Under the pieces are notes generated by a model. It ran no database searches, had not been told where the DNA came from, and saw nothing but the letters and a program-made list of their open reading frames with translations. A stretch of DNA of 61,799 nt from Patescibacteria group bacterium (lineage in GTDB: Bacteria > Patescibacteriota > Microgenomatia > UBA1400 > MFAQ01): positions 1-61,799 of the forward strand of contig CALRDV010000007.1 in assembly GCA_943355005.1 (NCBI GenBank). Reading direction: 5' to 3'. The number at the start of each line of letters is the position of its first letter. Within the stretch, counting starts at the first letter, position 1. Shown here piece by piece: positions 1 to 61,799 of the stretch. A program made the translations under genes and the position numbers.

Positions 1-129
1 TGTAAACAAAGCCTGATCTGTCCCAGTCTCATTAAATATTGCCAGCGCTTTCCCTGTCACCGCTCCACTCAGATGTAGTTTACTCGTCGGCGCCGTCGTC
101 CCAATCCCGACATTGCCGGTAGCTCCATC
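1..129. repeat. Intragenic module repeat A, copy 3 (identical to 1555..1683)
   Basis: 129 bp exact match to 1555..1683; encodes GNVGIGTTAPTSKLHLSGAVTGKALAIFNETGTDQALFT. Confidence 0.95.
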
Positions 130-3100
130 AATTCTCAATCTTTCGGATGGTCCGGCGGAAAAAAGAATACTACCTGTAGTCGGACCAGAAGTTAAACTTA
201 AATTAGCACTATTGGAAAAATATCCAGCAGTTATGCCATAAGCTGCCAAACCGTAGGCATTATCTTGTCGAATTATTCCTGTGACATGAAGGCTAGTACT
301 TGGATTTGTAATTCCAATCCCCACATTACCGGAATGGTCGATGATAAATTTGGAAACTCCGGATGCCGATGCTGTAAACAAAGCCTGATCTGTCCCCGTC
401 TCATCAAATATTGCCAGTGCTTTCCCTGTCACCGCTCCACTCAGATGTAGCTTACTCGTCGGCACCGTCGTCCCAATGCCGACATTACCGTTTATATCAA
501 TTACTAACTTGCTAATATTATCGACTTTTATATTCATCAAATTACCTGATGATTTAGATGTTCCTAATAGTGTAAGCATTTCTGTAGTGTCAGTAAAGCC
601 TGTTGAAGGAGTGACGACGTGCTCTAATTTGAGCACTGAACCGCTGATGGTATAACCTGTTGGGTTTGCGGATAAAGAATCAAGTTTTTTAATATACATT
701 GTGTCGTTAGTATCAGAATTGTCATTTTGACCATTAAGTAGATTATGAAGAAAGTAAAAATTGGCATAACCTCCAGTGTTATAATACTGAGGATTGTGTT
801 GAAAGTAATATGGATATTCTGCAGTTTGTGAGTTGCCAGCATAAGTAAATGATCCGTATTGAGAAATAGTTTGTCTGGCACTTCCTGCTGTGGATAAAGC
901 GAAACTGTTGGTGCCAACACGATACACACCGTTATCAGGATCTGATGAAAATGAAATTGATGGGGTTGAAGCGTTACCATCACCCATCAAAGTAGTTAAT
1001 CCTTTTACTGTCCCATTTATTTCAAGGGCAGTGCTTGGATTTGTTGTACCAATTCCCACAAACCCATTGGCTGCAATATTTAAGATCGATGTACCCGATG
1101 ATGACGCCACATTAAATGGCGAAAGGCCAGCAGATCCAAGAATATCAAGTTTGTAGCCAGGAGCAGTGTTTCCTATACCCACCAAACCATTTGGATCCAC
1201 CCTCATCCTTTCAACACCATCAGTTACAGTCACTATTGTATTAGCATTTAGTCCTGTATCAAAAAAGCCGGTATTTGAATCTCCATTAAAAGCTATTGCC
1301 GGAGCACTTATCGAACCATAAGCATAAGCTCTAATTTGATTATTCATCGTAAATAAACCATTAACTGTAAAACTATCATCTGTCCTTAAAGAATCAGCAG
1401 CACCTCTGTAAATATTAGTGTCTCCACCAAAATCAATTCCATCGGCAGCAGTTGTTCCGGCAACAAAGCTTAATTTTGCCCCCGGACTCGTCGTCCCAAT
1501 CCCCACATTACCGGAATGGTCGATGATAAATTTGGAAACTCCGGATGCCGATGCTGTAAACAAAGCCTGATCTGTCCCAGTCTCATTAAATATTGCCAGC
1601 GCTTTCCCTGTCACCGCTCCACTCAGATGTAGTTTACTCGTCGGCGCCGTCGTCCCAATCCCGACATTGCCGGTAGCTCCATCTAAACGCATTTGGGAAA
1701 CTGAGTTCTTTGTAAAATCTATATAACTTCCTGCTTGTTCTAGGTTGATACCCACATAACTTCCACCACCAATTTTTGTTCCAGTCGCATCAAAAGTTAC
1801 TCCACCCGAACCGTTGGAAGTACCGTAAATTTTACTCCCACCGGAAAGTAATATATTGCCTGTAACTTCTAATTTTTGACTCGGGTTCGTCGTCCCAATC
1901 CCCACATTCCCATTCGCGGCAACATTAAAAATTGAAGTCCCCGATGACGATGCCACATTAAATGGCGAAAGGCCAGCAGACCCCAATACATCCAGTTTTG
2001 ATGCAGGGTTGGTTACCCCTATCCCCACGTTTCCATTTACACCAGGCATCAATGAAAGATGCCTATTCGCGGCTGTCGATATACGCTTCACACCAGCAGT
2101 GGCATCAACCGTACCAGTAAGATAAATATCACCGTAATACCCATCTATATAGCCTCCGTTACCCAATTTAAATAGTCCATTTGAAGTGTCTACAATAAAA
2201 CCCGTCCCCCCGGTCCCAAAAAGAGTATTAGTTGTTGAACTCCCTGCCACATGCAAAGTCCCCCCAGGACTCGTCGTCCCAATCCCAACAAAACCACTAT
2301 TTAAGATTCTCATTGCTTCTGTTGCTCCATTATTTCCAACTTGAAAAATAATATCTGCTCCTGTTGTACCTACACCACTAGTTGATTTAAGAATTAGTTG
2401 ACTTGTTGTTTTTGCTCCACCAAAAACAGTTACATAGTTAGTTGCTGCTCCACCACCCACATATGGGGCAGTTTGACCCATGGTGAGCCCTCCAGTATTT
2501 AGAGTAGATCCTCCAAACGCATATGAAATTGATCCTTGTGAATTAACAGTAAAGACGTCTAAACCACCAGCTTTTATAACAAATGGCGAGCTTGGGGTTG
2601 TCGTCCCAATTCCCACGTTCCCAGCAAAGTATCCATTCCCAGAGGTATCCACCGAAGATACCATTGTTCCACTATGTCCATAAATATTGAGTGGATTATC
2701 CGTCGCCGGAGCAGATGTGAGTGAGTTGTATCCCAGTACCATATCACCATCTTCATCAATGAGTGCTCTCTGATATCCGGCAATACCCAAACCCAGCAAT
2801 TGACCATTAGCAACAGAAGTCGTCGGATTTATCAGCACACTAGCATCAGTCAATAGCGTATTAGTTGGTGGATATGAGAAAGTTGTCTGTCCGGAAAACC
2901 CTTGCGACGAGTTCGAATTAATCGTTCCCACCCACAAATTATTAAACCTGTGACCACTCGACCCCAAGTCGGATCCCAAATCTGTATCAGGCAATATCGA
3001 TTTCCCGTTGGTTACCGTAGCATTACCAAAGGTGATTGTGTCCAAAACAACTGAGTCAGTTGTTGTGGTTAGCCCCACACTTGTCCCCGTTCTGGTCCAA

Positions 3101-3639
3101 CCTCCTTGGGTATAGTCGGGAGTAAAGGAATACGTATTGGAAATTTTGTTACCGTCGACACTAATTCCATTCCCCGCCTCCAAACTCCTTATCCCCGTAT
3201 TTATTATTTTCAGTCCATCCAGAGATATTCCGTCCCCTGCTGTCATCGTCACTTTTCCGACCAAGCCATTTAGTGATAGTACGCCGGCATTCGAGATTGT
3301 GGGTATCTGACCATTTGTTATATCTATTCCTATTCCGGCAGTTACACTGTAGACCACATTTGGCGCCACAATATCCCCAATAAATTCAACCGTGTCATAG
3401 AACTTAGACTTTCCTTTGAAGTTTGCGGGAACATTGATACTGAATACAAAATCTTTTGAAGGGGTTGTGGCAGCCAACACCATTCCGGAATTACCATTTT
3501 TTTGGTTGGTTGTGGTACCAAGAACCTTACTTTGTTTCTCCAGTACAGACGCTCTTACGACATTTGCCGAGATGAATACACCAAGTAACAGCAACGGCAA
3601 AGACAACCAAGATGGAAGTTTTACAAACAATCTATTCAT
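1..3639 (-). CDS. Giant secreted/surface protein with GNVGIGTT repeats (tail-fibre/adhesin-like), 3'-truncated by the window edge (>1213 aa)
   Basis: Manual translation from ATG at 3639 (MNRLFVKLPSWLSLPLLLLGVFISANVVRAS..., signal-peptide-like). The same frame was spot-checked at 2608, 2281, 1555, 373 and 1, and carries about 11 G(N/F/L)VGIG(T/N/V/I)T-type motifs. It is absent from the ORF track, consistent with no stop inside the window. Confidence 0.85.
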   Translation of the reverse strand, partial: MNRLFVKLPSWLSLPLLLLGVFISANVVRASVLEKQSKVLGTTTNQKNGNSGMVLAATTPSKDFVFSINVPANFKGKSKFYDTVEFIGDIVAPNVVYSVTAGIGIDITNGQIPTISNAGVLSLNGLVGKVTMTAGDGISLDGLKIINTGIRSLEAGNGISVDGNKISNTYSFTPDYTQGGWTRTGTSVGLTTTTDSVVLDTITFGNATVTNGKSILPDTDLGSDLGSSGHRFNNLWVGTINSNSSQGFSGQTTFSYPPTNTLLTDASVLINPTTSVANGQLLGLGIAGYQRALIDEDGDMVLGYNSLTSAPATDNPLNIYGHSGTMVSSVDTSGNGYFAGNVGIGTTTPSSPFVIKAGGLDVFTVNSQGSISYAFGGSTLNTGGLTMGQTAPYVGGGAATNYVTVFGGAKTTSQLILKSTSGVGTTGADIIFQVGNNGATEAMRILNSGFVGIGTTSPGGTLHVAGSSTTNTLFGTGGTGFIVDTSNGLFKLGNGGYIDGYYGDIYLTGTVDATAGVKRISTAANRHLSLMPGVNGNVGIGVTNPASKLDVLGSAGLSPFNVASSSGTSIFNVAANGNVGIGTTNPSQKLEVTGNILLSGGSKIYGTSNGSGGVTFDATGTKIGGGSYVGINLEQAGSYIDFTKNSVSQMRLDGATGNVGIGTTAPTSKLHLSGAVTGKALAIFNETGTDQALFTASASGVSKFIIDHSGNVGIGTTSPGAKLSFVAGTTAADGIDFGGDTNIYRGAADSLRTDDSFTVNGLFTMNNQIRAYAYGSISAPAIAFNGDSNTGFFDTGLNANTIVTVTDGVERMRVDPNGLVGIGNTAPGYKLDILGSAGLSPFNVASSSGTSILNIAANGFVGIGTTNPSTALEINGTVKGLTTLMGDGNASTPSISFSSDPDNGVYRVGTNSFALSTAGSARQTISQYGSFTYAGNSQTAEYPYYFQHNPQYYNTGGYANFYFLHNLLNGQNDNSDTNDTMYIKKLDSLSANPTGYTISGSVLKLEHVVTPSTGFTDTTEMLTLLGTSKSSGNLMNIKVDNISKLVIDINGNVGIGTTVPTSKLHLSGAVTGKALAIFDETGTDQALFTASASGVSKFIIDHSGNVGIGITNPSTSLHVTGIIRQDNAYGLAAYGITAGYFSNSANLSLTSGPTTGSILFSAGPSERLRIDGATGNVGIGTTAPTSKLHLSGAVTGKALAIFNETGTDQALFT
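314..490. repeat. Intragenic module repeat A, copy 2
   Basis: Matches 1496..1672 with about 7 substitutions, mostly synonymous. Confidence 0.9.
1055..1152. repeat. Intragenic module repeat B (partner at about 1895..1998)
   Basis: Shared gccacattaaatggcgaaaggccagcaga; both encode LD(I/V)LGSAGLSPFNVASSSGTSI. Confidence 0.8.
1496..1683. repeat. Intragenic module repeat A, copy 1
   Basis: Matches 314..490 and 1..129. Confidence 0.9.
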
Positions 3640-3781
3640 GGAGAATGCTTAAAATTATCCATGCTAAACTCAAACACAAAACCGAAAACATCAGCTACCA
3701 CCACAAACACAGGTTGTGACATAACATTCAGTATATAGAAAAACAACTATAAAATACAGCAGGAAGTGAATTATTTTTCCC

Positions 3782-4528
3782 CTATTTTGTCGGTGTTGGA
3801 GTGATCTCTGTGGTCGGTGAAACTGATGGAGTTACACTTGGTGTGGCAGGTGCAACCTCGGAGATTTTCAAATTTGCTCCCACAATCACGAGCAAATCGA
3901 TAGTTTGATCTTTTACGGTAGGGAGAATTTCTCCTGCCGGCAAAGTCGACACTTCTCCTCCGATTAAGCTCGCCATCTGTTTCGCCAGCTCTGCCTTCTT
4001 ACCGGTCACATCAATCACTACACTTTTTGCATAATCGGTTTTCTTCGCTGTGTCTTCACCTAGTACAGTTACATTGGTAGCCTGGGCCTTAAGAGCGGCC
4101 GAAAAAGTTTTTGCCAGCCCCGCTGTAGAAGTACCATTGAGTACATATACATTTACCATACCTTGGGACTCTCCCAAATTAATTGGAGCAATATCAATTA
4201 TCCTTCCGGTTGAAGGACGATACAAAATTGCCTTGCCGGATTTGGTGTAGATGATCACTTTGTCGCCATTCTCGGCTTTAGCAAAGAAAGGCTGATCTTT
4301 TAATTTCTCCTTGTCCAACACTGTCGCCAAAGTCGGCTCTTCATCGGTCGGCAGATCCATGAACTTTGACAACGCTTTAGCAATTGCTTTAATTTCTTCT
4401 TTAGAAGCACCGGTAGGATCCTTTAACATTTTTTGTGCAATTTGATTTTGATTATAAAAATAAGCCGCACTACCCACAGATCCAAGGACAATCACGAGCA
4501 CCAGCAAGAACAAAATTACTTTTTTCAT
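3782..4528 (-). CDS. Membrane-anchored protein with LytR C-terminal (LytR_C) domain and Pro/Thr tail
   Basis: N-terminal TM helix; VYVLNGTSTAGLA and IDLLVIVG motifs typical of LytR_C. Confidence 0.75.
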   Translation of the reverse strand: MKKVILFLLVLVIVLGSVGSAAYFYNQNQIAQKMLKDPTGASKEEIKAIAKALSKFMDLPTDEEPTLATVLDKEKLKDQPFFAKAENGDKVIIYTKSGKAILYRPSTGRIIDIAPINLGESQGMVNVYVLNGTSTAGLAKTFSAALKAQATNVTVLGEDTAKKTDYAKSVVIDVTGKKAELAKQMASLIGGEVSTLPAGEILPTVKDQTIDLLVIVGANLKISEVAPATPSVTPSVSPTTEITPTPTK

Positions 4529-4624
4529 AGTTACTGCTCATTCTAGTACACTTTTTCATAAAGACAAGTATGGCCTAGCATGAGCACATAAAAAGGATCA
4601 ATCAGTCCTTTTCTTTACAAAAAA

Positions 4625-4644
4625 GCCTCCGGTATCCCGGAGGC
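4625..4644 (-). terminator. Intrinsic terminator after 4654..5121
   Basis: gcctccgg-tatc-ccggaggc hairpin preceded by an A-run on + (U-tract on -). Confidence 0.6.
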
Positions 4645-4653
4645 ATATATCAA

Positions 4654-5121
4654 TCACGACTCTCTATAAAGCTTGTATCCTTGCCTATCTTCGACCCACT
4701 CATCTGTACTGTTGGGTCCCTTGCGACAGCCATCGACAATTGGCACCAAACCACTTCTGGCAACTTCAAGAGCTTCCTCTTCACTTATTTGGACATTCAA
4801 TCCACAATTAAAGCTTTCGCACTGACAAACAATGCACGGTACGTTCCCGGTCTCATCCGGCAAATTTACCATCACTCTTTCGATTAACATGGATATCGGA
4901 TTCGGCCCAATGTACCAATTTATTTCAGGATTGTGAGTTCTTAAAAACTCAATATCCGACAGTTCCTGACAAACATACAGCGTTTCCACACCCTGGCTTT
5001 TAACACCGGCAATTAGTACTTGTGGCAATTCCACAGGAAATACATCAAGAGTCTGCTCCAGAAGAAAATCCGTCATCGACAAGGATCCAATCCAATCCAT
5101 TTTCAATCCGAGTGTATACAT
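4654..5121 (-). CDS. Hypothetical protein (Cys-containing)
   Basis: 155 aa ORF with SD-like aaaggcgg upstream and a terminator downstream; CxxCxC motif. Confidence 0.55.
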   Translation of the reverse strand: MYTLGLKMDWIGSLSMTDFLLEQTLDVFPVELPQVLIAGVKSQGVETLYVCQELSDIEFLRTHNPEINWYIGPNPISMLIERVMVNLPDETGNVPCIVCQCESFNCGLNVQISEEEALEVARSGLVPIVDGCRKGPNSTDEWVEDRQGYKLYRES

Positions 5122-5179
5122 CTTTACCGCCTTTCAAATTTAAAGTTCTAGGATATTATACCTCAACCAAAACTACCCC

Positions 5180-5208
5180 TTGACACCCCTTTGGATAAAG
5201 TATATAAA
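5180..5208 (+). promoter_or_regulatory. sigma70 promoter driving a candidate sRNA
   Basis: TTGACA (5180-5185), 17 bp spacer, TATAAA (5203-5208). Confidence 0.65.
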
Positions 5209-5214
5209 TATAAA

Positions 5215-5296
5215 CAGACAAGACGCAAGTTTTGTTTAGAAATACTAGCAATAGTAAATCTGTGAAAAGACACCGCAAGGTGTCCTTTTCATTTTT
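5215..5296 (+). ncRNA. Candidate small structured RNA of three consecutive GCAA-tetraloop hairpins
   Basis: agacaagac-GCAA-gttttgttt; aga-aa-tacta-GCAA-tagta-aa-tct; tgaaaagacacc-GCAA-ggtgtccttttca followed by a T-run; lies directly after a consensus promoter. Confidence 0.55.
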
Positions 5297-5302
5297 AGAC
5301 CA

Positions 5303-5881
5303 TCAGACATCTCCTTCATCAAACAATCCATTCGCATCCTTATACTCCCAAACCATAGATTCCGACATTGTGCTAGGTGGAGTCTGGAGGTTTATCACGA
5401 CAGGGAACATGGGTTTCAGGGAATCGATCTGATTTTCTATTCCCCCACCCACGACAATCACCACAACCCCTTTTAAGTTGAACTTTTTGACTATTTTTAG
5501 AAAATCTTCCAAGCCTCCAAGATCGTCTATCTCATCCCCAATTTCATCAATTACCAATACTGCGGACTTCAAGCCTTCAATATAGCTCAGTTCTTTTTCG
5601 GACGTCGAACCTCCTTCAATAAAATCTTTAGCATGCACGTAGGCACAACTTACGATTTCACCATCCCAAATCTTACCTGCGTCTGCCATATTTGAAATCT
5701 CATCTGCCAACATAGTTTTCCCTGTAAAAAACCTTCCGGTAATTAGTACATTCTCATTTTTTCTCAACGCTTCCGAGATAATTGCGATTTCCTTGGGTCG
5801 ACTAAACTGAATCATCTCAGAAAGTGACATTTGTTTTTGTTTTTCATTTCCCATAGCCACCATTATCTCACTCCTTGACAC
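5303..5881 (-). CDS. Small P-loop ATPase (AAA-like); true start possibly 5854
   Basis: Walker A GRFFTGKT, Walker B VLVIDE. Confidence 0.65.
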   Translation of the reverse strand: MSRSEIMVAMGNEKQKQMSLSEMIQFSRPKEIAIISEALRKNENVLITGRFFTGKTMLADEISNMADAGKIWDGEIVSCAYVHAKDFIEGGSTSEKELSYIEGLKSAVLVIDEIGDEIDDLGGLEDFLKIVKKFNLKGVVVIVVGGGIENQIDSLKPMFPVVINLQTPPSTMSESMVWEYKDANGLFDEGDV

Positions 5882-5918
5882 TAATCTATAATTAGTATAT
5901 ATTCGAATAATCGAATAT
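5875..5918 (+). promoter_or_regulatory. Promoter with overlapping ArsR/SmtB-type operator palindrome
   Basis: TTGACA 5875, 17 bp spacer, TATATT 5898; inverted repeat atattcga-ataa-tcgaatat (5899..5918) over the -10 box and start codon. Confidence 0.7.
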
Positions 5919-6441
5919 GTACCAACAAATCTTTGAACTCCACACAGACATCCTCAAAGCCCTGTCTCACCCCAAGAGGCTAGAAATCATCCACCTTCTC
6001 CGAGATCAATCACTTTCGGTTCGTCAGATTCAGGATATGCTTGGCCTGCCTCAAGCCAATCTTAGTCAGCACCTTCAGATTCTCAGAGAGAACCAGGTAG
6101 TGATCACTTCCAAGAAAGGCAAACAAATCTTCTACAAAGTATCAAACCCCAAACTTCTGAAAGCCTGTGATCTCATCCGGGAAGTCCTTTTGGATAGATA
6201 CGAAAATTCGAATATGAAAGATGATCTTGGCAAAGACCTGTCAGACCTCCTTCCTGTCGGCATAGACCCTATTTGTGGCATGAAATTAACTCCGGAAACT
6301 GCAGCCTACGCCTTCGAGTTCCAGAATACCACTCACTACTTCTGCGCCTCAGGTTGTCTCGAAAAATACAAATCCTCTCGTCATTGCGAGGAGCAAGGCG
6401 ACGTGGCAATCCAGGAGCAATCCTTGTCATGCCGGACCTGA
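5917..6441 (+). CDS. ArsR/SmtB metalloregulator fused to a YHS domain
   Basis: KALSHPKRLEI...SQHL HTH; DPICGM...HYFCASGC YHS motif; the C-terminal tail RHCEEQGDVAIQ is repeat-derived. Confidence 0.9.
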   Translation: MYQQIFELHTDILKALSHPKRLEIIHLLRDQSLSVRQIQDMLGLPQANLSQHLQILRENQVVITSKKGKQIFYKVSNPKLLKACDLIREVLLDRYENSNMKDDLGKDLSDLLPVGIDPICGMKLTPETAAYAFEFQNTTHYFCASGCLEKYKSSRHCEEQGDVAIQEQSLSCRT

Positions 6442-6500
6442 TCCGGCATCTATAAACATTGAATAATTTATATAGATTCAGGGTCAAGCCCGGAATGACA
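6379..6500. repeat. Cluster of CGTC/TGTC-type palindromic REP-like repeats (6379-6412; inverted pair 6425-6450 and 6475-6500)
   Basis: cgtcattgcgag...gcaatcc; tgtcatgccggacctgatccggcatc; gattcagggtcaagcccggaatgaca. Confidence 0.8.
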
Positions 6501-6540
6501 ACAAAAAAGTAATAAAAAAATTAATAATCAAAACTAAAAA

Positions 6541-7101
6541 ATGTCCAAACCACTCACCTTTTCCATAGTCGTCGTTACTTTCATTCTCGGTATGGGTACG
6601 GGGTTTATTCTTTCCCCTGAATATGCCGTCAGAATGTCGGACAAGAAATCAGCAATGGTCGAACTTGGTCGGGCTGACAAGTTTATTGATCTCCGTTACA
6701 TCGATGGCGTCATTGCTCACCATTTAAACGCCATCTACATGGCCAAACAAGCCGAAACCAATTCTCAGAGAAAAGAAATCAAAGAGTTAGCCAAAGAAAT
6801 TATCGCTGTCGACACCAAAAGTATCGAAGAGCTATATGGCTGGAAAAAATCCTTGTTCAACAACACTAAACAAATCACCCAATACGAAAAAATCAATCTG
6901 GGCATATACGACGAAAAGTTTGACCTCCGCTTCCTGAATGCTCTCATCGCCCATCACGAAGAAGCGATCAAAACCGCCAAAGAAATCAGAACTAAATCTC
7001 AGAGAAATGAGATACTAAATTTAGCTGACACCATCATCAAAAATCTTTCCTCCGGAGTCACCACATTATCTGGCTGGAGAACCAATTGGTACAAGATTTA
7101 A
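6541..7101 (+). CDS. DUF305 (CopM-like) ferritin-like protein
   Basis: Two D.R(Y/F)...IAHH..AI repeats and an N-terminal TM helix; copper-cluster context. Confidence 0.85.
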   Translation: MSKPLTFSIVVVTFILGMGTGFILSPEYAVRMSDKKSAMVELGRADKFIDLRYIDGVIAHHLNAIYMAKQAETNSQRKEIKELAKEIIAVDTKSIEELYGWKKSLFNNTKQITQYEKINLGIYDEKFDLRFLNALIAHHEEAIKTAKEIRTKSQRNEILNLADTIIKNLSSGVTTLSGWRTNWYKI

Positions 7102-7108
7102 ACACAAA

Positions 7109-9352
7109 ATGAAAAACACTTCAGTCACCCTTCCCGTAATCGGCATGGACTGCGCCTCATGTTCAAATATTGTTAACCGTGCCATCAAAAAAACCCCTGG
7201 CGTCACCCAATCCCAAGTAAATCTCGCAACCGAAAAAGCAGAATTTACATACGATCCCTCAATTGTTTCACTCGAACAAATTAATGAGAATGTCAAAAAA
7301 TTTGGATACTCTTTAAATATTGAAGCTAATGCAGATTCAGATTCTAAGCCAACGGACAAAATCACTTTACTGAAGAATCAAGTCGAAGTTCTTTTTCCCC
7401 TCGCCCTTCTTTTTTTCTTCCTGATGATTTACGACGCTTTAAGTCAATATGTTACATCGCTACCACCTTTTCCCTTTCCCATGTCGGTTTTTAACATCAT
7501 CGGTCTAGTTTTGGCTTCCATCACCCTTTTTATCTTTGGTCAGGAATTTTTAAATGCCATTCCTCGCTTTATCCGAACTAGGGTAGCAAACATGGATACC
7601 TTAATTGGTATCGGCTCTCTCACAGCTTATCTGTACTCTTTATTTATTGTTGTCTTCCCATTTGTCTCATCTAGACTTAATCTTCCTGAAACCACCTACT
7701 TCGACGTCGTTATCGTCGTAATTGGTTTTATTAAGTTCGGTAAATATTTAGAGGCCAACTCCAAACAGAAGACCGGCGAAGCTATCAAGAAACTCTTAAA
7801 CCTTTCTGCCAAAGTTGCGCTAGTCGAGAGAAAAGGCAAAGAAATTGAGATCCCCGTTTCGGAAGTAGTTGTTGGAGACATTATTATCGTGAAGCCCGGT
7901 GCCAAAATCCCTGTCGACGGCAAAATCATTGAAGGCAACACTTCCATTGATGAATCTATGATTACGGGCGAACCTATTCCTGTCGACAAAACCATTGGTG
8001 AGCTAGTTACCAGTGGCACTATAAATAAACAAGGCTACATCAAGTTCCGAGCCGAAAAAGTTGGTGCTGATACCTTACTTTCTCAAATCATCAAGATGGT
8101 TGAAACGGCTCAAGGTTCCAAAGCTCCCATTGAGAAGATGGCTGATACAGTCTCCGCCTATTTTGTCCCGACCGTTCTCATTCTTTCAATCCTTTCATTT
8201 ATTATCTGGTTTGCTCTAGGCAATCTCTCACTCGCCATTTCTTCTTTCGTAGGAATTTTAGTTATTGCTTGTCCTTGTGCTTTAGGGCTAGCCACTCCTA
8301 CCGCCATCATTGTCGGCGTCGGCAAAGGCGCCGAGAATGGGATCTTGGTCAAGGACGCCACTGTCTTAGAAAAACTACACGCCATCAACACCGTCGTCTT
8401 CGACAAAACCGGCACCATCACCATGGGCAAACCCCAAGTCTCAGAAGTAATTTCCAAATCCGATCTAAACGAAACCGAAATTATTTCCATCCTCGAATCT
8501 TTAGAAAAACGCTCCAGCCACCCCCTCGCCCAAGCCATCGTCGACTACTATTCGTCATTGCGAGGAGCGGAGCGACGCGGCAATCCAGGCAATGTGCTTC
8601 AACACTTCAAAGAAATCCCCGGTAAAGGTGTCTCGGGTCAAATCAAATCCAAAAAGTATTTAGCCGGCAATCTCACTTTACTCAAAGAATCAAAAATTGA
8701 CTTTGATTCCAAAGAAATTCAGGAATTTACCAAAAAGGGCATGACTCCCGTATTTCTTTTCTCAGAGAAAAAACTCCTTGGTATTGTCGCCATTTCCGAC
8801 ACCATTAAGCCTGAATCCAAACAAGCAATTTCAGATTTACACAGCATGGGAATAAAAACCGTCATGCTTACGGGTGACGATCAGAACGCCGCCGCTTTTA
8901 TCGCCGAGCAGGCCGGAATTGATCGAATCTATGCCCAAGTCTTACCGACCGAGAAAGCTAACATTATTGAAAAATTAAAAGCCGAAGGCAATAAGGTCGT
9001 CATGGTTGGAGATGGTATAAACGATTCCCCCGCCTTGGCCACCGCCGATGTTGGCATTGCCATGAGTACAGGAACCGATGTCGCCATCGAATCTGCAGGC
9101 ATTACATTACTTCATGGAGATATCGCCAAAGTCGCCAAAGCCATCAAGCTTAGCAAAGCCACTATGCGAACCATCAAACAAAATCTTTTCTGGGCTTTCT
9201 TCTACAATGTTATCGGTATCCCTGTCGCCGCCGGCCTTCTTTACCCCCTCTTCGGCATCATTCTAAATCCCGCCATTGCCGGCGCCGCCATGGCCTTCTC
9301 CAGTGTCTCCGTTGTAACCAATTCCCTCAGACTAAAAACATTCAAGTTATAA
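7109..9352 (+). CDS. copA: Cu(I)-translocating P1B-type ATPase
   Basis: GMDCASC HMA domain, TGEP, CPC, DKTGT, HP, GDGIND, YN and MAFSS motifs. Confidence 0.95.
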   Translation: MKNTSVTLPVIGMDCASCSNIVNRAIKKTPGVTQSQVNLATEKAEFTYDPSIVSLEQINENVKKFGYSLNIEANADSDSKPTDKITLLKNQVEVLFPLALLFFFLMIYDALSQYVTSLPPFPFPMSVFNIIGLVLASITLFIFGQEFLNAIPRFIRTRVANMDTLIGIGSLTAYLYSLFIVVFPFVSSRLNLPETTYFDVVIVVIGFIKFGKYLEANSKQKTGEAIKKLLNLSAKVALVERKGKEIEIPVSEVVVGDIIIVKPGAKIPVDGKIIEGNTSIDESMITGEPIPVDKTIGELVTSGTINKQGYIKFRAEKVGADTLLSQIIKMVETAQGSKAPIEKMADTVSAYFVPTVLILSILSFIIWFALGNLSLAISSFVGILVIACPCALGLATPTAIIVGVGKGAENGILVKDATVLEKLHAINTVVFDKTGTITMGKPQVSEVISKSDLNETEIISILESLEKRSSHPLAQAIVDYYSSLRGAERRGNPGNVLQHFKEIPGKGVSGQIKSKKYLAGNLTLLKESKIDFDSKEIQEFTKKGMTPVFLFSEKKLLGIVAISDTIKPESKQAISDLHSMGIKTVMLTGDDQNAAAFIAEQAGIDRIYAQVLPTEKANIIEKLKAEGNKVVMVGDGINDSPALATADVGIAMSTGTDVAIESAGITLLHGDIAKVAKAIKLSKATMRTIKQNLFWAFFYNVIGIPVAAGLLYPLFGIILNPAIAGAAMAFSSVSVVTNSLRLKTFKL
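8553..8589 (+). repeat. CGTC-type REP inserted in frame in copA
   Basis: cgtcattgcgaggagcggagcgacgcggcaatccagg encodes SLRGAERRGNPG. Confidence 0.85.
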
Positions 9353-9387
9353 TAATAATTACCTTAAAAATAGAAATTGTTTAAAAT

Positions 9388-9476
9388 GTGGTACAGAAGT
9401 CTAGCCAACAAATGCGCGCAGGGATGCCCCCGTACTCGGAGCGAGCCGAGCACATTTTTGGCGGGCTTCGAACCAC
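9388..9476 (+). repeat. Long structured hairpin element (GCGCAGG...AGCCGAGC family; homolog inside dus)
   Basis: Nested stems gtggt/accac, gaagtct/gggcttc, gccaa-aaatg/cattt-ttggc around the core gcgcagggatgcccc...agccgagc. Confidence 0.6.
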
Positions 9477-9501
9477 CAAAAACAATTTTCAATTAATCAC
9501 A

Positions 9502-10602
9502 ATGCAAAACACAAACCTACTTTTTATCTTCCTCACAGGTCTGACTACTGGAGGTTTAACATGCCTTGCTTTACAAGGTGGACTCCTCACCTCAGTCTTA
9601 GCCAAACGCGAAGAAAAACTAGTCGACAACCTCGCCAGCTCCAAAAAGAAAATCAAGCAATTACAAAATCGTCATTCCGGGCTTGACCCGGAATCCAGAT
9701 CTTCTTCCACCTCCCATCTCCCCATCCTCTCCTTCCTCACAGCCAAACTCTTCATTCACACTGTCCTCGGCTTCTTCCTCGGACTCTTAGGTACCGCCAT
9801 CACCCTTTCTCCCATCACTCGTGGTTGGTTACAAGTCTTTATCGGCATCTATCTCTTTGGTATCGCCGGCAATCTTTTAAATCTGCATCCTATTTTTAGA
9901 TACTTTGTCATCACTCCCCCCAAATTCCTCGCCAGATTAGCCAAGAACGAATCCAAAAGCGATTCTGTTTTTGCGCCTGCCCTCTTAGGACTCATGACCG
10001 TTTTTCTGCCGTGTGCCGTCACTCAAGCTATGGAGGTCGTTGCGGTTGGTACGGGCAACCCTCTCTATGGCGCCGCCATCATGTTTGCTTTTGTCCTGGG
10101 CACTTCCCCCACCTTCTTACTCTTTGGTTTTCTGATAAACAAAACCGGTTCCGTATTTCAGAAATATTTTCCCGCTATCGCCGGTACTGCCATGCTTGGC
10201 ATGTCTATTTACAGTATCAATGCCAGTGCCGGACTCATGGGCTCTGTTTACACCATTCAGAATTTTGTTCAGGCGGCTACTTCTTCTTCTAATCCCGGCT
10301 CCGACACTGGATCAAACTCCATCCTCGGTGATAATCTTCAAACAGCCACCATCACTGTAAACAACACTTCTTACACCCCCAACTCCATCACTTTGAAAAA
10401 AGGTATCCTGACCAAATTGAAATTAATTACAAACAATGTCCAATCATGTTCCCGCTCCTTCACTATCCCCGCATTAAACATAAACAAACTTCTCCCCTCG
10501 ACAGGTGAAACCACCTTAGAATTCACTCCGACAGAAACAGGCCCACTTGCCTTCTCCTGTTCCATGGGCATGTACACCGGCCGCTTCAACATCGTAAACT
10601 AA
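9502..10602 (+). CDS. Sulfite exporter TauE/SafE (DsbD_2-like) membrane protein with C-terminal cupredoxin domain
   Basis: GGLTCLALQGG, FLPC and FSCSMGMYTG motifs; likely start ATG 9502, because the track start at 9388 lies in a repeat element. Confidence 0.85.
   Translation: MQNTNLLFIFLTGLTTGGLTCLALQGGLLTSVLAKREEKLVDNLASSKKKIKQLQNRHSGLDPESRSSSTSHLPILSFLTAKLFIHTVLGFFLGLLGTAITLSPITRGWLQVFIGIYLFGIAGNLLNLHPIFRYFVITPPKFLARLAKNESKSDSVFAPALLGLMTVFLPCAVTQAMEVVAVGTGNPLYGAAIMFAFVLGTSPTFLLFGFLINKTGSVFQKYFPAIAGTAMLGMSIYSINASAGLMGSVYTIQNFVQAATSSSNPGSDTGSNSILGDNLQTATITVNNTSYTPNSITLKKGILTKLKLITNNVQSCSRSFTIPALNINKLLPSTGETTLEFTPTETGPLAFSCSMGMYTGRFNIVN
9670..9696 (+). repeat. CGTC-type REP in frame in the TauE/cupredoxin gene
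   Basis: cgtcattccgggcttgacccggaatcc encodes RHSGLDPES. Confidence 0.85.
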
Positions 10603-10605
10603 AGT

Positions 10606-11136
10606 ATGCCCAAGAAAAAGAAATCACCAACTCCAAACCTTCTAATCGCGATCGTGACTTTTTCACTACTACTTCTATTTGTATTTATTGAGAAAAAACT
10701 ATCCAAAAACTTTTCAATAGGTAGTCTCGAGATGACTTATGACAATAGCTGGGTAAGATACGACAGTTCAATTGCAAATGGCTGCCAGCAAATAGAGGTG
10801 GAAAAAATCACACCAGCCCCATCAGATCAAGACCTAAAGGACTACCTTCTCCAGAATGTTCTCGGAAACAGTGAAGAACTTTACAATCAGCTATCACGCA
10901 AAAATCTCACAGTTGAAAACGGTTATCAAATTGAAGGTTTAGATCAAAGTCAGTATCTTATCTTGGGACCCAAAGGAGTAGGTGAAATAGATAATGTTTA
11001 TTTATCAGACCCTTCAGACGGAGCAATATATCGCATAACTGTCTGGGCTCTTGGTCCAAATTCACCCAAACTCTGCGCCGAACCTGCCAGACGCAATAAA
11101 TTCAAAGCAATTCTTTCAACCATCAAATTTAAATAA
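10606..11136 (+). CDS. Membrane-anchored hypothetical protein (PsbP-like fold possible)
   Basis: N-terminal TM helix; C-terminus FKAILSTIKF resembles PsbP-like termini. Confidence 0.55.
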   Translation: MPKKKKSPTPNLLIAIVTFSLLLLFVFIEKKLSKNFSIGSLEMTYDNSWVRYDSSIANGCQQIEVEKITPAPSDQDLKDYLLQNVLGNSEELYNQLSRKNLTVENGYQIEGLDQSQYLILGPKGVGEIDNVYLSDPSDGAIYRITVWALGPNSPKLCAEPARRNKFKAILSTIKFK

Positions 11137-11140
11137 CACT

Positions 11141-11184
11141 CGTCATTGCGAGGCTCGACTTTAGGTCGGCCGTGGCAATCCAGG
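11141..11184 (+). repeat. CGTC-type REP (intergenic)
   Basis: cgtcattgcgagg...cgtggcaatccagg. Confidence 0.8.
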
Positions 11185-11200
11185 AATTAAAATAAACAAC

Positions 11201-11476
11201 ATGTTCAACTTCTTCAAGCCAAAAAACAAAGTCTCCCTTGTCAAAGGGAGAAACGGCAAAGCCGAGAGGGATTTAACATCCCTCACCCTCCACCTATCCG
11301 GCCTCCACTGCACTTCCTGTGCAGTGAACATCGACCTTGCTCTAGAGGATCTCAATGGCGTTAAGTCCACCACCAACTACGCCAAGTCAGAAACCAAAAT
11401 CGAATACGACCCATCCAAAACTACTCTAGATCAAATCCACTTCACCATCCGCGACCTGGGTTATTCCATACTCTAG
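11201..11476 (+). CDS. Heavy-metal-associated (CopZ-like) chaperone with an in-frame palindromic insert
   Basis: GLHCTSC HMA motif and C-terminal LGY; SLVKGRNGKAERD insert at 11232-11274. Confidence 0.85.
   Translation: MFNFFKPKNKVSLVKGRNGKAERDLTSLTLHLSGLHCTSCAVNIDLALEDLNGVKSTTNYAKSETKIEYDPSKTTLDQIHFTIRDLGYSIL
11232..11274 (+). repeat. TCTCCC-TTGTCAAA-GGGAGA palindromic repeat (copies at 43531 and 43696)
   Basis: Three near-identical ~43 bp copies in the window. Confidence 0.85.
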
Positions 11477-11497
11477 CAAAAGACGTTAAGATAAATA

Positions 11498-12835
11498 GTG
11501 AAAGTAAAAAAGAGAAAAGCCTTCAAGCCGGTCGAAAAATTCCTCATCAGTCAATTTACTTTACCTAGTACTATAAACGGCTTTGGTTGGGTCAAAAAAA
11601 TTCTCCGCGGAGTTCCGGCCCTAAGAATAAAAAATGTCCGCCGGTATTTTTTCGGTCAATTCATTTCTAATATTGGAAGTTGGATGCAAATCGTTGCTCT
11701 TGGTTGGCTTGTCTTCCAGCTTACCGACTCTGCCTTCTGGGTCGGTGTTGTCGCCGCAGCTTCTTCTGTTCCCGCTGTCATTTTTTCCCTTTTCGGTGGC
11801 TGGATTGTAGACCATTTCCCCAAGAAATCCGTCTTGTTCTACTCAAACATGGGATCAATGTTTTTAGCGTTTATTCTTGGCGCCCTCACTCTCTCCGGAC
11901 ATGTCAATATTCCCATAATCATCATCATTTCTTTTCTGGGAGGCGTTTCAAATTCTGTCTGTACCCCTGCTCATTTTTCTTACATCAGCGAAATAGTAGA
12001 GCCGGATAAGCTTACCTCGGCCATGGCTCTAAACTCTAGTATTTCAAATCTTGGCCGGATTCTGGGACCCATCATTACCGGAATTTATATCAAAATTGGT
12101 GGTATTGGAGGAGCTTTCGTTATCAACGGCTTAAGCTACGTTGCTGTGTTATTGGCTCTACATCTCATTAAGTCCAGCAACCAAGTCACCGACCACAACA
12201 TAAATCCTCTCAAAGCCATCCGAGAAGGTATTGTTTACGCTTACGCTAACCCCATGATTAGATCAATCATTACTTATGTCGGCTTTGCATCTATCTTTGC
12301 CTGGTCTTATACCACTATCATTCCGGTACTCGCCAAAGAAATATTTAGCACAGACGCTACGGGTATGAGTTATCTTTATGGCGCCGTAGGCATCGGCGCT
12401 GTTACCGCCACTTTTTTTGCCGCTTTTTTCTCTCACCTGATTTCAAAATTAGCTCTATTTATCGCAGGCAATAGTATTTTTTCCATTTCCCTACTACTCT
12501 TCTCTTTCACCTCAAGCTTATTTTTAGGAACTATCTTACTTTTCTTTGTCGGTCTTGGTTTGGTTACTGTAAATATTGTTTTAGGTACTATTGTTCAGCA
12601 CATGACGGATCCTCATTACCGTGGTCGCGTCTCCAGTATTTATTTTCTTTTCTATGGCGGCATTATTTTCCTGGGGAATCTCGAAATCGGCTATCTTTCG
12701 GACACTTTCAATCCTCAGATGGCCCTCCGCCTCAACACCATCGCCATGTTAGCTGTCGGAGTTTATATTTTCTTAACCAAGAACCGCCTCCGCCAAGCCC
12801 AAAGCGAATACAACGAAACTTTGACACACAATTAG
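11498..12835 (+). CDS. MFS transporter (MFS_3/DUF894-like)
   Basis: GQFISNIGSWMQIVALGWLV...; about 12 TM helices; YRGRV motif. Confidence 0.9.
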   Translation: MKVKKRKAFKPVEKFLISQFTLPSTINGFGWVKKILRGVPALRIKNVRRYFFGQFISNIGSWMQIVALGWLVFQLTDSAFWVGVVAAASSVPAVIFSLFGGWIVDHFPKKSVLFYSNMGSMFLAFILGALTLSGHVNIPIIIIISFLGGVSNSVCTPAHFSYISEIVEPDKLTSAMALNSSISNLGRILGPIITGIYIKIGGIGGAFVINGLSYVAVLLALHLIKSSNQVTDHNINPLKAIREGIVYAYANPMIRSIITYVGFASIFAWSYTTIIPVLAKEIFSTDATGMSYLYGAVGIGAVTATFFAAFFSHLISKLALFIAGNSIFSISLLLFSFTSSLFLGTILLFFVGLGLVTVNIVLGTIVQHMTDPHYRGRVSSIYFLFYGGIIFLGNLEIGYLSDTFNPQMALRLNTIAMLAVGVYIFLTKNRLRQAQSEYNETLTHN

Positions 12836-14403
12836 ACAACCTTGTCGGTTCTCATACTATCAAGCTTATCTTTAACCAGTATCTGTATCGCCTCGATCTT
12901 TGCCTTTCTGTTGTAATCAAACTCTCCTTCATCCTCTTTTAACAACTCACCCAAGACTCTAGCAATTTCCGGCATGTTTAGCTCAGCGGTATAAGCGGTC
13001 AGAGGATTTTTATTAGCCTCACCCACACCACTAGTTATGCTTCTGTCTTTTGGAACAATTCTAGCAAGACTTCCTTCTCTGCCATCTATCATATCTCCAA
13101 GCTCTCTCATCACACTCCTAGCAAAATCTTTAATATGCGAAGAATACTTCTTTTCTTCCAAACTTCTCAGTAATAGCATGCTGTTTTCCGATGAGTTTTT
13201 AGGATTCATCTCAAGCAGGGATTTTATCAAAAGCTTCAAATCTTTACATTCCATAAATTCTCCCACAGCCCACTTCTCTATTTGAATCTTTTCTCTTTCT
13301 TCTCTTAAAACCTTCTCCCTCTCATTTCTGTCATTCTCCTCTCTCAGGCGCTTAGCTTTCTCCTCATTTACCAGCCTAGTTTCTTCCTCAGCTCGCACTT
13401 TTACGATTTCAGCGCTTCTCGCTTCCCAAATCTGTTTAGCAGCCCCATTCTCCAATTTATCAATCACTATATTTTGAAGTACATTTACAAGTGGGTCACC
13501 TTGTTTAACCTTAAATTCTTCTGCTGTGTACTCTCCTATAACCGGCGTAACGATATCAACAAACTTTTTATACACTTCCGATTCATCACCCACTCCACTT
13601 TCTTTTATCTTTTTGATCTCATTTTGAGTAGCCTCCCATGCCACCCCCAAAACAATCCCTTTATATTCTGTAACCAATTTAATCGTATTTACCGCCTCAC
13701 CAATCTGCCTTAGTACTTCCAAATTATTCATTTCACCTGCATTAATTTCCACCCCACGGACTAATCTCATCGGTTTTTCCCTTCCAGTCTCCCTTGCAAT
13801 ATCCACTCCTGAAATCAGACCATTTAAAACCGCCAGTCTTCCATCAGGGTTTCTATAACTCATCTCCTCAAGCAACTTCCTCTGGTTCTCTCCTATCCCC
13901 ACAATCTTCTTATCCTCACCTTCTAAAAATTTATTTACCACACTTATCAAGTTTTTTTCACCGCCTTCGACCCCTACCAGTTTATCCTCAATTTCTTTTA
14001 CAAACGCATCATCCAAAATTCCCGGCTGTCTCTCCACTATTGCCAGCATCTCACCAGCTTTCTCATCGACCATCAAATCACTCTCAGACGCCAGCTGTTT
14101 GGCTAAAAGTAGTTTTGCTAGCTTCCTTGGCTCATCGTCACCAATCTCAGACTGCAAAAACGATATTTTTCCATCACTCACAAAACCAGCCCTCATAGAA
14201 TCAAATTCTCCGGCAACCTTCTCACCTAAAAGCACCATCTCACTCTTTTTTATTTCGTTACCATTAGCATCTACTCTTTTTTCCACATTGGCTTCACCCC
14301 CACCGGCATCAGTCTTCCATAGCTTCACAGCCCTCATTGCCGACTCGGCTTTTGCCATCGGTTCCTCTGGATCAATTCTTGGAAATTCTATTTGTTCTGC
14401 CAT
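12832..14403 (-). CDS. Charged coiled-coil hypothetical protein, paralog of 15233..17002
   Basis: 523 aa; shares the C-terminal motif (F/Y)D..R(K/R)AKIEA with its neighbour. Confidence 0.75.
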   Translation of the reverse strand: MAEQIEFPRIDPEEPMAKAESAMRAVKLWKTDAGGGEANVEKRVDANGNEIKKSEMVLLGEKVAGEFDSMRAGFVSDGKISFLQSEIGDDEPRKLAKLLLAKQLASESDLMVDEKAGEMLAIVERQPGILDDAFVKEIEDKLVGVEGGEKNLISVVNKFLEGEDKKIVGIGENQRKLLEEMSYRNPDGRLAVLNGLISGVDIARETGREKPMRLVRGVEINAGEMNNLEVLRQIGEAVNTIKLVTEYKGIVLGVAWEATQNEIKKIKESGVGDESEVYKKFVDIVTPVIGEYTAEEFKVKQGDPLVNVLQNIVIDKLENGAAKQIWEARSAEIVKVRAEEETRLVNEEKAKRLREENDRNEREKVLREEREKIQIEKWAVGEFMECKDLKLLIKSLLEMNPKNSSENSMLLLRSLEEKKYSSHIKDFARSVMRELGDMIDGREGSLARIVPKDRSITSGVGEANKNPLTAYTAELNMPEIARVLGELLKEDEGEFDYNRKAKIEAIQILVKDKLDSMRTDKVV

Positions 14404-14461
14404 ACAAATATCCTACACTACTTGAAACGACCAAAACTAGCACATCACAAACCAATTATTT

Positions 14462-15205
14462 TTACTCAACATCTCCAAATATTTTATCCACGGTATCCGC
14501 AACCCACTCACCCAAACAATTATTTTTCTCCCATTCACTCATTTTCCCGGAAAAACTAGCTAAGTCTATATGAGCAAAGTAATTACTTCTTTGTCTATCA
14601 TTCACCAGTACATTTACCCTATGTCCTCTAATTTCAGATCGACTTCCTTGCTTTCCAAAGATACCACCATCTTCCAATAGGACAGCCTTGTCAAAAAGTA
14701 ACTCAGCCCATTTTCTTTGCCTTGTCTCACGAATGTTCACACTTCTTTCCTCTTCAGAATAACTTCCATAGTCTCTTATTAAATCTCTAAGCTGTTTTTT
14801 ATCTTCTCCAAATCGTTCCCGGTCGCTATAATTTTCATTAGCAATTGCAAAATCAGCCAAGTCAACAAACTTTTGGCTCTTTTCCTTCAACCATTTCCGA
14901 TTAGCAGAAGTCCAAATCACTACCATATAGCCTTTTTCTTTTAATTTTTTTAAAACATTCTCCGCTTCAGGATTTTCATCATCTTCAGATAAATTTGACC
15001 TCAATATCCCATCTACATCAACCACTACAACCTTTCTTCCTTCACTAGCTGTTTTTATTTTATCTACCAGGTAGGGGCTCCATAACCACTCACCTTTTTC
15101 TAGTCTGTCACCAATCTCTTTCATCGTTATCTCGTTGGTCTCTTTTTCACTACCATTTCCGGAAGCTATTACCATCATGTTTGATTCAAAGTTATCAAAG
15201 CTCAT
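14462..15205 (-). CDS. HAD-superfamily hydrolase
   Basis: VVVVDVDGIL (motif I), IWTS (motif II), LLED (motif IV). Confidence 0.75.
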   Translation of the reverse strand: MSFDNFESNMMVIASGNGSEKETNEITMKEIGDRLEKGEWLWSPYLVDKIKTASEGRKVVVVDVDGILRSNLSEDDENPEAENVLKKLKEKGYMVVIWTSANRKWLKEKSQKFVDLADFAIANENYSDRERFGEDKKQLRDLIRDYGSYSEEERSVNIRETRQRKWAELLFDKAVLLEDGGIFGKQGSRSEIRGHRVNVLVNDRQRSNYFAHIDLASFSGKMSEWEKNNCLGEWVADTVDKIFGDVE

Positions 15206-15232
15206 ATCTTTGACTATATCAAGAAAAAGATA

Positions 15233-17002
15233 CTATTCATTGGTCTTTGGGACATTCATCGTGTATACCTTAACTCCCAGTTGAGCCACTTTTCTTAAAG
15301 CCTCTATTTTAGCTCTCCTCTCCATATCGTAATTTTCAGCATCTTCACCTTCAAGTTTTTGGATACGTTCTCTTATTGCATCACCTCTTGCCACAATAGT
15401 AATCTTTACTTGATCCGGGGTTGAAAAATAACCCACAAAACCCTTTCTTCCAGAAATCGGTGTCGAAGTATTAGTAACAACATCCTTATCTTTGCCGTTT
15501 ACCAAAATAGCTATCTCCTCTGCTACCTTCTTCGCAAAATTAGTTGCCTCTGCAGATAAAGCTTGTTTTTCAATTCTATCAGCTACCTCCCCACTCAAAC
15601 CTGCAGTTCGAGGATCTTTACTCATGATTAATTCCAATGCTGCAGTAACACCTGGATTCCTTGATGCTTCTTCAATGATAGCTTTTCTTGCAGCGGTTCT
15701 TGCGTTTTCTTCTGCTGCTAGCCGAACCCGATCCACCTCCTGTACAGCAAGCAATTTGGCTTCACGTTTCTTGTCCCAAACATCGAGATATTGTTTTCGA
15801 TCCATACTAATCAATTGATTAAACACATTCACGTTAGAATAATCGGTCCAAATACTTTTCATTCTTTGCTGTACAACTTTGTTATTGGTTATTCTTTCGC
15901 TTCGAGAAGTATCCTCCCGTACCTTGTTCCCGGTTGCAAAAGCAGCAAGATCCCCATCTTTTTCATGATCGAACATTAGTGCCATCGCGGAAGCTGCGGA
16001 TTTAACTCTATCTTCCCACCTTCTCAAATTTCCACGACCTGAATCCGGATCCGGTAAGTTCTGTAAATTCCCCTCAATCATCCCCATTGCATACCCCCAC
16101 ACTTTATCTTTATCATCCCCTTCATCCATTTGCCTTCCAATTAGCACAAGAACTTTCGGAAGATCCAGCAAAAAACCTTTCCCGTCACCATCCATATTCG
16201 GTTTGCCGTCTAAAGCTCCTGCTGCCATTTCAATAGCACTCTTAACTTGTTCAACAGTGACAGTGCATTTAAGTTTCGCATTTATTTCTTCCGACAACAT
16301 GACTGGACTCATATTCACAGTGGCATACTCATTTGTCACTATATCAGTAACAAATTTCTTATACCCGGATCTTTCTGCTTTAGCCGTATTAAGAGTTTGT
16401 TTTTGTTCAGTGCTTAGTTCTTTTCCTTTTTCATCAAGAAGCACATCAATCATTTTTTCTACCGAAGGACTGTTAAAGGGAACCCCCTTCTCTGTTTTTG
16501 ATGGAGCCTTAGCAACTTCATCAATAACTTTTACCATGTACCCCTCTGCATAATATTTAGCATTTGGTATTTTTTCCAAAATTAAAGCCCCTAAGTTTAG
16601 TTTATCCGCACTTGGGATAAAAGCTCCCATTCTTATTAGCATTGAAGCGGCAATATAAGGACTGGCCTCATCACCATTATCCAGTTTTTTCAGAATAGTA
16701 CTGACCACCTTCTCCGGCAAAGCAGCGCCTTTAACTTCTTCATATTGATCACTAATAGCTTTTTCGAGCTTGCTTTCAGCTCCTATCGCTCTTTCTATTA
16801 TTTTTGCACCCAAAGCCTCCTCTTGAGATCTTTTTGGTTCCGGTCCAACTTCAACACCTAAATTTGTTTTTGCCACGACAACTTGTCTGTCCCACTCAGA
16901 CTTTCTCTTATCATAAGCAGCACTTTGCTCCAACAAAGAGTCAATTTTTTGAACATTAGCTGGCCTTTCGCCTGGCGTTGGCGCAATCTCAGGGGTAGTC
17001 AT
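15233..17002 (-). CDS. Charged coiled-coil hypothetical protein, paralog of 12832..14403
   Basis: Long ORF; likely start ATG 17002 (MTTPE), 7 nt after a TAGGAT -10 box. Confidence 0.75.
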   Translation of the reverse strand: MTTPEIAPTPGERPANVQKIDSLLEQSAAYDKRKSEWDRQVVVAKTNLGVEVGPEPKRSQEEALGAKIIERAIGAESKLEKAISDQYEEVKGAALPEKVVSTILKKLDNGDEASPYIAASMLIRMGAFIPSADKLNLGALILEKIPNAKYYAEGYMVKVIDEVAKAPSKTEKGVPFNSPSVEKMIDVLLDEKGKELSTEQKQTLNTAKAERSGYKKFVTDIVTNEYATVNMSPVMLSEEINAKLKCTVTVEQVKSAIEMAAGALDGKPNMDGDGKGFLLDLPKVLVLIGRQMDEGDDKDKVWGYAMGMIEGNLQNLPDPDSGRGNLRRWEDRVKSAASAMALMFDHEKDGDLAAFATGNKVREDTSRSERITNNKVVQQRMKSIWTDYSNVNVFNQLISMDRKQYLDVWDKKREAKLLAVQEVDRVRLAAEENARTAARKAIIEEASRNPGVTAALELIMSKDPRTAGLSGEVADRIEKQALSAEATNFAKKVAEEIAILVNGKDKDVVTNTSTPISGRKGFVGYFSTPDQVKITIVARGDAIRERIQKLEGEDAENYDMERRAKIEALRKVAQLGVKVYTMNVPKTNE

Positions 17003-17163
17003 GTAACTTATCCTACCACAAAGGGACCCAGGCAGAATCAGGAAACTAATCAACTTTCCATTTTGTCCACCTTTTGTCCAGCAAACTTATACCAGCTATA
17101 GGATAATAACCCCAGTCAAACATTGACAATTCAACCACGATCAGCCACCCCAAGGAGGTAGCA

Positions 17164-17733
17164 ATGAACTTCAGACCATGCACCAAGTGCAGTTTCCCGG
17201 TCTACGAGGGCGAGAAACGCTGTTCCAACTGCGGCAAAAGCCTGAATAGCCACAAAATGGTCATTCCTGTTCTTGTGATGTTCCTTTCGGTCTTATGTCT
17301 ATGGATTGGATTTTCGCTTCAACAAAGCGCCGATTCAACCAAGATCTCCAAAACCGAAACGATCCAATCCACAACTACAGCCACAACCACTCCAACCTCA
17401 GCACCCGCCACCCAACCCTCCCCCATGCCCTCACCAACGCTAGAACCCGAGTTTCCCAATCCTTCAGGTGATGGCTGGGTCCCCCTTACCAAGGTTGACC
17501 TACTCTACGCACGAAGCCAAGATTGCTGGTTTTTCGATTCCGGCTCTCTTATAGCCTGTGCGGGACAAAAAGTGGAGTTATACGTTCGGTATGGTTATTG
17601 GCACATTGCCTGGGTAAACCCGGACAATACCACCAACTACACCGAAATCACTCCAGGCCAAATTATTACTGTATACATTCCTGCCGACGCAGTCGATGTC
17701 TACTTTGGTACTTTGCGCCCTTCCAAACCCTAA
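17164..17733 (+). CDS. Zinc-ribbon, TM, Thr/Pro-linker hypothetical protein
   Basis: CTKC...CSNCG; TM helix; strong SD aaggagg. Confidence 0.7.
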   Translation: MNFRPCTKCSFPVYEGEKRCSNCGKSLNSHKMVIPVLVMFLSVLCLWIGFSLQQSADSTKISKTETIQSTTTATTTPTSAPATQPSPMPSPTLEPEFPNPSGDGWVPLTKVDLLYARSQDCWFFDSGSLIACAGQKVELYVRYGYWHIAWVNPDNTTNYTEITPGQIITVYIPADAVDVYFGTLRPSKP

Positions 17734-17754
17734 TCGGATAATACCGATATTCAT

Positions 17755-17783
17755 CAGCCCGACTACGTCGGGCTGTTTTTTTT
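17755..17783 (+). terminator. Intrinsic terminator
   Basis: cagcccgac-tac-gtcgggctg plus T-run. Confidence 0.75.
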
Positions 17784-18456
17784 ATTTCTTCCCCTTTTTC
17801 ATCTTTACTACCCAGGAGGATTTTGCCGTTTCCGGATGAGTAACTTTTCTGGCCTCTACGATTTCGAGTAGCTTAGAAACTTGCAAATCTTCTTTGGCCC
17901 ATCCTTTTTGCAGTTTAGTCCATAACGTCTTTGCCTTATCCGCTTCTTTCCCTTCCCAAGTCTCCAAAAGCTTTTCCACTCCCACACAGCCTCTCAATTT
18001 TTCCATATGTTCTCCAAGCGAATCTTTCATCGAGTCGGGTGTCGGCACTACCAGAGTAACTTCACCACCGTCGACCAGAATCCTTTCTACTTCCAGAAGC
18101 ATATCCTCCAAATCAATCGGCTCGAAGGGGTAAAGACAAACCATCACGTCTACAGATTTCGGAGCAATAGGTAGATTTTGAACTTCTCCGGCGAGCATTC
18201 CCGCTCTAATTTTTTTATTCCGAAGCATTCTTTCCCAAATCTCCATACCAAAGACTTTTTCCCCAAATTTATTTCGCAGATGGGGCATTACCGATCCTGG
18301 ACCCACTCCTAGCTCCAAGACCCTCTTGCCATCCGAATTAGGATACTTACCAAGAATATCTTCTATGTACACCTCGACGATTCCTGTTATCGGTACTAGA
18401 GCCGACCTTTCACTATACTGTCCGACTCCCAAATGAATTTCAGGTGTATTTGGCAT
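17782..18456 (-). CDS. Class I SAM-dependent methyltransferase
   Basis: VLELGVGPG, LPIAPKSVD, EVERILVDGG. Confidence 0.85.
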   Translation of the reverse strand: MPNTPEIHLGVGQYSERSALVPITGIVEVYIEDILGKYPNSDGKRVLELGVGPGSVMPHLRNKFGEKVFGMEIWERMLRNKKIRAGMLAGEVQNLPIAPKSVDVMVCLYPFEPIDLEDMLLEVERILVDGGEVTLVVPTPDSMKDSLGEHMEKLRGCVGVEKLLETWEGKEADKAKTLWTKLQKGWAKEDLQVSKLLEIVEARKVTHPETAKSSWVVKMKKGKK

Positions 18457-18461
18457 TAGGA

Positions 18462-18614
18462 TTATTTGTCCTCGCCCTTCACGTCTTTTAAGTATGCTTT
18501 AAATTCTTCCCAAACTTTTTTCCAATCACCACCGGCGGCTTCAATTTCTTTGAATATCATCTCCACATCCACCAGGATTTGATCTTCCTTTACTATCATC
18601 TTTGTTTTAGCCAT
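18462..18614 (-). CDS. Small hypothetical protein (50 aa), not in the ORF track
   Basis: Manual translation MAKTKMIVKEDQILVDVEMIFKEIEAAGGDWKKVWEEFKAYLKDVKGEDK; ends 5 bp before the methyltransferase start. Confidence 0.55.
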   Translation of the reverse strand: MAKTKMIVKEDQILVDVEMIFKEIEAAGGDWKKVWEEFKAYLKDVKGEDK

Positions 18615-18676
18615 ATTTATTTTAATTTTAATTAACTGCTAATCTATATCATACAACCTCACTACCCCTCTTTACC

Positions 18677-18702
18677 GGAAGCGAGCCCGCAGGCTCGCTT
18701 CC
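18677..18702 (-). terminator. Strong hairpin after rpsA
   Basis: ggaagcgagcc-cgca-ggctcgcttcc. Confidence 0.55.
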
Positions 18703-18711
18703 CAACCACCA

Positions 18712-19839
18712 CTATTTGTATGCTACGGGCACTTCCGTAAGCACTACACCTAGTGACATCCTTCGAGCCTTGACATCCAAGTTCTCGACGAACACTTCCA
18801 CTTTATCTCCGACCTTAAATTCTTTATCGGCTGGTTTCTTGGAAATATGAATTAAACCATCTATACCTTTATCGAAGTTTACGAAGATTCCGTAAGGAGC
18901 GATTCTAAAGACCTTGCCGGAGTGTTTGGTTCCAATGGCAAACTTGGTTTCAATCTCGGACCATGGATCTCCACTCATCTGTTTGATAGACAAGTTAAGT
19001 TTCCCGACAGCCTTATCAATTCCAATTACCTGTACATGTACTTCTTGACCAACCTTGAACATGACATTTGGATCCTCGACCTTCTCCCATGAGATTTCGG
19101 AGATATGGATTAGTCCTTCGACCTTAGCAACCTCATCTGTACCCTTCATAGGCACATTGACGGTTACAAAGACTCCAAAAGGCATAATACCGGAGACGGT
19201 TCCTTCAAATTTGTCCCCTACACTGACCATTTCCAAAGCCTCACCTTTTTTGGCCAAAGCCTCAAAGTCCGAAACTAATTTCTCAGAGAAAATAAGTCTG
19301 TTTTGATCCTTATCTACTTCAATCACACGAACCTTAAAAGTCTTATTTAGCAAATCGTCCATGTTTCCCAAGAACTTCTCACCAAACTGGGAGGTAGGCA
19401 CAAATCCGCGAATATCGCCAATTTTGACAACCATTCCACCTTTATTGACTTCAAGACCGGTAACTTCGACTTCCTTCTCCTCATCCATGATCTTCTTAAA
19501 CTTATACCAGCGATTTTCATCGGCAGCCTGTTTCAGAGTTAGGATAATTTGACCTTGATCATTTTCTGGGAACTTGACGTAAGCACTGACTTTTTCGCCT
19601 TCTTTGAGGTCTTTTAGCACATCGTAAGCCTCGGCCAAGTCTTCTCCTGAGACCACACCTTCTGTTTTGGCTCCTATGTCAATCAAGACCATCTTTTTAC
19701 TGATGGCAGTGACTGTACCTTCTACTTTTTGGCCCTTTTTCAAGGCGCCAGGGAAGCTAGAAACTCCCTCCATAAGCTTGTCCATGGCGGACATGCCTCC
19801 TAATTTTTTAATAACATCTGATTTTTGAGTTTTTCCCAT
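18712..19839 (-). CDS. rpsA: 30S ribosomal protein S1 (four S1 domains)
   Basis: NKGG...GFVPTSQ, EGLIHISEISW, DGLIHIS. Confidence 0.92.
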   Translation of the reverse strand: MGKTQKSDVIKKLGGMSAMDKLMEGVSSFPGALKKGQKVEGTVTAISKKMVLIDIGAKTEGVVSGEDLAEAYDVLKDLKEGEKVSAYVKFPENDQGQIILTLKQAADENRWYKFKKIMDEEKEVEVTGLEVNKGGMVVKIGDIRGFVPTSQFGEKFLGNMDDLLNKTFKVRVIEVDKDQNRLIFSEKLVSDFEALAKKGEALEMVSVGDKFEGTVSGIMPFGVFVTVNVPMKGTDEVAKVEGLIHISEISWEKVEDPNVMFKVGQEVHVQVIGIDKAVGKLNLSIKQMSGDPWSEIETKFAIGTKHSGKVFRIAPYGIFVNFDKGIDGLIHISKKPADKEFKVGDKVEVFVENLDVKARRMSLGVVLTEVPVAYK

Positions 19840-19975
19840 TTATCATAAATTCCTTTCTTGTCTTTTAGACTCGTAAATTGTACCACATTTCCAGCCTGAT
19901 TAGGTTCAAACTCGACAACCAATTAGACCGTGATAAAATAAGCTAGTTCACTGACAAAATCAAACAGGAGTCCGT

Positions 19976-20170
19976 ATGCCTAAAAAATTGTTAAACCAGA
20001 AGATCGATCGACTGATCAATAGCTTCATTTCACTCGGCCCGGCCCTCATTGTTCTGGCTGTAGCCACTCAACTTGGTTGCTCCGAAGTAGTTCAGGCCCT
20101 TGTATTTTTCTGTACCCTCTTCGCTTTCATTCTAATCACGAAGAAATTCAAGTTCAACATCCTCAAATAA
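19976..20170 (+). CDS. Small two-TM hypothetical protein
   Basis: SD aggag; hydrophobic. Confidence 0.5.
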   Translation: MPKKLLNQKIDRLINSFISLGPALIVLAVATQLGCSEVVQALVFFCTLFAFILITKKFKFNILK

Positions 20171-20192
20171 ATTCAGCCCCTTAGGAGGTTCC

Positions 20193-20519
20193 ATGCTCGG
20201 ACACACCATACTTTCTTTTCTTATTTGCGGCCTCGCCTTGGCATTTATCGGTGGCATAGTGCAAGTGATCAGCATCTTTTGGTTAAAAAACCGCAAGGAA
20301 GATTTTACCAGCCTATTCGTCTTTGGACTTTTGGTTGCCCTAACCTCGATACCTGTCGCAGGGTACGTCCTTTCCTTTCTCGCTTCATGTTATCTGATTT
20401 ACCGCGAACATCCCACCTACAAACTCGCAGGCGCAGCTTACCTGCTTGCCCTACTAACCACCTCTTTTATCCTTTATGTTGGCAAGCATGTGGTCTTTAT
20501 AGCCCACATCGGGTGGTAA
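20193..20519 (+). CDS. Membrane hypothetical protein
   Basis: SD aggagg; 3-4 hydrophobic segments; terminator follows. Confidence 0.6.
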   Translation: MLGHTILSFLICGLALAFIGGIVQVISIFWLKNRKEDFTSLFVFGLLVALTSIPVAGYVLSFLASCYLIYREHPTYKLAGAAYLLALLTTSFILYVGKHVVFIAHIGW

Positions 20520-20538
20520 TCCATAACACTCTTTCAAT

Positions 20539-20566
20539 AACTCCGGCTTCTCGCCGGAGTTTTTTT
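20539..20566 (+). terminator. Intrinsic terminator between convergent genes
   Basis: aactccggc-ttctc-gccggagtt plus T-run. Confidence 0.7.
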
Positions 20567-20933
20567 ACGCCCCTGCGTAATTTCGGATTATATCTACGAC
20601 TTCCATAATCGATAGTTTATCTTTTTGAATAAACTCCACGGCTCCCAAATCCAAGCAAGTTTTCTTGTCCTCCTCGGAGTTCAAAGAAGTTAGTATTATT
20701 ACCGGCACTTTCTTTGTCATTTCGTCGGACTTTAGTCCTTTAAGCGTCTCGAAACCATCTCTATTTGGCATGACCATATCTAGAATAATCACATCAGGTT
20801 TCTCTTTCCGAGTCACCTCCTCCGCGTTTATTCCATCCCCCAAGAATACGGTTTCAAATCCTTCCTTCTTAAGCTTTATTGCATACACTCTGACCAGGAA
20901 CTTATCATCTTCGATCAATAATACTTTTTTCAT
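20565..20933 (-). CDS. Single-domain response regulator (REC)
   Basis: LLIEDD, ILDMVMP, ILTS, FIQK. Confidence 0.92.
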   Translation of the reverse strand: MKKVLLIEDDKFLVRVYAIKLKKEGFETVFLGDGINAEEVTRKEKPDVIILDMVMPNRDGFETLKGLKSDEMTKKVPVIILTSLNSEEDKKTCLDLGAVEFIQKDKLSIMEVVDIIRNYAGA

Positions 20934-20934
20934 A

Positions 20935-21390
20935 TTAGATTATTTGACTAAATTGCTGTTCATTGTGAATAGCTACGTTAGAGAGATCCAGCGCCCTCAT
21001 CCAATCAATTTTAATCTCGTACACCACGTAATCACTTCCCTTTACCTGCAATATCGGTGGCCAAAAATCCTCAACCGTAGTCGTAGACTCGGCCAGTTTA
21101 TCCAGAACAGATTCCAGCTGATTACTATCTGTAACTTCCCTTGTCGCTCCGCTGGCCTGGATTAGCATCTCGTGATTTCTCCATACAGAAAAGCTAATCT
21201 TAGGGTCTATTGCTAGAGATTTAGCCTTAATGGTACTACGGTGTGTAGCGAAGTACATCGTGAAGTCATCATCGATTGCATACAGTAGTACAGTTGCCAC
21301 CGGTCTTTCTGCATTATTAATCGCCGCCGACATAATCCGTTCTTTCCTCAAAAATGCCAACGCCTTGCTTTTGCTGTCTAAATCACTCAT
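20935..21390 (-). CDS. Pyridoxamine 5'-phosphate oxidase-like FMN-binding protein
   Basis: MYFATHRSTIKAKSLAIDPKISF; QASGAT. Confidence 0.85.
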   Translation of the reverse strand: MSDLDSKSKALAFLRKERIMSAAINNAERPVATVLLYAIDDDFTMYFATHRSTIKAKSLAIDPKISFSVWRNHEMLIQASGATREVTDSNQLESVLDKLAESTTTVEDFWPPILQVKGSDYVVYEIKIDWMRALDLSNVAIHNEQQFSQII

Positions 21391-21477
21391 ATCTTTATGA
21401 TATCACTGTTAAATTTGCTTTACGGTACAAAAACAACCCGATCTTATTCAGGTTGTTATCGTAATATTTTAATATTA

Positions 21478-21981
21478 TTATCTTGAAGCCGAGATTTGAG
21501 CCGTCGCAGATTCGGACGAGCAAGCAGACACGGTCACAATTCCGTTTGCATCCTGAACGATTTTATATCCGGTAATAGCCGCAGTCCCCACTCTTGGATC
21601 TACAGGCATCTTCTTCAAATATGCAGCTAAAGTAGTCGACAAGTCTAGACAAGCAGCAGCAGTTGGTGGTGTCGTGCAGTTAGTGGTGTTACAAAGTGTG
21701 GCGCTAGTACCCAATTGCTTTTCGGTGGTTGTAATACCTGCGGGCACAGTACCGCCGTTATCTACGATAGATTCATGAACAGCCGTCAAAATTGTTTCAA
21801 CATCAGTATATCTTTTACTATCTCTTGCATCTGCAAATCTTTTAACCGGATTCAAAGCTACAAATACCGTTACAGCTAGGATTGAGATAATTAGGATTAC
21901 GATTAATAGTTCAATAAGCGTAAATCCTGCCTGCCGGCCGGCATGGCCTTTTTGTATTCTTTTCATTTTATTTTTTAACAT
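21478..21981 (-). CDS. Type IV major pilin
   Basis: G|FTLIELLIVI prepilin motif; ARDSKRYTD; PVDP; Cys pairs. Confidence 0.9.
   Translation of the reverse strand: MLKNKMKRIQKGHAGRQAGFTLIELLIVILIISILAVTVFVALNPVKRFADARDSKRYTDVETILTAVHESIVDNGGTVPAGITTTEKQLGTSATLCNTTNCTTPPTAAACLDLSTTLAAYLKKMPVDPRVGTAAITGYKIVQDANGIVTVSACSSESATAQISASR
21926..21946. repeat. CCTGCC...GGCAGG-type mini palindrome in the pilin leader
   Basis: cctgcctgccggccggcatgg gives HAGRQAG before FTLIE; related copies at 59887 and 61381. Confidence 0.6.
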
Positions 21982-21987
21982 TACTAA

Positions 21988-23202
21988 TTATCTTTTTTCC
22001 GTCCCCACTACTATAACTAAATCATATTTATTATCTTTAGTCAAAGTTTCGGTTTCATTTATTACATAGCCGGAGATGCTTTCTTTTGCCTTATCCTTTA
22101 CGGTCGCTGGAATACTAGTCTTGGCTTGCAAAAATCCACTAATTGTCGCTTCGGCATTCCCGGTATCCACTATTACAAATCCTTCCGCCAGGAGAGTATC
22201 TTTAATTCCTGCCGCCACTCCGGTCACACCACTTCCATTGAGTACTTGAATCGAATACTTACTAAAATCCAACACCACTGTCGTCGGAGTCGGAGTCGTA
22301 GCCGGTGCCGAAACTGTCTTATCGCTCGCTTTCTCGTTTGCTGAGTTAGGTTTACTTCTTTGGTAAGACAAAGAAAACCAACCCACTCCCCCAATTAAAG
22401 TTATCAGAAGTATCACCAATAATATTTTTGACCACTTCTTTGCACTTACCTTATTATCCTCAACCACAGCCACTTCACCTGCAACCGGACCAGTAGTCGC
22501 GCTCTGTGTTCTCACATCAAGATCCACATCCTTAATTAGTTGCAAACTCAATATATCTGCATCTGAGCCTTTATTTTTTTCATTATAAACTTCGTCGTCA
22601 ATTTTAAAGTTCTTATCATCAAGCAATAGAACTTTTGGCTCTGCTTTGAGAGACCACTTAACCTTTGCCAGATCCAGTATCTCCTGATCCTCAACCTCAG
22701 AAAACACAGAATCCACTAAACCTCGGACAGCGAGAACTTTCAGTTTTTCTTGTCCTGACCACTTCACCAGAACAGGAGATTTTTCCAAGATAGACTTTTC
22801 GCCCATCAATATTCCAACAGGAATCAGTATACCCACTTTAATCTTGTTCAGTTTTATCGCTTTAGAAAGTAGATTCAAAAAAGTCATCTCCACTGCCACT
22901 GACTGCACCCAAGCATCTTCTCCGATTTTTACCATTTTCCAGTCAAAGTTTTCATTGCCGATTTCTACCGGGAAAAAGCTCTGAGTTTTTATCTGAATTT
23001 CCTCCCGGCTTAGTATCTCTACCTCACTGGCAGGAAAAGAGCACAAATAACTCACATCATTTCCGAGAACGATACGAAGATCATTAGAATTAATTTTCTC
23101 TGAGTTGGTTTTAAAAATATCAATTAGCTCATCTTCTTTCCAAGGGAAAGCCGAACTCCCAATCCAAACTTTATTTTTTGTAATATAGATAATTTTCTTC
23201 AT
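21988..23202 (-). CDS. Pilus-associated protein: PilM/GspL-like N-terminal region, TM helix, LytR_C domain
   Basis: IQVLNGSGVTGVA...YDLVIVVG (LytR_C); the cytoplasmic N-terminus is reminiscent of an actin-like PilM fragment (inference). Confidence 0.6.
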   Translation of the reverse strand: MKKIIYITKNKVWIGSSAFPWKEDELIDIFKTNSEKINSNDLRIVLGNDVSYLCSFPASEVEILSREEIQIKTQSFFPVEIGNENFDWKMVKIGEDAWVQSVAVEMTFLNLLSKAIKLNKIKVGILIPVGILMGEKSILEKSPVLVKWSGQEKLKVLAVRGLVDSVFSEVEDQEILDLAKVKWSLKAEPKVLLLDDKNFKIDDEVYNEKNKGSDADILSLQLIKDVDLDVRTQSATTGPVAGEVAVVEDNKVSAKKWSKILLVILLITLIGGVGWFSLSYQRSKPNSANEKASDKTVSAPATTPTPTTVVLDFSKYSIQVLNGSGVTGVAAGIKDTLLAEGFVIVDTGNAEATISGFLQAKTSIPATVKDKAKESISGYVINETETLTKDNKYDLVIVVGTEKR

Positions 23203-23579
23203 ATCTCCAGCCAGCTATTAATCGTTACAGTTGTAGTTCTAGTCGCCACAACTTTCACACTTTTTGTGTACCCACCCAAAGTTACCGAATAAGTCACATC
23301 CCAATCATTACCCACTTGAGAATTAATTGTAACAGTACAAGTTCCTTCAGGCAAAACGATAGTTCCCGGTATGGAATTATTTTTACTTAATCGGATAAGC
23401 CCATCCTGAGCACATGCATTTACTAGTCCCAGCGCCACTTCACTTTTTGTATCAGCGAGTGCCGATTGAGACTCGTTTATTCCATTAAGAATCACCGAGA
23501 TCCCTATAGTCAAGACTACCGCTCCCACCACCAATACGGTAGATATTGCGACATAACCATTACCTTTTTTTGTCATCAT
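23199..23579 (-). CDS. Minor pilin (PilX/GspK-like)
   Basis: G|YVAIS lacking E5, then a hydrophobic helix; A..CAQDGL.RL. Confidence 0.75.
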   Translation of the reverse strand: MMTKKGNGYVAISTVLVVGAVVLTIGISVILNGINESQSALADTKSEVALGLVNACAQDGLIRLSKNNSIPGTIVLPEGTCTVTINSQVGNDWDVTYSVTLGGYTKSVKVVATRTTTVTINSWLEI

Positions 23580-24112
23580 TTGCCTCTTATTTCCGCGCTC
23601 CCTATCGCGGTCTTAGTGTAGTTCCACTCTTCACGACCTCCATTATTCAAATTACTAATTGTTAAATCATATTTTATTGAAGCAGATTTATTCCCTGCAT
23701 CGCTCATACTAACAAAGTTTAATTGGTTCACCACCAAATCACTACTGGTCAAGTCACACGGACTAGCTACGGCACAAGTAATTCCTCCCGTCCATCCAAT
23801 TGTTATTTTGTTTCCCGTCTTTGTTATTACTACCGGATTTCTGGTCGCATCCGCAGTAGCCAGAGAAATACTCTGCGGGGTCATACTGTTTATGGCTGAT
23901 GCGTTTCGAATCTCATAGGCTATTCGCTTCATTACTTGTCTCGAAGAGGCCACCACATTCTGTCCCACTCTAGTTTTTACTCTTACCGTAATCAGCTCAA
24001 CCCCAATAGACACTACCCCTCCGATAAATATCATAAACAAAGCTACATACAGGATAAGCTCCACCAATGTCATTCCTTTATGATTTTTTAGGGTCATTCT
24101 CATTGTTTCCAA
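23576..24112 (-). CDS. Minor pilin (PilW/GspJ-like)
   Basis: G|MTLVELILYVAL; EIRNA. Confidence 0.85.
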   Translation of the reverse strand: METMRMTLKNHKGMTLVELILYVALFMIFIGGVVSIGVELITVRVKTRVGQNVVASSRQVMKRIAYEIRNASAINSMTPQSISLATADATRNPVVITKTGNKITIGWTGGITCAVASPCDLTSSDLVVNQLNFVSMSDAGNKSASIKYDLTISNLNNGGREEWNYTKTAIGSAEIRGK

Positions 24113-25914
24113 TAGGTAAAATAAAACGGACTATTGATTAGTTGTGGCAAAGTAGTTTCCAGAGCAGCACCCCCATCAGCGTTACTCCAAGTAAATACCG
24201 GGGTAGACGTCATTATCAATCTTTTTGCAAACAAGCTCGCAGTACTAGAGGATACCGTAAACATTAGTTGATCCTTACTCACAGGATCAGATTCGACCTT
24301 ATACCATCGCTGTGTCGCATTAAGCGCGGGAGTGGTAGCAAAGTCTGCTTGGACGGTACAGGTTGATGTTGTGCATGCATACCAGCCAATATTTGTAGCT
24401 GCACTATCGTTATAAACGATTATCGATCTTGTTGTTGCTCCGGATATTGTCCACCCTGTCGCCACAAGCTTTGATCCCGCCACCGGAGTGGCACAAGAAG
24501 TATCTACATTTGCCGCACAAGTAAAAGCGGTTCCGGACCAGTAGCATCTCTGCATATCAGATCCAGCATTCCCAATACTAGCAAATACTATTTCGTCTGA
24601 ATTAGGATTACTGGAAATATCCAAATTTGTCGCATCGTCCGATAGTGTCGGTGGCGTCAGGACTCCACTCCAAGTACACCCGGAAGTTCCTCCTGTACAA
24701 GTCGCATACCTCACCCCATTTGTCCCATTGGCACCGACAGCTAGGGCAAACATTATCATTACATCACCGGACGAAGATTCATATGTCACATCAAAACCAT
24801 CGATATCTTGTGCAGCAGCCACCACCTCCAGGGTAGTTGCCAAGGCTGCCGTTGGCTCATTTCCCCAAGCCGTACCGGACCACACCATGGCAGATAAATC
24901 AGAATTACTATCCGCCCAGATAGCCGTAATCAGATTTTGTGCCGACCTTGCATCTCTTGCCATTTTTATCCACTGCACAGTCCCTGTTGTTCTGATTGGA
25001 TCCAAGTTTGTTGCAGCGCTCCAATTAGCTGCTCCGCACGCACTTGAACCAAGTTTTGTTCTGTAAGCAAGCTCATTAGTAGTAGGTGCATTGGTACTGT
25101 AAAGCACGATTGCATCACCGGAATTTGTTTCATAAGATATGTCAAATCTTCTTGTTGTTCCTGTACCCCCAACCGTTACCGAGAAATCATTTGTCCACGT
25201 AGTTCCATCAAAACACATTATCTGAAGTAGCCCTGCAGCAGTAATGTATCCAGCGACTGCTTCATTTTTGGTCGGAGATGTTTCCATTTTGAAGCTAACG
25301 CCCGAAGCTCCGACCAAAGTACTTCCTTCAGTGGAAAATGTATTTGCCGTCCTATCATAAGATCTTGTCTTTGGTGTGGTTGTTCCATCTCCATACACAA
25401 TTAAGCCCCCCGTCAAAGTTGTTATTATCGATCTGGCATAATTTGTTAAATAAGAAACGAGAGAAGCTGTGTTAGTTATCGGTGGCACTCCTCTACTCCA
25501 CGTCACTCTCGACTCGACCTTATACGTATCCGGATCCGAGCTGCCCCCGGAAGTTACCACATTGCCGGACCCATCCCTGTTTACCGGATTTACAAATACT
25601 TGTCTGGTGTATTTTCCATATACATTATTACTACCCGAAAAAGCCCAAGTCCCGGCTGATGTAGCCAGACCACATCCTGAAGTACAGCTAGTAGCAAGTA
25701 GTGGAGTAGCCCAACCTTGCTTTCTCAAAGCACCCACAGCATCAATACCCTCAGCTGCAAAGTGAGTAGCCGTCCCTTGCTCATCAGCCAAGCGGTTTGT
25801 TCTCAAGCTTCCCAAGATAAGAATAGTTCCTGATCCTGCCAGTATAGCCCACAGTCCAATAGCCACCACGATTTCCACCATCCCAAACCCATATTTAACA
25901 TTATTCTCTTTCAT
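24100..25914 (-). CDS. Large minor pilin (PilV-like) with a ~440 aa Trp/Cys-rich C-terminal adhesin-like domain
   Basis: G|FGMVEIVVA; AAEGIDAV; repeated (W/F)(S/D)GT.W beta-propeller-like motifs. Confidence 0.8.
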   Translation of the reverse strand: MKENNVKYGFGMVEIVVAIGLWAILAGSGTILILGSLRTNRLADEQGTATHFAAEGIDAVGALRKQGWATPLLATSCTSGCGLATSAGTWAFSGSNNVYGKYTRQVFVNPVNRDGSGNVVTSGGSSDPDTYKVESRVTWSRGVPPITNTASLVSYLTNYARSIITTLTGGLIVYGDGTTTPKTRSYDRTANTFSTEGSTLVGASGVSFKMETSPTKNEAVAGYITAAGLLQIMCFDGTTWTNDFSVTVGGTGTTRRFDISYETNSGDAIVLYSTNAPTTNELAYRTKLGSSACGAANWSAATNLDPIRTTGTVQWIKMARDARSAQNLITAIWADSNSDLSAMVWSGTAWGNEPTAALATTLEVVAAAQDIDGFDVTYESSSGDVMIMFALAVGANGTNGVRYATCTGGTSGCTWSGVLTPPTLSDDATNLDISSNPNSDEIVFASIGNAGSDMQRCYWSGTAFTCAANVDTSCATPVAGSKLVATGWTISGATTRSIIVYNDSAATNIGWYACTTSTCTVQADFATTPALNATQRWYKVESDPVSKDQLMFTVSSSTASLFAKRLIMTSTPVFTWSNADGGAALETTLPQLINSPFYFTYWKQ

Positions 25915-25915
25915 A

Positions 25916-26344
25916 TTAATTCACCTGTGTCATTCCGGCTGCGTTTATATTTATCGTATTGCTTCCCAATGCGGTTGTTACAGATATCGTCGTGACCGCA
26001 TCTGGCTCTCCACGACTATTACTAAAAACTACCGAAGTTAGACCGGTGACTGTTACACCATTACCCAAAGTAAAGTCCTCCTTTTGGTTTGGCGATGCAC
26101 AGCTACCATTAAACATTCTAATTATCGAACCCGTCTTGCAGACCCCCCAAACCATACTCCCGGACACACTCTTTCCATCCATGGCATAGTTCTGTGCCTT
26201 TGATATTTCCGAGGCAATCCTATCAACCGTAATATGCCAATTATTTCGCAAAATAAAAGTTGACAAAAATGGTGATGAATATCCGGTAATTATCGAAACT
26301 ATTGCGATTACCAAGATTAATTCAATAAGTGTGAAACCTTTCAT
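25916..26344 (-). CDS. Minor pilin (FimT/GspH-like)
   Basis: G|FTLIELILVI; AQNYAM; F...GEP; ININAAG. Confidence 0.85.
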   Translation of the reverse strand: MKGFTLIELILVIAIVSIITGYSSPFLSTFILRNNWHITVDRIASEISKAQNYAMDGKSVSGSMVWGVCKTGSIIRMFNGSCASPNQKEDFTLGNGVTVTGLTSVVFSNSRGEPDAVTTISVTTALGSNTININAAGMTQVN

Positions 26345-27387
26345 TACCCTCGTATTCCCCCGATCAAAGAGTAGATCGGACTAATAATTGCAATCGCCAC
26401 AAAACCCACCACCAGACCAATCGAAATTAAAAGTATCGGCTCCAGAAGAGTAGTTAGACTTTTACTCAAAGTATCAATATCATCATCATAAAAGTCGGAT
26501 AGATATATCAGCATCTCTTCTAGATTTCCGCTTTTTTCACCCACCTCTACCATTCTCCTGGTTAGCTGGTCAAACTCCGGGTAGTTGCCGGACTCCATCG
26601 ATTCGTAAATAGACTTTCCTGTTTTAATTTTTTCTCTGATCTTTTTTAGATCATCCACAAACACCAAGTTTGACAAAGTATTTCCCGTAATTTCCAAAGC
26701 AGACAGCATGGGAATACCACTTTTTAAAAGAGTACCCAAGTTTCTACTAAATCTTGCCAGTTGACCATCCATCGCAATTTTTCCCATCACTGGGATATGG
26801 AGAGACATTTTATGGCCAAATTTCTTCACCGGTCTCCACTTAAATAAAAGGATCAAAAGAAAGACCAGCAGTATCATTCCCAAGAAAACATAGCCTCCAT
26901 AATCCCTCATAAAGAACGCGAGCCACATAAGAACTCTTGTAGACATAGGTAAAGCCACCTCAAAAGAAGTAAACAAATCGATTAATTTCGGCAACACAAA
27001 CCACGAAATTCCTGAACCCATTACTAGAGTAGCCCCCATGACAAGACCGGGGTAAAGCATTGCTCCCTGAACTTTTTGCTTAAGCGCGTAATCTTTCCTG
27101 GTCTGATCAGCAAGAAAACCTAAATTTTCTTCCAAATTACCGGACTGCTCACCGGCATCCACCAAACTCACAAAAAATCCATCAAAAATTTTAGGATACT
27201 TTGCTACCGATTTAGCCAAACTCAGCCCGTTATCAATATCCAAATTTACTTTTTTTAGGACTTTTTTCAATTCCGGTGTTGATTGATCCGTAATTGTCTC
27301 CAAAGCCTGATCTACCGGCACCCCGGCTTTTATCATAATAGAAAGATGTTTTGCCAAAAATAGTTTTTCTGTTACCGAGACACTCAT
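26344..27387 (-). CDS. pilC: Type IV pilus/T2SS platform protein (PilC/GspF)
   Basis: AGEQSGNL, AMLYP, VGEKSGNL, LLEP. Confidence 0.92.
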   Translation of the reverse strand: MSVSVTEKLFLAKHLSIMIKAGVPVDQALETITDQSTPELKKVLKKVNLDIDNGLSLAKSVAKYPKIFDGFFVSLVDAGEQSGNLEENLGFLADQTRKDYALKQKVQGAMLYPGLVMGATLVMGSGISWFVLPKLIDLFTSFEVALPMSTRVLMWLAFFMRDYGGYVFLGMILLVFLLILLFKWRPVKKFGHKMSLHIPVMGKIAMDGQLARFSRNLGTLLKSGIPMLSALEITGNTLSNLVFVDDLKKIREKIKTGKSIYESMESGNYPEFDQLTRRMVEVGEKSGNLEEMLIYLSDFYDDDIDTLSKSLTTLLEPILLISIGLVVGFVAIAIISPIYSLIGGIRG

Positions 27388-29069
27388 TATGTTTTTACTT
27401 CTCTTAATAATTCTTGAATTGTCGTCATTCCGTTTTTAATTTTCATCATGCCATCTTCGGCCATCGTCACCATTCCTTCTTTGATAGCAATTTCTTTGAT
27501 TGTCGAAGCGTCACTTTTGGCCACAATAGCATCCTTAAGAGCTTCCGTAATCGGCATAATTTCATAAATTCCAACCCTGCCCAAATATCCCGTTTTTTTA
27601 CAAATGTCACAGCCCTGCCCGTGGTAAGTACGAATACCCTTAACTTCTTTGTCGACAAACTTATCCACCAATTCTTTTGGCAATTCCTTAGCCAGTTCTT
27701 CTGCAGCTATTACCTCACTTACTCTACAGCTCGTACAAATTTTCCTCACCAGTCTTTGTGCCACAATCAAGTTCACAGAAGAAGCCACCAAAAAAGGCTC
27801 AATCTTCATCTCCAAAAGTCTGGGAATCGTCGTTGCCGCATCATTAGTATGGAGTGTCGAAAGTACCAAGTGACCCGTGAGAGCCGCATTCACTGCAATT
27901 TCAGCAGTTTCTTCGTCACGAATTTCCCCTACCAAAATTATATTTGGATCTTGTCGAACGATAGATTTGAGTCCGGCAGCAAAAGTCAAATTGGTTTTTG
28001 TGTTTACTTGGATTTGATTTACTCCTCGTATTTGGTACTCTACCGGATCCTCAATGGTCATAATATTTACGTTCCTCTTATTCAAAATCTTCATAAACGC
28101 ATACATTGTCGTTGTCTTTCCTGATCCCGTTGGTCCGGTCGAAAGTATCATTCCATACGGCTTAGAATAAGCACTTCGTACTTTTGATATGTTTTCTTCG
28201 GACAGACCAAGATCAAGCAATGCAAATTGCCTCATGTTACTGGCCAGAAGTCTCATCACTACCCTTTCACCGTTGGTAGCCGGCAAGATAGACACACGAA
28301 CATCTACACTCTCCACCTCTGGCACCATAAAGTTAAACTTCCCGTCAAGTGCTGATGCATGCTCGTCAGTCGGCAAGCTCGCCATAATTTTTATTCTGGT
28401 TATGATCTGACCTTCAATTTTCTTTGGCAAAATTAGAACATCTTGAAGTACCCCGTCAATCCGAAATCTGAACTGCAAAAATTCCTCGAAAGGTTCAATG
28501 TGAATATCCGAAGCTCTGCTCTGATAAGCATAAATCATCAGTGTATCCACTATCTTAATGATTGGTGCCTCCGCTTCCGGCGAACCTTTTATTTCGCTGG
28601 CCGATTTTTCAATTATTTCCTCAAACACTTCAATAGCCTCTTTCCTGTAAGCAAACAAGGCAAAGCGAATATCTCTTTCTGTCGCACTATAAACTACCAC
28701 CTTTTTACCAAATCTCTTTTTTACAAGCTCAATAGTAGCAATATCAGTGGGATTGTTCATCGCCACATGCACTTCCTTATCATCTTCATAAAAAAGCAAA
28801 AGCAATTTTGACCGAGACATCAATTCAGGAATCAAGCTTAATGTCTCTCTCTTGATTGCGGTTCTTTCCAGACGTACAAAGGGTACACCCCACATGTCGG
28901 CAATTAGCATTCCCAAATTTTCATCAGAAATCAAATCTCTGGCTAGTAATATTTTTCCCAAATCATCACCCGTTTCCTTGACCTCTTCAAAAGCATCATC
29001 AAGCAATGCTTGATCAATTACACCCAAATCACTCAGCTGTTTATATACCGAATCGTTATTAACAATCAC
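27387..29069 (-). CDS. pilB: Type IV pilus/T2SS assembly ATPase (PilB/GspE)
   Basis: ASDIHIEP, GPTGSGKT, RQDPNIILVGEIRD, TGHLVLSTLH, tetra-Cys. Confidence 0.95.
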   Translation of the reverse strand: MIVNNDSVYKQLSDLGVIDQALLDDAFEEVKETGDDLGKILLARDLISDENLGMLIADMWGVPFVRLERTAIKRETLSLIPELMSRSKLLLLFYEDDKEVHVAMNNPTDIATIELVKKRFGKKVVVYSATERDIRFALFAYRKEAIEVFEEIIEKSASEIKGSPEAEAPIIKIVDTLMIYAYQSRASDIHIEPFEEFLQFRFRIDGVLQDVLILPKKIEGQIITRIKIMASLPTDEHASALDGKFNFMVPEVESVDVRVSILPATNGERVVMRLLASNMRQFALLDLGLSEENISKVRSAYSKPYGMILSTGPTGSGKTTTMYAFMKILNKRNVNIMTIEDPVEYQIRGVNQIQVNTKTNLTFAAGLKSIVRQDPNIILVGEIRDEETAEIAVNAALTGHLVLSTLHTNDAATTIPRLLEMKIEPFLVASSVNLIVAQRLVRKICTSCRVSEVIAAEELAKELPKELVDKFVDKEVKGIRTYHGQGCDICKKTGYLGRVGIYEIMPITEALKDAIVAKSDASTIKEIAIKEGMVTMAEDGMMKIKNGMTTIQELLREVKT

Positions 29070-29155
29070 ATCTTAATAATAACATTTAAGCCACACAGTC
29101 TATTCAATTACTGAAAATAAATAAAAAAAGGATATGATTAATTAGGCCAAATTTT

Positions 29156-30409
29156 ATGATGACAAATTCAGACAACCAAATAAATTTAGATAGGATTTTT
29201 AAGTCCCGTTTAACCGCCTCGGAAACTGTCGCTGTAGGCGTCAAGAAGTTTACTATTCTACCGGATCGCCCTTTTCCTTTTTTACCATGGCAATATGTTT
29301 GGGTAGAAATTCCGGCGCTTCAATTCCCGGATACTCACGGCAACCGGCGCGCCTTTTCTATTTTTAATGTCATAAACGAATCCAACACTATAGATATTGT
29401 AGCCAGAATTAGCGAAAGCGGTTACAAACAAAGCCTATTTAATCTTTCCCATGGATCGGAAGTCACTATCCACGGCCCCTTCGGCAGCAGTTTTACTACA
29501 CAAGAAGGTTCAAACAAAAATATCATTATGATAGCAGGCGGTGTGGGTATTGCCGCCTTTATCTGCCTCATAAAAACGATGGGAAAATTCTCTTCTCCTC
29601 CCAAATGTTTCTTAGACTATTTAAACAACAGCCAGGAAATTACTCCTTTTCTAAACGAGTTGGAAGACCTCAAAAATCAATATAATTTTTTTGACTACAC
29701 CGTAAACTACGAACCCTTTAAGTTCGAAGATGTTGCCCATGTCAAGAACAAATTTGGTGACAATATCAGGTGGCAAATCACGGGTCCCCAAAGCATGGTA
29801 GATCATGCTTATTCTGTACTAAGCTCAAATAATATAACCCGAGAAAGCATGGAGTTTGAAAACTTCTACCCAACACCACCAAACAATCTTACCGTTTCGA
29901 CGATCAAAGAGCAGCTTTCCAGTGACAATCTTTTTGCAAGAGCTATCCAATATTCCTCAAGCCACACCATTATTACTGATGCTAACGGAGTTGTCCTATT
30001 TGCCAATTTAGCAGCTCAAAAAATTACCGGCTACACAGAAACCGAAATGGTTGGCAATACCCCGAGGCTTTGGGGAGGACTGATGAATCCCGATTTTTAC
30101 AAAGAATTATGGAAACACAAAGCGGAAGGCTCTTATATTAGTCATCAAATAAGCAACCGAAGAAAGAATGGAGAAATTTATTACGTAATAGCACACATTT
30201 CCCAAATTCAGGGTCCGGCAGGTGAAATAATTGGCTACATAGCCACTGAAGAAGACATTTCTGCGCGAGTAGCCTTCGAAAAAGAACTGGAACAAAAAGT
30301 CGCGGAGCAAGAAAGACTGAACAAAGTCATGGTCGGCCGGGAACTAAAAATGATTGAGCTCAAAGAAGAAATCAAAAAGTTAAAAAATCCCTTAACAAAT
30401 TCTAATTAA
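29156..30409 (+). CDS. Ferredoxin-NADP reductase-like FAD/NAD(P)-binding domain fused to PAS and a coiled-coil tail
   Basis: RRAFSI, GPFG, IAGGVGI, TGP..MV, FENF; PAS ITDANG...N.AA..ITGY...RKNGE; tail MVGRELKMIELK. Confidence 0.85.
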   Translation: MMTNSDNQINLDRIFKSRLTASETVAVGVKKFTILPDRPFPFLPWQYVWVEIPALQFPDTHGNRRAFSIFNVINESNTIDIVARISESGYKQSLFNLSHGSEVTIHGPFGSSFTTQEGSNKNIIMIAGGVGIAAFICLIKTMGKFSSPPKCFLDYLNNSQEITPFLNELEDLKNQYNFFDYTVNYEPFKFEDVAHVKNKFGDNIRWQITGPQSMVDHAYSVLSSNNITRESMEFENFYPTPPNNLTVSTIKEQLSSDNLFARAIQYSSSHTIITDANGVVLFANLAAQKITGYTETEMVGNTPRLWGGLMNPDFYKELWKHKAEGSYISHQISNRRKNGEIYYVIAHISQIQGPAGEIIGYIATEEDISARVAFEKELEQKVAEQERLNKVMVGRELKMIELKEEIKKLKNPLTNSN

Positions 30410-32385
30410 TGGAAGCCTCTCTTGCTCAGCTTAGTATCTTGACTCTCAGTGTCCTTCTGGTCTTAGGCATCAGTGTTTTTGCCTATTATTATTCATTAAA
30501 GAAAGACAAGGTCTGGTTCTACGGCTATACCATGCTCCTTATTGTTCTGGTGCAGTGGATGTCGGACTCTGGAGCTTTTCTCACCTATCACGACTTTTTT
30601 ATTCATCTGGCTTCAACCATTCTATTTCCCTCTGTTATCTTCTGTTTGTTAGTTGTTTATGTTTTGGAGGGCAGCAAGAATGCCAGGCAACTATTTTATT
30701 TGCTATTACTGGGAGAACTTGGTTATTTTCTATCAGTGGCACTTCTCGCCGGCTTAAACAATTCCCCTTCCTATATTGATTTTGGAATGCCATGGTTTCG
30801 TAACCATTTTTTCTCCACCCTGGCCATCGTTATAGATTATGGAGTACTCTTCCTTTCCTGGCCACTTATTCACAACTCCAAATACAAATTACCGCTGTGG
30901 CTTAAAGTATGGCTTGTTTGCTGGTTGATGTTCGTTACGGACACTCTAGTTTTCAGCCTAGGTACTTTTTGGGGTCAAACTTCCCTTGAAGATATCATTA
31001 CAACAGGTTTGATTCTTCGCTCAATTCTCTCCTTAATTGTTGCCCCGGCTATTACGGTATATCTTGGGTCAATTTCAAGACAAAACAAACAAGATTTATC
31101 CTATCGTCATTGGGGTGAGCTGATCAGTCCGGAGGAGCAAGAAGTCGCCCTTCGGATTTCATCCCAAAAAATTGATGAGCTAGAGAAAGCAAAAGCGAAA
31201 CTCCAACAAAAAAATATTGACTTTGAAAATCAAAGTACAGCCATGCTCAACTTACTCGAGGATGTCGAAACGGAAAAATCAAAACTTGAAAGTTTAAACA
31301 ATAGGTTTAATCTCGCCAAGAATTCTGCTCATATTGGTATTTGGGAATGGGATGTGCCCAATAATATCCTTACCTGGGACGATGAGATGTATAAACTTTA
31401 TGGCATAAATAAAGAAAATTTTAGTGGAGCCTATGATGCCTGGCAAAGCGGTCTTCATCCGGAAGATAAGGAAGTTGGCAACCTAGCTATCCAGCAAGCT
31501 CTAAACGGTGAAAAAGATTTTGACCTAACCTTTAGAGTTTTGTTGCCGAACAAATCAACTAGGTATCTAAAAGCGTTTGCTGAAGTAGAAAGAGATGTAA
31601 ACAATAAACCAATCAAGATGGTTGGCGTAAATTTCGATGTTACTCACGACAAAGAAGTAGATCGTATGAAAACAGAATTTATTTCTCTAGCCTCTCACCA
31701 GCTTCGCACCCCCATTTCCGCCATCAAATGGTTTTCTGGCATGCTCTTAGAAGGTGATGCAGGCAACATGAACCAAGAACAGCTGGACTTTGTCAAAAAC
31801 ATCGCGGATTCAAACGAGAGGATGGTGAAGCTGGTAAATTCCCTCCTAAATATCTCTCGAATTGAATCCGGCAGACTCATGATTTCTCCAACACCTACAA
31901 ATTTAGGCGATCTTATAAATTCCATTACCAAAGAAGTAGACTCGGAAATTAAAACCAAAAATCAACAACTGAATATTTCCTTAGAGCCGAATCTTCCAAT
32001 TATTAATATCGACCCAAGTTTAATTTCGGAAGTCTACCTGAACCTAATTTCCAATGCCATCAAATACTCTCCAATCAATAGCCCCATCAAAGTAACCGCC
32101 TATCCAAAAGAAAACTTTATTATTTCCCAAGTCACAGATAACGGCTGCGGAATTCCGGGAAAAGACCAGTCTAGAATATTTGAAAAATTTTTCAGAACAG
32201 ACAAAAGTGTCAAGGTTAGTACGGATGGTAATGGTTTAGGACTCTATCTCGTCAAAGCCATCGTAGAATCCTCGGGTGGTAAGATATGGTTTGAATCGGA
32301 GGAGGATAAAGGAACTAGTTTCTTCTTTAGCTTACCTCTCAGCGGCTCTCCCGCCAAAGCAGGCGAAGTAACATTAAATAAATAA
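30409..32385 (+). CDS. Membrane sensor histidine kinase (VUT/YhhQ-like TM domain, PAS_3, HisKA, HATPase)
   Basis: ASHQLRTP H-box, NLISNAIKY, DNGCGI, GNGLGL; PAS IGIWEWD...LHPED; TM motifs EGSKNAR and DTLVF...FWG. Confidence 0.9.
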   Translation: MEASLAQLSILTLSVLLVLGISVFAYYYSLKKDKVWFYGYTMLLIVLVQWMSDSGAFLTYHDFFIHLASTILFPSVIFCLLVVYVLEGSKNARQLFYLLLLGELGYFLSVALLAGLNNSPSYIDFGMPWFRNHFFSTLAIVIDYGVLFLSWPLIHNSKYKLPLWLKVWLVCWLMFVTDTLVFSLGTFWGQTSLEDIITTGLILRSILSLIVAPAITVYLGSISRQNKQDLSYRHWGELISPEEQEVALRISSQKIDELEKAKAKLQQKNIDFENQSTAMLNLLEDVETEKSKLESLNNRFNLAKNSAHIGIWEWDVPNNILTWDDEMYKLYGINKENFSGAYDAWQSGLHPEDKEVGNLAIQQALNGEKDFDLTFRVLLPNKSTRYLKAFAEVERDVNNKPIKMVGVNFDVTHDKEVDRMKTEFISLASHQLRTPISAIKWFSGMLLEGDAGNMNQEQLDFVKNIADSNERMVKLVNSLLNISRIESGRLMISPTPTNLGDLINSITKEVDSEIKTKNQQLNISLEPNLPIINIDPSLISEVYLNLISNAIKYSPINSPIKVTAYPKENFIISQVTDNGCGIPGKDQSRIFEKFFRTDKSVKVSTDGNGLGLYLVKAIVESSGGKIWFESEEDKGTSFFFSLPLSGSPAKAGEVTLNK

Positions 32386-32398
32386 AATAAAACACAAC

Positions 32399-32767
32399 AT
32401 GACCAAGATACTAATCACCGAAGATGACAAATTCCTTTCAGCAGCATACAATGCCAAACTTACCAAAGCCGGCTTCGATACTAGAGTTGCCACAGATGGT
32501 GTTATGGCTTTAGACATCTTAAAAAGTTTTACTCCTGAACTCATAATTTTAGATCTGATAATGCCATTAAAAGACGGTTTCTCTGTCTTAGAAGAACTTG
32601 CCCAGAATCAGCAAACTTCAAATATCCCGGTAATTGTCATGACTAATCTAGGTCAAAAAGAAGACATAGACAGAGCCATGAAGCTTGGAGCCAAAGACTA
32701 TGTCATCAAATCGGATATTGATCCAAATCAGCTGGTCGCCAAAATTAACTCCCTCCTCGGTCTCTAG
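32399..32767 (+). CDS. Single-domain response regulator (REC)
   Basis: ITEDD, ILDLIMP, MTNLGQ, YVIK. Confidence 0.92.
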   Translation: MTKILITEDDKFLSAAYNAKLTKAGFDTRVATDGVMALDILKSFTPELIILDLIMPLKDGFSVLEELAQNQQTSNIPVIVMTNLGQKEDIDRAMKLGAKDYVIKSDIDPNQLVAKINSLLGL

Positions 32768-32790
32768 ACATCCCTTCTAAGGCTCAAATC

Positions 32791-32818
32791 TTGACACCCA
32801 TAACATATTAGGTACAAT
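32791..32818 (+). promoter_or_regulatory. sigma70 promoter
   Basis: TTGACA, 16 bp spacer, TACAAT. Confidence 0.6.
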
Positions 32819-32869
32819 ACCCCATTGGTTCACACTAACACATAGCCCAGAGGCGAGGAGAACTTTTAC

Positions 32870-33133
32870 ATGAGCAATTTATATTTATTTTATTTGATTC
32901 TTGGCGGGATTGCCACAATATTCTCTTCATTGCACCTACCAGCGTTCGCAACTAATATGCGCGCTGGAAGTTTTTCAACCCCCTATGAAGCTGAATTCAC
33001 CTGTATTTGTATCATATTCAGCCTCGTAACCCTATTCTCAGTTAACCTATTACCGGGACTACTATTCTCATCATTCTATATTTTCCAATTTTATATGGGG
33101 TGGTATGAAGAAAAAAAAGACCCAAAAGGATAA
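32870..33133 (+). CDS. Small membrane hypothetical protein
   Basis: Own promoter, SD gaggag and terminator. Confidence 0.6.
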   Translation: MSNLYLFYLILGGIATIFSSLHLPAFATNMRAGSFSTPYEAEFTCICIIFSLVTLFSVNLLPGLLFSSFYIFQFYMGWYEEKKDPKG

Positions 33134-33146
33134 TCCGTTCAAAAGC

Positions 33147-33175
33147 AAAACTCCGACCCAGGTCGGAGTTTTTTT
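33147..33175. terminator. Bidirectional intrinsic terminator
   Basis: aaaactccgacc-ca-ggtcggagtttttt. Confidence 0.7.
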
Positions 33176-33196
33176 ATATTAAATCTATCCACTAAC

Positions 33197-33417
33197 AAAC
33201 CAACCTTTCGGTTGGTTACTTGGTTGCCCGGCGAGGCTCTGAAATAATTTTCCTCAAAATATTCCTTGCGAAGATTTTGAGATTAGAAAATTAATGAAGT
33301 TTGCCGGAGTCAGTTTCGTAACGAACCTGACGAGGCGGGCACCGCTAACGAAGTAGATCATCGCATTTTAAGCACCAAAAAACCAACCTTTCGGTTGGTT
33401 ACTTGGTTGCCCGGCGA
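33197..33417. mobile_element. Structured non-coding element flanked by 38 bp direct repeats of the 5S rRNA 3' end plus terminator
   Basis: aaaccaacctttcggttggttacttggttgcccggcga at 33197..33234 and 33380..33417; the core 33238..33339 is homologous to 61077..61183. Confidence 0.65.
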
Positions 33418-33527
33418 TGATCTACTTTCGCAATCAGTTGCCCAATCACTATCATCGACGCTGACCTGTTTCACTTCTCTGTTCGAAATGGGAAGAGGTG
33501 GTTCCAAGTCGCACAGATCACCGGACA
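33408..33527 (-). rRNA. rrf: 5S rRNA
   Basis: Reverse complement has the conserved CCCATTTCGAAC and AGTAG motifs; terminal helix tgtccgg/ccgggca. Confidence 0.9.
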
Positions 33528-33624
33528 GGAAAAAATTCCGAGATCAACTTGTGTTGAGCCTGCCGAAACACTTTCCTATCTTGCGATCTGTTATAAACAC
33601 CTTCTCAAATCTAGAATGACACCT

Positions 33625-33650
33625 TGTCATTCCCGACCTGATCGGGAATC
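33625..33650. repeat. TGTC-type REP in the 23S-5S spacer
   Basis: tgtcattcccgacctgatcgggaatc. Confidence 0.75.
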
Positions 33651-33729
33651 TATATAAATTAATACCATTTTAAAGAGTAATATTACTCCCTGAATAGTGA
33701 ATAGATTTGCAAAAAGATAGCACGTAAAT

Positions 33730-36982
<3,253 letters not shown>

Positions 36983-37135
36983 CATATATTCTTTTGCTTC
37001 AAATTTGAATTTGAATTCGTGCGATCTACTTGCATAATCTATTCACTTTTCAAGGAACAACATTCGAAGCTCATTGAGCTCGTGGTTGATTCTAAGGGTA
37101 GATACCTTTGGAGTCAATCACCAGATCAATTTGTA

Positions 37136-37167
37136 GCTTGCCTCGCCGTAGCTTTAGCGAAGGCGGG
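37136..37167. repeat. Palindromic repeat (GTAGCTTTAGCGAAG type) abutting the tRNA-Ala 3' end
   Basis: cttgcct-cgccgtagctttagcga-aggcggg. Confidence 0.55.
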
Positions 37168-37240
37168 TGGACCGTGCCGGACTCGAACCGGCCACCTCTA
37201 CATTGCAAATGTAGCGCTCTACCAGATGAGCTAACGGCCC
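37168..37240 (-). tRNA. tRNA-Ala (TGC)
   Basis: GGGCCGT...TTGCAA...GGTTCGAGTCC...ACGGTCCA; G3:U70; CCA not encoded. Confidence 0.95.
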
Positions 37241-37395
37241 AATTCGAACTGCTTTTAACCAATAATGTACGTTTAAAATAAGAAAAAATCCGCCTTTTAG
37301 CGGACAGATGTCACAACCAAAGCGTCAAAAAACCTAGGGGGCTTTAAGACTCTCTATTTTTGGTGTATTCATATTGTCTGCTAAGGACAAGTGAA

Positions 37396-37424
37396 AGTAT
37401 ACCAAACATACCCACAATACACAA
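37396..37424 (-). promoter_or_regulatory. Promoter of the tRNA-Ala-23S-5S unit
   Basis: On the - strand TTGTGT, 17 bp spacer, TG-extended TATACT. Confidence 0.6.
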
Positions 37425-37489
37425 GCCACAGTTAAGGCTACCCCAGCCTCAACACGTTTAATAATCAAAAAACCTCCATTTACCAATAA

Positions 37490-37515
37490 AAAACCAGACT
37501 CTAGAGTCTGGTTTT
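37490..37515 (-). terminator. Intrinsic terminator upstream of the rRNA promoter
   Basis: aaaaccagactc-ta-gagtctggtttt. Confidence 0.7.
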
Positions 37516-37535
37516 ATCAATTTTAGCTGTCCTAC

Positions 37536-37739
37536 TTACATTAGCGGACCTAAAACAGAGAGGATTGTCCAGGCGATCAATCCACATACGATCGCGAGAA
37601 AACCACAATCTCTTAATAGTCCGTTATCAGTCTTATCATCTGATCCAAATATCCAACCTGGTAGGTAAAACAATGCAATCATCCCGCTCACTGCTGCAAC
37701 AGCAGCCAAAAGCAATCCTATTAAAAATATAAATTCCAT
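37536..37739 (-). CDS. Small two-TM hypothetical protein
   Basis: SD ggag, terminator, hydrophobic. Confidence 0.6.
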   Translation of the reverse strand: MEFIFLIGLLLAAVAAVSGMIALFYLPGWIFGSDDKTDNGLLRDCGFLAIVCGLIAWTILSVLGPLM

Positions 37740-37819
37740 TTCTATCTCCAGAAAATCAAAGGTCTAGCCATTACGACTAGTCAAACAACACAAGTCTACG
37801 GGTTCATACTTATCAAAGC

Positions 37820-38080
37820 TTATTCACCGCATTTAGGACAGTCACCTTCAAGGAATTGACGATGAAATAGATTGAGATCCCGAACTTCGTATTTAACCTT
37901 ACTCGGATCAAATACGTGACCACAATATATACAACATATCCATTCTTTAGGCAGTCCTTCAGGTCGAACATAATAGCCATCAGGATCTTTCACCTTACTA
38001 TCTTCATACATATAAGTACTCCTAATATCATGCCTAGATAGGCATAAAATATTTAGATTTTTATTGGGCAAAATACCCAA
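37820..38080 (-). CDS. Small zinc-finger-like hypothetical protein (start uncertain)
   Basis: CIYCG...CPKCG. Confidence 0.5.
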   Translation of the reverse strand: MGILPNKNLNILCLSRHDIRSTYMYEDSKVKDPDGYYVRPEGLPKEWICCIYCGHVFDPSKVKYEVRDLNLFHRQFLEGDCPKCGE

Positions 38081-38229
38081 AGCGATTCGATATTCAGCAT
38101 GATATCATACTATGGGACATAAGTCAAACTCGGGAAGCCTATCTCAGGCTCCAGACACCTGACATTATCTCACCCCCTACCAAATCACCCTCTATTTAAA
38201 CCTAGAACTTTACGAATCAAGACAAACAC

Positions 38230-38258
38230 TTGACATTATAAGACAATTCACATATAAT
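38230..38258 (+). promoter_or_regulatory. Consensus sigma70 promoter
   Basis: TTGACA, 17 bp spacer, TATAAT. Confidence 0.75.
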
Positions 38259-38290
38259 ACCTTATCCTATTTCATGCCAGGAGGCACACC

Positions 38291-38767
38291 TTGAAATCGA
38301 TTCGCATATTGCAAATAATATTACTCATCACCATCCTTCTTTGTGCTTGTTCCGCAAGTATCTCAACCACACCACAAGCGGCAATTCCAACGCCCGGACC
38401 GATCACAAGCACGTTTGAAGGAGTATCCTCTTTTAAGGGAGGAGCCGGCAGCTATGTGATCAGTTGTGAGAATTGTACCGCAACAGTAGTAAGCACAATC
38501 ATCTGCCAAGCATACAAACACACTGATGGCATTAACGGGACAGGGGAATATTCAAATGTCACCCCTACAATCACTGTGACTCATGACGGAGAGATGTTGA
38601 ACAGCAACGCCGTTTCAAGCCCAAAGGCAAACGGTTCCTGGACTATTACAAACCAATCGTTAGAATATAAATACGATTACGGACAGCCGGAACACAGAGT
38701 CTGCAACTCAGACGCTACTTTTAATGTCATCATGACCGAAGGTGGAACTGTAATCTCGTTTCCTTAA
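38291..38767 (+). CDS. Putative lipoprotein
   Basis: Signal peptide with LCAC lipobox-like motif; SD aggagg with TTG start. Confidence 0.65.
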   Translation: MKSIRILQIILLITILLCACSASISTTPQAAIPTPGPITSTFEGVSSFKGGAGSYVISCENCTATVVSTIICQAYKHTDGINGTGEYSNVTPTITVTHDGEMLNSNAVSSPKANGSWTITNQSLEYKYDYGQPEHRVCNSDATFNVIMTEGGTVISFP

Positions 38768-38780
38768 GACTCAATTTCCC

Positions 38781-38811
38781 AAAAAACCTCCCTTCAAAAG
38801 GAGGTTTTTTT
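38781..38811. terminator. Bidirectional intrinsic terminator
   Basis: aaaaaacctcc...ggaggtttttt. Confidence 0.7.
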
Positions 38812-39583
38812 ATCTCAAACTCCAGACGACCGTCACGGTTTTTGACACCTTGGAAGTACCGGGCTCCATTGGCGCAGGCACGGCAGAAATATCAGATTTC
38901 GAAAATGCCATCATTGGGTAGATATTTGAAGATTGTCCACCTTCTACAATGGACACTACCCTTCCCAACCTTGCCCCACTGGTAGCCGCCATCATTTCGG
39001 CCTTAACTTTTGCATCAGCCACCGCTTTCCCAAGTAGTTCATCCCCCGCTTTTTTACTTGTGTCGAGCTGGAAATTTGGTCCATATACATTGTTGGCTCC
39101 ACTGTTGTTCAAAATATCCGTCAGCTGGCTGGCCTTATCTACATTTCTCAAGGTTATCGAGATACTATTACTCGCACTCCATTGTCCAAGTTTCACTCTT
39201 CCATCATCAATATAGTCAGGCCTCATCATAACAGGCTTGACGGCTCTCTCTTGCATCTGATAGACATTTACCTGCTGAGTTTGGATGTCGGCCTCGGCTA
39301 CTCCAAAGGCTTTTACAGCTTTAATCAAAGCTGCCATCTTGGTATTCACCTCATTCACCGCCACATCCTTTTTATCGGCTATCGCACTTACCCCGGCCGA
39401 GAACTGAGCAATTTGATTTTTTTCATCGGATTCGGCATAGCCGGAGACAGTCACCATTCCCTCGCTCTTCATTACGATTTTTCCCCAAGTTATATCTCCC
39501 CAAGGGAAAAAGTACAAAGCCCCAAGGATCATCAATCCACCCAAAACCCATTTAATCAAAGCATCCAGTTCATTTTTATTCAT
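38810..39583 (-). CDS. SIMPL domain (DUF541) protein
   Basis: VTVSG, GANNVYGPNF, AVADAKVKAE..A...G..LG, EPG. Confidence 0.9.
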   Translation of the reverse strand: MNKNELDALIKWVLGGLMILGALYFFPWGDITWGKIVMKSEGMVTVSGYAESDEKNQIAQFSAGVSAIADKKDVAVNEVNTKMAALIKAVKAFGVAEADIQTQQVNVYQMQERAVKPVMMRPDYIDDGRVKLGQWSASNSISITLRNVDKASQLTDILNNSGANNVYGPNFQLDTSKKAGDELLGKAVADAKVKAEMMAATSGARLGRVVSIVEGGQSSNIYPMMAFSKSDISAVPAPMEPGTSKVSKTVTVVWSLR

Positions 39584-39665
39584 ACCTTTACTTTATCAAT
39601 TTCCGATAAAGCCGTCAAACTAAGTGTAAAATACCTCAAAGAACTTTAAACGAGGACAGGAGGTA

Positions 39666-39974
39666 ATGATGCGTCAAACAAAACCCTTTATCCATCTACA
39701 GATAGACTTCGAATTCTTGAATCCAATCGATTTTGAAATCATAGCTCTAATATTCAATCTTTGGGTTTTAGAGAAAGCAAATAAAGACTGGTTCAGCTAC
39801 GGAATCCAGCAGGATTCCCCAACTCAAGCACATGTTTTAATCAACAGCCATAGCGAAATCAGTGAAGAACAAAGAGTCGATCTTCTTCTTAAAATCACTC
39901 TACCCGAATTACTATCCGCTTCAATCACTTATCGAATCATCGACCCAAACATATCCGCAAGCCCCGCTTCTTAG
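39666..39974 (+). CDS. Hypothetical protein
   Basis: SD aggaggt; terminator 39962..39984. Confidence 0.55.
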   Translation: MMRQTKPFIHLQIDFEFLNPIDFEIIALIFNLWVLEKANKDWFSYGIQQDSPTQAHVLINSHSEISEEQRVDLLLKITLPELLSASITYRIIDPNISASPAS

Positions 39975-39987
39975 CGGGGTTTTTCAT

Positions 39988-40062
39988 CGTCATTGCGAAT
40001 CACGGTACTCCGAGCTGTGGTAATCTCACCCCACATTGTCATTACGGGCTTGACCCGGAATC
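39988..40062. repeat. Two tandem CGTC/TGTC-type REPs
   Basis: cgtcattgcga...gtaatct; tgtcattacgggcttgacccggaatc. Confidence 0.75.
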
Positions 40063-40697
40063 TATATAAATTTCTCCATCTCCCCAAAATCCTCAATCAC
40101 AAAAGTCGCTCCCAAATTCAACTGTTTTTCCTTGGCATAATATTCTTCATATCTTTTAGGGAAGTATAGTCCCGTCTTAGTCCCCGCTCTCCTCCCAGCC
40201 ATAATATCATTTTCATTATCTCCCACCATAATTGCTTCTTCCGGTCTCCCTTTCATCATTTCCAGCGCTTTAAATAGTGCTTCAGGATCCGGTTTTATAA
40301 ACTCCACATCTTCTTTACCCAGAAAAACATCCACCAAATCTCTCAAGCCATTACTCCGCAGAGCCGTTTTTACCCATCTTTTTCTGGAAGCTGTCACAAT
40401 TCCAATTTTTCCACCATTCATTTTTATATCCTTCAACATCTCATATGCCCCCGGATTAAGTTTTACTTCGTTTAATTTACCCATAATTTCCTCTTCCAAG
40501 TCGGCAAAAAACTTCCCAGAATTAGTGATACCTAATTTTGCAGGACCATCCCAGTCTCCAATCACATCTTCAGCAAACTGTTTTGTCGTCATTTCAACAC
40601 CATGCTCCGCAAATATTTTTTTAAATCCGTCAAACCATATAGGCAGTGTATCAGCCAAGCTTCCATCCCAATCAAACAAAAAATATTTGTAAGTCAT
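40062..40697 (-). CDS. HAD hydrolase, subfamily IA (PpaX/phosphoglycolate phosphatase-like)
   Basis: FDWDGSLADT, KPDPE, MVGDNENDI. Confidence 0.9.
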   Translation of the reverse strand: MTYKYFLFDWDGSLADTLPIWFDGFKKIFAEHGVEMTTKQFAEDVIGDWDGPAKLGITNSGKFFADLEEEIMGKLNEVKLNPGAYEMLKDIKMNGGKIGIVTASRKRWVKTALRSNGLRDLVDVFLGKEDVEFIKPDPEALFKALEMMKGRPEEAIMVGDNENDIMAGRRAGTKTGLYFPKRYEEYYAKEKQLNLGATFVIEDFGEMEKFI

Positions 40698-40743
40698 TAG
40701 CTATATTGTACCCAAAGAATACCAATCTAGATTATTATTAATC

Positions 40744-41460
40744 ATGGCCCTTTTTGGAAAGTATCAATTACCGTTCGCCACAGTTAAAACAACCCACTCA
40801 GAAATCGAACGCTTGCGACAGCAACTCTCAGGTCTCCAGCAGGAATACCGTCAGCTGGAAGATAGAAACGCCGAACTATCCAAAAAATTGGAAATTTCGG
40901 AAAGATATGCTTCCACCGATTTACTAACCGGCATCTCTAACCGACGAATAACTCAAGAAGCGCTTGTCACCGACCTTTCAGACGTAGAAAGAAATTACTT
41001 TGATCTTGTAGTTGCTCAAATTGATCTTGACCACTTCAAAAATGTAAACGACACTTACGGTCACGAGCAAGGCGATGCCGTATTGATCGGTTTTACACGA
41101 GCTATCCAAAAACATCTTCGGAGGTCTGATAAATTTGGACGTTGGGGTGGTGAAGAGTTTATCTTGTGCCTCCCCATGCCACCAGGAACAGAAATTTTAG
41201 GAATTGAAGATCTTTTCGAAAAGTACCAGCACGAATCGTTAACTATCAATCGTGCACCTCAAGAGCTAAGAAAACACGAGCCTCTAACAATCAGCTTAGG
41301 AGCCGTTATCATTAGATCGGGAGCCAAATACCTAGACCACCAGGAGATTCTTCGTCAAGTAGATACTGCTCTTTACGAATCCAAAAAGATTCGAAACACC
41401 TATACACTAAAAACATATCAGAAGAACTCTCCCCACCCAATACAAAAAAAATTATATTAA
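40744..41460 (+). CDS. Diguanylate cyclase (coiled coil plus GGEEF)
   Basis: TDLLTG, DLDHFKNVNDTYGH, RRSD I-site, GGEEF. Confidence 0.92.
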   Translation: MALFGKYQLPFATVKTTHSEIERLRQQLSGLQQEYRQLEDRNAELSKKLEISERYASTDLLTGISNRRITQEALVTDLSDVERNYFDLVVAQIDLDHFKNVNDTYGHEQGDAVLIGFTRAIQKHLRRSDKFGRWGGEEFILCLPMPPGTEILGIEDLFEKYQHESLTINRAPQELRKHEPLTISLGAVIIRSGAKYLDHQEILRQVDTALYESKKIRNTYTLKTYQKNSPHPIQKKLY

Positions 41461-41507
41461 TTTTCCTATTACAGATAAAAAAACCGGCCCTGTATTGGAC
41501 CGGATGT

Positions 41508-42242
41508 TCAATTGTTTCTAATAACTATCTTTCGATAAGGATAAGCCCCAAAGACCTCGTCAAAATTAGTCTCATCCACCTCAAATAGGTGAATTCTTCC
41601 ATCTTTAAAATAATTTGCAGAAATCACCAATAAAACTGTCTTACCATCAATCATCTTTTTGCTTACCACAGCAAATACATGACCCGTCCTTGTTGAGTAA
41701 GTTACAAACAAATCACCTATATTTACCTGCTCAATTTTCTTGATTACTAAAGTGCGATACCCTCGAACCGAAATGTCAGCCCAAAGTCCGGATTTAATTT
41801 CAGAAGGAATTAAGTCTTTTGCAATTTCTATCGGCTGTCCACTAATTTCGTAGAAACGCTCGTCCATGCCGGCAATCAAAGAAACAAAGCCGACACACTG
41901 AATTTTTTGACCAGGAACCCGGTTAGACAAATTATTTAGATGTCTAAGTGCTCCGTCAAATTTATTAATCAAGTTAGTATTGTTACCTATCAGCCCTAAT
42001 TCATAGTTATACCAATCCGAATTTTTCAAGTACTCACCGACTTCAGTTTTGCTTTGCGGATCGATACTATTTCCCAAATCTCTCAATTCCAACAAACTTA
42101 ATAGGAATGGATCAGATGCCAACTCTACCAAGAATCTATTCGTATCGTCCTTTTGATCAATTAACGCACTAGCTTTATGAACAGGCAAAAGCCCAACCAA
42201 GATAACTAACGAGACAATAAAAGTAATTGCTTTTTTCATCAA
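41508..42242 (-). CDS. Secreted CHAP/NlpC-like cysteine hydrolase
   Basis: Signal peptide; QCVGFV, GD.FV, GHV.AV, SAN. Confidence 0.65.
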   Translation of the reverse strand: MMKKAITFIVSLVILVGLLPVHKASALIDQKDDTNRFLVELASDPFLLSLLELRDLGNSIDPQSKTEVGEYLKNSDWYNYELGLIGNNTNLINKFDGALRHLNNLSNRVPGQKIQCVGFVSLIAGMDERFYEISGQPIEIAKDLIPSEIKSGLWADISVRGYRTLVIKKIEQVNIGDLFVTYSTRTGHVFAVVSKKMIDGKTVLLVISANYFKDGRIHLFEVDETNFDEVFGAYPYRKIVIRNN

Positions 42243-42303
42243 ACCTCTTTTCGAAATAAGTTTGTTTTAAAAGAACCTAACCATTATATAAGGCCAACCC
42301 AAT

Positions 42304-43188
42304 CTATTTAATTTGAAATTTTGTATACACAAACTTTATTAGTAAGCCCACTCCGCCAATTATAAGAAGTACAGGCAAATATACAAACATCCAAATTACT
42401 ACATCAACAATACTTCTCAGAGATCCAATCATTGATCTTACGGCGGTTTTAAATACTACAGCCGGTCTCCAAGCGTCATCCGGAGCATAAGGTAAGGCCA
42501 GTTCATCAGTCGACAAACTTACTGTAATTTTAGAAAGTTTAGCCGTTTGTGACAAAAAGTTTTGTTGACCTTTCAAATTATCGATTTGCTCCTGAATATT
42601 ATTTAACTGCATTTGAATCTGCATCAAATCTTGTACTTGTTGAGCCTGGTCTTGAATCCCCTCCATTTTAGCTTTTACTTTTTGCAGGTTTGCAATCCGG
42701 GTATCTATATCCACATATTGGTCTGTTACATCATCCCCAAAAACATTTTCAGAAACTACTTTTACCCCAAGGGTCCTAATTTCGTCCAATGCCGATTCAC
42801 GTTTTTCTGTTGGTACTCTCAATGTAATATTTCCACTGGCCGCTCCCTCCGGTTTCGATACTGACCTATTCACCATATAGCCACCCATTTCTGTCGCCAC
42901 TCTTTCAACGCTCTTTATTGTTACAGCTACATCTTTTACCAGCATAGACATATTTGTATCTTGGACTACCATTCTTTGAGTAGTTATAGTCGGTGCTGAT
43001 CCTCCCCCATAAAAGCTTCCCGAAGCAATCCCTTTGTCCATCATTGGATAAGCAATAGTACTGGATTCAGAATTTCTGACCCCGGCAGACATCATAGTCA
43101 CACTTTTCTCTTTTCCAACTAGGCCCAAAACAACAAGCACAAGCACGATCACCAACCAGTTCTTCTTCATCCAGTTTAGTGTATTCAT
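42304..43188 (-). CDS. DUF4349 domain protein
   Basis: ITLRVP, DVTDQYVD..RI.NL, C-terminal TM helix. Confidence 0.88.
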   Translation of the reverse strand: MNTLNWMKKNWLVIVLVLVVLGLVGKEKSVTMMSAGVRNSESSTIAYPMMDKGIASGSFYGGGSAPTITTQRMVVQDTNMSMLVKDVAVTIKSVERVATEMGGYMVNRSVSKPEGAASGNITLRVPTEKRESALDEIRTLGVKVVSENVFGDDVTDQYVDIDTRIANLQKVKAKMEGIQDQAQQVQDLMQIQMQLNNIQEQIDNLKGQQNFLSQTAKLSKITVSLSTDELALPYAPDDAWRPAVVFKTAVRSMIGSLRSIVDVVIWMFVYLPVLLIIGGVGLLIKFVYTKFQIK

Positions 43189-43235
43189 AAAGATACTTTA
43201 CCACATTCAATTCTCAACCTAAGTTAGAATATCTT

Positions 43236-43910
43236 ATGCAAATAATATCTCTCAAAGTTGGCGAAATGGGCACCAATTGTTACCTAGCCGTCGACGAAGC
43301 TACTCAAAAATGTTTAATTATCGACCCAGGCGACGAAGGTGATTTTATTACTACTTCAATATTAGAAAACAAGCTTTCCTCGGTAGGTATTCTTCTCACC
43401 CACGGTCATTACGATCACTGTCTTGCCGCCTTAGAATTGAAGCTGAACTTCAATATTCCAATATATCTCCACCAAAAAGACCTTTTTCTTTACAAAAAGG
43501 CGCACATCTCCGCTTCATATTGGAGTACTATCTCCCTTGTCAAAGGGAGAAGCGGCGTAGCCGAGAGGGATTTAAACTTTCATCTTCCCCCCATCGACAT
43601 TTTTCTGACAGACAAACAAAACATTCCTTTTGGTGACTCCTCTCTTATGGTTCTTCACACTCCCGGGCACACCCCCGGCTCCTGCTGTTTTTATATCTCC
43701 CCTGTCAAGGGGAGAAGCGGCGAAGCCGAGAGGGATTCTAGTCATTTATTCACCGGAGACACCCTATTTGCTACCGGCTCAGGCAAAGCCGATCGATCCT
43801 ACTCCTCACTTCCCGCCCTCAGAAAATCCATCTCAGGCATCAAAAAAGACTTCCCGGACGCCCTCATCTACCCCGGCCACGAAGATTTCGGAGTCTTCAT
43901 CAGGCGCTAG
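43236..43910 (+). CDS. MBL-fold metallo-hydrolase (glyoxalase II-like) with two in-frame palindromic inserts
   Basis: THGHYDH, TPGHTPG, FTGDTLF, YPGH. Confidence 0.92.
   Translation: MQIISLKVGEMGTNCYLAVDEATQKCLIIDPGDEGDFITTSILENKLSSVGILLTHGHYDHCLAALELKLNFNIPIYLHQKDLFLYKKAHISASYWSTISLVKGRSGVAERDLNFHLPPIDIFLTDKQNIPFGDSSLMVLHTPGHTPGSCCFYISPVKGRSGEAERDSSHLFTGDTLFATGSGKADRSYSSLPALRKSISGIKKDFPDALIYPGHEDFGVFIRR
43531..43573 (+). repeat. In-frame palindromic repeat, copy 2
   Basis: Encodes SLVKGRSGVAERD. Confidence 0.85.
43696..43737 (+). repeat. In-frame palindromic repeat, copy 3
   Basis: Encodes SPVKGRSGEAERD; compensatory T-A to C-G change in the stem. Confidence 0.85.
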
Positions 43911-43943
43911 ATTACCAAAATCACCACCATTTATGCCTATAAT

Positions 43944-43972
43944 TTGACTTATAACATTGTTTAGGATATAAT
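43944..43972 (+). promoter_or_regulatory. sigma70 promoter
   Basis: TTGACT, 17 bp spacer, TATAAT. Confidence 0.7.
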
Positions 43973-44009
43973 ACGGATGGTAAAGTAACACACCACGAAC
44001 AACCAAGGA

Positions 44010-44516
44010 GTGAAATTTATGGATCTTTCAAATCGCATCAAAATGATCGAGGCTTTTAAGGAAGGGTATTTGAGTATAAGTGCATCGTACTCTGCCCATT
44101 TACCGGAAATCATCGAACAGGCAGAAAAGATTCTCGCCTGGACTGGTGAGACTTCAGAGCTATCACCCACAGCAGGAAATTTCGGGAAATTCATCGAAGC
44201 ACTAACAGTAAGTGCACTAGTCTCAGCTCTCGAATCCAAGTCCAAAGATCTTTCCGAGGCAGGGGCAGCTGTTCTGAAGCGTTCATACGACGAAATGCTT
44301 TTAAAGATTCCTGAAGAAACCAATCAAAACGTCGCGATGTTCGAAAACGATAAAGAACTAACCTCAGATCTGGATCGTGCCGCAACTTATATGTGCAGCA
44401 TTATCGCGAACCGCAAGGGTGGCGCGGCCGCTGACGCAGCCTATCCAAAAATTATGGAAAGTAATCCGCAAACTATCTGGGACATGTTCTGCAAGTTTCC
44501 CATGATGTTGGGTTAG
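44010..44516 (+). CDS. Hypothetical helical protein (start may be 44019)
   Basis: Promoter, SD aaggag and terminator 44520..44551. Confidence 0.65.
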   Translation: MKFMDLSNRIKMIEAFKEGYLSISASYSAHLPEIIEQAEKILAWTGETSELSPTAGNFGKFIEALTVSALVSALESKSKDLSEAGAAVLKRSYDEMLLKIPEETNQNVAMFENDKELTSDLDRAATYMCSIIANRKGGAAADAAYPKIMESNPQTIWDMFCKFPMMLG

Positions 44517-44519
44517 CAC

Positions 44520-44551
44520 AAAAACGGTCGCCCAAGGGTGACCGTTTTTTT
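44520..44551 (+). terminator. Intrinsic terminator
   Basis: aaaacggtcgccc-aa-gggtgaccgtttt plus T-run. Confidence 0.75.
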
Positions 44552-44615
44552 ATTGGAAAAGTGCCCTCAAATTTGACTTAACAGTCTACCCATAGTAAAC
44601 TTATCACGCTTATTT

Positions 44616-45419
44616 ATGCCTATTTCAACCGCCTTATCAGACTACCTCACAACACTCTCACCGGAGCGAAGCATATTGGCACAAGCTCTGCTCAAGCACG
44701 ACTGGTTCAAAAATACTGATGTTGTTCTCCTGCAAGAGATTCTTTCCCTTCCTGAAGATTATCAGGGCTTTTTAGAAGATCTTGCTTCACGCCCTGACGA
44801 AATCGGAGAGCTTGATGTACTCAAGCTTACCAAAATCGGCCATGGCCATTTCTTAATCCTCCTGGTATTTGAAGTCCGTTCAAACATCACCAACCAAATC
44901 TTTACTTACGAATATGCATCCTGGAAGACGGGTAGTCGCCCCGGTGCCAGAGGCATCATTTTCCTTGAGACAGACGGCATCATTTCCCATTTTTTAGTTT
45001 CCAAGATGCACAAATTCTCCTCCACCGAAGAAGTTTTAGAGTCTATTGGTGGACTTTATCTACACATCTTCGAAAACAAGATGCAAAATCTTCCGAAGAA
45101 AATTGAGGAAGAAATCTGTTTTCACTTAGGTATAGAAAATTTAAAATTCAAAAAAATCTTTGATTTAGGCAAGGCACACCCTGACTTTGGAATGACCAAC
45201 AACGTCTCCGATCTCTACGCCGCCATTATCGATATTTCAAACCTTCCCAACCTCACCACCAAAAAAGATTTTCGCGAAACTCACAAGCCCATGGGTTTTG
45301 AACTCCAAATAATCCACATCAGTGAATTTAAAGATTATTTAAATAAAATCGAAGACAACTACTTTCTAAGCGCGGCCGCAAGAGTAATCGCCAACCCTGA
45401 AATAGATATCCCACTCTAG
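44616..45419 (+). CDS. Nudix-fold (ADP-ribose pyrophosphatase-like) protein with a degenerate Nudix box
   Basis: PGA..I, LES.GG, LG..HPD.G.T....LY.A, I.D; the box reads IEEEICFHLG. Confidence 0.6.
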   Translation: MPISTALSDYLTTLSPERSILAQALLKHDWFKNTDVVLLQEILSLPEDYQGFLEDLASRPDEIGELDVLKLTKIGHGHFLILLVFEVRSNITNQIFTYEYASWKTGSRPGARGIIFLETDGIISHFLVSKMHKFSSTEEVLESIGGLYLHIFENKMQNLPKKIEEEICFHLGIENLKFKKIFDLGKAHPDFGMTNNVSDLYAAIIDISNLPNLTTKKDFRETHKPMGFELQIIHISEFKDYLNKIEDNYFLSAAARVIANPEIDIPL

Positions 45420-45432
45420 TTTGATATAGGTC

Positions 45433-45534
45433 TTGCTTAATGTATCACGCACCGTTAAGATTCTCCTTGACTTACAAGGTTCGACCTTAAAATCTATATT
45501 TTCCCCGAAGCCACATTTAAGGCAGGCGAACCTT
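45433..45534 (+). promoter_or_regulatory. Promoter plus long leader hairpin of the HD operon
   Basis: TTGCTT, 17 bp spacer, TAAGAT; aaggttcg-a-ccttaaa...tttaagg-cagg-cgaacctt. Confidence 0.5.
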
Positions 45535-45583
45535 CCCCGCAACTCTTTCCCCTTTTTTACACAGTTTATATACTGTTTTCTTT

Positions 45584-45609
45584 TGTCATCCTCGCGTATG
45601 CGGGGATCC
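45584..45609. repeat. TGTC-type REP
   Basis: tgtcatcctcgcgtatgcggggatcc. Confidence 0.7.
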
Positions 45610-45634
45610 ATCTTAAGACTAGGAGATTATTTTC

Positions 45635-47029
45635 ATGTATTCAAATCTCGGTTCGTCTCTGCTCACTTATTGGGCAGATTTTTTGCAATTTGTTTTACCC
45701 AAATCCCATCCCCAGAAGGAGACACCACTCATGATAACCAAGTTTTACACTCCGGAAGAATTGACAGAAAAAATTAAGGAACGTGCTTTTCAACTTGAAA
45801 TGATCGACTGGGTCGATACTTATCTTCGTCCTTTGGAAAACGACGCAATCTATCTGCAAGTATGCCAAGATCGTCGATCCACAGTTCAACCATTCACCAC
45901 AATCGCCATCAAAAAGATTCTCGATGTTATGGAACCATTTGTTATTCTCGGCACCCCTGCTCACGAACTCGGTCACCATGTTTTTGATGGTTTTGGTGGT
46001 TCGGCTATTATCAGCAATGATCCGTTCATCGCCAAAGCGTATCACAATGAAATTGACTCAGCTTTTTTTGGAGCCATGCTTCATGACAGTTCAACCGGGA
46101 TTCAACATCGCTACATCGACAACGAATGGGAACTAAATCACGGAGAGATCGCTGCTTGGATTTTCTACCACATCACCGAGGGTCTTGCTATTGAACCGAT
46201 TCGTCGACTGACTGCATATGCCATCGCCGCCCACCCCCACATGTTAAAAGAAATGACAGTAAAGAATGGTGGTGTTCGCAAACCATGGAATGACAAACTT
46301 TTCTTCTATGGCGACCATCCGATTCGTATCGCTGTGTGGGTCACTCGCTGGACGGACCGTCTTGAGAATGGTGGTGACGCAGCTGCCATGCTCCCTCGTC
46401 ACGCCTTAGCTTCTCTTGATGGTGCCAGAATAAACGGTCTCGATTTGACTGGTGTCAATTGGTACTCATTCAAGGACTCAATCAAATATTTGTTTGTACC
46501 AAATGCTTCCATCATGGAAGATCAAGTACTAAACCAGGATGGTAGTCCCCAAATCAAAGACGGTCAGCCGGTAATCATGAAGTCTCCTTCAATGCTGAAA
46601 CATCTTCAGAACTATGCCAATAGTGCGACAGCCTACCCATACTCGGCTTACAATCAGCATGATCATCGTTCACCAAATATGGTGTCACTCATGGGTTGGA
46701 AAACAGCTAACTCAGCTGAGTTAATTTCCAAAGTCACCAATCGCACAGAAATTCCTGACTTCGAACTCTTTGTTCAGCAAATGAAGATGAAGTCTGGCTA
46801 TCCAAACACCCAAATGACTTTGGATACCATCGAAATGGTTCGCGAACTATGGAACCACAGCTCACCGGAAGACCAAGCTCATTGGGCAGCGGGATTTGAA
46901 TTCGCTTACGTTTCTTACTTTGATTGGTTGCATTTTTTGACCAATCAAATCGCTAAAGCTACAAATCCAACCATCATTGCCTTCCAGCCTCTCATCCCCG
47001 AGCTCATGGCTCGTGTCACCAAGATCTAA
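45635..47029 (+). CDS. HD-domain metal-dependent phosphohydrolase (alternative start 45731)
   Basis: H...H (AHELGHH), MLHD, NHGE, IAAH and TDRLE motifs; both ATGs have an aggag SD. Confidence 0.75.
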   Translation: MYSNLGSSLLTYWADFLQFVLPKSHPQKETPLMITKFYTPEELTEKIKERAFQLEMIDWVDTYLRPLENDAIYLQVCQDRRSTVQPFTTIAIKKILDVMEPFVILGTPAHELGHHVFDGFGGSAIISNDPFIAKAYHNEIDSAFFGAMLHDSSTGIQHRYIDNEWELNHGEIAAWIFYHITEGLAIEPIRRLTAYAIAAHPHMLKEMTVKNGGVRKPWNDKLFFYGDHPIRIAVWVTRWTDRLENGGDAAAMLPRHALASLDGARINGLDLTGVNWYSFKDSIKYLFVPNASIMEDQVLNQDGSPQIKDGQPVIMKSPSMLKHLQNYANSATAYPYSAYNQHDHRSPNMVSLMGWKTANSAELISKVTNRTEIPDFELFVQQMKMKSGYPNTQMTLDTIEMVRELWNHSSPEDQAHWAAGFEFAYVSYFDWLHFLTNQIAKATNPTIIAFQPLIPELMARVTKI

Positions 47030-47090
47030 AGCTTTCGAACCACCGGTCATCACTCGATCGGCCGGTGGTTCATCTTTTATTAGGAGAAAA

Positions 47091-47594
47091 ATGCATACCA
47101 TCCAGACTATTTACGATTCAATTGCAAAAGATCACCCACAGCTCTCTGCCGAGCATTTGGACGACATTCTTGCCACCCTTGAAGAATTGGAAAAATTATT
47201 TGGTGCTGAGTATTTCAACCAAGCTACGACTCTCCAAAACGTCATCAGACTGGTAGGATTAAAGTTCGAAGTTACCAACGGTATTCTCTTTGACATGATC
47301 GAAGAAGAATTGCACGGTGATGTCGAACTTCTAGATTGGGCCATGAGGAACAAAGTTAAAGTTTCAAATAAAATTGAAGCCCTAAAAAAACTTCAAGGTT
47401 CTTTCCCAGACTACCCAAACACCCACCTGAATCCATTCGTTGAAAAACTGCTTACTTTGACCATCACCACCATGACGAAGAAAGGTAATTCGGTGATAAT
47501 GAAGGGAAATTCCGTCGGAGATTTGATTATTGCCGATCCGGAAAACATGTACTACCTCATGCCAAAGCAGAATTTGAAAAAGGAGAATCCATGA
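47091..47594 (+). CDS. Hypothetical protein
   Basis: SD aggaga plus ATG 47091; stop overlaps the next start (ATGA). Confidence 0.65.
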   Translation: MHTIQTIYDSIAKDHPQLSAEHLDDILATLEELEKLFGAEYFNQATTLQNVIRLVGLKFEVTNGILFDMIEEELHGDVELLDWAMRNKVKVSNKIEALKKLQGSFPDYPNTHLNPFVEKLLTLTITTMTKKGNSVIMKGNSVGDLIIADPENMYYLMPKQNLKKENP

Positions 47595-48349
47595 AATATA
47601 TTCGAGTTGGTTTTGCTTACGCTTTTTTCTCAAACCCGTCAGTAAGTCAAGGTTTTGTTGATATCAAAGAAGGAGATAGTTACAAAACTAACGGTATCGA
47701 GATTAAACCCGACCACAAACACATCTTTGTGGAACCATTCGACAGTATGAAATGTCGAGTGACATTCAAAGAGAATTGGTTAGTAAAACTCTTCAGACTG
47801 CGTGATCTCTACTACTATTTTTTCCACGAGCCAATTCCCTATTTGACCTATCGGAACATCACCCAAAGAACCCGTCTAGTCCTAAGCAAAATCAATAGCG
47901 TAGGGTTCGATGATGGTTGGGACGACTCTTCCCATAGTTTCACCGAAATATCCGCCGACGAGTATGTGCCGGACAATCGTACCAGACGTATTTTTGACGA
48001 GCACCAGATCCTCTCCCCTGACGAATTGATTAGAGGAAAAGTCATTACCTATCACCGCTGGCACTCAGGACTTGAAAAAACAGTTCCAGAAAGGATGATT
48101 GTTCTCCAAGGCCAATTCTTCGATGAAGATTATGGATTCTCGACCTTTAAGGGGCTTATCTTACAGGAAGATGGTTTTTCTGGAGAGTTTTGGCCTACTT
48201 TGGGAGATTGCAGCGTTACACCATACGACAGCGGTTACTACAACAATCTCAGTTATCTCGTAGACACAGGTGAAACCATGACCGAGGAAGGAATAATAGA
48301 CGCGCTCCTCAGAATTAAGCCAGTTGTTGACCTTACAAAATTAAACTAA
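47591..48349 (+). CDS. Hypothetical protein
   Basis: SD aaggag; coupled to the upstream gene. Confidence 0.65.
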   Translation: MKYIRVGFAYAFFSNPSVSQGFVDIKEGDSYKTNGIEIKPDHKHIFVEPFDSMKCRVTFKENWLVKLFRLRDLYYYFFHEPIPYLTYRNITQRTRLVLSKINSVGFDDGWDDSSHSFTEISADEYVPDNRTRRIFDEHQILSPDELIRGKVITYHRWHSGLEKTVPERMIVLQGQFFDEDYGFSTFKGLILQEDGFSGEFWPTLGDCSVTPYDSGYYNNLSYLVDTGETMTEEGIIDALLRIKPVVDLTKLN

Positions 48350-48359
48350 AGGAGAAAAA

Positions 48360-48926
48360 ATGAATTCAATACTTAATCAAATCAACTCTTTGTTATACCC
48401 CTACGTCCTCGGCTTCCGCTCCGAAAACAATTGCGGCAGCTTCGTCGTCACCAACACCGAATGCACCCAGATGCGCTGTTTTGGCGAACGGAAGTGGTAT
48501 GCGTTCCTAACAACACCGGATGACAAATACAACAACCGTCTTGATGTAGTTAGTCATACTGTTGAGTTCGGCGACGACTACATCGCAGGAATGCTACCCG
48601 GCTTTCTCAAAGACGAAGGCATTGAAGACCACGTTAAAGCTTTAGTCATTCTTGACGAATGTAATCCCTACTTCCTCGCACTTCGAGGCGATCCTCAAGG
48701 TCAGTATCACTACTGCCTTACAGTAACTGATCCGATGGAAAACGTAGAGCAAAAAGTTTCATACATCTTCCCGGAGACTCAGTTTGATCTTTACGATCTG
48801 CTTCCAGAGTCCGAAACCACCAATCCGTCCCCAATGGTCGGTGGCTCACTCGGCTGGCTCGCCCATCTCTCACCTTTCGACAAAACCTTGTCGAACATCG
48901 AAGCCGCCAAAAAACGTCTCGAATAA
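48360..48926 (+). CDS. Hypothetical protein
   Basis: SD aaggag; terminator 48940..48964. Confidence 0.65.
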   Translation: MNSILNQINSLLYPYVLGFRSENNCGSFVVTNTECTQMRCFGERKWYAFLTTPDDKYNNRLDVVSHTVEFGDDYIAGMLPGFLKDEGIEDHVKALVILDECNPYFLALRGDPQGQYHYCLTVTDPMENVEQKVSYIFPETQFDLYDLLPESETTNPSPMVGGSLGWLAHLSPFDKTLSNIEAAKKRLE

Positions 48927-48939
48927 ATTATCGATTATT

Positions 48940-48964
48940 ACCCCGCCACTAGGCGGGGTTTTTT
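48940..48964 (+). terminator. Intrinsic terminator
   Basis: accccgcc-acta-ggcggggt plus T-run. Confidence 0.75.
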
Positions 48965-48980
48965 AGCTTCTCGTTTACGA

Positions 48981-51020
48981 TTATTTTGTCCTCTTTATTA
49001 CTTTATCTTTCAAACCCAGAATTTCAAGACCCTGAAGTAGCATCAGTGCATCGTGTATATATTCAGTCTCTTCGCGACTCACAGTTGGAAACTGCAAAAA
49101 GTCTTGTTGGGTCTTACCCGGAATAAAGATAATCGCTTGACCGGGTTCTGCCCCTGGCTTGACGTTACCTTTGCCCAAAGTATCAACTGCTTTTGCCCAC
49201 CAACCGGGCTGTAGTAAAACTGGATTATTTGTAAAAGCATTACTGCCATCAAAGATGGTTGCTGCTCCTGCATTTGCCATATGAGTTCCCACAACAGCAC
49301 CAGGTTTCTCATGAATATGTAAATCGTAAAGTCGTTGCAACGCCCACTCAGGCTTTGAACCTGATCCATGACCCTCAGCCTTATCAGCGGTTACAACTGG
49401 GTAAATGGTCTTTGGACCATTTCCTGGACCAATTGAAAGTTTCAAAAGCGACAAATGATGTATTAATGGAATCCCTGTTTCAGATGCCACATAGGACCCA
49501 GGGGCTACAGGTAAATACTCTTCACCCTTACCAACACTACCTTTCCAAGCACCTTGACGCATTGATTCACACATCATAATAGCCAAAGTTTGATAATTCG
49601 ATTTTTCACCTTTCCTACCTACTATATTGACGAATTTATCTAAAACATCAACTCTATTAGGCAGCCTACCAGCTTCTTTATCAATCATGTTGCGGAGAAA
49701 CACCATTAATCTATGTGGATTCTGTGCTACCTCCTTGACAAAACCTTGTAAATCTTTATATCCTTCAAGTGTTGACCCAATTCTTGCATTTTGAATCCAC
49801 TCGATTGCAATTGGTAATTGAGATTTAATTTCATAGGACAGGACGCTATACGGCACTTTCATCTCCATGTGGGAATATGGATTTTTGATATCTTCTCCTC
49901 CAACTCTTACCTTATCGACAGGTCGCCCTTCTTTATAATTTGACCCCAACCTACTCGATGACGATTCATAAGAAATTATGGGTCCCTCCTCGACACCACC
50001 CTTATTCTTTGGTTGGTGAATCAATTCCAACAATTCAGTTCTTTGTCCGAGTTGTTCAACTCTATCTAATAGGTTTACTGCATCACCCATCATTTTACCT
50101 TGCCTTAAATTAGCAAAGGGAATATTCATGGCCTCTCGACGTCCTTTTTTAGGTACATTGATAAAGCCCTCACCTTGCGGGTGGGGTCTTGATAGTCCAA
50201 GTTGAGTTCCAAATAAATCAGGTGCTAACTTGGGATTGCTTCCCTTGACTGTTCCTGCTGACACAAAAAACACTTTACGTTTGGCACCGGCCCAAACCTC
50301 TTCACCTACTTGCATCTGGTGAATATGTCCGGCAACTGACCCATCGGGCCTGGCACTTTCGGAAGTATTCTGCATTACCACTCTTTGTCCATCCAATTCA
50401 TCCCACCGACTTCCTTTCGGAGGATTATGCCAAACTTTCGTTGTTTCCATGTATCCGTTTGGATACTTAACCACCAAGTTGCCTCCATTTTGAATAATTT
50501 TGATATCTAAGTCACCAATCATAGATCTCCACACATTTAAAGTTTTTTCTGCCAACCATCCCGGGTGACCCCAATACTCAGACACCATACCCAAAATTCT
50601 TCCTGCGTCAGCTAAAGGTTGAAAGTACATCATCTTCATGAATTCCAACTGTTGCTGGGCGTCGAGATCGGCTTTTGCATCAATAGATTGAGAGTGTTTC
50701 CCGCCAGACCACCCTTCTATCTCATCCCCGGCAAAAATTACCATCATGTTGGGATCAGCTAATACAGTATCCCTAAGTTCATCCATCATGTCCATGTCCG
50801 AAGATGTACTTCCCAAATGCCAATCAGACAATACCAATATTGTTTTGGGTCTCATGTCGTCAACCTCATGTACGACCAAAAGTTTTCCTCGATTATCAAT
50901 TTCAAGCCTCTGTCCACTCTCCATATGTGTACGGTAATCCCTAATCCTATCTTTTTCAGTTCTATCTGGAGGATAAACACTAAGCGTTCTCAATAGCTTA
51001 CCTGTTTCTTTTTGAGCCAT
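48981..51020 (-). CDS. Tandem calcineurin-like metallophosphoesterase (second domain degenerate)
   Basis: Domain 1: SDWHLG, AGDEIEG, VWHN, AGHIH. Domain 2: QNARIG, RNMID, GTH. Confidence 0.75.
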   Translation of the reverse strand: MAQKETGKLLRTLSVYPPDRTEKDRIRDYRTHMESGQRLEIDNRGKLLVVHEVDDMRPKTILVLSDWHLGSTSSDMDMMDELRDTVLADPNMMVIFAGDEIEGWSGGKHSQSIDAKADLDAQQQLEFMKMMYFQPLADAGRILGMVSEYWGHPGWLAEKTLNVWRSMIGDLDIKIIQNGGNLVVKYPNGYMETTKVWHNPPKGSRWDELDGQRVVMQNTSESARPDGSVAGHIHQMQVGEEVWAGAKRKVFFVSAGTVKGSNPKLAPDLFGTQLGLSRPHPQGEGFINVPKKGRREAMNIPFANLRQGKMMGDAVNLLDRVEQLGQRTELLELIHQPKNKGGVEEGPIISYESSSSRLGSNYKEGRPVDKVRVGGEDIKNPYSHMEMKVPYSVLSYEIKSQLPIAIEWIQNARIGSTLEGYKDLQGFVKEVAQNPHRLMVFLRNMIDKEAGRLPNRVDVLDKFVNIVGRKGEKSNYQTLAIMMCESMRQGAWKGSVGKGEEYLPVAPGSYVASETGIPLIHHLSLLKLSIGPGNGPKTIYPVVTADKAEGHGSGSKPEWALQRLYDLHIHEKPGAVVGTHMANAGAATIFDGSNAFTNNPVLLQPGWWAKAVDTLGKGNVKPGAEPGQAIIFIPGKTQQDFLQFPTVSREETEYIHDALMLLQGLEILGLKDKVIKRTK

Positions 51021-51192
51021 TTATTTTTTGTTTTAAGTTGGTAAAAACTTATCTACTTTCCGAATTATACCCCAAAAAACCCCAAATCAATCACTGAATA
51101 ACATGACCTATATTAATAGGAATAATCCCCACATTTCACTATGGAAACAAACATCCATAACTACTTTTACAAAAATAGAATAACATATTGCA

Positions 51193-53226
51193 ATGACAGG
51201 ACTATTATTTATCACCACGTTTCTTAGTTCATTTCTTCTTTTCACCATCCAGTTAATTGTCGGAAAAAGAATCTTGCCATGGTTTGGAGGAGCAGCCTCA
51301 GTTTGGACCACTTCAATGCTATTTTTTATGATCGCTTTGTTTTTAGGGTATTTATACGTCAATCAAATCTCCAGATATTCCCAAAAAAGACAGGTCAAAA
51401 TTCACCTAACACTTATTGGTATTTCACTTCTAAGTGTCCTTATAAACTATTTTTGGCACAAAACTCTTATTTTTCCTAGTCCTATATTTCACTCTTTTTC
51501 TCCAATAATACAAATCCTTTCTTTAATATCTTTTAGCGTAGGCATTCCATTTTTTCTACTATCCACTACAAGCACTTTATTACAACATTGGTTTACCTAC
51601 CTGGCACCCAAAAAAAACCCCTACTCGCTTTATGTCGTTTCTAATATTGGTTCCCTCCTTGGCTTGTTGTCCTATCCACTCATAATTGAGCCTGTACTAC
51701 TCACTACAGCACAAGAATCGTTATGGTTAATTTTATTTTGTGTTTACCTTTTTTTAACCCTTAAGATTATCCTTCTTTTTAATAGTCCCCATATAATTGT
51801 TAAGTCCAAACTACCGTCTTTTAAATCAGTAACACTATCGGAGATGATTCCATGGCTTGGCTTGTCTATTGTTTCAAACACAGCCTTGCTCGCCACCACC
51901 AGTAGCATTACCCAAGCGATATCTCCGGTTCCACTGCTCTGGATCTTCCCTTTGGCAATTTTTCTAATCACTTTCATTATCGCCTTTAGCGGAAGCAAGT
52001 GGTACTCCAGAGACTTTCACGGATCCTTGATGATCTTTTCAATCGTCATTATGGCTTTAATTACAAACAATAAAATTATTGTCTCTTACTGGTTTCAACT
52101 AGGCACAATACTCTTTACACTATTTATAATCAATCTAGTTTGTCACGCTGAATTGTATCTTTCCAAACCAAATCCAAAATCATTAGTACCTTTCTATGTA
52201 ACCATCTCATTCGGGGGCGTATTGGCGTCTATCTTATGCGCCGTAGTTGCCCCTTTATACTTCAAAGAATTGTGGGAACTTCCACTGTCTTTAATTCTAT
52301 CCTCTCTTGTTTTTATGTTGGCTATGTTTTTCCAACCTCATAGTCTCTACCTTAAAGCCCAGTATATTTTAATTAGCATCTTAGTCATTATTTTAATTTT
52401 ATTTCAATTCGACGGCATCTTATTAAAATACACAACTGATTTTCAAGGCACTTTGAAAATTATACGAAACTTTTACGGAGTGTTGTACGTAACAAAAACC
52501 GACTATGCTGAAGCAAATCTAGTGTCACTCTTAAATGGCAAAATTCTTCATGGAACGCAAAACTTCAAATCCGGTTTCGAATTCGAACCAACTACTTACT
52601 ACACCCGAGACAGTGGAGTCGGTGCAATCATCGATAATAATGCTAAGAGATTAGCTAAAAAGTCCATGAGGATTGGGGTAATAGGACTTGGTACGGGAAC
52701 TATGTCAGCATACTGTCTTCCAGGTGATTACTTCCGTTTTTATGAAATAAACCCAAATGTTATTGACATAAGTAATATGTATTTTACTTATATCTCTCAT
52801 TGTAAACAGATTGGTGGAGTTGTTGATGTTATAAATGGAGATGCTAGACTATCTCTCCAAAAAGAAAAAAAACTCGGAACTCTTCAGAAATTTGACGTGC
52901 TAATTGTCGATGCTTTCACCGACGACTCAATTCCTGTACATTTGATTACCAACGAAGCCCTCGAGCTCTATCTATCCCACTTAGCTCCTGATGGTGTCAT
53001 TGCTTTTCATATATCAAATCTATACCTAAATCTTAGTATTGTAATTGAGCAGGAGGTCTTCAGCCAAAACCTTTACAGCTACCAATATGACATCCAAGGA
53101 TCACAATGGTATCTAGTTTCTCCATCCCCTCTAAAAAAACCTTTTGAATTTTATCGGATCATTCCGGAAAAAAAATTGAGGCTTTGGACCGACGACTACA
53201 GTAATATTTTCCAAATTATAAAATAA
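51193..53226 (+). CDS. Fused membrane (MFS-like)/spermidine synthase-type SAM-binding protein
   Basis: LPWFGGAASVW, RNFYG, LHGTQ, IGLGTG, YEINP, GDARL, VDAF, WTDDYS. Confidence 0.9.
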   Translation: MTGLLFITTFLSSFLLFTIQLIVGKRILPWFGGAASVWTTSMLFFMIALFLGYLYVNQISRYSQKRQVKIHLTLIGISLLSVLINYFWHKTLIFPSPIFHSFSPIIQILSLISFSVGIPFFLLSTTSTLLQHWFTYLAPKKNPYSLYVVSNIGSLLGLLSYPLIIEPVLLTTAQESLWLILFCVYLFLTLKIILLFNSPHIIVKSKLPSFKSVTLSEMIPWLGLSIVSNTALLATTSSITQAISPVPLLWIFPLAIFLITFIIAFSGSKWYSRDFHGSLMIFSIVIMALITNNKIIVSYWFQLGTILFTLFIINLVCHAELYLSKPNPKSLVPFYVTISFGGVLASILCAVVAPLYFKELWELPLSLILSSLVFMLAMFFQPHSLYLKAQYILISILVIILILFQFDGILLKYTTDFQGTLKIIRNFYGVLYVTKTDYAEANLVSLLNGKILHGTQNFKSGFEFEPTTYYTRDSGVGAIIDNNAKRLAKKSMRIGVIGLGTGTMSAYCLPGDYFRFYEINPNVIDISNMYFTYISHCKQIGGVVDVINGDARLSLQKEKKLGTLQKFDVLIVDAFTDDSIPVHLITNEALELYLSHLAPDGVIAFHISNLYLNLSIVIEQEVFSQNLYSYQYDIQGSQWYLVSPSPLKKPFEFYRIIPEKKLRLWTDDYSNIFQIIK

Positions 53227-54307
53227 AGGCGGAAACAATATCATCGACTTCTTCCGCACTAGTTGCTGTCACCAGCTGTTTTCTCAACCCGGCAGACCCT
53301 TCAAATCCTTTCACATAGCTTACAAGGTGTTTTCTCATGGGGAAAAATTGGTAATCTTCTTTTCCATAGTCATTTCCCATTAGTTCCTGATATTTATACG
53401 CATGCTCCACCATTACTTGAAGTTTCTCTTTTAACGTCGGTACATAGCCATCTTTTCTCAAGATCCAAGGATTTCCAAGCGCCTCTCTACCAATAAGCAC
53501 CCCGTCCATTTTCCCAAACAAATCTATTTTTTTTCCGGATTTCAGCCCAACAGCAAATATTAAAGAGTCAGTGGAGGAGCTGTCCAATTTTGGCGCAGGT
53601 ATCCCCTCTGAGCCTTGCGAAGTGGAGGCAGCCGAGCCGAAAAATTGGACTGGTCCAAACTGACAATAAATTTGCGAAATGTCCCCGTTCCCCAAAAACT
53701 TCGTACCACCTTCTCTAATTATTTCCCCGGCCTTCAATAGCAAATCCCAATCTGCTTCACCCTTATAAAGCTGTTTAAAGGTTCTACCGTGCATCGCTAC
53801 CACAGGTAGGTTTTGTTCAGCCAGGAATCTCCACCAGGACTCATCTGGCTCAGCACTCCCTATTCGTGTCTTCACACTTACAGGAAGACCACCTGACCCC
53901 TTACGTGTGGCCTCAATCACTTCTTTGGCATTACATTTGTCCCGTATCAAGCCTGCCCCACCTCCTCTTTTTTCCAATCCTGGGGATGGACACCCCATAT
54001 TTATATCGATACCATCAAACCCTAGTTGATAAATAATTTTTGCTGATTCATAAAAAGCTTCCGGGTCGCTCCCGAATATCTGAGCAATTACAGGTCTTTC
54101 GATCTCACCATACTTCAAATCTTTCCAAATTTTCTCCTCAGCATCCCCTCTTTTGTGTATTCTCCATAGACCTTCAGCACTCACAAACTCAGTGTAGATT
54201 ATGTCAGCCTGGCCATACTTCTTGGCAACAAAACGCGCCGGAGCGTCGGTCACTCCGTCCATAGGGGAAAGTCCAATAATAGGAAAAGTCAATTTATCCC
54301 AGAACAT
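53216..54307 (-). CDS. dus: tRNA-dihydrouridine synthase with an in-frame structured insert
   Basis: SPMDGVTD, YTEFV, IDINMGCP, SVKTRIG, HGRT, GNGDI, IGR..LGNPW, RKH. Confidence 0.92.
   Translation of the reverse strand: MFWDKLTFPIIGLSPMDGVTDAPARFVAKKYGQADIIYTEFVSAEGLWRIHKRGDAEEKIWKDLKYGEIERPVIAQIFGSDPEAFYESAKIIYQLGFDGIDINMGCPSPGLEKRGGGAGLIRDKCNAKEVIEATRKGSGGLPVSVKTRIGSAEPDESWWRFLAEQNLPVVAMHGRTFKQLYKGEADWDLLLKAGEIIREGGTKFLGNGDISQIYCQFGPVQFFGSAASTSQGSEGIPAPKLDSSSTDSLIFAVGLKSGKKIDLFGKMDGVLIGREALGNPWILRKDGYVPTLKEKLQVMVEHAYKYQELMGNDYGKEDYQFFPMRKHLVSYVKGFEGSAGLRKQLVTATSAEEVDDIVSAFIL
53553..53675. repeat. ~123 bp hairpin element inside dus (same core as 9388..9476)
   Basis: Nested stems gcaaat/atttgc, gtcagt/actgac, gtccaatttt/aaaattggac around the core gcgcaggtatcccc...agccgagc. 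Confidence 0.7.
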
Positions 54308-54368
54308 CCGTCTATTTTATCATCTATCGCTCTATTGACTCACTTTTGAGTCTATAATTATTCTCACC

Positions 54369-55712
54369 ATGGAAAACGACCAGGCAATCAAACCGGAACT
54401 AATTTTCAGCAAAGGCGCCGAACTTGAAGAAAAAGCTTTCAAAGAATGGGTTGAATCATCAGGAAAAGTTGTCTACGATTATGCTAATAACCGGTTATGG
54501 GCTGTCCGAAAAGGCGGCGACGAAAAAGAGGAAACTGACAGAATCAAGATGGACGGAAAGCGTTTTTGCCAACTGGTTGAAAGAGTTGATCAATTCGGAG
54601 GTTTACAAGAACTAATTGCTAAAGGTATTGAAATCGATGTCAGGAACTGGAAGAGCAACTTCAAAACCAAAGCTGACATGGAAGAATTTATGAGGAAAGT
54701 CAAAGTAAATTCGCAGAGATTTACTCCAGTCAGTGAAGAAGATTCTCCCATTATCGCCAACAAAGAGACACTTAGGTCTGATATTCCCCCACATGACAGT
54801 GAAGAAAATATAGTGTATATAGTCTCAAAAGATTCTATAGCACAAAAAGTACCCGTGGAATATATTACCAAAGATTTATTAGATAAAGACGAAAAAAAAT
54901 TCATTGATTGGGTACATTCATCGAATCACGTTATCTATGACTATAGTAATTTTATCTTATGGACAGTCAAACCGGGTGGAGATAGAGAAAAACCTGAAGA
55001 TTGCACTAGTCTAGGCATCAGTAGTCTTATGCAACTTTTGGATAAGGCGTATTACGGTGGAGTGGCAAACCTTGTTGCCTCAGGCGTTGATCTTGAGATT
55101 TGCAACTGGGGTGATTTTGACATACCCGGTTCAAAAGAACACATCACAGAAGTAATAAAGAATCAAGCAAAAGAAATATCCGAATCCGCCGAAGACGCAG
55201 AACCCCAGCCCGCAGAAAACAAACTCTCCCCTGAGGAGATTGAGAGGCAAGGCACTAAAGCTATGGAAAACTACCAAAAATTAAAAGAGATATTAGACCG
55301 TGAACGAACCCCTATTGAACCACCTCTCACTCCGGAAAAAAACGAAGCAGCTCTATTAGCAAAAACTAAATACGAACAGGCAATTTCTAAAGCCACAGGT
55401 AAATTTTTAGATGGTGTTGAGTACTACATTGATAAAGTCCCTGATAATATAATTATCCAAGCAGCCATAAGTGCAACAGAGCTTTTTGGTTTTGGCTACA
55501 GTCTACTTGATATCCCCACTGCACTATCCGGAATTAGAGATTTACTAGGCGGTCGAGCGATAACTAAAGATGAAAATCGAAACAAAGCTTATACGCGAGG
55601 AGTACTTAAGATTGTCGGAGCCGTAGTCCCATTCCCCAGTTATTGGGTCAACGCAGCCTTAAAAAATGCAATGCCAGTTCAGGAACTAGACAACAAGCCT
55701 AAAAATAAATAA
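54369..55712 (+). CDS. Hypothetical protein with two internal ~80 aa repeats
   Basis: EKAFKEWVESSGKVVYDYANNRLWAVRKGGD versus EKKFIDWVHSSNHVIYDYSNFILWTVKPGGD. Confidence 0.75.
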   Translation: MENDQAIKPELIFSKGAELEEKAFKEWVESSGKVVYDYANNRLWAVRKGGDEKEETDRIKMDGKRFCQLVERVDQFGGLQELIAKGIEIDVRNWKSNFKTKADMEEFMRKVKVNSQRFTPVSEEDSPIIANKETLRSDIPPHDSEENIVYIVSKDSIAQKVPVEYITKDLLDKDEKKFIDWVHSSNHVIYDYSNFILWTVKPGGDREKPEDCTSLGISSLMQLLDKAYYGGVANLVASGVDLEICNWGDFDIPGSKEHITEVIKNQAKEISESAEDAEPQPAENKLSPEEIERQGTKAMENYQKLKEILDRERTPIEPPLTPEKNEAALLAKTKYEQAISKATGKFLDGVEYYIDKVPDNIIIQAAISATELFGFGYSLLDIPTALSGIRDLLGGRAITKDENRNKAYTRGVLKIVGAVVPFPSYWVNAALKNAMPVQELDNKPKNK

Positions 55713-55725
55713 TTAAAAACAAAAC

Positions 55726-55977
55726 ATGCCAGACGAAATTAAAAAAGCCACTCCAGAACAAATTCTAGAAGCCCAAAAACTATTAGTGATGGCGAATTTA
55801 CCACCAGATACTCGCCTAGAGTGTGATGGGATTCTCGCTCTCGGTCTAGAACCTCAAGTTGCAGGCTTAATCACCAACCTCCAAAATCTAATCTCCGAAA
55901 AAGAAGCTGCCTATGCAGAATACAAAAACACCGTCAAAGAAAACTTAATTTCAACAAAAAAAGACACTGGACAATAA
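55726..55977 (+). CDS. Small hypothetical protein
   Basis: 13 bp downstream of the previous gene, same strand. Confidence 0.6.
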   Translation: MPDEIKKATPEQILEAQKLLVMANLPPDTRLECDGILALGLEPQVAGLITNLQNLISEKEAAYAEYKNTVKENLISTKKDTGQ

Positions 55978-55982
55978 CCATC

Positions 55983-56390
55983 TCAGTCCTTTGTGGCACT
56001 GCCTACCATAACCAAAACTTCGTTAAGCAGGACACCTTTCTTACAGTCTTTCATCCACAAGACATTCTTGCAGCCGATCCAAATCTGATACCCATCCCCC
56101 ACACGTTCAGGCCAAACTTCCACATTTTTAGTCATTTCCCTCAATAAGAAAATCCGTTTCTCGTGATCGACACTTCCTTGGTCATCCATCACTGCTCCCG
56201 CCATTTCAATTTTTCTTGAATCGTTCAAAACCAAAGTTCCATCGGCCAAAACTTCTTTCACCAAATATTTAGACCGATTATTAACAAATACAAGTGAGAC
56301 AAAAATAGTCACCAAAAAAATCACTACAAGACCCACCATTTCTCCAACCATCTTCTTCATTCTATCTTTTACCACTACATATCTTAGCAA
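55983..56390 (-). CDS. Membrane-anchored degenerate thermonuclease (SNase)-like protein; start probably 56360
   Basis: VKEVLADGTLVL...KIEMAG; LLNEVLVMVGSA. Confidence 0.55.
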   Translation of the reverse strand: MLRYVVVKDRMKKMVGEMVGLVVIFLVTIFVSLVFVNNRSKYLVKEVLADGTLVLNDSRKIEMAGAVMDDQGSVDHEKRIFLLREMTKNVEVWPERVGDGYQIWIGCKNVLWMKDCKKGVLLNEVLVMVGSATKD

Positions 56391-56468
56391 TTATAAATTC
56401 AGATGTCACTTCTGCCATATGTTAGAATCTTTCTCTGTGACCATGAATAAGCGAATAATATTTTCGTT

Positions 56469-58178
56469 ATGATTGAAACTGGGGATTATTATCATTTATT
56501 TATCGATGATATACCCAGATTTTCCCTTGAGAATTTCCTAGAAAACGACATTGATGCCAAAAATCTTATCGATTTCTTAGATCATATCAAAGCCATAGTC
56601 AGAACTCATTGGGCTGACTACATGGTTTCTGTCTTCAATGATCTTCCTGATTCTCCAAAAAAAACAAAACTCTTCAATATATTCCAAAGCGAGACAAGTC
56701 TTAGAACAATCCTAGACAAAGAAAAATTTCGAGAGTTGGAAATGCTCAGACTTGTCGATGAAGGTGAATTCTGGAGAGAAATTGTTACGGCAATTTCCGA
56801 AAGAGAAATTGCCACCATCGGTCTAGCTAAGCATTTTCTGGACCATCTTACTAAAGAACAGCAGGAAAACTTATCTCTCTCTAAGCAAGAAATTGATTTA
56901 TTTCTCGACCTATCATTCTCCATCCAGCATTTTATCGATCAGGCCTACATACACCAGCTCGCCTTGGCGGATGAACCTGGGGGCAAACAAGTAGGGACAC
57001 TTCCCTTAGAGTTTGGCTATGAATATTTATACGACGATAAAATTCCCTACTCTGAAGTATATTCAGACGAGTTCACTTGTCTCACGGAAACTTTAAATGA
57101 TTTTTCCAATCGAATAGAACAGGAAGTAGAGGATGGATTGCTATCACCGGACTATCTCTCACTTGCTCACTATCTCACTACCCTTTCCAAAAGCTACGGT
57201 TCCAAAGAGACTAATATAGAAAAAATTAATCAGATATGGGAGGATGTGGATAGAGAATACATCAGTCTGGCTCAACAAGGATGCCCCATTATTCTGACAC
57301 CGTGGGGATTTTTGACCGACGGTAATCACATTGGCATAGAATTGATGGTGACGCTCAATCTAGGTTCCTCTTCAAAGTGGCATAAGGATAGTGAGATATA
57401 TCGCGGTTTAGTCAGGAATTTTATGAGAAATTATGAGCCGGATTTTGAGCCCGTTCCATTTATCCATCAATATGTCTTTGTCAGGAACGGTCTCAATATC
57501 CCTTGGTCCGGCACAGCCTGTGCCAGCAATCGTTACGTTGTTTTTTATGATAACGAAAATGACAATTTCTCCGCCAATCTATACCATTCTTACTATGACG
57601 AGTTCATCGATGGAAATACTTCGGAGAACAGATTTGCGTACGTCAGAGGTCTAAATACAGTTGCTCACGAAACAGGACACTTGGGACGCATGCTAAACCA
57701 AGACCTATATCAGAAAATGGGTAATGGAGTAAATATTAACAAGCTGGACGAAGCCAAAGCAGATTCTATGGCTACTTTACTTTTTTCGAAAGATTTAATT
57801 CAAGGTAATACCGATGTCACTCCCTCCGAATTTATCGAGCAGTATATTGTCGACTACATAGATGAGATTAGAGGAGCCAGAGGTCATGAGACCGAAGATC
57901 TTGGTATTGTCTGGTATGACTTCAGTGCCAAACTCATGTTACTGACACTCTTTGAATCAAACTCCATTATCTGGAGCAAAGATAAAATCAAAATAATCGA
58001 CGGTTACTCAGGCATGGTGGCCATCGCAGGGGTAGGCAAACAAATTTTCAATTTCTATGGAGATGAACACTTCGATAGTCAAGCTGTAAGTTTATATATT
58101 CAAAATATCGAGGAAAGAGTTTTCCGCAATGCAGATATCCAAAAATTTCTCGCCAAAGTCACCATTGTCCATCGCTAA
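56469..58178 (+). CDS. Zincin metallopeptidase, M49/dipeptidyl-peptidase III-like
   Basis: AHETGH followed by LDEAKAD. Confidence 0.65.
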   Translation: MIETGDYYHLFIDDIPRFSLENFLENDIDAKNLIDFLDHIKAIVRTHWADYMVSVFNDLPDSPKKTKLFNIFQSETSLRTILDKEKFRELEMLRLVDEGEFWREIVTAISEREIATIGLAKHFLDHLTKEQQENLSLSKQEIDLFLDLSFSIQHFIDQAYIHQLALADEPGGKQVGTLPLEFGYEYLYDDKIPYSEVYSDEFTCLTETLNDFSNRIEQEVEDGLLSPDYLSLAHYLTTLSKSYGSKETNIEKINQIWEDVDREYISLAQQGCPIILTPWGFLTDGNHIGIELMVTLNLGSSSKWHKDSEIYRGLVRNFMRNYEPDFEPVPFIHQYVFVRNGLNIPWSGTACASNRYVVFYDNENDNFSANLYHSYYDEFIDGNTSENRFAYVRGLNTVAHETGHLGRMLNQDLYQKMGNGVNINKLDEAKADSMATLLFSKDLIQGNTDVTPSEFIEQYIVDYIDEIRGARGHETEDLGIVWYDFSAKLMLLTLFESNSIIWSKDKIKIIDGYSGMVAIAGVGKQIFNFYGDEHFDSQAVSLYIQNIEERVFRNADIQKFLAKVTIVHR

Positions 58179-59323
58179 ACAGCGAGCATCCAATGATTGT
58201 ACAGTTCCCCTGCCGACCCCTTATCGTTCCATCTTTTTTCAAAGTCGTCCTTCTTGTATCGGACTATTCCCTTACCGTCACCTGGCACTTCCTCGGACTC
58301 AATTGTCGGGTCGAGCACCCATACAAATATTTCGTCTATTTTATACACCACTGAGTAGTGACCACTATCCAAATTATTCATTTCCTCCTCGGTTCCCCAA
58401 GCTTGATAGCAAACTAGGCAAACTTTATTTTTTCTTAATCTCATTTCCAAATCCTCTAAATCAGCTCCATTCGTCTCGATATAAGAAATACCTTCTTCGT
58501 TTAATAATTTTTTTATATTTTGGGATTTTGTTCCATCTTCAGGATTCACATCCATCCGTACATATAGATTATTCTTAGCGACATCTTCTTTGCCTATCAT
58601 TGTCAGCAAATTATTTACGGCAGCTCCTCCACAATCATAATCAAATTTTTGAAAAACCGGCACAATACCAATATCTTCTCTTCCGCACATCGTTCCAACT
58701 TCACTCTCTTTTTTTTGAAATATCAAATCGAGAGCCAAATCATATGGCGTCGGTTCCCCAGTCAATACATCTTTAAAGTTATGTGTCGACCTTCCAATTT
58801 CATGAAGTTTTACCTTCATCGATTTAGATTTTTTTACCTCTTCCTTTATTTCATCTATGCTTCCGTATGTGTCACCACTTCCCTGAATTATCGTTAAATC
58901 GGAATATACATTTCTCAAATCAATTTCACCCACCACAAAGCCAAGTATTACCAGGTCATACTTTTTTTGTTCTATTCCACTTAGTTCGCTAAGATATTCC
59001 ACGGCCACGATTCCACCTGAAGATTTTCCAATCAAACGGATTTTTTGATACTCAATCGCATTACAACTATGAAGTACTTGCACCAAGGTCTCTATGTCTT
59101 CTCGTCTGGATTTTTCCGGACTCCAAGCGAGCTCCGTATTATAGAAAGGATAATCGAACATCGCCACACTTCGATTCATTCTTTTAGCTGTATCAAAAGT
59201 CTTCTTAAGAGAGGCAGAGATATCGATACCCTTTCCACTACCCGGCAAAATTATCTCTAAAATCTCTCGATTTCCACTGTCAAAACTTACAATCTTTGGC
59301 AACATTGTAATTAAATATACCAC
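58175..59323 (-). CDS. Alpha/beta hydrolase fused to a C39-type cysteine peptidase
   Basis: GKSSG, IIQGSGDTYG, THNF; FQKFDYDCG, GHYSVV, LDP. Confidence 0.8.
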   Translation of the reverse strand: MVYLITMLPKIVSFDSGNREILEIILPGSGKGIDISASLKKTFDTAKRMNRSVAMFDYPFYNTELAWSPEKSRREDIETLVQVLHSCNAIEYQKIRLIGKSSGGIVAVEYLSELSGIEQKKYDLVILGFVVGEIDLRNVYSDLTIIQGSGDTYGSIDEIKEEVKKSKSMKVKLHEIGRSTHNFKDVLTGEPTPYDLALDLIFQKKESEVGTMCGREDIGIVPVFQKFDYDCGGAAVNNLLTMIGKEDVAKNNLYVRMDVNPEDGTKSQNIKKLLNEEGISYIETNGADLEDLEMRLRKNKVCLVCYQAWGTEEEMNNLDSGHYSVVYKIDEIFVWVLDPTIESEEVPGDGKGIVRYKKDDFEKRWNDKGSAGELYNHWMLAV

Positions 59324-59328
59324 CCAAC

Positions 59329-59850
59329 CTACACAGACAACATCCAGTGATCATAGATTTTCCCTTTGTGATCCATATCTTTCCACCTTCCCTCAAAAGT
59401 CGTTTTTTTAATTTTTCTGATTCCCTTGCCGTATCTAGTTTTCGCCTGTTTCACGTTCGGATCCGCTAACCACAAAAAATCTTTTTCAACCCCAAAGACC
59501 ACGGAATAATGACCACACTCCAGCCTGTCATAGTATTTTTGCGATCCCCAAGCTTGATAGACCACAAGGCACAATTTATGGTTTTTGACCTTTTTCTCCA
59601 AATCAGACAGTGACGCCCCGTGCTTTTCTTTGAAATTTAAATCCATATCGTCGAAGAAATCCTTGATTCTCTCCGGATGGGTCCCGTGGCGCCTGGTAGT
59701 GCCCAATTTCCTCTTTAGAGTCTCTTTTCTGGGCGTATTACCCAAAGTCCGTAGAATTGTCATCACAGAAGCCAGGCCACATTCATAGCCATTTTGCTGA
59801 CGGGTCGGCTTTACAGGCACAAATAGTATTTTATCTCTCTTTTTGACCAC
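59329..59850 (-). CDS. Stand-alone C39-type cysteine peptidase
   Basis: QQNGYECG, GHYSVV, ADP, FEGRW. Confidence 0.85.
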   Translation of the reverse strand: MVKKRDKILFVPVKPTRQQNGYECGLASVMTILRTLGNTPRKETLKRKLGTTRRHGTHPERIKDFFDDMDLNFKEKHGASLSDLEKKVKNHKLCLVVYQAWGSQKYYDRLECGHYSVVFGVEKDFLWLADPNVKQAKTRYGKGIRKIKKTTFEGRWKDMDHKGKIYDHWMLSV

Positions 59851-59989
59851 GCCCTCATTGTAGCCCGAAAATCCACAATTTCAACCCCTGCCTGCCAACA
59901 GGCTGGTCCCCTTTAGCCTCGAACACACCTATTGAGTAGTTCCATCAAAAATGTATAATCTTCAGAAGCACCCTAAATAAGGAGGCATA

Positions 59990-60259
59990 ATGTCAGACCT
60001 TTTTGAGCCTAAGTTTGAAGTCAATGGTATCTACGCCAGAGATGAATTTGTCTTTCGTATGGAAGTAATCCTTACCACCATCCCCGATATCGATCCCTTC
60101 TACAAGAGCATTCAGGGCTTTATTGACTGGGCCAAAGGACACCCGGATAACTATGTCTTTGGTTTTGACACCGCCCAAAGTGGCATTATTTATCCCTTCG
60201 CCAGAATCGATGTTATTTTTCCCATCGTAGACCCAGAACAATCTCAAGACAGCCCCTAA
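59990..60259 (+). CDS. Small hypothetical protein
   Basis: TTGAGT-16-TATAAT promoter, SD aggagg, terminator 60246..60272. Confidence 0.6.
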   Translation: MSDLFEPKFEVNGIYARDEFVFRMEVILTTIPDIDPFYKSIQGFIDWAKGHPDNYVFGFDTAQSGIIYPFARIDVIFPIVDPEQSQDSP

Positions 60260-60277
60260 AGGCTGTCTTTTTGTTTT

Positions 60278-60982
60278 TCAATATTGATTATTTTTTAATA
60301 ACCATTCTTTAAAAGGACTTACGTCGGGAAAAAGACCAATCGGCAACCCCTCGAACTCCTCGATACTAGCTTCTTTTTTTGCAAAAATAAGTAAATCATT
60401 GTGATTACCGGTCCTGGCATCCAAGATCAGTTTAAAATTTGTAAGCAGATTCTTTAATCTTTCAACACTTCGTGGGAATGTTTTAATACCAAATCTAAAC
60501 AAATCAGAGGCCTGGGAGAAGATGGGAAAACTTGGATTATCTATAGTCATCACCAAAAGACCATTATCCGACACTCTTAAAGGAAAATTTACATTCATTT
60601 CTCGAAGTTGACCGTCGGACATAAAATCAGCAGTATAATCACAAATCAACAAATCTACCAAACCTAAGCCATCGGGAAATTGCTCTAGCTTTGCTTGTCG
60701 TACAAGATACTTTTCTTCATCACATTCCTTTAGTGCTTCTTTATTCTGATCCAAAATTACGACAGCCAAAGGGTTTTTAAAGAGATTCCTACACAAAGAC
60801 TCAAAATGTTCCGGTCTTGTGACTCTAGGATGAAGCCCGCCAAGGACTACCGTTAATTCCTCAGTCTCATCTTTACCGTCCATTACAAAGCCCTCAAGCT
60901 GTTCCAAAACATACCTGTAATATGGAACTTGTGCCGAAAGAGGCACCACCTCCTTTTCCTCATAATATCTCTTCCATTCCAT
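60278..60982 (-). CDS. Class I SAM-methyltransferase-like protein (degenerate motif I)
   Basis: VVLGG, ILDQN.EAL, VDLLICDY, NGLLVM. Confidence 0.55.
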   Translation of the reverse strand: MEWKRYYEEKEVVPLSAQVPYYRYVLEQLEGFVMDGKDETEELTVVLGGLHPRVTRPEHFESLCRNLFKNPLAVVILDQNKEALKECDEEKYLVRQAKLEQFPDGLGLVDLLICDYTADFMSDGQLREMNVNFPLRVSDNGLLVMTIDNPSFPIFSQASDLFRFGIKTFPRSVERLKNLLTNFKLILDARTGNHNDLLIFAKKEASIEEFEGLPIGLFPDVSPFKEWLLKNNQY

Positions 60983-61060
60983 GCCAACATTGTCCCATAC
61001 TCCACCTTCAATTTTACCCGACTTAATCTTTCTAACAAAAACCCCTAATTGGAGGTTTAA

Positions 61061-61270
61061 TTGTGGGCGCTCTTGGTCTGAGAAATTGTTCTCTCAAAAT
61101 ATCCCTCGCGGAGATTTTGAGGTTGAGAACAAGTTTGAAGATAGCCGGAGCCAAACCCGTAACGGAATTTGGCGAGGCCGGGGTGAAGGTAAAATCGAAG
61201 ATTTTAATCTGAACTCAACTAAAAAGACCCCAAGAGGAATCTTAATTAATTATTTTGTGGGCGCTCTTGG
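61061..61270. mobile_element. Structured non-coding element flanked by 16 bp direct repeats of the tRNA-Ile 3' end
   Basis: ttgtgggcgctcttgg at 61061..61076 and 61255..61270; the core 61077..61183 is homologous to 33238..33339. Confidence 0.65.
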
Positions 61271-61331
61271 GGTCGAACCAAGCACCTCGGTCTTATCAGG
61301 ACCGCGCTCTAACCAGATGAGCTAAGCGCCC
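61258..61331 (-). tRNA. tRNA-Ile (GAT)
   Basis: GGGCGCT...CTGATAA...GGTTCGACCCC...AGCGCCCA; CCA not encoded. Confidence 0.95.
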
Positions 61332-61414
61332 AAAACTACCCGTTTATTTTAACACAAGCAATCCTAAATAAGCACAAAATTCCCGCCTACCGGCGGGAAA
61401 ATTTTCATACAAAA

Positions 61415-61549
61415 CTAAATCAGAATCGCCACCACGACCATTGCCAAGCCTAGCATCCCCATCAACTTAGCCAAAAACCATTGTTTCTGAACCGCATTTA
61501 CCAAAGATACGATTCCCAACAATCCTGCCAAAAACAAAGCAAAAGCCAT
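61415..61549 (-). CDS. Small two-TM protein (44 aa), not in the ORF track
   Basis: MAFALFLAGLLGIVSLVNAVQKQWFLAKLMGMLGLAMVVVAILI; SD aggag; hairpin at 61381..61398 downstream. Confidence 0.45.
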   Translation of the reverse strand: MAFALFLAGLLGIVSLVNAVQKQWFLAKLMGMLGLAMVVVAILI

Positions 61550-61660
61550 AATCCCATCTCCTTCTCCGACTTTTAATCGGAACAAAAAATATCAGCGAAC
61601 AACTACCTATAGGATACATCATTTTTATCTAAAAGTCAAATCTAGCCACAAAATGAACCT

Positions 61661-61799
61661 CCACGGACAGACTCCGCAGTAGCTACGCATTGTCCGTGGT
61701 TTCTGGTTTGTATTTCATGAGAATCCCAAGCTTGTCTGCCGAGGAGTATCCAGTTTCCCTTGATACTTGATGTACTTCGTAATGGTACTTTCGTTAAGC
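61661..61799 (-). mobile_element. Right end of an IS200/IS605-family element
   Basis: Subterminal hairpin ccacggaca...tgtccgtgg (61661..61699) just downstream of the tnpA stop. Confidence 0.75.
61715..61799 (-). CDS. tnpA: IS200-family Y1 transposase, C-terminal fragment (cut by the window edge)
   Basis: ...LNESTITKYIKYQGKLD...: the catalytic Y-I-x-x-Q helix of TnpA. Confidence 0.75.
   Translation of the reverse strand, partial: LNESTITKYIKYQGKLDTPRQTSLGFS

Follow-up and report, generated by a model that had tools for sequence, protein, structure and literature searches.

Type IV pili are known to be controlled by the Pil-Chp system (PilG/PilH) and by PilS-PilR. Like these systems, the locus analysed here encodes single-domain CheY-like receivers and a multi-transmembrane (TM) kinase together with pilus genes. 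Its cassette differs in lacking a CheA-type kinase, a sigma-54 PilR-type regulator and a chemoreceptor, and in having a transporter-derived sensor domain, with a separate accessory sensor as its partner. For this sensor domain, the closest described proteins are the VUPS family of Pfam (PF20973, 'vitamin uptake-like sensor'), the YhhQ/QPTR transporters (Vut_1, PF02592, COG1738) and the ECF S-components. A literature search found no paper on the VUPS family and no experiment on any VUPS protein. According to the accessible parts of two sources (PMC5372724; bioRxiv 10.1101/2023.12.05.570228), characterised Vut_1/YhhQ members import preQ0/preQ1 or queuine.

The kinase, its receivers and the pilus operon

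The window, i.e. the whole stretch of 61 799 nucleotides that was analysed (contig CALRDV010000007.1 of the Patescibacteria assembly GCA_943355005.1), carries a sensor operon and a type IV pilus operon (Table 1). The kinase and receiver open reading frames were found where a preliminary description of this DNA had placed them, and the sensor operon is divergent from pilB over 86 bp, as was also described. The operon begins with the accessory gene, one gene before the kinase; the last nucleotide of its TAA stop is also the first of the kinase ATG (TAATG, an overlap of 1 nt).

Table 1. Coordinates of the sensor operon, the pilus operon and their parts in the window
Feature	Position	Strand	Basis
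Stand-alone receiver REC2, 122 aa, distal end of pilus operon	20565..20933	-	Response_reg 80.7 bits
Type IV pilus operon	20935..29069	-	Pfam
PNPOx-like gene in pilus operon	20935-21390	-	PNPOx_N
Pilin-like gene in pilus operon	21478-21981	-	
LytR_C protein in pilus operon	21988-23202	-	LytR_C
126-aa protein in pilus operon	23199-23579	-	
Pilin-like gene in pilus operon	23576-24112	-	
604-aa protein in pilus operon	24100-25914	-	
Pilin in pilus operon	25916-26344	-	
pilC	26344-27387	-	T2SSF 196 bits
pilB	27387-29069	-	GTG start; T2SSE 416 bits, MshEN
Divergent intergenic region pilB/sensor operon, 86 bp	29070..29155	.	ORF positions
One weak sigma-70-like site in the intergenic region	29111-29138	+	
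Accessory output-less sensor, 417 aa: FNR-like FAD/NAD(P) (weak assignment) about aa 19-239, PAS aa 260-369	29156..30409	+	Pfam
Conserved C-terminal helix of accessory sensor, aa about 375-410	30278-30385	+	Motif conservation
Sensor histidine kinase, 658 aa: VUPS 7-TM, coiled-coil linker, PAS, HisKA, HATPase_c	30409..32385	+	ORF and translation; domains by Pfam
N-terminal 7-TM sensor domain of kinase, aa 1-225	30409..31083	+	Pfam, hydropathy, AF2 model
VUPS match in kinase, aa 59-219	30583-31065	+	PF20973
Helical linker of kinase, aa 226-320, contains …AMLNLLEDVE…	31084..31368	+	Sequence
PAS domain of kinase, aa 321-408	31369..31632	+	PAS_3, 67.4 bits
Kinase core: HisKA aa 420-488, HATPase_c aa 535-645	31666..32343	+	57.8 and 95.5 bits
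Stand-alone receiver REC1, 122 aa	32399..32767	+	Response_reg 81.7 bits
87-aa ORF	32870-33133		No Pfam match
Terminator-like hairpin after 87-aa ORF, 11 pairs and T run	33147..33172	+	

Judged by its sequence, the kinase is a class-I membrane histidine kinase: HisKA and HATPase_c are both present, the H-box and the N/G boxes are intact, and the H-box His430 together with N549, D577, G579, G581, G607 and G609 was invariant in the kinase alignment. Against the NCBIfam model of MASE3-PAS histidine kinases (NF047874) it reached 191 bits, below the cut-off of 560. By the positive-inside rule, the kinase is predicted to have an extracellular N-terminus and a cytoplasmic PAS-kinase part. The AF2 model of the TM domain (pLDDT 95, pTM 0.90) has helices at residues 5-31, 34-54, 67-87, 89-115, 127-154, 163-186 and 193-226, of which TM1 is an extra helix before a 6-TM core like that of VUT proteins and S-components.

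On sequence, REC1 and REC2 are CheY-like single-domain response regulators with no output domain. The phospho-acceptor residues expected of stand-alone receivers are kept: E8, D9, D52 (the phospho-acceptor Asp) and K104 were invariant in six receivers of 119-132 aa. REC2 is 38% identical to REC1. The pilB product is assigned to the PilB/GspE family of ATPases, its gene lying in a pilin operon, and not as a certified TIGR02538 equivalog, its score with this PilB model (535.6 bits) being below the cut-off of 675.65. It is one of four paralogs in the genome. N_methyl was also among the Pfam matches in the operon.

Homology of the sensor domain to VUT/YhhQ transporters

PF20973 matched the whole kinase with 45.1 bits and its TM part alone with 51.2 bits (gathering cut-off 27 bits), the alignment covering model positions 40-206 of 206. 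The score is modest (45 bits) and TM1-TM2 lie outside the match; the family trait of an N-terminal multi-TM module followed by a PAS/kinase output is kept, as in most VUPS-positive relatives. Vut_1 (cut-off 27.2 bits) gave no match in a Pfam HMM search of the TM part even at E<=10, nor anywhere in the window's genome. Profile-profile alignment (hhalign) of 94 sensor N-termini with 18 Vut_1 proteins gave a Prob of 98.1% (E 1.1e-13, 196 columns). Because the two controls, a reversed Vut_1 alignment (E 0.45) and pilC membrane proteins (E 0.42), reached only 0.1% each, the likeness between the VUPS domain and Vut_1 is far above chance. The conserved blocks of Vut_1 were in register with G88/K90/A92, R131/S136/A139 and D178/T179/F182/F187/G189 of the kinase. 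The Vut_1/YhhQ-like motifs of the preliminary description are thus real, but only W....TDTLVF....FWG was recovered exactly by regular expression (aa 172-189); the other two strings were each one spacer short and should read FP(8)V(3)EG.K.AR (aa 73-93) and R(4)S..A...D (aa 131-143). VUPS was matched by 68 of the 69 aligned relatives and Vut_1 also by 19 of them (best E 6.7e-9), and the outputs in this set were PAS (33), HATPase_c (27), HisKA (24) and GGDEF (11).

Structural comparison is consistent with this assignment. ECF S-components and their solitary relatives occupied 14 of the top 15 rows when the AF2 model was searched with VIA-align (146-177 residues aligned, model residues about 27-230), with Z values of 6.8-9.1, which are middling for a helical bundle, and an rmsd of 4.2-6.4. 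The best matches, FolT, ThiT, PanT, BioY, RibU, CbiM and the solitary BtuM, were aligned over the 6-TM core; they differ from the kinase TM domain in sequence (7-16% identity) and in function, that of the kinase being signalling. With Foldseek, the best row was PanT (4rfs_S; prob 0.99 but E 0.18). A PDB sequence search with the TM domain gave no match. The model would be read as resembling an S-component.

The VUPS match, the hhalign alignment and the AF2 model agree with the transporter-derived sensor proposed earlier, and the TM domain is shown to be a VUPS sensor module homologous to VUT/YhhQ (Vut_1, COG1738) transporters. That another known sensor might match better than Vut_1 holds in the letter, VUPS scoring where Vut_1 does not. 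It does not hold in spirit, since VUPS is itself a Vut_1-derived sensor family and the MASE and 7TMR Pfam families had no match to the TM part at E<=10. The novelty implied earlier did not stand: the transporter-derived design is already catalogued as PF20973, to which the kinase adds one member. The finding is of value because it places one member of this uncharacterised family in a well-described context.

The kinase and YhhQ/QPTR share a homologous 6-TM core and a cytoplasmic C-terminus (for YhhQ, according to the accessible part of PMC5372724). YhhQ/QPTR is a stand-alone transporter of about 200-250 aa (about 220 aa), whereas the kinase, with 658 aa, has one more helix at the N-terminus, continues into a signalling tail of 430 aa and fails the Vut_1 HMM. 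It could nevertheless be a transceptor that, like YhhQ, still transports a substrate and signals the flux or occupancy to its kinase core. Most Vut_1 signature residues are kept, and the kinase is the only VUT-like protein of the genome, in which neither ECF_trnsprt nor ECF S-component genes are present. We consider a transceptor highly improbable all the same, given that Pfam sets VUPS apart from Vut_1, that the kinase fails the latter's model and has both the extra helix and the C-terminal fusion, and that close relatives manage without a VUPS domain.

As ligand, the preliminary description proposed a nucleobase or cofactor from the host, with preQ0, preQ1 and queuine as examples; in its specific form, this reading makes one of these queuosine precursors the cue that controls attachment pili. 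Homology to Vut_1/YhhQ and the imports reported for that family speak for such a ligand. A salvage lifestyle is conceivable because the genome has a TGT-family gene, while QueA, QueC, QueF, a QrtT-type ECF_trnsprt and Vut_1 were not found in it. The phyletic pattern, however, gave no tie of VUPS to queuosine salvage: among 60 relatives (the window's own genome excluded), TGT was present in 52, Vut_1 in one and VUPS in two, with no co-variation of VUPS and TGT, and all 12 same-genus genomes had TGT without VUPS. In the window's genome, the only TGT-family ORF reached 267 bits, whereas scores in the genus are about 430, and neither of two pocket motifs, GGLAVG and GG[LS][AS]G, taken from the accessible part of a Bartonella paper, occurs in it. 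VUT is treated by Pfam and TCDB as a broad vitamin-uptake group, the accessible part of the YhhQ paper stresses subfamilies of differing specificity (PMC5372724), and the kinase does not reach the Vut_1 model. A specific queuosine-precursor sensor is accordingly considered very unlikely.

Across 12 TM-domain sequences that are only 32-51% identical, 28 positions were invariant, among them the polar intramembrane residues Q49, W50, S52, D53, N132, H133, K166, D178 and R204. D178 was invariant in 69 sequences, each only 18-51% identical to the kinase. This sequence pattern would fit a conserved pocket rather than a passive anchor.

A conserved cassette with interchangeable inputs

VUPS was rare in the phylum sample (4 of 301 genomes). 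In all four independent loci with a VUPS-kinase ortholog (L006, identical to L034, L008, L032 and L033), an accessory sensor, a VUPS-PAS-kinase and one to three stand-alone receivers are followed by pilB-pilC-pilin, each cassette lying on one strand. REC1 is 47-54% identical to the receiver directly upstream of pilB in these loci. The kinase is thereby shown to be part of a conserved cassette of accessory sensor, TM-sensor-PAS-kinase, one to three receivers and pilB-pilC-pilin operon. The linkage to the pilus operon and accessory sensor is a trait of this clade, not of VUPS in general; the VUPS-PAS protein of genome G019 is not beside such genes. A second accessory-kinase-receiver cassette is present in the window's genome (locus L031, contig C3), away from pilus genes.

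The accessory sensor matched PAS_9 with 45.1 bits. Its FNR-like assignment is weak, since FAD_binding_6, with 21.3 bits, only just passed its cut-off (21.1); NAD_binding_6 (18.4 bits) was below its cut-off of 22.2, and BenC/MmoC-like NCBIfam models gave 57-59 bits, far below theirs. In six of six loci, the sensors encoded upstream of the kinase, though unrelated, finish with the same C-terminal motif (…GRELKMIELK…), which is invariant at eight positions in 19 proteins. This invariant helix, common to variable upstream accessory sensors, is new here.

In the sister genome G003, a single ORF of 767 aa (L075:12246-14549) encodes a fused FNR-PAS-PAS-kinase that corresponds to aa 12-393 of the accessory sensor (56% identity) and aa 262-658 of the kinase (BLASTP, G003 protein aa 371-767, 57% identity), so that the kinase linker is retained from aa 262 on. 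The fused kinase is one soluble polypeptide with neither VUPS nor the GRELKMIELK helix, and no VUPS was found in the G003 genome, which is 97% complete. The surroundings are the same as in the window: the divergent layout next to pilB (78% identical), REC1 and REC2 (85% identical to the window's REC2). Their fusion in G003 shows that the kinase is genuinely coupled to its accessory partner, the flavoprotein-PAS sensor; the TAATG overlap of the two genes and the shared C-terminal motif speak for this coupling too. The fusion, which ties the two genes together, is new here. Of the preliminary description, the coupling to such a partner is upheld, as is the pilus linkage, which is conserved (the four orthologous loci and G003). 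The split and fused pair offers a handle on how separate sensors feed a kinase.

In another locus (L047), a dCache-HAMP kinase takes the place of the VUPS kinase. The VUPS input is therefore dispensable for the cassette, whose inputs are evidently interchangeable. These two cases would also suit a VUPS domain that is a membrane anchor, a dimerisation scaffold or a sensor of membrane state with no specific ligand, the inputs being the cytoplasmic PAS and the accessory flavoprotein. The 28 invariant positions, many of them polar and intramembrane, the constancy of D178 and the retained Vut_1 signature blocks argue against this, and we regard it as unlikely.

Proposed signalling route to the pilus

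The reading we prefer, and hold to be fairly probable as a whole, is that a VUPS sensor kinase and its accessory sensor act through the receivers to switch the pilus. A small molecule would bind the transporter-derived pocket, lined by Q49, W50, S52, D53, N132, H133, D178 and R204, while the accessory protein would relay a redox or flavin signal via its C-terminal helix. Together, both signals would set the autophosphorylation of His430, from which the phosphoryl group would pass to Asp52 of the stand-alone receivers. Having no DNA-binding output, the receivers would switch pilus extension by direct action on the machinery, with PilB as the likeliest target. Against this reading, the receiver-to-pilus link is read from gene order only, this pilB has paralogs in the genome (four copies in all), and the cassette can do without VUPS.

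The cells that carry the cassette are small-genome Patescibacteria and probably episymbiotic. Type IV pili are organelles of host binding and motility in cultivated Patescibacteria, according to the accessible parts of PMC11623550 and PMC10633639. The cassette is a concrete, conserved candidate circuit for pilus deployment that would combine a transporter-derived membrane input with a flavoprotein input. A more far-reaching version, which we think rather doubtful, is that the VUPS pocket is the receptor for a host-derived micronutrient (a vitamin or 7-deazapurine) that switches on type IV pili for attachment, and that the …LNK.MVGRELKMIELK… helix is a lineage-wide 'plug-in' docking system. Separate sensors (FNR-PAS, Cache, HAMP, flavodoxin, CHASE4) would then dock non-covalently on the signalling helix of the PAS-kinase, and G003 would show this wiring in covalent form.

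It is quite improbable that adjacency to the pilus genes is incidental and that the two-component system regulates a non-pilus target, either distant or at the level of transcription via an unlinked regulator. A receiver-to-PilB link read from gene order, and an L031 cassette that is not beside pilus genes, would both suit such a target. However, kinase, receiver(s) and pilB are in immediate succession in all four independent loci, in L047 and in G003, across rearrangements, and REC2 lies inside the window's pilus operon.

The sensor operon

The sensor operon is divergent from pilB across a short gap, as the preliminary description had it (Table). Since the TAA stop codon of the accessory gene and the ATG of the kinase gene overlap as TAATG, the operon begins one gene before the start given there. 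The kinase gene is followed by a stand-alone receiver gene, an 87-aa ORF without a Pfam match and a terminator-like hairpin. Beyond the hairpin, 5S rRNA, 23S rRNA and tRNA genes lie on the minus strand. The 23S rRNA gene is 3252 nt long for a 2925-position model, which indicates about 300 nt of insertions; no 16S match was found within the window.

The catalytic residues of the kinase (H430 and the N and G boxes) and those of the receivers (E8, D9, D52 and K104) were intact in the alignments. The accessory protein begins with a weak FNR-like FAD/NAD(P) region (Pfam FAD_binding_6, 21.3 bits for a cut-off of 21.1; NAD_binding_6, 18.4 bits, under its cut-off of 22.2). This region is followed by a PAS domain (Pfam, 45 bits) and a helical tail.

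Table. Positions of the genes, domains and related loci (window coordinates unless a genome, contig or locus is named)
Feature	Location	Strand	Details
Second stand-alone receiver	20565-20933	-	far end of pilus operon
PNPOx-like flavoprotein gene	20935-21390	-	
LytR_C-domain gene	21988-23202	-	
pilB	27387-29069	-	ORF, GTG start
Gap between pilB and sensor operon	29070-29155		divergent, 86 bp
Accessory gene	29156-30409	+	417 aa, ORF upstream of kinase
Helix motif of accessory protein	30278-30385	+	aa 375-410
Sensor kinase	30409-32385	+	658 aa, ORF
VUPS, "Vitamin uptake-like sensor", PF20973	kinase aa 59-219		Pfam, 45.1 bits, cut-off 27
PAS_3	kinase aa 321-408		Pfam
HisKA	kinase aa 420-488		Pfam
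HATPase_c	kinase aa 535-645		Pfam
Stand-alone receiver	32399-32767	+	122 aa, ORF and Pfam
Terminator-like hairpin	33147-33172		after 87-aa ORF
5S rRNA	33409-33525	-	
23S rRNA	33732-36983	-	
tRNA	37168-37240	-	
TGT-family gene	G000:C9:44202-45269		only one in own genome (G000)
PilB-family paralog	G000:C5:9611-11146		50% identity
PilB-family paralog	G000:C11:23050-24696		44% identity
PilB-family paralog	G000:C3:141476-143149		41% identity
Fused sensor ORF	L075:12246-14549		G003:C18, 767 aa; FNR-like, PAS, PAS, HisKA, HATPase_c
Helix-bearing gene, L006 (=L034)	L006:3942-5219		G045, same order, other family; accessory HAMP; 1 receiver
Helix-bearing gene, L008	L008:4114-5235		accessory dCache_1; 2 receivers
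Helix-bearing gene, L032	L032:1199-2332		contig of P0005; accessory dCache_1; 2 receivers
Helix-bearing gene, L033	L033:29-1258		accessory dCache_1+HAMP; 3 receivers
Helix-bearing gene, L047	L047:4934-5878		
Helix-bearing gene, L031	L031:6855-8390		

The transmembrane domain of the kinase

The transmembrane (TM) domain is VUT/YhhQ-like, as first proposed. When the TM part was scanned alone against Pfam (E<=10), VUPS was matched with 51.2 bits; Vut_1, MASE and 7TMR families were not matched at this threshold, and a MASE or 7TM sensor was thus not the better match. The NCBIfam MASE3-PAS-kinase model gave 191 bits for the 560 required; MASE3 was rejected, as were the other known TM sensors. An exhaustive phmmer search with kinase aa 1-240 gave 101 cluster representatives at E<=1e-3, the query itself included. 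The match starts in the first 70 or so residues in all of them except P0106, where it is internal; a few are fragments, and the parts C-terminal to the match vary in length. Alignment A3 (69 sequences) was built, for size, with 68 of the 100 non-self matches. VUPS was matched in 68 of its 69 sequences and Vut_1 directly as well in 19 (best E 6.7e-9); the output domains in the set were PAS (33), HATPase_c (27), HisKA (24) and GGDEF (11).

Profiles were compared using hhalign. The sensor set contained 94 N-termini from 104 available matches, 10 being left out because they were fragments or because the N-terminal match was internal or short (P0012, P0026, P0033, P0058, P0059, P0060, P0063, P0067, P0077 and P0106), and the Vut_1 alignment contained 18 genes from same-phylum genomes. 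The two aligned over 196 columns (Prob 98.1%, E 1.1e-13), from TM2 to TM7 of the sensor and over nearly the whole of Vut_1. Alignment A1 (a narrow set of 12 orthologs) alone gave 95.7% (E 9e-9); the two controls, a pilC alignment and the Vut_1 alignment in reverse, gave 0.1% each. Each of the three motif strings quoted in the preliminary description coincides with one of the three conserved blocks of Vut_1; two of these strings lack one spacer.

The AF2 model of kinase aa 1-240 has seven helices (pLDDT 95, pTM 0.90). Foldseek gave no PDB match at E<=0.001 (best row PanT, 4rfs_S, E 0.18), and the fold was assigned using VIA-align, which is independent of Foldseek. ECF S-components or their solitary relatives (FolT, ThiT, PanT, BioY, RibU, CbiM and BtuM) made up 14 of the top 15 rows, with 146-177 residues aligned between model residues of about 27 and 230; the Z scores (6.8-9.1) are middling for a helical bundle and the enrichment is consistent. 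4huq_S, 8ovv and 4m5c are entries that we take to be of this class. Searching the PDB sequences with A1 gave 0 matches at E<=10, so that no solved close relative can be named. Together, the profile and structure matches indicate a six-TM core resembling VUT and S-components, preceded by one additional helix at the N-terminus. From the position of the K/R-rich loops (aa 29-35, 87-93, 155-166 and after 224), the N-terminus is predicted to be outside and the kinase inside. Across 12 sequences (32-51% identity), 28 positions of the domain are invariant, many of them polar and intramembrane, and D178 is invariant in the 69 sequences of A3.

A queuosine precursor, the ligand first suggested, is very improbable. 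That reading was drawn solely from the family resemblance, and the YhhQ paper stresses specificity subfamilies and the vitamin scope of the VUT family (PMC5372724). The window's own genome contains a single TGT-family gene; QueA, QueC, QueF, ECF_trnsprt/QrtT and Vut_1 were not found in it. Among the relatives (own genome excluded), TGT was present in 52/60, Vut_1 in 1/60 and VUPS in 2/60, so the TGT and VUPS patterns are unlinked. The TGT-family ORF is itself atypical, with 267 bits versus about 430 for 11 of 12 same-genus genomes (263 in G003), and it lacks the GGLAVG and GG[LS][AS]G motifs, which are described as pocket motifs in 10.1101/2023.12.05.570228. The encoded protein may be something other than an ordinary tRNA-guanine transglycosylase. 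Neither the phyletic patterns nor the TGT pocket motif gave a link to queuosine.

A transporter-derived sensor is not new as a design, since Pfam already defines VUPS, a family that is catalogued but uncharacterised. Literature searches for the VUPS design, PF20973 or the helix motif described below returned no relevant paper, and no YhhQ-histidine kinase fusion was found in titles and abstracts. VUPS is rare in the phylum: it was matched in 4 of 301 sampled genomes (E<=1e-3), two of them over the cut-off, the window's genome included, and the TM query matched 2/60 relatives and 0/12 same-genus genomes. The kinase is an added member of a catalogued sensor family and the surrounding cassette is the more interesting part, with its accessory-helix sensors, its split/fused pair and its linkage to pili. 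The first observation is confirmed, and its interpretation is supported in part.

The pilus-linked cassette and its fused counterpart

The type IV pilus cluster on the minus strand comprises pilB, pilC, a pilin, a 604-aa protein, pilin-like genes, a LytR_C protein and a PNPOx-like protein. The last two genes are embedded in the pilus operon; L006 and L008 likewise have LytR_C genes in their pilus operons.

Loci were scanned using A2 (5 sequences, closer than those of A1), which gave 1 locus in genome contigs and 0 in metagenome contigs, and using P0005, which gave 40 loci in metagenome contigs. With P0005, the TM domain was matched only in L032, L033 and L034; the L047 match starts at aa 148, and the other 36 loci, matched in the PAS-kinase part only, were left out. 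The tblastn matches of L034 are those of L006 with a constant 44-nt offset, and both were counted once. The VUPS-kinase orthologs are 38-47% identical over the whole kinase. The linkage to pili first noted in the window holds in all four independent ortholog loci, which have, on one strand, an accessory sensor, a VUPS-PAS-kinase, 1-3 receivers, pilB, pilC, a pilin and a 600-aa protein (the L033 contig stops within pilB). The same cassette occurs in L047 with a dCache-HAMP kinase in place of VUPS. No pili were found near the distant VUPS-PAS protein of G019 (L007), which has no kinase; the linkage is therefore a trait of this clade and not of VUPS generally. An ortholog of the window pilB was present in only 1/12 same-genus genomes (G003, 78% identity), the other 11 holding only paralogs of 40-49%, which makes this an accessory pilus system. 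The window's genome (1.25 Mb) contains three more PilB-family paralogs.

The G003 locus has the layout of the window, with a fused sensor ORF. Residues 8-389 of the fusion correspond to accessory aa 12-393 (56% identity) and residues 371-767 to kinase aa 262-658 (57% identity); the fusion lacks VUPS, the initial part of the linker and the GRELKMIELK helix. VUPS was not found anywhere in the G003 genome (97% complete). As VUPS is present in all four outgroup loci, its loss from G003 by deletion is favoured by parsimony. The two alignments share 19 residues of the fusion; this stretch matches the accessory helix as well as the linker helix of the kinase, which indicates that the two helices are equivalent segments. 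The split and fused forms come from two congeneric species. Such a fusion in nature is good evidence that the kinase and its accessory protein work in one pathway.

The kinase activity would be set jointly by a ligand bound in the TM pocket and by the accessory protein, which would relay a flavin/redox signal; phosphoryl groups would then be transferred to the single-domain receivers. Since the receivers have no output domain, they would act post-translationally on the pilus machinery, most plausibly on PilB.

The C-terminal helix of the accessory sensors

The sensor parts of the accessory proteins are unrelated (FNR-PAS in the window, dCache_1 and/or HAMP in other loci). In 6/6 loci, these output-less proteins end with a common, near-invariant helix, …LNK.MVGRELKMIELK.EI…, which has eight invariant positions in a 19-protein alignment. 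A word search with accessory aa 368-417 gave 38 further proteins of 241-607 aa, with PAS, HAMP, dCache_1, flavodoxin or HisKA_7TM in their N-terminal parts and a kinase in none; three of them are named by source (Patescibacteria, Pacebacteria and Magasanikbacteria). Complex prediction with two copies each of kinase aa 225-500 and accessory aa 250-417, using alignments, gave ipSAE values of 0.02/0.01 for a mark of 0.32, which speaks neither for nor against binding.

The helix protein was upstream of a PAS-kinase in 7/7 inspected loci, including a cassette on contig C3 of the window's genome with one gene between them. Only one other ORF of this genome has the helix motif, a CHASE4-PAS protein whose gene precedes those of a PAS-kinase and a stand-alone receiver. 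This second sensor cassette (L031, G000:C3:22000-36000) encodes a 521-aa dCache_3/sCache_3-type Cache protein without output, the CHASE4-PAS-helix protein, an NMT1-like binding protein, a dCache_1-HAMP-PAS-kinase, a stand-alone receiver and a LytR_C protein.

What the first reader, a model, noticed from the sequence alone, without database searches (positions are those of the whole stretch)
33197..33417. Structured mini-element between direct repeats of the 5S rRNA 3' end
Seen: a perfect 38 bp duplication (5S 3' end plus terminator, period 183 bp) flanks a core: tctga-aattttc-ctcaaaat-ctt(gcg)aag-attttgag-gaaaatt-tgaag-gccggag-tcag-ttcg(taa)cgaa-ctga-cgaggc. A homolog sits in the same orientation at tRNA-Ile (61061). 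The distal end cgggcacc can pair with the duplicated ggttgcccg. No integrase or transposase is inside. Inference: a non-autonomous mobile element that targets 3' ends of stable-RNA genes without sequence specificity.
Basis: partly seen in the sequence, partly recalled or inferred. Interest (0 to 1): 0.8.

Follow-up and report, generated by a model that had tools for sequence, protein, structure and literature searches.

The report
Structured mini-elements behind stable-RNA genes
A small protein-less folded DNA/RNA module, repeated about 27 times in this tiny bacterial genome, sits just behind tRNA, tmRNA and 5S rRNA genes and is framed by copies of the end of the gene it sits behind, which looks like an undescribed kind of selfish mini-element.

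Summary
A perfect 38-nt repeat (33197-33234 and 33380-33417) carries the last bases of the minus-strand 5S rRNA plus its terminator. It flanks a structured 145-nt insert, and a homolog lies at tRNA-Ile. This is one member of a family. A covariance model of its core hairpin finds 27 copies in this genome and 1-23 in each of 16 of 24 relatives from the same family. It found none in the 16 genomes searched from 16 other families of the order, and there is no Rfam match. Of 86 copies examined, 48 lie 41-65 nt behind a same-strand tRNA and 6 face a tRNA 3' end. Others follow tmRNA or 5S. On the gene's strand the layout is always: gene, terminator or spacer, inverted copy of the T-loop/T-stem, module in either orientation, direct copy of the gene's 3' end. 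Related species have empty sites, tandem arrays and one cargo-carrying copy. No reverse transcriptase, TnpB, Cas1, IS110 or rve gene was found in this genome. Xer-like, serine and HUH recombinases do not track the element. The best reading is a non-autonomous mobile or recombining element specific to stable-RNA gene ends. Its mechanism is unresolved. "Without sequence specificity" is wrong, because the boundary lies in the T-loop and the frames match the target.

The parts
33197..33234 (.). Left direct repeat (distal copy). It is the antisense of the last 9 nt of 5S plus the trailer and terminator hairpin.
   Evidence: Perfect 38-nt match to 33380-33417. As a terminator it lacks the T-run.
33235..33302 (+). 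5' part of the module: CUGA, helix P1 (33246-33252 with 33286-33292), hairpin P2 (33253-33281, loop UUCCUUGCGAAG), then UGAAG.
   Evidence: Fold. P2 is supported in 10 sequences of the convergent subfamily, with 12 pairs, compensatory changes, and 8 G-U against 2 A-C.
33303..33336 (+). Core hairpin: GCC-G-GA-G, stem, C-G-UAA-C-G, stem, C-GA-GGC. It has a 3-bp base helix, a bulged G, tandem G.A, and a 9-bp stem with a UAA triloop.
   Evidence: Model R1. 94.4% of cells are paired, 52 cells changed on both sides, and 0 of 500 shuffles reach this. R1 scores 60 bits here.
33336..33343 (+). CGGGCACC, which resembles the 5S 3' end in sense and can pair with GGTTGCCCG of either repeat.
   Evidence: It is conserved in the orthologous copy of relative G011.
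33351..33364 (+). Sense copy of the 3' strand of 5S helix I (segment x). It forms an inverted repeat with the gene.
   Evidence: 14 nt, 100% complementary to 33414-33427.
33380..33417 (-). Right direct repeat: the real 5S 3' end (33409-33417) plus trailer and working terminator (33381-33400).
33409..33525 (-). 5S rRNA gene, the target.
   Evidence: RF00001, 82.7 bits.
61061..61076 (.). Left direct repeat at the second copy: antisense of the last 13 nt of tRNA-Ile plus 3 nt of flank.
   Evidence: Perfect 16-nt match to 61255-61270.
61077..61216 (+). Module of the second copy: CUGAG, P1/P2 (P2 loop CCCUCGCGG at 61103-61111), UGAAG, core hairpin 61144-61178, and a second hairpin with tandem G.A (61181-61216).
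61226..61236 (+). Sense copy of the tRNA-Ile T-loop/T-stem/acceptor part (GACCCCAAGAG). It forms an inverted repeat with the gene at 61264-61274.
   Evidence: On the minus strand it forms a terminator-like hairpin behind tRNA-Ile.
61257..61331 (-). tRNA-Ile(GAT) gene, the target. Its 3' end lies inside the right direct repeat 61255-61270.

Best explanation
The insert behind 5S is one copy of a lineage-restricted family of small, protein-less mobile (or at least recombining) elements. They live immediately behind stable-RNA genes: tRNA, tmRNA and 5S.

Each copy is a conserved folded module. It has a core hairpin with a bulged G, tandem G.A and a UAA triloop. It also has a second hairpin with tandem G.A, and in one subfamily an extra P1/P2 hairpin.

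The module is clamped between two pieces copied from the neighbouring gene. On the gene-proximal side there is an inverted copy of the T-loop/T-stem region (x'). On the distal side there is a direct copy of the gene's 3' end (xY), which in young copies also includes the terminator.

On the gene's sense strand the layout is always: gene, terminator or spacer, x', module, xY. The module sits in one orientation in the main subfamily, co-oriented with the tRNA. It sits in the other orientation in the subfamily to which both window copies belong.

Shown here: the family, its structure, its placement, its frames, its patchy copy number, empty sites, tandem arrays, and one copy with a cargo gene.

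Inferred: it spreads by recombination within the duplicated 3'-end segment. The proposed intermediate is a circular or tandem unit (xY, terminator, x', module). This resembles the way tRNA-targeting integrative elements, or folded single-strand sites such as integron attC and CTX phage, insert while keeping the gene intact. The enzymes would be host functions (the two Xer-like recombinases, RecA after DNA uptake) or an enzyme not encoded in these genomes. I put this recombination route at about 0.25-0.3.

The folded strand is the 'core' strand. Whether it acts as RNA or as single-stranded DNA is open.
For: - Family and structure. nhmmer found 22 further places at E 0.13 or better. R1 finds 27 matches in the genome. 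Covariation of the core is 94.4% paired, with 52 double changes and 0 of 500 shuffles reaching this. The other hairpins are supported.
- Placement. 48 of 86 copies lie 41-65 nt behind a same-strand tRNA. 6 of 86 are convergent on a tRNA. 7 of 86 lie within 400 nt of a tRNA in some other arrangement, mostly further tandem units. tmRNA is confirmed for 2 copies. 5S is occupied in two genomes. 16 of the 44 tRNAs in this genome are occupied.
- Frames. A direct repeat of the gene's 3' end of 12 nt or more was found in most type A copies, up to 79 nt. x' matches its own tRNA at 11.0 of 14 positions against 8.6 for other tRNAs. Both module orientations occur in tandem in one frame behind tRNA-Tyr.
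- Turnover. The element is in 17 of 41 genomes. Within genus g1 copy number runs 1-27. The hits fall in three genera of one family.
- Empty sites. 5S is empty in 3 relatives. tRNA-Cys is empty in 5 relatives. tRNA-Leu(caa) is empty here but filled in G001.
- Gain of a unit. In G001 a newer unit sits between tRNA-Asp and the unit that G001 shares with G010.
- Tandem arrays. Up to 3 diverged units lie in a row.
- Core sequences do not track targets. Near-identical or identical cores occur at different tRNAs and in different genera. The nearest core sits at the same tRNA type in only 6 of 86 cases.
- Cargo. A 151-aa ORF of a phage protein family lies between tRNA-Asp and the module.
- Other public contigs show the same layout.
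- No known RNA family matches.
- Strand. The core strand folds better in 70 of 83 copies. Outside the core hairpin, G-U outnumbers A-C 15 to 2.
Against: - No movement was seen directly. The one run laid consists of contigs and shows only the filled form.
- No enzyme was found that tracks the element. Two tyrosine recombinases occur in all 41 genomes. Among the 12 relatives of genus g1, RT was found in 1 and TnpB in 0, and neither was found in this genome. HUH and serine recombinases occur both with and without the element.
- Identical cores at different targets could come from gene conversion between copies rather than transposition.
- A fixed circular unit cannot explain how x' and xY come to match about 25 different targets.
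- Some units after an unidentified non-coding region keep tRNA-Glu or tRNA-Gln frames that do not match their neighbour.
- The G011 copy at 5S has no distal repeat.
- The evidence on which terminator is native conflicts between tRNA-Leu(caa) and tRNA-Asp.
- The x'-x pairing within a copy is hardly better than between copies, 8.1 against 7.7 of 14.
- In the core hairpin G-U and A-C are equal, 8 to 8. That gives no strand signal and is unusual for an RNA.
Confidence: 0.6

Rival explanations
1. It is a host-serving structured small RNA, made as a tRNA trailer or from its own promoter. Its 5' antisense segment pairs with the T-arm or 3' end of the neighbouring stable RNA, and its 3' sense segment masks that guide. 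It would act in maturation, quality control, or as a decoy. Copies would then arise by ordinary duplication and loss rather than by transposition.
For: - RNA-typical motifs are kept on one strand: tandem sheared G.A in up to three helices, a bulged G, and a closed UAA triloop.
- The core strand is more stable in 70 of 83 copies.
- Outside the core, G-U outnumbers A-C 15 to 2.
- 48 of 86 copies are co-oriented with a tRNA and lie 41-65 nt behind it, so read-through would transcribe them.
- The antisense segment matches its own tRNA.
Against: - It is dispensable and patchy: 1 copy in G010 against 27 here, none found in 8 genomes of six other genera of the family.
- One subfamily lies antisense to its gene, and some copies lie between protein genes or inside REP hairpins.
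- There are tandem arrays and one cargo copy.
- No consensus promoter was found ahead of the two window copies.
- G-U is almost absent from the core hairpin.
- No expression data could be obtained.
Confidence: 0.2
2. The copies are leftovers of larger integrated islands or prophages that entered tRNA genes through a phage-encoded integrase. The repeats would be attL and attR, and the module would be the conserved arm next to attR. The mini copies would be deletion derivatives.
For: - A direct repeat of the tRNA 3' end starting in the T-loop is the classic signature of tRNA-targeting integrases (established knowledge, recalled).
- One copy carries a phage-family ORF between tRNA-Asp and the module.
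- Large serine recombinase genes lie 1-5 kb from some copies in relatives (coordinates).
Against: - No integrase beyond two universal Xer-like genes in any of the 41 genomes.
- Serine recombinases do not leave long repeats, and none was found in G011, which has 19 copies.
- The repeats match about 25 different targets, which one attP cannot do.
- The spacing from tRNA to module is uniform, 41-65 nt in 48 copies. That argues against random deletion remnants.
- The one pattern match in viral contigs is a chance hit inside a GC-rich ORF.
Confidence: 0.1
3. The 38-nt duplication is an assembly artefact.
For: Repeats of 38 nt can mislead short-read assemblers. Many family members lie at contig ends.
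Against: - A unitig of a public run spans repeat 1, insert and repeat 2 without a difference.
- The same architecture recurs at dozens of loci in 9 genomes, including a one-contig genome.
Confidence: 0.02

Closest known systems
tRNA/tmRNA-targeting integrative elements (tyrosine-integrase islands and prophages; attL/attR)
   Same: They insert at the 3' part of tRNA or tmRNA genes. The gene stays intact. A direct repeat runs from the T-loop to the 3' end. One copy here has a cargo gene.
   Different: There is no integrase in or near the element, and none tracks it. The element is 100-190 nt. Repeats match about 25 different targets and also 5S. There is an inverted copy of the target and a conserved hairpin module with covariation.
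Folded single-strand recombination sites: integron attC, and CTX-type phages that exploit XerCD
   Same: An imperfect palindrome whose arms flank a variable or structured loop. Conserved unpaired or bulged bases sit on one strand. Arrays are cassette-like (unit, palindrome, unit). Host recombinases would suffice.
   Different: No IntI was found. The targets are stable-RNA genes, not attI or dif. The arms are copied from the target. Nothing was tested biochemically. The resemblance is by architecture only.
MITEs, REP/RAYT elements and IS200/IS605-derived palindromic elements
   Same: Small, non-coding, repeated, hairpin-rich, with variable copy number. One subfamily sits inside REP-like hairpins. 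HUH transposase genes are present in the genome.
   Different: There are no fixed terminal inverted repeats of its own and no fixed short target duplication. HUH genes do not track the element. IS200/IS605-type insertion leaves no duplication (recalled).
Casposons
   Same: A long target duplication that includes the 3' end of a tRNA gene (recalled from the literature).
   Different: No Cas1 in the genome, no own terminal repeats, and a very different size.
Retron non-coding RNA, and guide-bearing element RNAs (IS110 bridge RNA, TnpB/IscB omega RNA)
   Same: Structured hairpins are closed by a helix made of flanking inverted repeats. One segment is complementary to the target.
   Different: Within genus g1, RT was found in 1 of 12 relatives and not in this genome. 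No TnpB was found in the genus, and no IS110 transposase in this genome. There is no Rfam match.

Membership tests
tRNA-targeting integrative element (tyrosine integrase) | Direct repeat of the tRNA 3' part flanking the insert, with the gene left intact | tested here: met
tRNA-targeting integrative element (tyrosine integrase) | An integrase gene in the element, or one specific to genomes that carry it | tested here: not met
   Two PF00589 genes occur in all 41 genomes, with or without the element. There is no ORF in the insert.
tRNA-targeting integrative element (tyrosine integrase) | One attP core, and therefore one target sequence per element family | tested here: not met
   About 25 tRNA species plus tmRNA and 5S are occupied, with repeats matching each target.
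MITE | Own terminal inverted repeats and a short target duplication of fixed length | tested here: not met
   The flanking inverted segments are target-derived. The duplication is 12-79 nt.
MITE | A related autonomous element with a transposase | tested here: not met
   No rve, IS110, TnpB or RT in the genome. HUH and serine recombinases do not correlate with the element. DDE families other than rve were not searched.
Integron attC / Xer-exploiting folded site | An imperfect palindrome with conserved unpaired bases on one strand | tested here: inconclusive
   The bulged G, the tandem G.A and a C.U mismatch are conserved. The strand signal is weak.
Integron attC / Xer-exploiting folded site | Recombination by IntI or XerCD at the folded site | not testable with these tools
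   Only the presence of two Xer-like genes is shown.
Known RNA families (Rfam 15, including self-cleaving ribozymes, HEARO and group II domains) | A score at or above the family's gathering threshold | tested here: not met
   The best overlapping scores are 18-21 bits against thresholds of 48-63.
Casposon | A Cas1-family integrase | tested here: not met
Retron / retroelement | A reverse transcriptase gene | tested here: not met
   PF00078 gave 0 matches in this genome and a match in 1 of 12 relatives of genus g1.

The most novel reading that the evidence does not exclude
The module is a self-targeting nucleic acid, RNA or single-stranded DNA. Its inverted segment (x') base-pairs with the T-loop/T-stem of a stable-RNA gene or its transcript, and so directs its own insertion behind that gene. 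Both frames are rewritten from the new target at each insertion. That would make it a guide-bearing mobile element with no dedicated protein gene in the host genome. It would also explain why tRNA genes flip orientation between sister species.
Probability: 0.2. Interest if true: 0.9.

Novelty: new variant of a known kind. Interest (0 to 1): 0.66.

Why it matters
If these are mobile, they are a compact, protein-less element class in reduced CPR genomes. They use the most conserved sequences in any cell, the ends of tRNA, tmRNA and 5S genes, as landing pads, and they copy part of the target into their own ends. That raises a directly testable question: which enzyme or nucleic-acid chemistry inserts them? 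It may also explain the rearrangement of tRNA genes between sister species seen here.

On the practical side, they break assemblies at tRNA loci. They can also be mistaken for pseudo-tRNA fragments or for att sites of islands.

Tried and rejected
- Ribozyme and small-RNA classes. I compared the sequence by eye with hammerhead, twister, k-turn and box C/D patterns recalled from memory. The CUGA...GAAG pieces are tandem G.A helices, not a hammerhead core. No Rfam family reaches its threshold. These eye comparisons are leads only.
- Viral origin. One exact-pattern scan of viral contigs gave a single hit, a chance match inside a GC-rich ORF with no tRNA nearby.
- Protein partner. Nothing tracks the element. 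Only these eight Pfam families were searched. No whole-proteome profiling was possible.
- Closing helix. A test of copy-specific x'-x pairing was uninformative. With 96-nt windows, 32 of 84 copies reached 8 nt or more, against 23% for mismatched partners. With 14-nt windows the score was 8.1 against 7.7 of 14. I therefore do not claim a copy-specific closing helix. I claim only that x' matches its own tRNA.
- Reads. Only Logan contigs were available. There were no joints, no empty allele and no circle. The parts of the stretch without cover prove nothing.
- The conserved non-coding region of about 500 nt ahead of some units in relatives has no Rfam match. Only its REP hairpins hit this genome by blastn. 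I dropped it.
- Literature. Three full-text searches listed nothing on such elements. I saw only listings and the starts of abstracts and read no paper. Statements about integrases, attC, CTX phage, casposons, retrons and IS200/IS605 are recalled knowledge. Supplementary files were not consulted.
- Several stepwise models fit only part of the data, so I do not put them forward: target-primed synthesis at a T-loop nick, a staggered-cut duplication, hairpin capping with offset opening, and fold-back copying.
- No structure prediction, complex prediction or protein database search was used.

Full report
WHAT IS IN THE WINDOW. Rfam places 5S rRNA on the minus strand at 33409-33525. 23S lies at 33732-36983 and a tRNA at 37168-37240. 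ARAGORN finds tRNA-Ala and, at 61257-61331 on the minus strand, tRNA-Ile.

The pair 33190-33240 and 33373-33423 is 92% alike. Its perfect 38-nt part lies at 33197-33234 and 33380-33417. The right copy holds the last 9 nt of 5S, its trailer and its terminator hairpin.

Between the copies lie hairpins P1/P2 and a core hairpin at 33303-33336. The fold is -36.6 kcal/mol, z -3.5.

The insert also holds a sense copy of the 5S 3' strand, at 33351-33364. This is perfectly complementary to 33414-33427 inside the gene.

The copy at tRNA-Ile has the same parts. A 16-nt direct repeat lies at 61061 and 61255. The module follows. GACCCCAAGAG at 61226 is an inverted repeat with the gene at 61264.

No Rfam family matches either copy, even at E 10. 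A unitig of a public lake-water run covers 33205-33417 without a difference. It may come from the source sample, so it is not independent support.

A FAMILY. nhmmer, run with the two copies, found 22 further places in the genome at E 0.13 or better.

An alignment of 21 core hairpins shows strong covariation. 94.4% of cells are paired, 52 cells changed on both sides, and 0 of 500 shuffles reach this. Slid controls give 12-43% paired.

The model R1 finds 27 matches at E 5e-4 or better in this genome. One of them repeats a locus at a contig end.

Among 41 genomes, 17 have the element. These are this genome, all 12 others of its genus (1 to 23 copies), and 2 of 2 genomes in each of two further genera. 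It was not found in 8 genomes of six other genera of the family, nor in 16 genomes of 16 other families of the order.

An exact pattern found it in 12 stretches of species-representative genomes. Their record titles read Collierbacteria, Patescibacteria and Paceibacterota, and some are labelled 'uncultured Pseudomonadales'. It also found 10 metagenome stretches. Four of these 22 stretches are GC-rich or coding chance hits. The rest show the layout described below.

PLACEMENT. I examined 86 matches in 62 stretches from 9 genomes.
- 48 lie 41-65 nt behind a tRNA on the same strand.
- 6 face the 3' end of a tRNA on the other strand.
- 7 lie within 400 nt of a tRNA in some other arrangement, mostly second or third units of tandem arrays.
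- 25 have no tRNA called nearby.

Among those 25 are copies behind tmRNA (Rfam) and behind 5S (here and in G011). Four copies sit inside REP-like hairpins. Others lie between protein genes.

In this genome 16 of the 44 tRNAs are occupied. Counting 5S as well, 18 of 26 distinct copies sit at a stable-RNA gene. The roughly 200 nt behind each of 44 tRNAs make up under 1% of the genome.

THE FRAME. On the sense strand of the gene the order is always the same: gene, terminator hairpin or spacer, x', module, xY.
- x' is the reverse complement of the T-loop and the 3' strand of the T-stem.
- xY is a direct copy that runs from the T-loop to the 3' end.

The 14 nt before the core match the copy's own tRNA at 11.0 of 14 positions, against 8.6 for the other tRNAs of this genome. 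No other tRNA scores better in 29 of 48 copies, and the own tRNA is the single best in 15 of 48.

The direct repeat is 12 to 79 nt long. In the longest cases it includes the terminator: 38 nt at 5S, and 41, 50, 55 and 79 nt elsewhere.

Two subfamilies differ in the orientation of the module within this frame. The main type is co-oriented with the gene. The type of both window copies is opposed to the gene. That type carries P1/P2 inside, and its second hairpin starts with GGGGGUGARGG.

Behind tRNA-Tyr one unit of each type stands in tandem within the same frame.

The pairing of x' with the x of the same copy is short, 7-8 bp. It is not clearly copy-specific, at 8.1 against 7.7 of 14.

WHICH STRAND FOLDS. 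In the core hairpin almost all pairs are Watson-Crick. G-U and A-C are equal, 8 each in about 1000 cells.

Three other lines point to the strand I call the core strand.
- The tandem G.A motifs always lie on that strand.
- That strand folds better in 70 of 83 copies, by 3.9 kcal/mol on average.
- In the other two hairpins G-U outnumbers A-C, 8 to 2 and 7 to 0.

So one strand is the functional one. Whether it acts as RNA or as single-stranded DNA is not settled. No consensus promoter precedes the window copies.

SIGNS OF TURNOVER.
- 5S locus. It is empty in G001, G004 and G003. G011 has an orthologous copy without the left repeat and without P1/P2.
- tRNA-Cys locus. It carries no element in G001, G004, G005, G009 or G010. 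In four of those five the tRNA, together with its promoter, lies in the opposite orientation between the same flanking genes.
- tRNA-Ile locus. It lies next to the same left-hand gene in G003 but in the opposite orientation, with only a terminator behind it. G001 and G003 differ in orientation although they share the same right flank.
- tRNA-Asp locus. In G001 a newer unit lies between the tRNA and the unit that G001 shares with G010.
- tRNA-Leu(caa) locus. In G001 the terminator next to the tRNA is homologous to the terminator of the empty site in this genome. Taken together with tRNA-Asp, these two cases disagree on whether the terminator belongs to the unit.
- Core sequences. They do not follow targets. 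The nearest core lies at the same tRNA type in 6 of 86 cases and in the same genome in 19 of 86. Identical cores occur at different tRNAs in different genera. This fits movement of the module, but gene conversion between copies would give the same pattern.
- Cargo. One copy behind tRNA-Asp carries a promoter-like stretch and a 151-aa ORF between the tRNA's terminator and the module. The ORF has no Pfam family and matches phrog_23161 at E 3e-21.

ENZYMES.
- Every one of the 41 genomes has two tyrosine recombinases of Xer size, with or without the element.
- RT was found in 1 of 12 relatives of genus g1 and not in this genome.
- TnpB was found in none of the genus.
- Cas1, IS110 and rve are not in this genome.
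- HUH transposase-like genes occur in 29 of 41 genomes and serine recombinases in 31 of 41. Both occur in families in which no element was found. Both were not found in some element-rich genomes. G012 and G019 have no HUH hit, and G011 has no serine recombinase.

HOW IT MOST LIKELY WORKS. What is shown: a folded, one-strand-specific module, framed by an inverted and a direct copy of the end of the gene before it. It is gained and lost between sister species, can stand in arrays, and can flank cargo.

What is inferred: it spreads by recombination inside the duplicated segment, through a circular or tandem unit made of xY, terminator, x' and module. Integration of such a unit reproduces the observed order and leaves the gene intact. 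The arrays look like multimers of it.

Host recombinases, or homologous recombination after DNA uptake, would be enough for spread between cells that share the same gene. In that case the tRNA body serves as one homology arm and xY as the other.

This route does not explain how both frames come to match some 25 different targets. It does not explain why units behind one unidentified non-coding region keep foreign frames. It does not explain why tRNA genes invert. I therefore give 0.6 to 'mobile or recombining element of stable-RNA gene ends' and only about 0.25-0.3 to this particular route.

A guide-like role of x' is the boldest reading still open, at about 0.2. In it, x' would pair with the T-arm region of the gene or its transcript and both frames would be re-copied at each insertion.

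COMPARISON WITH KNOWN SYSTEMS. It works most like tRNA-targeting integrative elements, and like folded single-strand sites such as attC or CTX phage. It fails their membership tests. There is no integrase of its own, it has many targets, and its arms are target-derived.

It is not a classical MITE, because it has no ends of its own and no fixed duplication. It is not a casposon, a retron, or an IS200/IS605 derivative by the features tested.

Three literature searches found no description (listings only).

VERDICT. The family appears to be undescribed. The mechanism is open.

Noticed in passing
window 33732-36983 (-): The 23S rRNA match spans 3252 nt against a 2925-position model, so the gene holds roughly 330 nt of extra sequence (insertion or intervening sequence). 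No 16S gene lies in the window. Only tRNA-Ala precedes 23S.
   Followed up: no
window 33620-33660; many places in G000 and relatives: REP-like hairpins (the GTCATTCC...GGAATC type) lie between 5S and 23S. They recur dozens of times in relatives, with more than 40 hits in G003. Four element copies sit inside the loop of such hairpins: C1:38377, C1:141153, C1:166675 and C5:8492.
   Followed up: partly
G000:C8:42764-42836 against G001/G004/G005/G010; window 61257-61331 against G003:C22:19303-19401: tRNA-Cys and tRNA-Ile, each with about 20-40 nt of its promoter region, lie in opposite orientation between the same neighbouring genes in sister species.
   Followed up: partly
L097:374-829 (G000:C4:42273-42728): A 151-aa ORF lies between tRNA-Asp and an element module. 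It has no Pfam family and matches phage protein family phrog_23161 (E 3e-21, function unknown).
   Followed up: partly
L102, L103, L104 (G003:C27, G003:C20, G021:C1), about 500 nt upstream of the units; also L036, L038, L114, L115: A conserved non-coding region of about 500 nt is interrupted by REP hairpins and ends in ...GTTCGAATTTCGTTATAAC(ACCTCAC). It is followed by a terminator and a unit whose frames are of tRNA-Glu or tRNA-Gln type. It has no Rfam match. Its backbone was not found in G000.
   Followed up: partly
G000:C3:38326-38409 (-) and G000:C4:13900-13960 (behind tRNA-Lys(ttt)): A variant core (GGCGGAGGCGUGACGACACCGAGCC-like) stands in the same frame but scores poorly with model R1. 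A decayed copy lies behind tRNA-Lys(ctt) on C17. The family is therefore larger than the R1 count.
   Followed up: no
G000:C1:234750-238471 and C1:284713-285021: Three large serine recombinase genes (443-607 aa ORFs). One lies about 1.3 kb from tRNA-Glu(ctc).
   Followed up: no
G000:C2:141952-142640: A cluster of tRNA-Ser genes, one of which ARAGORN calls with anticodon ACT. It is followed by three diverged tandem units behind tRNA-Ser(gct). In two of them the copy of the tRNA end holds a 6-nt insertion.
   Followed up: no

Follow-up and report, generated by a model that had tools for sequence, protein, structure and literature searches.

The window analyzed here is a stretch of 61,799 nt that constitutes an entire contig (C7) of a 1.25-Mb Patescibacteria genome, which is assembled in 17 contigs and is 99.3% complete. 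Near its right end, a tRNA-Ile(GAT) gene identified by tRNA search occupies positions 61257-61331 of the minus strand and is followed by its intrinsic terminator (61224-61243, minus strand; terminator scan and reading). On the minus strand, this terminator contains ctcttgggg, which is the complement of the tRNA's own T-stem and acceptor bases. Direct reading reveals the 16-nt string ttgtgggcgctcttgg at 61061-61076 and again at 61255-61270. The inner repeat comprises the last bases of the tRNA gene plus 2 nt, and the outer repeat is a copy of the tRNA-Ile 3' end that appears as its reverse complement on the plus strand. Thus, the 16-bp duplication of the tRNA 3' end with a period of 194, which a preliminary description of this locus had reported, is indeed present. 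The degenerate terminator copies mentioned in the same description fared less well: one clear terminator exists (61243-61224, minus strand), but beyond the outer repeat there is only a weaker T-tailed hairpin.

Three plus-strand hairpins lie between the two repeats. The first, H1 (61077-61140), is defined by alignment, covariation, and the minimum-energy fold; it carries the tctga base (61077-61081), an outer stem pairing 61086-61093 with 61125-61132, a terminator-like inner hairpin (61094-61120), and the sequence tgaag (61136-61140). The core module hairpin (61144-61181) was delimited by alignment A2 and scores 53.1 bits with R1, a covariance model of the module hairpin built from that alignment. 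Its pyrimidine-pyrimidine internal loop is 1x2 in this copy. The third hairpin, SL2 (61183-61214), stands on a U-GA/GA-A tandem-GA base and was recognized by covariation and the minimum-energy fold. When the plus strand from 61061 to 61240 is folded, the minimum-energy structure consists of exactly H1, the module, and SL2, all enclosed within a 7-bp domain-closing helix in which the tail copy (61070-61076) pairs with the terminator region (61230-61236). Reads of one DNA run covering 60000-61799 assembled into two identical contigs, one of which ends at 61270, and in that run only the filled form was seen, with no alternative (empty) form or joints.

A sister copy trails the 5S rRNA gene (33409-33525, minus strand; Rfam search). 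Its outer repeat is 51 nt long (33190-33240, plus strand), includes the 5S 3' end and terminator as a reverse complement, and is 92% alike to its inner partner at 33373-33423 (family D10). Hairpin H1 of this copy spans 33238-33299 on the plus strand, with an outer stem pairing 33246-33252 with 33286-33292 and an inner hairpin at 33253-33281, and the module follows at 33303-33339 (plus strand; model R1, 61.5 bits). SL2 is absent from the 5S copy, where 15 nt of the 5S 3' region occur in sense orientation (33350-33364, plus strand) and are complementary to 33414-33427 inside the 5S gene. In both window copies, the conserved core is antisense to its RNA gene.

Comparison with the 5S copy confirms that the stretch at tRNA-Ile is a second copy of a stable-RNA-associated element, as had been proposed. 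All four compensations listed in the preliminary description are present, namely ctt/aag to ctc/gag, aattttc/gaaaatt to ttgttctc/gagaacaa, gtcag/ctgac to gccaaa/tttggc, and ttcg/cgaa to ccg/cgg, and the six invariant blocks (tctga, ctcaaaatat, attttgag, tgaag, gccggag, and cgaggc) occur in both copies.

At gathering thresholds, Rfam 15 recognizes only tRNA, 5S, and LSU genes in the window. The 23S rRNA match (33732-36983, minus strand) covers 3252 nt against a model of 2925, and therefore holds about 330 nt of extra sequence (an insertion or intron). This contig lacks the 16S gene; a tRNA-Ala gene adjoins the 23S gene, and tRNA-Ile lies 24 kb off. Several other repeats share the window. An approximately 87-nt repeat (family D5) with a conserved hairpin-plus-tail segment, unrelated to the element, is present in three copies (43486-43572, 43651-43737, and 11187-11273). 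REP-like hairpin repeats of at least two families (D7 and D14) occur at 6378-6415, 8552-8589, 33620-33660, 40032-40072, and elsewhere. Positions 1-2700 hold long internal repeats (D1-D6, 129-189 nt, 74-100% alike) that probably represent repeated domains of one large gene. Two adjacent ORFs of 382 and 173 amino acids (58175-59850, minus strand) share a similar C-terminal domain and look like tandem paralogs.

A conserved fold in two arrangements

Members of the family are non-coding elements of about 110-190 nt whose conserved core comprises three helices on tandem G-A pairs: a first helix, the module hairpin, and SL2, which is located behind the module on its U-GA/GA-A base. The module is the most conserved part, at 37-38 nt in alignment A2. 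It rises from a 3-bp base through a bulged G and tandem G-A/A-G pairs, for which one subgroup has U-A/A-U, to a stem of 5-6 bp. A pyrimidine-pyrimidine mismatch separates this stem from a second one of 3-4 bp, which carries the invariant cg-taa-cg apex, and GG follows. One module in a relative (L100 11769-11863, G004:C2) has a 40-nt GC-rich hairpin inserted in its apex as a nested insertion.

The core appears in two forms that differ in the origin of the first helix. In the common, gene-sense form, it lies behind a tRNA or tmRNA gene in the same orientation as the gene, and the first helix forms when the T-loop and T-stem 3' strand of the gene, present as an inverted copy, pair with a direct tail copy located after SL2 and spanning the T-loop to the gene's 3' end. 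Equivalently, gene tail, terminator, and inverted copy form one long hairpin. In the form present in the window, the element has its own hairpin H1, composed of an outer stem and a terminator-like inner hairpin, and the core, antisense to the RNA gene, is bounded on one side by that gene's terminator and on the other by a direct copy of the 3' end of the gene. Both window copies belong to this subfamily with its own H1, antisense to the RNA gene, which is newly recognized here. We considered the antisense form as a circular permutation of the gene-sense form and dropped the idea for a simpler reading, namely that gene tail, terminator, and inverted copy replace H1 in the gene-sense form.

The preliminary description had taken the compensatory changes as an argument for selection on the fold, a proposal that predicts covariation in a larger alignment. 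We examined this with alignment A3, which holds 21 H1-type copies from nine genomes. With a 24-pair structure, 91.9% of positions are paired compared with 74.5% in shuffles, and 89 cells are changed on both sides compared with 23.8 in shuffles. None of 500 shuffles reached the values observed for the 21 copies, a figure that is not a probability because the copies are related. The case for a fold beyond chance is made instead by the slid controls, in which displacing the 3' partners by 1-3 columns leaves only 31-47% paired, and by the many distinct stem sequences. RNAalifold, run unprompted on A3, proposed 22 pairs, 18 of them with compensatory change. Every helix contributes to this signal: the inner hairpin of H1 has 12 pairs, of which 10 are changed on both sides; the module has nine, of which eight are; and SL2, on 12 copies, has 12 pairs, eight with compensatory change. 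Covariation in the larger alignment is therefore strong and the fold beats every control on the 21 copies, bearing out the original argument. The fold is under selection.

Neither wobble pairs nor folding energy was decisive in choosing the active strand, since wobbles are few and both strands fold well. The module stems are almost purely Watson-Crick, with no G-U and five A-C pairs among 276 stem cells of 23 distinct modules, and the inner H1 hairpin contains some G-U and some A-C. In silico, the two strands fold about equally (z-scores -2.5 to -3.3). Given this near-absence of G-U and the equal folding of both strands, the active strand may be either one, and it may act as RNA or as DNA.

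Permissive Rfam scans of both element regions (E up to 10), with RtT, hammerhead, twister, other ribozymes, and IS605-orfB RNAs among the Rfam models, returned nothing relevant, and the best other match over the element (E 0.75) scores 18 bits against a gathering score of 90. A hammerhead-like three-way junction (cuga ... gaa around SL2) was also considered and rejected: its core is one position short, extra bases lie between the helices, and no ribozyme model scores. Among the articles listed by a literature search on repeats or hairpins at Patescibacteria tRNA genes, none describes the element or contains the word Patescibacteria.

A fold of this kind brings to mind a functional small RNA gene of the tRNA-linked-repeat kind, which is the main rival to the interpretation that we favor below and which we judge to be unlikely. 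The antisense window form would then be transcribed from the plus strand, and the RNA would begin with 16 nt complementary to the 3' end of tRNA-Ile. Indeed, the conserved unpaired bases form purine-rich, RNA-like motifs (tandem GA and the taa apex), and the layout matches that of E. coli tRNA-linked repeats (TLRs), with a gene, a terminator, an element that terminates with 16-26 nt of the gene's 3' end, and a second terminator. The scarcity of G-U pairs in the stems weighs against an RNA, however, and a scan of the plus strand with the sigma-70 consensus alone found no sigma-70-like promoter ahead of either window copy.

Copies, sites, and turnover

Model R1 gives 27 matches at 26 loci in this genome, the 27th match being a duplicate of a locus because contig ends overlap. 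The association with RNA genes that had been described from the window holds across the genome, as 14 of the 26 loci lie within 70 nt of a tRNA or 5S 3' end and 19 lie within 811 nt. Eleven loci are located no more than 70 nt behind a tRNA in the gene's sense. Five lie 200-811 nt downstream, likewise in sense orientation, either as a second or third unit or behind a short cargo. Three are within 70 nt and antisense, behind 5S, tRNA-Ile, and tRNA-Arg-CCG. The gene-sense form also trails tmRNA in relatives. The remaining seven loci are away from RNA genes, with four inside REP-like repeats and three between protein genes. Element copies sit at the tip of one REP-like hairpin family at C1:38385, 141161, and 166683 and at C5:8500. 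In favor of a small RNA, copies between co-directional protein genes would be sense-transcribed (C1:26383, C4:38054, C1:38375, and C5:8490).

Among 61 related genomes, R1 matches were found in 22, including 21 of 36 genomes from the same family and none of 24 from other families. Copy number ranges from 1 to 27 within one genus and from 0 to 27 among close relatives, a spread that speaks against a functional small RNA gene. The tRNA-Ile site itself is rarely occupied. Only three of 28 related tRNA-Ile(GAT) loci have a downstream module match, and two of these are weak. Among 15 tRNA-Ile loci inspected, the same-genus sites at L036, L037, and L039-L041 are empty, and those at L038, L048, L049, and L063 hold other tail-copying inserts, one of them double. 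In genome G019, a gene-sense variant occupies the tRNA-Ile site ahead of the same downstream gene as in the present genome. One site therefore holds different variants, or none, in different genomes, which is a new observation. A second insert family of roughly 220 nt that copies the tRNA tail was noted behind tRNA-Ile of G004 and G012 (L038 1280-1500 and L049 1290-1500, minus strand); it is without the module and shares only the ggtcctgagg junction motif with the element.

Judging from sequence identity, variants track neither site nor genome. Identity to the tRNA-Ile copy is 80% for the tRNA-Arg copy of G004, 66% for the present genome's own tRNA-Arg copy, 62% for a G034 copy of tRNA-Ile type, and 60% for the 5S copy. 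The antisense form recurs at orthologous tRNA-Arg(CCG) sites in at least seven genomes of three genera and at orthologous 5S sites in three genomes of two genera, and on a short G034 contig it stands in tandem with tRNA-Ile-type tails. Another tandem array of the element is found at L067, and an H1 core is nested inside a gene-sense element at L078/L110. The spacer after a lon-like gene is filled in the present genome, G007, and G011, is empty in G006 and G009, and contains REP-like repeats in G003 and G005. When filled and empty forms of this locus are compared, only the 5' edge of the insertion is fixed, right after the stop codon, because downstream synteny breaks. These comparisons show that, between related genomes, copies are gained and lost, variants are exchanged, and elements nest or line up in tandem. 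Persistence at the orthologous tRNA-Arg(CCG) and 5S sites favors the small-RNA explanation, and for the mobile-repeat interpretation developed below it is a difficulty, as it could mean host function rather than selfish spread.

The lengths and starting points of the tail copies suggest another source. An integrase acting at tRNA genes could have left the element as a scar, or the element could be a miniature derivative that retains only attP, with the tail repeat corresponding to attL and attR. The direct repeats do start at classic positions, in that the gene-sense repeat begins at T-loop position 56/57 in most of 15 copies examined and the repeats at tRNA-Arg measure 32 to about 47 nt, reaching the anticodon loop. 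Moreover, a true integrase island leaves a displaced 3' half in the same way. This island, at tRNA-Asp of G001 (L085 3900-10150; G001:C1:663900-670150), is 5.8 kb long and encodes a 333-amino acid integrase beside the restored tRNA; its far end has a displaced 40-nt tRNA 3' half followed by two element copies. The tail copy of the element matches the displaced old tRNA half and not that of the island, however, which makes the element older than the island and independent of it. An integration scar is improbable on other grounds as well. Integrase arm sites would show no stem covariation, 5S genes, REP-like repeats, and gene spacers are occupied too, and the same two housekeeping-type tyrosine recombinases are shared by 37 of 37 genomes examined, with or without the element, extras being rare. 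No cognate integrase dedicated to the element was found, and the only integrase near a copy belongs to the unrelated island.

Replication polarity and candidate enzymes

Polarity was scored from GC skew over 10 kb on either side of each copy, using a threshold of 0.05 or 0.08 that was the analyst's choice; GC skew is only a proxy for replication direction. On several contigs the skew is strong and uniform (C2, -0.12 to -0.34; C7, -0.14 to -0.30; C3, +0.08 to +0.24). Genes for rRNA are expected on the leading strand, and those of C7 are on the positive-skew strand.

The purine-rich (module-sense) strand of H1-type copies lies on the negative-skew strand in 22 cases and on the positive-skew strand in none, with five ambiguous. 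After orthologous sites were collapsed, about 14 independent H1 loci all agreed (sign test, 1.2e-4), a result drawn in part from 20-kb pieces of relatives that were selected for holding a match and from related genomes that are not independent. The purine-rich strand of the H1 form is on the leading-strand template side, a polarity that is new here. It holds whatever the orientation of flanking genes, as H1 copies in this genome are sense with both neighbors in four cases, antisense in two, and between divergent genes in one. For a small RNA it is awkward that orientation in this genome and its relatives tracks GC skew rather than transcription. So is the finding that, of 10 H1 copies in this genome, at least 5 run antisense either to their RNA gene or to both flanking genes.

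Taken alone, the gene-sense form has no skew bias (28 negative, 28 positive, and 16 ambiguous). Its choice of tRNA genes is far from even, as it is found at 17 of 29 lagging-strand tRNAs compared with 12 of 79 leading-strand tRNAs (Fisher, 1.8e-5). Antisense copies occur only at leading-strand tRNA genes (7 of 79 versus 0 of 29 lagging). Together, these occupancies mean that the module tends toward one orientation with respect to replication, irrespective of the direction of the RNA gene. This tendency accounts for the antisense placement of the two window copies.

Such polarity may reflect biased insertion or biased survival. A different candidate is a host-serving DNA structure at places where replication meets heavy stable-RNA transcription, for example a topoisomerase or fork-protection site. 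Roles of this sort have been proposed for the hairpins or cruciforms of some REP/BIME repeats. Polarity that follows GC skew is compatible with such a site, as is the enrichment of the gene-sense form behind head-on (lagging-strand) tRNAs, where the fork arrives from the 3' side, and purely Watson-Crick stems are what one would expect if both DNA strands must fold. We nevertheless regard the idea as quite improbable, because the element is absent at the same genes in many close relatives and its asymmetric conserved loops argue for one active strand; we also know of no protein partner.

Replication-strand polarity does lend weight to the wider idea of a single-strand DNA process. According to the excerpted portion of PMC5027513, transposition through single strands is marked by an orientation tied to the replication fork, and replication-tied orientation is also reported for folded integron sites in an excerpt of PMC5371416. 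The specific agent first suggested, the TnpA of an IS200 located 400 bp away, finds no support. That IS200, which is present in several copies and unrelated to the element, interrupts the assembly at the window end (61650-61799) and accounts for one of three Y1 transposase matches in this genome. At its left and right ends it carries hairpins with GC-rich stems of 9 bp and long loops, and these resemble neither H1 nor the module nor SL2. Further IS200 copies are present at the ends of contigs C2, C12, and C13, and a 158-amino acid Y1 transposase is encoded on C13.

The more general possibility is a palindrome-associated IS200/IS605 miniature or REP-like partner of a Y1 (HUH) transposase that moves as single-stranded DNA. 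The element shares replication-strand polarity with such elements as excerpted in PMC5027513, four copies sit at the apex of REP-like hairpins, and the genome has a multi-copy IS200 along with two partial-Y1 proteins of 236-238 amino acids. The pattern of co-occurrence makes this explanation highly improbable. No Y1 (PF01797) match was found in six copy-rich genomes of 86-97% completeness (G012 with 15 copies, G034 with 18, G035 with 10, G019 with 9, G030 with 9, and G002 with 10), and conversely about 20 of the 61 genomes have Y1 genes and hold no element. Besides the dissimilar end hairpins, the purine-rich strand is on the leading-strand template and not the lagging-strand template. IS200/IS605 elements also insert without target duplication, and the copies studied here are flanked by 16-51-nt target-derived repeats. 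Many genomes of the order encode conserved proteins of approximately 215-260 amino acids that match only the second two-thirds of the Y1 domain, with one to several per genome; examples in this genome are G000:C10:26824-27057 and C3:126481-126711, and the group is possibly REP-associated.

Other enzyme classes were sought in this 99.3% complete genome, and neither reverse transcriptase (PF00078) nor TnpB (PF07282) gave a match.

Interpretation and comparison with known systems

On balance, and with a confidence only a little better than even, we read 61061-61256 as a non-autonomous mobile repeat of one Collierbacteria-like CPR family whose fold is read by a replication-coupled single-strand process. 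According to this proposal, the element would spread or survive via a replication-coupled step acting on folded single-stranded nucleic acid. What this step recognizes would be shape and not sequence, which is why the fold would be kept. Insertion would either produce or require the copied tail of the RNA gene. The mobilizing enzyme would be something other than IS200 TnpA, reverse transcriptase, TnpB, or a private integrase. Several points count against this reading besides persistence at orthologous sites. None of the candidate enzyme families searched fits, no mechanism accounts for the copying of each target's tail in inverted as well as direct orientation, and insertion polymorphism within the population was not seen in the one DNA run, in which only the filled form appeared.

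A bolder version can be put forward only tentatively, at a confidence well short of even. The family might represent a new kind of fork-coupled, gene-less mobile element that travels as a folded single strand using a host or unrecognized enzyme. Its insertion sites would be hairpin tips and the downstream side of strongly transcribed stable-RNA genes, and inverted and direct copies of the target's tail would supply part of its fold.

A clear fold, rapid turnover, and a strict replication-linked orientation together point to a single-strand, fork-coupled step from which the usual enzymes are excluded. If the polarity holds in complete genomes, the family would be a candidate for a new mobilization mechanism and could serve as a practical marker of replication direction and recent rearrangement in unculturable genomes. 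For annotation, the implication is that such stretches are not to be taken for broken tRNA genes, integration scars, or riboswitches.

Some known systems are quickly set apart from the element. A SINE-like target-primed retroelement would call for a reverse transcriptase and a guide RNA of the omega kind for a TnpB or IscB nuclease, and the genome has no match to the reverse transcriptase or TnpB families. Miniatures of IS200/IS605 elements and REP/RAYT systems resemble the element in being small and rich in hairpins, in keeping structure over sequence, and in having an orientation tied to replication, as described in excerpts of PMC5027513 and PMC3333891. In contrast to an IS200/IS605 miniature (PATE) or REP/RAYT, the element has no hairpins like those at the ends of the resident IS200 and does not co-occur with Y1, and it carries long target-derived repeats.

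Among folded DNAs, integron attC and CTX-phage attP are single-strand recombination sites. They share with the element the conservation of shape over sequence, bulged bases, and an inverted pair that folds into a target-mimicking duplex, and orientation relative to replication matters in both, as an excerpt of PMC5371416 reports for integron sites. The element differs in that no integron integrase was identified, its targets are the tails of stable-RNA genes, and its distal part is a conserved three-helix core and not a variable loop.

The attL/attR repeats of tyrosine-integrase elements in tRNA genes, said to have been surveyed by Williams in 2002, offer a different parallel, and integrase-less, cis-mobilizable derivatives are represented by the CIMEs of streptococcal ICEs. 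Both feature a direct repeat that covers the tRNA 3' part and starts in the T-loop or anticodon loop, and both show tandem accretion at one tRNA gene. Unlike att repeats, however, the element is without a cognate integrase, has an inverted tail copy and covarying hairpins, occurs also at 5S rRNA and at non-RNA sites, and is independent of the tRNA-Asp island in G001.

The closest known analogs are the tRNA-linked repeats of E. coli, including rtT/RttR of tyrT and rrA, rrB, and rrF. As described in excerpts of PMC8144298, TLRs comprise 22 units at ten loci. Each unit closes with 18-19 nt identical to the end of the tRNA or 5S gene that precedes it, and some are located between two terminators. 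The same excerpts report read-through transcription, processing, and binding of Hfq and CsrA for rrA, rrB, and rrF, which lie behind 5S rRNA, and otherwise give the function of TLRs as unknown. So far as that account extends, both families sit directly behind tRNA or 5S genes, between two terminators, end in the gene's 3' end, and occur singly or in tandem. The copying of the last 16-19 nt of the gene, by which TLRs are described, has its counterpart here in 16 nt at tRNA-Ile and in 51 nt, 92% alike, at 5S.

The two groups nevertheless do not match in sequence or structure, as the CPR core is a three-helix tandem-GA fold. The CPR family adds an inverted tail copy, an antisense subfamily with its own H1, and copies away from RNA genes. 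It also has a replication-strand polarity, a feature that the excerpts of PMC8144298 do not mention for TLRs. Ultra-small CPR bacteria thus harbor a family that is built like TLRs and is structurally unrelated to them.
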